Positions 1 through 12,991 of a stretch of 12,991 bases of DNA are shown here, one piece after another (the stretch's first letter is position 1; the number at the start of each line of letters is the position of its first letter). Below the pieces are notes generated by a model, which saw only the letters and a list, made by a program, of their open reading frames with translations, did no database searches and had not been told where the DNA came from. This stretch comes from Candidatus Binatia bacterium (lineage in GTDB: Bacteria > Desulfobacterota > Binatia > Bin18): assembly GCA_963664395.2 (NCBI GenBank), contig CAXXIS010000004.1, positions 1 through 12,991 on the forward strand. Reading direction: 5' to 3'. The position numbers and the translations under genes are program-made.

Positions 1-595
1 CGCCCAGTCAGCCGGTCGGCAATCGTTCCCAGGAAGCACCGGCGGCGCCGCACGGGGTGTATCCCTGCAAGGTGACGACCGCTGGTGCGCGATTGCCGTC
101 TTCACCCAAGCAGAATGGCAGCGTCTGTGCCGCGTCTTGGGGCAGCCGGCCTGGACGCGCGAAGCGCGCTTTGCCAGCCTTGCAGACCGTCTCCACCATC
201 AAGACGCTTTGGACGGGTATATTGAAGCCTGGACCCGGCAGCATACGGCTGAAGAAGTCATGACCCGTCTGCAAGAAGCGGCCATCGCCGCCGGCGTGGT
301 TGCCAACGGGGAAGACTTGGACCGCGACCCACAACTGCGGGCGCGGGGGTATTGGGCACGGCTGCCGGCCCAGGAAAACGGGAAAACGGAGGAGGTCATA
401 CTTGACGGGCCGCCGTTCAAGCTCTCTCAGACGCCAGGCTACGTGGCCACCCCAGGCCCGCTGCTGGGTGAGCATACGGATAGCGTGCTGCGCCGCTTAC
501 TCAACTACTCTGACCAGCAGATCGCTCAACTCAAGGCAGAGAAGGTCATCGCCTCGCACGCCGAGATTCACGCCGAGCGGACGGTACGGGACTAG
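1..595 (+). CDS. CoA-transferase family III (CaiB/BaiF), C-terminal part; 5'-truncated by window edge, apparent 1-nt frameshift at ~69-71
   Basis: Frame 3 (3-71) reads PSQPVGNRSQEAPAAPHGVYPCK. Frame 2 (71-595) continues GDDRWCAIAVFTQAEWQRLCRVLGQPAW...DPQLRARGYW...PGPLLGEHTDSVL. The joined sequence is collinear with the paralog at 7387-8601 (GNRDPHMAPHGVFRSKGDDRWVSLSV). Confidence 0.9.
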   Translation, partial: AQSAGRQSFPGSTGGAARGVSLQGDDRWCAIAVFTQAEWQRLCRVLGQPAWTREARFASLADRLHHQDALDGYIEAWTRQHTAEEVMTRLQEAAIAAGVVANGEDLDRDPQLRARGYWARLPAQENGKTEEVILDGPPFKLSQTPGYVATPGPLLGEHTDSVLRRLLNYSDQQIAQLKAEKVIASHAEIHAERTVRD

Positions 596-602
596 GGTGC
601 AG

Positions 603-932
603 ATGTCCAAATACTTCAAGGAAATCTTCAAACGCGATAATGGACGTTGCGTCTACTGCTGTCGCGACCTCATGAGCGATTTTGAAGCGTTCATGATCGC
701 CGAGGAAGACCACCTGATTCCCGCGGCGGCCGGCGGACCCGACGAACCACAGAACATTGTCATAGCGTGCGCCGTATGTAATCGCCTCAAGGGAAAGTTT
801 AAACCCGAGATGTCCCTGAATTTGAATGATCTCGAATCTCGGCGAAAATACATTGAGGTAGTTCGCGCTTACATTATGAAACGCCGTGCAGTCAAAATGG
901 CAGACTTCGCTTCCTGGACTCACCCCGAATGA
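603..932 (+). CDS. Stand-alone HNH endonuclease (zinc-binding, McrA-like motif), 109 aa
   Basis: IFKRDNGRCVYC...EEDHLIPAAAGGPDEPQNIVIACAVCNRLKG matches the CxxC, DH, GG..N..CxxCN..K HNH signature. ATG at 603 is preferred because the longer 300..932 ORF overlaps the CoA-transferase. Confidence 0.88.
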   Translation: MSKYFKEIFKRDNGRCVYCCRDLMSDFEAFMIAEEDHLIPAAAGGPDEPQNIVIACAVCNRLKGKFKPEMSLNLNDLESRRKYIEVVRAYIMKRRAVKMADFASWTHPE

Positions 933-995
933 CCACTAACGCGGCTCGCCTTATTCGAGCTATTCCTCGGAAGCTAGGTGCGGTATCTTGCCGGT

Positions 996-1490
996 ATGGC
1001 CAAACCGCGTGTGTATGTTGAGACCACGATCCCCAGCTTCTATCATGAGGAACGCACCGCCCCCGACATCGTGGCGCGTCGGGAGTGGACCCGACGGTGG
1101 TGGGACAATGCGCCTGATCGCCACGAGATGGTCACCAGTCCAGCCGTGCTAGACGAACTAGCCGGAGGTATACCGGAGCGCAGCACGAAACGATTGGCTC
1201 TGGTTCGTGATCTGCCGCTTCTGCCCGTCGAGCCGGCCATCGCCGAGATTGTCCAGGCGTATATCCGGCACAAACTGATGCCGGCTGATCCTGGTGGGGA
1301 CGCGCTGCACCTAGCGCTCGCCTCCTATCACAAGTGTGACTTTCTGGTAACCTGGAATTGTCGGCACCTTGCAAACGCAAACAAGTTTGGACACATCCGT
1401 CGTGTGAATGCCATGCTCGGGCTTTTCGTGCCGGCTTTGGTGACACCCCTGGAACTCCTGGGAGGGATCGATGAAACAGAACCTAAGTGA
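996..1490 (+). CDS. PIN-domain (VapC-like) type II toxin/RNase
   Basis: RVYVETTIPSFY, S..VLDEL, DALHLALAS and DFLVTWNCRHLAN are PIN-family motifs. ATG at 996; alternative GTG at 978. Confidence 0.88.
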   Translation: MAKPRVYVETTIPSFYHEERTAPDIVARREWTRRWWDNAPDRHEMVTSPAVLDELAGGIPERSTKRLALVRDLPLLPVEPAIAEIVQAYIRHKLMPADPGGDALHLALASYHKCDFLVTWNCRHLANANKFGHIRRVNAMLGLFVPALVTPLELLGGIDETEPK

Positions 1491-1686
1491 TCCGGTAATC
1501 GACGAGATCCGCGAAGTGCGATACCGCATATCGGCGCGCTTCGAGCATGATCCTACACAACTGGTGGCCTTCTACATGGAGATGCAGAAGCAATACCAGG
1601 ACCGACTGATTGAGACCGCAAAGAGTACTGAGCAGCACCGCGACCAGCCCGCCGCGTGGATTGATGATGAGCAGACTGAAATGTGA
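1471..1686 (+). CDS. Small helical protein, probable antitoxin partner of the PIN gene (toxin-first order)
   Basis: Overlaps the PIN gene end, with GGAGG upstream. The DPVIDEIREVRYRISARF motif is typical of small proteins found after this PIN subfamily. The C-terminal ~10 aa may be a junction-derived extension. Confidence 0.7.
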   Translation: MKQNLSDPVIDEIREVRYRISARFEHDPTQLVAFYMEMQKQYQDRLIETAKSTEQHRDQPAAWIDDEQTEM

Positions 1687-1912
1687 CACTTGTGGAGAGC
1701 AAGCCGCCCGAATCCGCCACGTCTCCCGTAGCTATGGTTCTGGCGAGGAGCTGCTGGTGATTGAAGGGATTCCCCTGATCTCGTGCTCAAGCTGTAGTGA
1801 AAGCTATTTTACCGCTGAGACGCTTCACGAGGTCGAACGCATAAAACTGCATCGGCAAGGGTTCGCACAGACAAGACCAGTGTCCGTGGCAAGATTCCAT
1901 CAGGCCGCCTAA
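1664..1912 (+). CDS. YgiT-type zinc finger protein (MqsA N-domain-like)
   Basis: CDTC...LLVIEGIPLISCSSCSESYFTAETL gives CxxC...P...CxxCxExY. Start at 1664 or 1667. Confidence 0.85.
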   Translation: MMSRLKCDTCGEQAARIRHVSRSYGSGEELLVIEGIPLISCSSCSESYFTAETLHEVERIKLHRQGFAQTRPVSVARFHQAA

Positions 1913-1930
1913 CCCGTCGCTCAATTAGGC
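1907..1930 (+). other. attC-like left half-site / short inverted repeat between convergent genes
   Basis: GCCTAAC (RYYYAAC, contains the YgiT stop), 5-nt spacer CCGTC, then GCTCAATT. TTAGGC at 1925-1930 is complementary to GCCTAA. Too short for a full attC. Confidence 0.35.
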
Positions 1931-2959
1931 CGTCGCCGGCAACTCCCAATGGCGCTGCTGCACGGCCCGGACGTTGGGAAGCAAACCCTGTCGTTCATAT
2001 GTGGGGAGCGGGTGGTCGAGCCGGTCACCGCCCATTTCGTCCAGAACGTGGATCACTGAGGTTTCGAGCCCTTCCAGATCGTAGCCGCCTTCGAGAATGG
2101 CGGCACAACGGCCCTGGGCCTGATCCCGCGCCACGCGCAGGAGAATACGTGCCAGGGCCGTAAAGCCTTCTGCTGTGACGGTCAGACCGCCGAGGGGGTC
2201 GCGGGCGTGGGCGTCAAAGCCGGCCGAGATCAACACGAACTCGGGCTGAAACTGGCGACAAATGGGATCAATCACCTCTTCAAAGAGAGGCAGAAAGGCG
2301 GCATCTCCCCAGCCGGCGCTGAGGGGCAGGTTGACAGTATACCCCTCGCCGCTGCCGTGGCCGGCCTCTTCGGCGGCACCCGTGCCGGGGTAGTACGGAT
2401 ATTGATGGGTCGAGATATACAGCACGCCAGGGTCGTCGTAGAAACTGTGCTGGGTGCCATTACCGTGGTGCAGGTCCCAGTCCATCACCAGAATCCGGCT
2501 TAGCCCAAATCGTTCCCTCAGATATTGCGCACCAACAGCAACGCTGTTGAATAAACAAAAGCCCATGGCTCGGTTGCGTTCGGCATGATGACCGGGCGGT
2601 CGCACCAGGGCGAAGCCGTTGTCCACTTCGCGCTCCATGACCGCATCCAGAATAGTCAAAAGGCCTCCGGTGGCGAGCAGGGCCGTCTCATACGACTGCG
2701 CGGACACGCGCGTATCCGCGTCAAAGGCTGCGGCTTCGAGGCCGGCAGAGGCAGCGACGCGGCCAATCAGGCTGGTGTCGTGCACCAAAGCGATCTCTTC
2801 ATGCGTCGCGTGTCTGGGGTCAAAACGTTTCAAACCGTCGCGCTTATAGGACGCGAAGCGGCTGAGTAAGGTGCCGATCCGCTCCGCACGTTCCGGATGG
2901 CCCTGACCTGGGTTGTGGTCTTGATAGCGTGCGTCCAGCACGATGCCTGTCTGTAACAT
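1925..2959 (-). CDS. Histone deacetylase-family (Zn-dependent lysine/polyamine deacetylase-like) protein
   Basis: Motifs HPE, RPPGHHA, GFCLFN, DWDLHHGNGTQ, YPGTG, SAGFDAH.DPLG and LEGGY. AGGAG RBS before the ATG at 2959. Confidence 0.95.
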   Translation of the reverse strand: MLQTGIVLDARYQDHNPGQGHPERAERIGTLLSRFASYKRDGLKRFDPRHATHEEIALVHDTSLIGRVAASAGLEAAAFDADTRVSAQSYETALLATGGLLTILDAVMEREVDNGFALVRPPGHHAERNRAMGFCLFNSVAVGAQYLRERFGLSRILVMDWDLHHGNGTQHSFYDDPGVLYISTHQYPYYPGTGAAEEAGHGSGEGYTVNLPLSAGWGDAAFLPLFEEVIDPICRQFQPEFVLISAGFDAHARDPLGGLTVTAEGFTALARILLRVARDQAQGRCAAILEGGYDLEGLETSVIHVLDEMGGDRLDHPLPTYERQGLLPNVRAVQQRHWELPATA

Positions 2960-3039
2960 TGATCGCTCCTTTCCCACTGCGCCCCGGCCATAACTTGCGC
3001 CGGTTTTTCGATTATACTACCGTAACCCAAGAGGCAAAT

Positions 3040-3342
3040 ATGTTTGGAATCGGGATGCCGGAGTTGGTGGTTATTATGGTTGTGGCGCTGATCGTACTCG
3101 GCCCTAAGCGCCTGCCCGAGGCGGCGCGTGGTTTGGGTAAAGCCTTTGCCGAGTTGCGCCGGGCAACGAGCGGCATCACCGAAGAGCTCGATAATGCCCA
3201 GATCATGCTGGACGAAGAAGTGCGCGCCACCGAACGCAACGTGCGGACGAACCCTACGGCCATGCCGCCTGCTCCCCCTTCCGCCTCGACACAGTCTTCA
3301 GAGGCAACAGAAAAGAAAGAGAGCACCGGAGGGGACAATTAG
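3040..3342 (+). CDS. tatB: Twin-arginine translocase TatA/TatB-family subunit (TatB-like)
   Basis: MFGIGMPELVVIMVVALIVLGPKRLPEAARGLGKAFAELRR: TM helix, GP hinge and amphipathic helix; lies directly upstream of tatC. TatA versus TatB is not fully separable by eye. Confidence 0.85.
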   Translation: MFGIGMPELVVIMVVALIVLGPKRLPEAARGLGKAFAELRRATSGITEELDNAQIMLDEEVRATERNVRTNPTAMPPAPPSASTQSSEATEKKESTGGDN

Positions 3343-3345
3343 GAC

Positions 3346-4113
3346 ATGGTCTATGACGACCGGTCCATGCCGCTCACCGGCCATCTGGATGAGTTGCGCA
3401 GCTGTCTCATTCGGTCCTTGCTCGCCATTTTCATTGTCTTTCTCCCGGCCTATTTCTTTGCCAATGTGCTGTTTGATTTTCTCGCTCAGCCCCTCCGTCA
3501 CATAACCACCGATCCCCATTCTCTGATTGGCACCAGCCCGACCGAGGCATTCTTTACAAAAATCAAGGTGGCTTTTATTGCGGCGCTCTTTGGCGCCAGC
3601 CCGGCTATTTTCTACCAGCTCTGGCAGTTCGTTGCTCCAGGCCTATACCCGCAGGAACGCCGCTACGTCTGGCCGTTTGTCCTCTTCTGTTCGTTTTTTT
3701 TCGTGCTCGGGGCCGGCTTTTGTTATACCGTCGTCCTGCCGATTGCATATGCGTTTTTCCTGGGAGAGTTCCGCAGCATCGGGGTACAGGCCACCCTAAA
3801 AATCAGCGAATATCTGACCTTCACGGCCAGAACGCTGCTCGCCTTTGGGGTGACGTTTGAACTTCCCGTACTCGCCTTTTTCTTTGCGCGTGTCGGGCTC
3901 ATCACACACCATACCCTCATTGGCGCATTCCGGTACGCTGCGGTCGGCGTATTTATCCTGGCCGCCATCCTCACCCCACCCGACGCTATCTCCCAAATGC
4001 TCCTCGCCGTCCCGCTGCTCTTGCTGTATGTGCTCAGCATCGGGGTGGCCTATGTGTTTGGAAAAAAGAAGGAGGCGAGTGAGGAGACGGAGGTGGAGAA
4101 TGAGGACGAGTAA
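3346..4113 (+). CDS. tatC: Twin-arginine translocase subunit TatC
   Basis: MPLTGHLDELR, SPTEAFFTKIK, QLWQFVAPGLYPQER, FGVTFELP and AAILTPPD motifs; about six TM segments. Confidence 0.97.
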   Translation: MVYDDRSMPLTGHLDELRSCLIRSLLAIFIVFLPAYFFANVLFDFLAQPLRHITTDPHSLIGTSPTEAFFTKIKVAFIAALFGASPAIFYQLWQFVAPGLYPQERRYVWPFVLFCSFFFVLGAGFCYTVVLPIAYAFFLGEFRSIGVQATLKISEYLTFTARTLLAFGVTFELPVLAFFFARVGLITHHTLIGAFRYAAVGVFILAAILTPPDAISQMLLAVPLLLLYVLSIGVAYVFGKKKEASEETEVENEDE

Positions 4114-4155
4114 CGGCTTTTTGATAGGCCGGCGTTTCCGAGCGCGCGAAGATGT

Positions 4156-4227
4156 CTGGTACGACAACGTTTGAGGGCTGCCGAGCAGCATTATCGGGAG
4201 CAGTACGCTCCGGGGAAAAAGCCATGA
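4156..4227 (+). pseudogene. 3' remnant of a RelE/HigB (Gp49-like) toxin gene
   Basis: Translates LVRQRLRAAEQHYREQYAPGKKP*, resembling the C-terminal helix of Gp49-like toxins. Its TGA overlaps the next ATG (ATGA, 4224-4227). No start codon or N-terminal toxin sequence lies between the tatC stop and 4156. Confidence 0.65.
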
Positions 4228-4565
4228 GTACAGATATCAAAGTGACGCCTTCAAGCGGGAATGTGTTCGCTGACCTCAATCTGCCAAATCCAGAGGAGCG
4301 CTTAGTGAAAGCGACCATCGCCTTGAGCATTGGAGAGCTGATTGAGAAACGGGGCCTCACCCAAGAGGAGGCAGGGGCTATTCTCGGGTTGCCACAACCG
4401 AGCGTCTCGAACCTGATTCGAGGCAAACTAGAGAAGTTCACAATCGACCGGCTGCTTCGCTACATGCGGAAGCTCGACTACGATGTCACTATCAGTTTTA
4501 AGCCCAAGCCCAAGTCCCGCAATGAGGCCACAATACATGTCAAGGGAGCACCCCTGCCAGCCTAG
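4224..4565 (+). CDS. XRE-family HTH protein (HigA-like antitoxin, HTH_37 type)
   Basis: SSGNVFADLNLPNPEE...GLTQEEAGAILGLPQPSVSNLIRGKLEKFTIDRL is the family signature. Confidence 0.92.
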   Translation: MSTDIKVTPSSGNVFADLNLPNPEERLVKATIALSIGELIEKRGLTQEEAGAILGLPQPSVSNLIRGKLEKFTIDRLLRYMRKLDYDVTISFKPKPKSRNEATIHVKGAPLPA

Positions 4566-4612
4566 CTCACCTCTTGGGATTATTACCGAATAAATGACGG
4601 TGAACGAAACCG

Positions 4613-4966
4613 TTACACAGCATCGACCACCACACGTACATCAGCATGCTTGGACTGACGCGGTTTGTCCCTGATAACAATTTCGATGGACTTATCCAGC
4701 TTATTGAGAAAGCGAAACAAGCGTTCAGCCGAGAACCCGTCCAAATGGCCTTTCATGAGTGCAGAGACATTCGGCTGTTTGATATCGAGCAGCTTAGCTG
4801 CTTTGACCTGAGTGAGCTTCCGTGCCCGGATTATCTGGCAGATTTGAAAGGCAAGCTCCGCCTTGGCCAGATGTTCCTCTGGGTTGGGCAGTCCAATGTC
4901 CACAAAGATATTGCCGCTACTCTCTTCATATTCGATGGGGTTCGTCGCGCTCTTTGTTCGTGTCAT
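4613..4966 (-). CDS. XRE-family HTH protein (HigA-like antitoxin, HTH_37 type), second copy
   Basis: SSGNIFVDIGLPNPEEHLAKAEL...LTQVKAAKLLDIKQPNVSALMKGHLDGFSAERL; AAAGGA RBS upstream of the ATG at 4966. Confidence 0.92.
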   Translation of the reverse strand: MTRTKSATNPIEYEESSGNIFVDIGLPNPEEHLAKAELAFQICQIIRARKLTQVKAAKLLDIKQPNVSALMKGHLDGFSAERLFRFLNKLDKSIEIVIRDKPRQSKHADVRVVVDAV

Positions 4967-4979
4967 TTTCCGCGTCCTT

Positions 4980-5468
4980 TCACACCAAGCGCTGCTCGCA
5001 GTTTTGACGCTGACTACAGTTTCGGCACTTGGCTGGCGTAGAGGGTGGGGAGAGGGGTTTGTCGAGCTGCTGACGATGTGCTCGAATGCGGTCCGCAATA
5101 CCAATCACCCGCGAACGCAGCCGGCGCGTGTTTTTCACCTTGACCCGCTCACCGTCTCTCAAAATGATGAAGCCATACGGGGGCCGGACGACGTACTCTT
5201 CTTCGACTAACACCAGATACACCCCGAGTTGGGCTTGATAACTCTCGTTCATCTGTCGTCCGGACTTCTTTTCTTCCGGAATAAAATATCGACCACGTTG
5301 GACAATCCGATCCGGTTGCCCGCGGAGCATATAGCGCTCGGAAGACAGCCGCACGTCATCGTGGCTGATGGTCCTGCCGGAGCCAAAGCCGGCCCGGCGA
5401 CGGCCTATGAGGGCAACCACAAAGAGCAGGACGGACAGGCTGAGCAGCAGCGTCAGGATGACCATCAC
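4980..5468 (-). CDS. Cas4-like PD-(D/E)xK nuclease, catalytic/C-terminal part with N-terminal TM anchor
   Basis: N-terminal hydrophobic helix followed by GRRR; LRGQPD (motif II), PEEKKS (motif III, ExK), QLGVY (QxxxY), RPPYG and C-x2-C-x5-C (KCRNCSQRQNC). Lacks the N-terminal Cys and motif I His segment. Start is GTG 5468 or ATG 5465. Confidence 0.85.
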   Translation of the reverse strand: MMVILTLLLSLSVLLFVVALIGRRRAGFGSGRTISHDDVRLSSERYMLRGQPDRIVQRGRYFIPEEKKSGRQMNESYQAQLGVYLVLVEEEYVVRPPYGFIILRDGERVKVKNTRRLRSRVIGIADRIRAHRQQLDKPLSPPSTPAKCRNCSQRQNCEQRLV

Positions 5469-5710
5469 GACAGGTAGACACGGAGCAGGATACAGGCCAG
5501 GGCGATAGCCGCCACAATGAGAGCGGCTCGCATGAGCCGGGCAGTCCGGCGTTCAACCCGTTGCCACGCGGCGTGCGTTTCCGTTCCGCGGCGGAGCGCC
5601 CGCACATTGCCCGGCGGGATTTTGAGTCCATGCGTCAGCCGCCACGCTTCCTCGCAATAGACGTAGGTTCCAATTTCACTTGCTGTGACCCAATCGGAGT
5701 GTTTGGCCAT
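5465..5710 (-). CDS. Small membrane protein carrying the Cas4-like N-terminal segment
   Basis: VTASEIGTYVYCEEAWRL...ALRRGTETH matches the Cas4 N-terminus (S....Y.YC...W; G...H), followed by the C-terminal TM helix AALIVAAIALACILL. Its stop overlaps the next start (GTGATG). Confidence 0.8.
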   Translation of the reverse strand: MAKHSDWVTASEIGTYVYCEEAWRLTHGLKIPPGNVRALRRGTETHAAWQRVERRTARLMRAALIVAAIALACILLRVYLS

Positions 5711-5753
5711 AGTCGATTGTGTGTGGTGGAAGTGAGTTCGTGGGCCCTCGGAC

Positions 5754-6029
5754 CTACGCTGAGCCCTTATTCTCCGGATGCATCTTCTCCATCAACCAGT
5801 CGTCATGTTCTGTTGGACGAGGGACTTGATGCCAGTCCATGTGCTGGCGGAGTGATTCGAGCGCGGCCCAGGTATGCTCAATAAAGTCCGGTACGATCAG
5901 GAGCACGATAATGGCCTTTTTATTATCAATCGTGCGCACAATGCCGAACTCTTCGTAGGACTCGATGACACATTTGATGAGCGCAATATCGGCCCGCTCA
6001 ACCCGCAAGTAAATGTCGCTCAGCTCCAT
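5754..6029 (-). CDS. DUF4911-like small protein
   Basis: YLRVERADIALIKCVIESYEEFGIVRTID...LLIVPDF resembles DUF4911 from memory. ATG at 6029. Confidence 0.75.
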   Translation of the reverse strand: MELSDIYLRVERADIALIKCVIESYEEFGIVRTIDNKKAIIVLLIVPDFIEHTWAALESLRQHMDWHQVPRPTEHDDWLMEKMHPENKGSA

Positions 6030-6082
6030 GTCCGCACCACAAGTACTGTCTGGAGTACTGCGTGCACGGTCTGGAGTCAAGC

Positions 6083-6111
6083 TTGACGTGGCACAAGCGG
6101 CCTACTAGAGT
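6083..6111 (+). promoter_or_regulatory. Putative sigma70-type promoter for the CoA-transferase pair
   Basis: TTGACG (6083-6088), N17, TAGAGT (6106-6111); AGGAGG RBS precedes the ATG at 6159. Confidence 0.6.
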
Positions 6112-6126
6112 CTGACTCTAGTAGGC
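6100..6126. promoter_or_regulatory. Perfect 13-1-13 palindrome, candidate operator
   Basis: GCCTACTAGAGTC-T-GACTCTAGTAGGC covers the predicted -10 and +1. The palindrome itself is certain; its function is inferred. Confidence 0.7.
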
Positions 6127-6158
6127 TGGAGCTATCCGACCGGAAAGAAGGAGGGAGT

Positions 6159-7364
6159 ATGCCGGGTGCCTTATCAGGTTTTCGGATCATTGAATGCGGC
6201 GAGATGGTCTCTGCCGCCTACGCAAGCAAGCTTATGGCCGACATGGGCGCAGAGGTGATTAAAATTGAATCGCCGCAGGGGGGAGACGCGACCCGTCAGC
6301 GCGGGCCGTTTCCAGGCGGAACGCCGCACGCTGAAAAGAGCGGACTGTATCTTTTCCTGAACACCAATAAACGCGGTATCACGCTCGACCTGGAACAGAC
6401 ACAGGGTCAAGCCGTCTTTCAGCGTCTCGTCAAAGACGCGGACCTGCTTATCCATAATATCCATCCCAAGCAGATGTCGGCCGTCGGTTTGGACTATGAC
6501 CAACTGGCGGACATCAACCCTGGCTTGGTCATGACCTCAATTACGCCGTTCGGTTTACAGGGGCCGCACAAAGATTATGAAGCGTCTGACTTGACCCTAT
6601 GGAATGCCGGTGGACTGTGTTTTCTGAACGGTGGGGGGCCGGGCAGCGATCATCTCCCGCCGCTCAAAGCCTTTGGCCAGCAGTCCGGGTTTACGGCTGG
6701 GGTGCATGCCGCGGTTGCGTCGCTGGGCGCGTTGTTTGCCACCCTGCGTGATGGGCTGGGCCAGCACGTTGAGTTCTCTGTCCAGGAGTGCCTGATGGGC
6801 ATATCCGAGTTCGGCACTATGATGGCCTCCTATGCCGGTATGGCGGTGACACGACTCGGGCACAAACCCATCCAACCGCTGGATCTGTTGGAGTGCAAAG
6901 ACGGCTGGATCTTCATTTGCTGCGTGGAGGAGCATCACTGGCACTCGTTTGTTGACCTGATGGACAATCCGGAGTGGGCCGCCGAGCCTATTTTCGGAGA
7001 TCGCCTGAAACGGGGCGAAAGCTGGGACGCACTCAAACTGCTCATTCAAGACTGGGTCAAGGATTTCACGGTCCAGGACTTATACCTCAAGGCGCAGGCG
7101 CGCCGGATTCCGTTTGCGCCAGTCTCAACCATGGGCTATTTGCTGAACTCCGAACATCTCAACGCGCGCGGCTTTTTTGTGCAGCTCGATCATCCTGAAG
7201 CCGGCACGCTGACCTATCCGGGCGCGCCCCATATCTGCTCGGAAACGCCGTGGGAGCTGCGCCGTCCGGCCCCGTGTTTGGGACAGCATAACGCCGAGGT
7301 CTATACCGAACTCGGTATGACCGCCCAGGACCTGACTGCGCTTCAGCGAGCTGGCATTGTCTAG
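6159..7364 (+). CDS. CoA-transferase family III (CaiB/BaiF), subunit lacking the catalytic Asp
   Basis: ADMGAEVIKIESPQGGD, NTNKRGITLDL, SITPFG..GP, GLGQHVEFS and RRPAPCLGQHN motifs; Gly (6687-6689) at the Asp position. Confidence 0.95.
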   Translation: MPGALSGFRIIECGEMVSAAYASKLMADMGAEVIKIESPQGGDATRQRGPFPGGTPHAEKSGLYLFLNTNKRGITLDLEQTQGQAVFQRLVKDADLLIHNIHPKQMSAVGLDYDQLADINPGLVMTSITPFGLQGPHKDYEASDLTLWNAGGLCFLNGGGPGSDHLPPLKAFGQQSGFTAGVHAAVASLGALFATLRDGLGQHVEFSVQECLMGISEFGTMMASYAGMAVTRLGHKPIQPLDLLECKDGWIFICCVEEHHWHSFVDLMDNPEWAAEPIFGDRLKRGESWDALKLLIQDWVKDFTVQDLYLKAQARRIPFAPVSTMGYLLNSEHLNARGFFVQLDHPEAGTLTYPGAPHICSETPWELRRPAPCLGQHNAEVYTELGMTAQDLTALQRAGIV

Positions 7365-7386
7365 GGGAAAGCAAAAGGAGAAGATC

Positions 7387-8601
7387 ATGAGCCGCCCGCC
7401 GTTGGATGGAATCCGCGTTGTTGACTTTTGCTGGGCTTGGGCCGGCCCGTATGGCGCCCTGCAACTGGCCCACCTGGGCGCGGACGTCATTCGGATCGAA
7501 AGTGCCAAACGCTTATGTCCGTCACGCCTTATTCCGCCCTGGCCGGACAACGAATCAGGCGTGAACCGGGCAGGCTATTTTAACCAGTACAACCAGGGCA
7601 AACGCTCACTCACCCTAGACCTGAAAGCCCCGGAAGCCATCGCTATCGCCAAGACGCTGGTCTCAAAGAGTGATATTGTGATGAATAATTTTGCATCTGG
7701 AGTGATGGAAAAACTGGGGGTGGGCTATGACGTACTACGCCACATCAAGCCCGACATCATCATGGTCTCTCTACCGGGCTATGGAACGAGTGGGCCGGAA
7801 AAAGACTTTGTGTCCTATGGTCCGCCGCAGGTCGCCCAAAGCGGCTTGTCGGCCCTGACCGGCTATGTGGGCGGCCCGCCCATGATGGCCGGTTTTTCCT
7901 ACGGAGATCCCAACGGCGGTGTCCATGCCACCTTTGCCGTCATGAGCGCCTTGCTCCACCGTGAAAAAACCGGCCAGGGCCAGTATATCGATCTCTCCCA
8001 GTGGGAGGCGGCAATCATGTTATTGCCTGAAGCGCTCATGGACTACAGCATGAACGGCACCCAACCCGAACGCATGGGCAATCGTGACCCCCACATGGCA
8101 CCCCACGGCGTGTTTCGCTCCAAAGGTGACGACCGCTGGGTCAGCCTGTCGGTCCGGGACGAGACGGAATGGCAGCGCTTGTGTGAGGTCATGGGCCAAC
8201 CCGAGCTCAGTGCGGACGCGCGTTTTGCCACCCTCACCGCGCGGAAGGAAAATGAGGCGGCGTTGGAAGAGATCGTCACGGCCTGGACCCAAGAGCGCAC
8301 GGCGGACGAGACCACCCAGGCGCTACAGAATGTCGGCATTCCCGCCTATCCGTCGCTTGATGCGATCGACATGATCAACAACCCGCATGTTGGCGCGCGG
8401 GACTATTTTGTTGAACTGGAACATCCGGAAGTCGGCACCCGCCGGCATATGGGCATACCCTGGACTATGCCCCGCACACCGTGTGAGGTGCGGCGTCCGG
8501 CGCCCTGCCTGGGCCAGGACACGGATGCCGTGCTGACCGACATAGTCGGCCTGAGTCAGGACGAGATCGCCGGGCTCCGAGCAAAGGATATCCTGACCTA
8601 G
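7387..8601 (+). CDS. CoA-transferase family III (CaiB/BaiF), catalytic Asp present
   Basis: LDGIRVVDF, LGADVIRIES, NQGKRSLTLDL, GYG.SGP, YGDPNGG (Asp codon 7906-7908) and TGQGQYIDLSQ motifs; AGGAG RBS before the ATG at 7387. Confidence 0.96.
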   Translation: MSRPPLDGIRVVDFCWAWAGPYGALQLAHLGADVIRIESAKRLCPSRLIPPWPDNESGVNRAGYFNQYNQGKRSLTLDLKAPEAIAIAKTLVSKSDIVMNNFASGVMEKLGVGYDVLRHIKPDIIMVSLPGYGTSGPEKDFVSYGPPQVAQSGLSALTGYVGGPPMMAGFSYGDPNGGVHATFAVMSALLHREKTGQGQYIDLSQWEAAIMLLPEALMDYSMNGTQPERMGNRDPHMAPHGVFRSKGDDRWVSLSVRDETEWQRLCEVMGQPELSADARFATLTARKENEAALEEIVTAWTQERTADETTQALQNVGIPAYPSLDAIDMINNPHVGARDYFVELEHPEVGTRRHMGIPWTMPRTPCEVRRPAPCLGQDTDAVLTDIVGLSQDEIAGLRAKDILT

Positions 8602-8628
8602 ACCGGCTGCGCGGCGCGTCAGCCGGTC
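8601..8628. terminator. GC-rich hairpin between convergent genes (possible terminator, no U tract)
   Basis: 9-bp stem GACCGGCTG (8601-8609) / CAGCCGGTC (8620-8628). Confidence 0.45.
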
Positions 8629-8639
8629 CATCTGCTGTC

Positions 8640-9749
8640 CTATAATCCGTATAAACGCCGCGCATTCTCATAGGTAATCTTGCGCCTGACCTCGGCTGGA
8701 ATGCCAGCAAAATTTTGCTCCACCACTGCGTGCGAGCGCGGCCAGGTTGAGGCGCGGTGGGGGAAGTCTGACGCCCACATGAGGTTGTCTTCACCGCTCA
8801 GGTCGTAGGTCACAACCCCGGCTCGGTCGTCTTGAAAGGTGGCATAGATCTGCCGTCTGAAATACTCGCTGGGCAGGAGAGTGTTCGGGGTTGGGTCCAC
8901 GTACTTGAGCGTTTCGGACGAGATGTCCAAACGACCCAAATAATGGGCAATCCAGCCGATATCGTTTTCTGCGGAAACCAGCTTCAGCCGGGGAAAGCGT
9001 TCGCATACACCGTTATAAATCAGATCGGTCAGCGAGTTTTGGACTTCGTGAATAATTGACATATTTGAGGCTACCCGGCCCTTTTTGAGCCGGATGTTTT
9101 GCTTGCCGGTCAGAATATGCAGGCTCACCGGCAGGTTCAGATCCTGAGCGGCCGCCCAGAACGCATCAAAATAGGTGTCGCTGTAGGGCACCTCTCGGGG
9201 GGAGGCTGCGTTAATCATGATCCCGCGCAAGCCTTTATTGGCCACGCGTTGCAACTCGCCCACGGCCTGCTCAACATCCTGCATGGCAATCAGCCCCAAA
9301 CCAACAAGGCGCTGGGGGGCGTGACTGGTAAATTCGGCGATCCAATCGTTATAGGCCCGGAAACACGCCCACTGAAGGTTGGCGTCTTTGAGGTGGAAGA
9401 GGAACATGCCAAGAGTCGTATACAGCACCTCTCCCTCGACCCCGTCGATATCCTGATCCTTGAGCCGTTCGACCGGGTCCCAGCCGCTCGGCCGCGCCTG
9501 CTCGTAGCCGACGTTCTGATTGGTCGCCAGATCTTTGGGGTCCTTGCCGGCGGCAAATCCGCCGCCAACGGGAAATGGCATAAGTCCTTCCGCAACAAAG
9601 AAGCTGCCCTTTTTGTCCTGATAGTCTTTGATGACGCGCGGCGCCCGGTCTCGAAAGCCTCGGTCCACCCGTTGTACCCACAAATCCGCAGGCTCTATGG
9701 TGTGCGAGTCGGCAGAAAAAATCGTGCTTGGTATTGAACCTTGTGCCAT
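8640..9749 (-). CDS. Amidohydrolase family protein (Amidohydro_2 type)
   Basis: ADSHTIEP, DQDIDGVEGEVLY, AYNDWIAEF, PVSLH, GVCERFPRLK...EN.IGW, MWASDFPH and ENARRLY motifs; purine-rich RBS. Confidence 0.95.
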   Translation of the reverse strand: MAQGSIPSTIFSADSHTIEPADLWVQRVDRGFRDRAPRVIKDYQDKKGSFFVAEGLMPFPVGGGFAAGKDPKDLATNQNVGYEQARPSGWDPVERLKDQDIDGVEGEVLYTTLGMFLFHLKDANLQWACFRAYNDWIAEFTSHAPQRLVGLGLIAMQDVEQAVGELQRVANKGLRGIMINAASPREVPYSDTYFDAFWAAAQDLNLPVSLHILTGKQNIRLKKGRVASNMSIIHEVQNSLTDLIYNGVCERFPRLKLVSAENDIGWIAHYLGRLDISSETLKYVDPTPNTLLPSEYFRRQIYATFQDDRAGVVTYDLSGEDNLMWASDFPHRASTWPRSHAVVEQNFAGIPAEVRRKITYENARRLYGL

Positions 9750-9775
9750 GTTGTCCCCCTTCCTTTGTGGCTGTG

Positions 9776-9805
9776 ATTATCCTGCGGTTGGCTTGGCAAT
9801 GTCAA
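9776..9805 (-). promoter_or_regulatory. Putative sigma70-type promoter for the amidohydrolase
   Basis: Minus strand TTGACA (9805-9800), N18, GATAAT (9781-9776), about 26 nt upstream of the ATG. Confidence 0.45.
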
Positions 9806-9918
9806 TCCGACCGAACCGTTCAGGGTTTATTCCGTTCGTCCTGTCGAGTGGGGTGTATAGACGCGCGGGCGAGGGGTAGAATCCGACCCTGACTGTATTG
9901 ACAGTGTAGGAGATTCGC

Positions 9919-10896
9919 ATGCGCTACATCGTCTACGGAGCCGGTGGTATCGGTGGGGCCATTGGGGCACGGCTGTTTCAGCACGGGCATGAAGTTATCC
10001 TGATCTGCCGTGGTGAGCACTTACACGCCATCCAATCCACGGGCCTGACATTAAAGACCCCCAAGGAAACCCTCAAACTCACAATCCGTGCGGTCAGCCA
10101 TCCCGAAGAGATCGCATTTACTCCAGATGATGTCGTGTTGCTGACGATGAAGTCCCAGGACACGGAAATGGCGCTGCGCGACCTTGAGCGTACAGGGGGT
10201 CGAGACCTCGCCGTCATCTGCGCGCAGAACGGGGTAGACAATGAACGCATGGCCGTTCGCAGATTTGGGCGTGTCTACGGCATGGTTGTCTGGATGCCGG
10301 CCACCTATTTGGAGCCCGGCCTGGTTCTGAATCATGCCGAGCCCGTTGGCGGTATTCTGGATGCCGGTCGGTATCCCAGCGGGGTTGATCCGCTCATCAC
10401 CCAGGTGACGCAAGATTTGACCACCTGTGGCTTTAGTGCCGCGCCTGACCACAATATTATGCGCTGGAAATACACCAAGCTGCTGAGTAATGTGCGTAAC
10501 GCCTTTCAGGCGGCGTGCGGATTTGAGGCGCGCTCGCAAAAAATTATTCGAGCGCTGCGCGCCGAAGCCCTCGCCTGCTACCAGGCGGCGGGTATTGAGT
10601 TTGTGCCCGAAGATGAATTACAAGCGCGGGTACGATCTCAGATCAAGCTCGCTGATATTGAGGGCCACCCGCGGGCGGGCGGTTCGTCGTGGCAAAGTCT
10701 GATGCGCAGTTTACCTACGATCGAGGCTGACTTTTTGAACGGGGAGATCGTCATGCTGGGTAGACTCCACGGGATTCCCACCCCCTGTAACGCCCTGCTG
10801 CAACACGTTGCCAATCGTATGGCGCGCACCGGCCAACAGCCGGGCAGCATTCCTGTTGAAGACCTGGAACGCCAGCTTGACGAGGCGAGTAGATAG
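9919..10896 (+). CDS. Ketopantoate reductase (ApbA/PanE) family oxidoreductase
   Basis: GAGGIGG Rossmann motif, MKSQD, AQNGV, WKYTKLLSN, SSWQSL and EADFLNGEIV; AGGAG RBS. True PanE activity is not established. Confidence 0.92.
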   Translation: MRYIVYGAGGIGGAIGARLFQHGHEVILICRGEHLHAIQSTGLTLKTPKETLKLTIRAVSHPEEIAFTPDDVVLLTMKSQDTEMALRDLERTGGRDLAVICAQNGVDNERMAVRRFGRVYGMVVWMPATYLEPGLVLNHAEPVGGILDAGRYPSGVDPLITQVTQDLTTCGFSAAPDHNIMRWKYTKLLSNVRNAFQAACGFEARSQKIIRALRAEALACYQAAGIEFVPEDELQARVRSQIKLADIEGHPRAGGSSWQSLMRSLPTIEADFLNGEIVMLGRLHGIPTPCNALLQHVANRMARTGQQPGSIPVEDLERQLDEASR

Positions 10897-10958
10897 GCTT
10901 TCTGTGTCTCTCTTTGGGAGACGTTCTGTCTTTCGGATATATCGGATATAGTAACGCC

Positions 10959-12698
10959 ATGCCGTTTTCGTTTGAGCCGACCCTGCCCGCGTGGATGACG
11001 TTCACCGCTGGTGAGGTCCCCATTGTCTTAGTCGCTCCGCACGGGGGCCGCCGCCCGGCTGACGCCCCGATTATAGACAGTATCAAGGTCAATGATCTGT
11101 ATACGGCCGAGCTCACGCAAGACTTAGCTGGGCAAACCCGCAGCTATGCGCTGATCAACCGCTCGCATGATCGCAATGAGCTGGACTTGAACCGCGTGAG
11201 TCAGGTCAAACACGAGGCACCGTGGTTTCTGCGCGCCCTGGTCGAACTTCTGTCTGCGCTGACGGCCCAGCATGACTCGGTGCGCGTCTTTTTCATTCAT
11301 GGCTGGAACGTGGTGCAGCCCGTGTGCGATGTTGGTATCGGACTCCGCCAACGAGCGGGAAAACTGATGAGAGCTGGCAAAGGGGAGCCGACGCTTGAGG
11401 TGTCTTTCTTTTCTGATGTTATGATCCCTTTTTGTGAAGCAGCGCAGCAACAGAACATTGACGTGGCGATTGGACGGCGCTATGCCGCGGCCGCCCAAAA
11501 TAATTTTATGCAGGTCTTTAGTGCGCGCTTCCTGCACGATGACTCTGCGCAGATACGAACGCTGGCCGAGCTGAGCGTGCAGGGAAAAGTTAACGCCGCC
11601 CAGTTGGAACTTGGCGTGGGCCTGCGTTGGCCCGGACAAGAGCGCGATCGCTTTGTCCACGTCTTTTGTCATACCTTGGGCAACTCTGTGCAGAATGCAG
11701 CCGCGCCCGACCGGGACCGTGACTTTTCTGTTTTTTCTTTCAACCCCCCAGTGAGGGGGGGGGCCGAAGCGGACGAAACACCGTACGATTCTTTGCTGCC
11801 TTGGACGTGGGAACGCGCCCCCACCCGTTTGGCCTTACACTTCCATGACCCGATGAGTGGTTTAGGTGTGATGGGAGGCGTGGAATTTGATCCTGGTGCG
11901 TCTGTCCACGCCGGACGCTTGCTCCTTTCTCTTGGCGGGACTGAGATGGTTCTCTTTACCGGTGAAGATACGAGTGGGCTGGACCGCGGTCACGTTCAGG
12001 TCGGGCAATGTGTGTGGCGGCGGCAGCCGAGTGGACTCTCCATCAACTACCGGGGAACGATAATGCGCTTTGCCCATCCCCAGGCGTTTATTCGGCTCGA
12101 AGATGGATTGGCAGCTTCATGGATAGAGCCGGCTGAAGTAGACCTGCATCTGGTGTTTCCTGCGTTGAGTGCCAGCCGTCCGGCTCTTATTCAGCTCTGC
12201 CAACTCCAGGGAAGCGTGGCCTTTCCGGACCGCGAGTATACGGTCAGCGCCTGGGGCTTTGTTGACGTACTCAGGCCGGATGAAACAGACCGCCTCCTGC
12301 CGCGCCGCTTGTTGTCATTGCCCTTTGGATCTGATCTGGGGATTTTCCTGGCTCGGTCCGAAACTCCTGAAGGGCCGCGTTCTTCCGGCATTGTCTATCA
12401 GAACGGCCGCCCACATCCGCTGGACCCCGTAGACTGGCAGCTCGAATACGCCTTTACGCATGGTCGGCCCACACAATTCTCTGTCGCATTCTCTTCTTCT
12501 GCTCCACTGTCGCTTGAGTGCCAGGGAGAAACCTTGACGGCGATTCCCATTGTACGCCATACACACAAAGGGCCTGCCCTGGCTGTGACATTTGGGCTGT
12601 CCCGAACAGTGTGGCAGGGACGAGAGGCGTATGGTGTCTATGAATTCTCCGAATACCTGAAGGATGCTTCAGCCCGGACCGGGTCAGCCGGACCTTGA
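10959..12698 (+). CDS. Two-domain hypothetical protein: N-formylglutamate amidohydrolase-like (Zn-hydrolase) N-domain plus beta-rich C-domain
   Basis: Long ORF. The N-domain has VLVAPHGG, ND.YT, DLNR, FIHG and AQLE. The C-domain is beta-strand/aromatic rich and ends YGVYEFS. Start uncertain (ATG 10959 preferred over TTG 10914). Confidence 0.7.
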   Translation: MPFSFEPTLPAWMTFTAGEVPIVLVAPHGGRRPADAPIIDSIKVNDLYTAELTQDLAGQTRSYALINRSHDRNELDLNRVSQVKHEAPWFLRALVELLSALTAQHDSVRVFFIHGWNVVQPVCDVGIGLRQRAGKLMRAGKGEPTLEVSFFSDVMIPFCEAAQQQNIDVAIGRRYAAAAQNNFMQVFSARFLHDDSAQIRTLAELSVQGKVNAAQLELGVGLRWPGQERDRFVHVFCHTLGNSVQNAAAPDRDRDFSVFSFNPPVRGGAEADETPYDSLLPWTWERAPTRLALHFHDPMSGLGVMGGVEFDPGASVHAGRLLLSLGGTEMVLFTGEDTSGLDRGHVQVGQCVWRRQPSGLSINYRGTIMRFAHPQAFIRLEDGLAASWIEPAEVDLHLVFPALSASRPALIQLCQLQGSVAFPDREYTVSAWGFVDVLRPDETDRLLPRRLLSLPFGSDLGIFLARSETPEGPRSSGIVYQNGRPHPLDPVDWQLEYAFTHGRPTQFSVAFSSSAPLSLECQGETLTAIPIVRHTHKGPALAVTFGLSRTVWQGREAYGVYEFSEYLKDASARTGSAGP

Positions 12699-12717
12699 TG
12701 CCCCTGGGAGCAATACG

Positions 12718-12991
12718 ATGGAGCAACTCAACTCCTTTATAGATAGCGTCAATGCCTTGGTGTGGGGACCGCCGATGCTGGTTCTGCTGGGCTTCACGGG
12801 CGTTGTCCTGACCCTGGGGCTGGTTTTTATACCTTGGCGAAAAGTTGGCTACGGCTTTCGGCTGCTGTTTGAAAAACACAACCCCGACGGCGAAGGCGAG
12901 GTGAGGCCCTTCAACGCCCTCATGACGGCACTCTCGGCAACGGTCGGAACCGGGAATATTGCCGGTGTCGCGACCGCCATCGCCCTGGGCG
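12718..12991 (+). CDS. Alanine/glycine:cation symporter (AGCS family), 5' part; runs off window and is absent from the ORF track
   Basis: Manual translation MEQLNSFIDSVNALVWGPPMLVLLGFTG...PFNALMTALSATVGTGNIAGVATAIALG contains the AGCS signature VGTGNIAGVATAI; GGGAG RBS. Confidence 0.95.
   Translation, partial: MEQLNSFIDSVNALVWGPPMLVLLGFTGVVLTLGLVFIPWRKVGYGFRLLFEKHNPDGEGEVRPFNALMTALSATVGTGNIAGVATAIALG

Follow-up and report, generated by a model that had tools for sequence, protein, structure and literature searches.

The window, by which we mean the whole 12,991-nucleotide stretch of DNA analysed, carries on its minus strand two small genes that overlap by 4 nt and that each encode part of a Cas4-like nuclease together with one transmembrane (TM) helix (Table 1). 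A preliminary description of this DNA had recognized the same two minus-strand open reading frames, and a codon check found every codon position it named to be correct, namely Cys19 of the N-half gene (ORF1) at 5654-5656 and the three cysteines of the C-half gene (ORF2) listed in Table 1. The check further placed ORF1 His46 at 5573-5575, with Gly42 present, and the ORF2 catalytic codons at 5310-5312 (D53), 5271-5273 (E66) and 5265-5267 (K68), and Q80xxxY84 is likewise in place. The ORF1 stop codon, TGA (5465-5467), overlaps both a GTG (5466-5468) and an ATG (5463-5465) of ORF2, an arrangement that, judged from its sequence, is a translational-coupling junction. ATGA, TGATG or GTGA junctions occur at 8 further loci examined, and at every split junction a start codon overlaps or adjoins the stop, with overlap almost always the case. 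The HTH_37 gene that follows is probably co-transcribed with the pair at the window locus. It does not belong to the conserved module: it is missing downstream of the pair in L025 and in variant contigs whose sequence departs from the window at 4980, and an all-against-all ORF comparison of 7 loci of different lineages yielded no gene common across lineages besides the two halves, with DUF4911 and HTH_37 appearing as Binatia-local neighbours.

Table 1. Features of the two-gene locus, in coordinates of the window.
Feature	Position	Strand	Description
N-half gene (ORF1), 81 aa	5465..5710	minus	Cas4 N-terminal Cys/His segment, then C-terminal TM helix
N-half TM helix	5477..5533	minus	About residues 60-78; predicted N-in, C-out
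Stop/start overlap, GTGATG	5463..5468	minus	ORF1/ORF2 junction
C-half gene (ORF2), 162 aa	4980..5468	minus	N-terminal TM helix, then PD-(D/E)XK core and Cys triad
C-half TM helix	5406..5462	minus	Residues 3-21; predicted N-out, C-in
C-terminal Cys triad of ORF2, C148-x2-C151-x5-C157	4998..5027	minus	Codons 5025-5027, 5016-5018, 4998-5000
HTH_37 (XRE-type) gene	4613..4966	minus	Pfam HTH_37, E 4.6e-24; start 13 nt past ORF2 stop

Profile searches assign the two products to complementary parts of a single nuclease domain. ORF1 residues 9-62 match positions 3-56 of the 247-position PDDEXK_1 profile (E 0.005; 17.2 bits, under the 22-bit cut-off), and ORF2 residues 48-157 match positions 52-158 of the 160 in Cas_Cas4 (PF01930; E 1.7e-9; 38.4 bits against a cut-off of 22.7), so that the coverage is non-overlapping, as the preliminary description had anticipated. 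ORF2 also matches positions 55-179 of 180 in TIGR00372, at 60.6 bits, which is under the 65-bit equivalog cut-off. A profile built from the N-half aligns to residues 10-48 of the Cas4 structure 8d3l (a weak match to the PDB profile, E 0.37) and also to fused relatives at their N-termini, and the N-half of locus L062 matches Exo5 weakly. The AlphaFold2 model of ORF2 (pLDDT 92.9) retrieved Cas4 chains at ranks 1-5 when compared with the PDB using Foldseek (8d3l, 7mi5, 8d3q and 7mi4; E 6.5e-7 to 4.3e-6, TMq 0.55-0.58).

The residues expected of such an enzyme are conserved in both products. ORF2 carries the RecB-type PD-(D/E)XK motifs (D, E-x-K and QxxxY), and among 44 diverse relatives (alignment A3) G50, P52, D53, K68, C148, C151 and C157 are invariant and E66, Q80 and Y84 nearly so. 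In the N-half alignment (A5), Cys19 is invariant and His46 nearly invariant. All four cysteines of the Cas4 cluster are thus present, divided between the polypeptides as one in ORF1 and three in ORF2, the latter being presumed to supply three of the four 4Fe-4S ligands. From the alignment and from model contacts we infer that His46 is equivalent to a Cas4 metal ligand. Both halves are conserved as proteins across phyla, which places the feature above chance. Public annotation labels the C-half as Cas4 or PD-(D/E)XK and the N-half as 'hypothetical protein', the latter being the name of every one listed among 149 small N-half homologues.

Because two adjoining half-genes could also arise from a sequencing or assembly frameshift, from a decaying pseudogene, or from programmed -1 frameshifting that yields one protein, we considered whether the split is real. 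The ORF2 frame is -1 relative to ORF1 and stays open for 28 codons upstream of the ORF2 start, several relatives are truly decayed (L022, L024, L027, L029, L048 and L058-L060), and the window belongs to a metagenome-assembled genome with 5.4% contamination, in which it is a strain-variant contig. Against this, the identical split is found in 12 of 12 close relatives and in all distant lineages. The pair is retained as same-strand neighbours in Binatia, Planctomycetota, Chloroflexia and a low-GC (45%-GC) metagenome contig, and the adjacency proposed earlier was borne out: of 51 locus records whose C-half is good, 49 have the N-half directly upstream, and the two others are one contig edge and one truncated remnant. 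For two complete plasmids of cultured Planctomycetota strains, PALBO2 and pSINAC03 (the latter from Singulisphaera), RefSeq has two genes with a 4-nt overlap. The junction is free of indels in independent contigs from DNA and RNA libraries; RNA-library contigs from two studies span parts of both genes, and one of them (X15 record 12, 5247-5947) bridges the junction. Such contigs do not demonstrate transcription and were used solely as independent confirmation of the sequence. This recurrence across lineages, plasmids and independent contigs led us to reject a frameshift or assembly error. The proper start codon at every split junction and the lack of a slippery heptamer (X_XXY_YYZ) in ORF1 speak against programmed -1 frameshifting, whose product would moreover lack the first TM helix, as no hydrophobic stretch precedes the ORF2 start in that frame in the translations inspected. 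An unreal split is therefore extremely improbable, and the pair is almost certainly a real two-gene module.

Each half contains one strongly hydrophobic segment. In ORF1 (residues 62-80) its Kyte-Doolittle 19-mer mean is 2.55, with five Lys and Arg residues before it and none after; in ORF2 (residues 3-21) the mean is 3.08, with none before and four after, and the segment corresponds to helix 2-25 of the AlphaFold2 model. With both helices oriented as predicted in Table 1, the nuclease is probably located at the cytoplasmic face of the membrane. Tat export, a thought prompted by the adjoining tatBC genes, was rejected, as the arginines preceding the N-half helix are not conserved (alignment A5, by eye).

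The complex of ORF1 and ORF2 was modelled with a 4Fe-4S cluster, and its ipSAE of 0.80 (0.80-0.81 in three runs) compares with 0.17 for the best control; the mark for this score is attained by 58 of 80 solved complexes and by 2 of 110 mismatched pairs, a calibration that is only rough here since our own alignments and a ligand were used. Partner pLDDT is 81 or higher, and the runs agree in at least 97% of their contacts. The modelled interface comprises both TM helices, ORF1 residues 5-29 with ORF2 147-157, and ORF1 45-46 with ORF2 47-54 and 67-69. The four cysteines, the two helices and His46, Asp53 and Lys68 are thereby brought together. The earlier proposals that the cysteines of both chains converge on one cluster and that the halves pair through their TM helices accordingly agree with the model, in which the Cys19 region of ORF1 sits beside Cys148-157 of ORF2 and the two helices are in contact. 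As the halves are of known fold, the score may reflect solved single-chain Cas4 structures that the model has learned. Identity to the window declines together in the N- and C-halves over 17 non-independent loci (Spearman 0.71).

A minority of homologues are single chains. In six of these (P0035, P0037, P0124, P0154, P0162 and P0169) both halves are present and are separated by 2 or 4 hydrophobic segments, and a single PDDEXK_1 match covers positions 5-247 of 247 in P0124 and likewise in P0162. A HicB-like domain at the N-terminus of P0035 was considered but dismissed, since no Pfam match was obtained there at E<=0.01. In a phylogenetic tree the TM-bearing clade stands apart from 4 soluble Cas4-like outgroups (SH-aLRT 99), and long forms are scattered among split forms such that at least five changes are needed on well-supported branches, with the qualification that three of the nine rows labelled 'long' are not true fusions. 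The window lineage is consistently split. By sequence and phylogeny, then, the window pair is a split version of a fused, TM-hairpin Cas4-like clade. The preliminary description held that its idea would fail if homologs proved to be one continuous ORF; single chains do exist, but they join both halves through a TM hairpin, and the window lineage remains split. The interleaving of fused chains with split forms is fusion/fission evidence that the halves act as one enzyme. The computational tests run on the split Cas4 idea (profile coverage, adjacency and complex model) were all favourable, and we consider it very probable that the two halves form one enzyme.

The distribution of the pair is patchy. 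At E<=1e-30 it was detected in 2 of 301 Planctomycetota genomes, while two genomes (G041 and G043) hold three copies each. Among 25 genomes of the window's own genus, 13 have an intact pair, 3 have copies with internal stops, 3 have fragments, and in 6 nothing was found. All 3 plasmid matches are from Planctomycetota. No match was found in 50,697 phage records, nor in IMG/VR with A1 patterns, a result that does not prove absence of phage carriage.

Neighbouring genes were read at about twelve loci, selected according to which were available. At two Tautonia loci the pair lies downstream of, and on the same strand as, genes for a T4 coupling protein, DUF6573 and a TrwC relaxase; an 844-aa ORF of metagenome contig L056 has a near-identical N-terminus. 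A MobF relaxase is encoded within about 4 kb of the pair on PALBO2 and pSINAC03. Further neighbours include MmeI-type restriction-modification enzymes, AbiEi/AbiEii, SMODS, a DNA methylase, an 1843-aa ResIII/SNF2 helicase and a Gp49/HigB-like toxin gene. Housekeeping genes adjoin the pair in the window (TatBC and CoA-transferases) and at two Chloroflexia loci (GlmS- and FtsZ-like ORFs and a glycosyltransferase), and the stretches examined at the Binatia, Chloroflexia, L049, L054, L057 and L062 loci contain no conjugation genes. As previously stated, the window has neither cas1/cas2 among its ORFs nor any tandem or CRISPR-like array, and no cas gene adjoins the pair at any locus examined. PADLOC matched no system model apart from Cas4 profiles. 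The 'solo' label given to this Cas4 earlier is apt by position, but it does not extend to the genome, which has Cas1 homologues at C1:3.37 and 3.50 Mb; these lie some 1.9-2.0 Mb away from the pair's chromosomal copy. PF01930 is matched in that genome only by two copies of the pair.

The overall explanation that we favour, and regard as reasonably probable, is a two-subunit, membrane-tethered Fe-S nuclease of the Cas4 family whose likeliest role would be exclusion of incoming DNA. In an ancestor, a TM hairpin would have been inserted between the N-terminal Cys/His segment of Cas4 and its catalytic core, and in the window lineage the gene would then have been cut within the hairpin loop. One transcript, with translation coupled through the stop/start overlap, would yield both halves; each would insert by one TM helix, leaving both soluble parts cytoplasmic, and the two would pair by their helices and by the fold itself. 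The N-half would contribute Cys19 as the fourth cluster ligand and His46 as the putative metal ligand, and the C-half Asp53, Glu66, Lys68 and the three other cysteines. With the ligands divided in this way, neither cluster site nor active site would exist outside the heterodimer. On this view the module is a self-contained, horizontally mobile accessory unit. Most likely it would degrade DNA ends at the inner membrane face, forming a barrier to phage, plasmid or transforming DNA, and tethering might also keep the nuclease off the chromosome, as in the unrelated SNIPE. The patchy spread, the multi-copy genomes, the decay and the relaxase, restriction, Abi and SMODS neighbours were counted as support for this role, as was the precedent of SNIPE. 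Set against it are the housekeeping neighbours in the window and at two Chloroflexia loci, the lack of a PADLOC system match beyond Cas4 profiles, the negative results in phage records and IMG/VR, and published evidence that the evolution of solo cas4 genes is that of ordinary genes (PMC5704561). A function in defence or exclusion is an appreciable possibility that falls short of being probable. More speculatively, and with considerable doubt, the pair may represent a widespread class of two-subunit membrane Cas4-family Fe-S nucleases forming a stand-alone innate barrier that would destroy DNA in passage across the inner membrane. Self and non-self would be told apart by location, as with SNIPE, and formation of the cluster and active site only upon meeting of the halves would act as a safety catch.

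Other roles would be consistent with parts of these data. The pair may have a plasmid or conjugation function alongside relaxase and coupling protein, for example in processing of transferred DNA, entry exclusion of related plasmids or competition between mobile elements, as the coupling protein and TrwC genes next to the Tautonia pairs, the MobF genes on PALBO2 and pSINAC03, the restriction of the three plasmid matches to Planctomycetota and the 844-aa ORF of L056 would suggest. This relaxase linkage was seen only in Isosphaeraceae-like Planctomycetota, however, and plasmids often carry defence cargo, so plasmid linkage cannot separate conjugation from defence; we regard a conjugative role as unlikely, if worth keeping in mind. 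A little under this in our estimation is a toxic effector of the abortive infection or toxin-antitoxin type, gated by assembly or release: harmless while at the membrane or in separate halves, it would attack cellular DNA once infection or membrane damage alters that state. A composite active site would permit gating by assembly, AbiEi/AbiEii, SMODS and a Gp49/HigB-like toxin occur among the neighbours, antitoxin-like HTH_37 regulators lie in the window, and SNIPE without its TM segment is toxic (PMC13190303). Translational coupling and the fused relatives nevertheless argue for a constitutive association of the halves, and no third gene, for immunity or sensing, is conserved across lineages.

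A Cas4 acting in trans for CRISPR adaptation, or a membrane-bound housekeeping nuclease of DNA repair, is quite improbable. The Cas1 homologues in the genome, the position of the pair's two copies as its only PF01930 matches and the closest solved folds, which are Cas4 chains of Cas4-Cas1-Cas2 complexes, would fit such a reading, and solo Cas4 has been proposed for defence or repair (PMC5704561). Yet the Cas1 loci lie megabase distances away and no cas neighbours occur at the loci examined, in Tautonia the pair is additional to matches within open frames of about 560 aa that are probably Cas4-Cas1 fusions, and frequent loss and decay inside one genus does not fit a housekeeping gene.

The pair bears on several matters. 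The function of solo Cas4 is described as an open question in the 2017 survey (PMC5704561), and a large solo-Cas4 subgroup has an architecture overlooked by public annotation; if the innate-barrier reading is true, it would give a large group of 'solo Cas4' genes its first concrete function. A shared-site, two-chain nuclease with natural fused and split versions would be a clean system for studying Fe-S nuclease assembly, and the pair also bears on membrane tethering as a general way of aiming an enzyme at incoming DNA and on the use of such enzymes by mobile elements. With only two small genes, the module is directly testable in a laboratory host.

A search of the literature returned no characterised system of this architecture, in keeping with the preliminary description, which knew of none; the supplementary lists of Cas4 phylogenomics, which fall outside that search, might include the subgroup. 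The best PDB matches to the pair, by sequence and by fold, are Cas4 proteins (type I-C 8d3l; the type I-G Cas4/Cas1 fusion, 7mi4/7mi5; SSO0001, 4ic1; Pcal_0546, 4r5q), with which it shares the D, ExK and QxxxY core, one N-terminal and three C-terminal cysteines and a similar total soluble length. Cas4 is one soluble polypeptide, whereas the pair is two genes, each with a TM helix, and unlike CRISPR-associated Cas4 it has no neighbouring cas1, cas2 or array and scores under the TIGR00372 equivalog cut-off. The known solo Cas4 forms are, to our knowledge, single soluble chains. The Argonaute-associated Cas4-family protein ACE1 (9iac and 9iab) is also a fold match to the ORF2 model, at ranks 7 and 14. 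The nuclease domains of AddB/AdnAB, Dna2, Exo5 and MGME1 have the same fold, give weaker matches than Cas4 and belong to large soluble helicase-nucleases or to eukaryotic or organellar enzymes. Several of them likewise hold their cluster with one N-terminal and three C-terminal cysteines, and we know of none that is split or membrane-anchored.

Like the pair, the solo- and MGE-Cas4 proteins are Cas4-family nucleases apart from CRISPR loci. Hudaiberdiev et al. 2017 (PMC5704561) describe them as lying away from CRISPR loci, some of them in mobile elements, and as suspected of serving defence or anti-defence; their solo cas4 genes were found to evolve in the manner of ordinary genes. The words 'transmembrane', 'split' and 'truncated' are absent from the main text of that paper. 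A parallel in mechanism is offered by SNIPE (PD-lambda-1; PMC13190303), a nuclease held at the membrane by an N-out TM anchor, with its catalytic domain in the cytoplasm. It cuts the DNA of phages while this is being injected, becomes toxic when the TM segment is removed, and has been proposed to spare the chromosome through its tethering. SNIPE differs from the pair in being one chain, of DUF4041 and GIY-YIG domains, without an Fe-S cluster or a second subunit, and Pfam and PADLOC scans of both ORFs, which yield only PD-(D/E)XK, Cas4 and DruK profiles, indicate no relation in sequence. The likeness is an analogy of mechanism only, and it lies in the single-pass N-out anchor followed by a cytoplasmic nuclease, which is also the topology predicted for the C-half.

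The preliminary description had placed a Cas4 N-terminal segment and a transmembrane (TM) helix in an 81-aa gene (ORF1, the N-half), and a TM helix followed by the rest of Cas4 in the overlapping downstream gene (ORF2, the C-half). Codon-level checking bore out both assignments. ORF1 carries Cys19 (5654-5656), then Gly42 and His46, ahead of its C-terminal hydrophobic helix, and ORF2 carries, in order after its own helix, G-x-P-D53, E66-K-K68, Q80-x3-Y84 and C148-x2-C151-x5-C157; the TGA stop of ORF1 overlaps the GTG/ATG start of ORF2. The anticipated complementary profile coverage was also observed, as ORF1 matched positions 3-56 of Pfam PDDEXK_1 (E 0.005, below the cut-off) and ORF2 matched positions 52-158 of the 160 in Pfam Cas_Cas4 (E 1.7e-9), together with positions 55-179 of 180 in NCBIfam cas4 (60.6 bits, slightly below the 65-bit cut-off). 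The hydrophobic segments score 2.55 in ORF1 and 3.08 in ORF2 (Kyte-Doolittle, 19-residue window). Because lysine and arginine flank these helices only on the sides with the nuclease parts (five residues in ORF1, four in ORF2, zero on the opposite sides), the positive-inside rule, which is established for membrane-protein orientation, predicts that the soluble parts of both proteins face the cytoplasm.

Features of the window and neighbours of the pair at other loci
Feature or locus	Position	Strand	Content
ORF1 (N-half), 81 aa	5465-5710	minus	Cas4 N-terminal motif first, C-terminal hydrophobic helix last
ORF2 (C-half), 162 aa	4980-5468	minus	N-terminal hydrophobic helix first, Cas4 core after
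HTH_37 gene	4152-4565	plus	XRE, antitoxin-like
HTH_37 gene	4613-4966	minus	XRE, antitoxin-like; begins 13 nt past ORF2 stop
DUF4911 gene	5754-6080	minus	43 nt upstream of N-half, same strand
HNH endonuclease-domain ORF	300-932	plus	
PIN-domain ORF	978-1490	plus	
Window neighbours			DUF4911, two HTH_37 regulators, TatB/TatC, CoA-transferases, HNH protein, PIN protein
Two Tautonia loci			T4 coupling protein, DUF6573, TrwC relaxase
L056 (metagenome contig)			844-aa ORF, N-terminus near-identical to that of TrwC relaxase; Gp49-like gene
Third Tautonia locus			two MmeI/Eco57I-type enzymes
Plasmid PALBO2			MmeI-family enzyme 90 nt downstream, MobF relaxase
Plasmid pSINAC03			N-6 methylase, VapC/MazE-type genes, MobF relaxase
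L054			AbiEi/AbiEii, SMODS protein, DNA methylase
L049			1843-aa ResIII/SNF2 helicase
L057			HTH-IrrE protein
Chloroflexia, L038, L062			housekeeping or secreted-protein genes
Isosphaeraceae-type elements (L036; plasmids L063/L064)	3714-4142 (L036)	minus	pair with MOBF relaxase, T4 coupling protein, DUF6573 gene

An exhaustive HMMER search with ORF2 returned 730 cluster representatives at E<=1e-3, of which 160 remained at E<=1e-10. Among 150 listed matches, with completeness judged by a motif test and helices by a hydropathy threshold, 53 were of the split type (complete, ~150-185 aa, N-terminal hydrophobic helix, core and Cys triad), 74 were incomplete by the motif test, 13 were complete with no helix called at the threshold, 9 were longer with helices and 1 was of another kind. 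All of 44 diverse split-type C-halves share G50, P52, D53, K68 and the three Cys. A search with the N-half profile retrieved 149 proteins (44-163 aa, mostly 76-101 aa), for which every name shown was ‘hypothetical protein’. When 14 N-halves from four lineages were aligned, C19 proved invariant and H46 nearly invariant. A language-model look-up, taken as a lead only, gave ~160-180 aa clusters named Cas4 or PD-(D/E)XK and unnamed clusters of ~80 aa.

A sequencing or assembly artefact was rejected as the source of the split, since the same split is found in relatives and on two plasmids of cultured strains, and contigs from independent runs, RNA libraries included, cross the junction without indels. 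A search of ORF1 for a slippery heptamer found none. On the complete plasmids PALBO2 (cultured Paludisphaera borealis) and pSINAC03 (cultured Singulisphaera acidiphila), RefSeq has the pair as two genes with a 4-nt overlap, labelled ‘hypothetical protein’ and ‘PD-(D/E)XK nuclease family protein’. Junctions with ATGA, TGATG or GTGA overlaps were seen in the window and in eight other loci (L024, L025, L026, L028, L030, L032, L033 and L035); L034 has a gap of 1-2 nt with no overlap, and L054 has a spacer of ~100 nt.

The window, which makes up the whole of contig C5 (G000:C5), aligns end to end, at 97.4% identity, with a stretch of the main contig of its own assembly (G000:C1:1453397-1466411, the same as L039 1397-14411) that carries the same pair; contamination of this MAG is 5.37%. 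The window probably represents a strain variant, similar to a haplotig, within the MAG, and what look like ‘two copies’ of the pair are therefore probably one locus in two strains. The close relatives of the window locus are placed in Candidatus Binatia, and both ORFs, in the same frame relation, occur in 12 of 12 such loci. The two-gene form is also kept in Binatia at ~75% identity, in metagenome contigs at 57-60% identity, in Tautonia sociabilis (three copies) and other Planctomycetota, in a Chloroflexia MAG (three copies) and in a 45%-GC contig of a fermentation metagenome. When HMMs of both halves were run on 55 locus records, several of which represent the same place twice, a good C-half was found in 51; in 48 of these the same strand carries an N-half immediately upstream. 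A smaller HMM search added the N-half of L062 (E 5e-5), so that the expected adjacency of the pair holds in 49 of 51 records; of the two C-halves lacking an upstream N-half, one (L052) has just 62 nt of contig ahead of it and the other (L057) is truncated.

With respect to homologs, the claim of a two-gene nuclease stood, with one qualification: the split is kept in distant loci, and a minority of relatives are single chains with both halves. In true single chains (P0035, P0037, P0042, P0124 and P0154) the N-half motif is followed by two hydrophobic segments and then the core. P0078 and P0141 share this layout without the C-terminal Cys, P0169 has four hydrophobic segments, and P0162 has one called at threshold. 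The N-half profile aligns to fused N-termini by hmmsearch and by hhalign (probability 88.6% for P0169 and 92.5% for P0124), and in P0124 and P0162 one PDDEXK_1 match spans profile positions 5-247 across the insert. Three further candidates were rejected as fusions: P0137 is a read-through created by a frameshift, P0172 is extended upstream but has no N-half motif, and P0135 has a longer linker. A quick maximum-likelihood tree, made from 70 core regions, has few columns and many unresolved forks and is rooted on four outgroups; in it, all TM-bearing proteins lie apart (SH-aLRT 99) from four soluble, single-chain Cas4-like proteins that come from related genomes. Long forms and split forms are intermixed, and well-supported branches require five or more changes (a count that includes P0137, P0172 and P0135), so that fusion and fission have happened repeatedly. 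Recurrent fusion and fission is a classical sign of two proteins acting as one, which argues that the halves do so.

One 220-aa match, P0075, is permuted, with a TM helix and C-half core preceding an N-half and TM helix; it lacks the C-terminal Cys triad and has Ser in place of the N-half Cys. This single sequence, which comes with no genomic context, represents one of two things: a circular permutation that is cluster-free, or the product of a deletion between tandem copies.

To model the complex, the two chains, alignments of 44 C-halves and 14 N-halves, and a 4Fe-4S cluster were supplied in three runs. The ipSAE values of 0.81, 0.80 and 0.80 compare with 0.17 for the best control. Of 80 solved complexes 58 attained the mark applied, as did 2 of 110 mismatched pairs. 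Partner pLDDT was 81 or higher, and the runs had 97% or more of their contacts in common. Contacts join the TM helices (ORF1 55-77 with ORF2 1-26), ORF2 47-54 and 67-69 with ORF1 45-46, and the Cys regions (ORF1 5-29 with ORF2 147-157), whose convergence around a cluster had been proposed. Because ORF1 and ORF2 are halves of a fold solved repeatedly as one chain, this pass may reflect likeness to that fold; as a model, it nonetheless supports binding of ORF1 to ORF2. Taken together, the prediction that two membrane-anchored chains, coupled in translation, make up a single Cas4-family nuclease and share its cluster site and active site is well supported.

Of 25 genomes of the window genus, 13 have an intact C-half, 3 have one broken by stops and 3 have a fragment; in the other 6 none was found. 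Sixteen genomes of other genera of the class gave only three weak matches, all soluble single-chain Cas4-like proteins. In a sample of 301 Planctomycetota genomes, with no more than 11 candidates scored in each, matches at E<=1e-30 came from 2. A search of phage records for the pair gave no match. Decayed copies include L022 (from genome G007), with a TAG immediately ahead of the last Cys; L024/L047, the core of L024 having an in-frame TGA; L027, whose N-half has a stop; L029, L048 and L058-L060, with frameshifts that are identical across the three separate contigs L058-L060; L057, with its truncated C-half; and L065. On plasmid pPL62-2, a 100-aa module remnant adjoins an IS701 transposase.

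Only the two halves are common to loci of different lineages, the neighbours varying from locus to locus. In the window, the HTH_37 genes are convergent paralogues for which no recognisable toxin partner was found, and the minus-strand one is missing from L025 and from variant contigs (X15 and X17) that diverge exactly at 4980. Synteny of DUF4911 upstream of the N-half is confined to Binatia relatives, and RNA-library contigs extend from this gene into the N-half. The HNH and PIN ORFs lie in an otherwise metabolic stretch, flanked by a CoA-transferase fragment and a histone-deacetylase-family gene. PALBO2 also carries umuD, a Y-family polymerase and an S8 peptidase/ATPase pair, and the Isosphaeraceae-type gene set may form a conserved block of plasmid backbone or of cargo.

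Because the module is patchy, mobile and often decaying, and lies beside restriction, Abi and conjugation genes, an accessory function against foreign DNA fits it, and a defence or exclusion role is a tentative but reasonable reading. In the passages on SNIPE in PMC13190303, a nuclease tethered at the cytoplasmic membrane face cuts injected phage DNA, and its membrane anchor keeps it off the chromosome. A plasmid or conjugation function is unlikely, and a gated toxic effector slightly less likely again. CRISPR adaptation in trans, or repair, is less probable than any of these readings. The window's own genome has Cas1 homologues, which lie far from the pair, and within that genome PF01930 matches the pair, in both copies, and nothing else.

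No description of a split, membrane-anchored Cas4 was found in a full-text search of openly accessible articles. The Cas4 phylogenomics paper (PMC5704561) uses none of the words ‘transmembrane’, ‘split’ and ‘truncated’ in its main text, and the Cas4 passages in PMC13621843, PMC10653904 and PMC4158269 concern other proteins. The C-half profile matches Cas4 chains in the PDB (8d3l, E 3e-10, residues 103-199; 7mi4, E 8e-10, residues 65-196; also 4r5q and 4ic1), and the N-half profile aligns its Cys and G..H motif with 8d3l residues 10-48 at a weak E of 0.37. The AlphaFold2 model of ORF2 (mean pLDDT 92.9) has a helix at 2-25 followed by an alpha/beta core, and its best PDB fold matches, ranks 1-5, are Cas4 chains (TMq 0.55-0.58), followed by Dna2, the Argonaute-associated Cas4-family ACE1, MGME1, Pcal_0546, SSO0001, RecE and AddAB. 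The catalytic metal ligands of SSO0001 are given in the relevant passage of PMC13621843 as His62, Asp99, Asp113 and Lys115, and the alignment suggests that His62 corresponds to His46 of the N-half. In fold and motifs, then, the pair is Cas4, whereas it differs from Cas4 as a single soluble chain and from its association with CRISPR.
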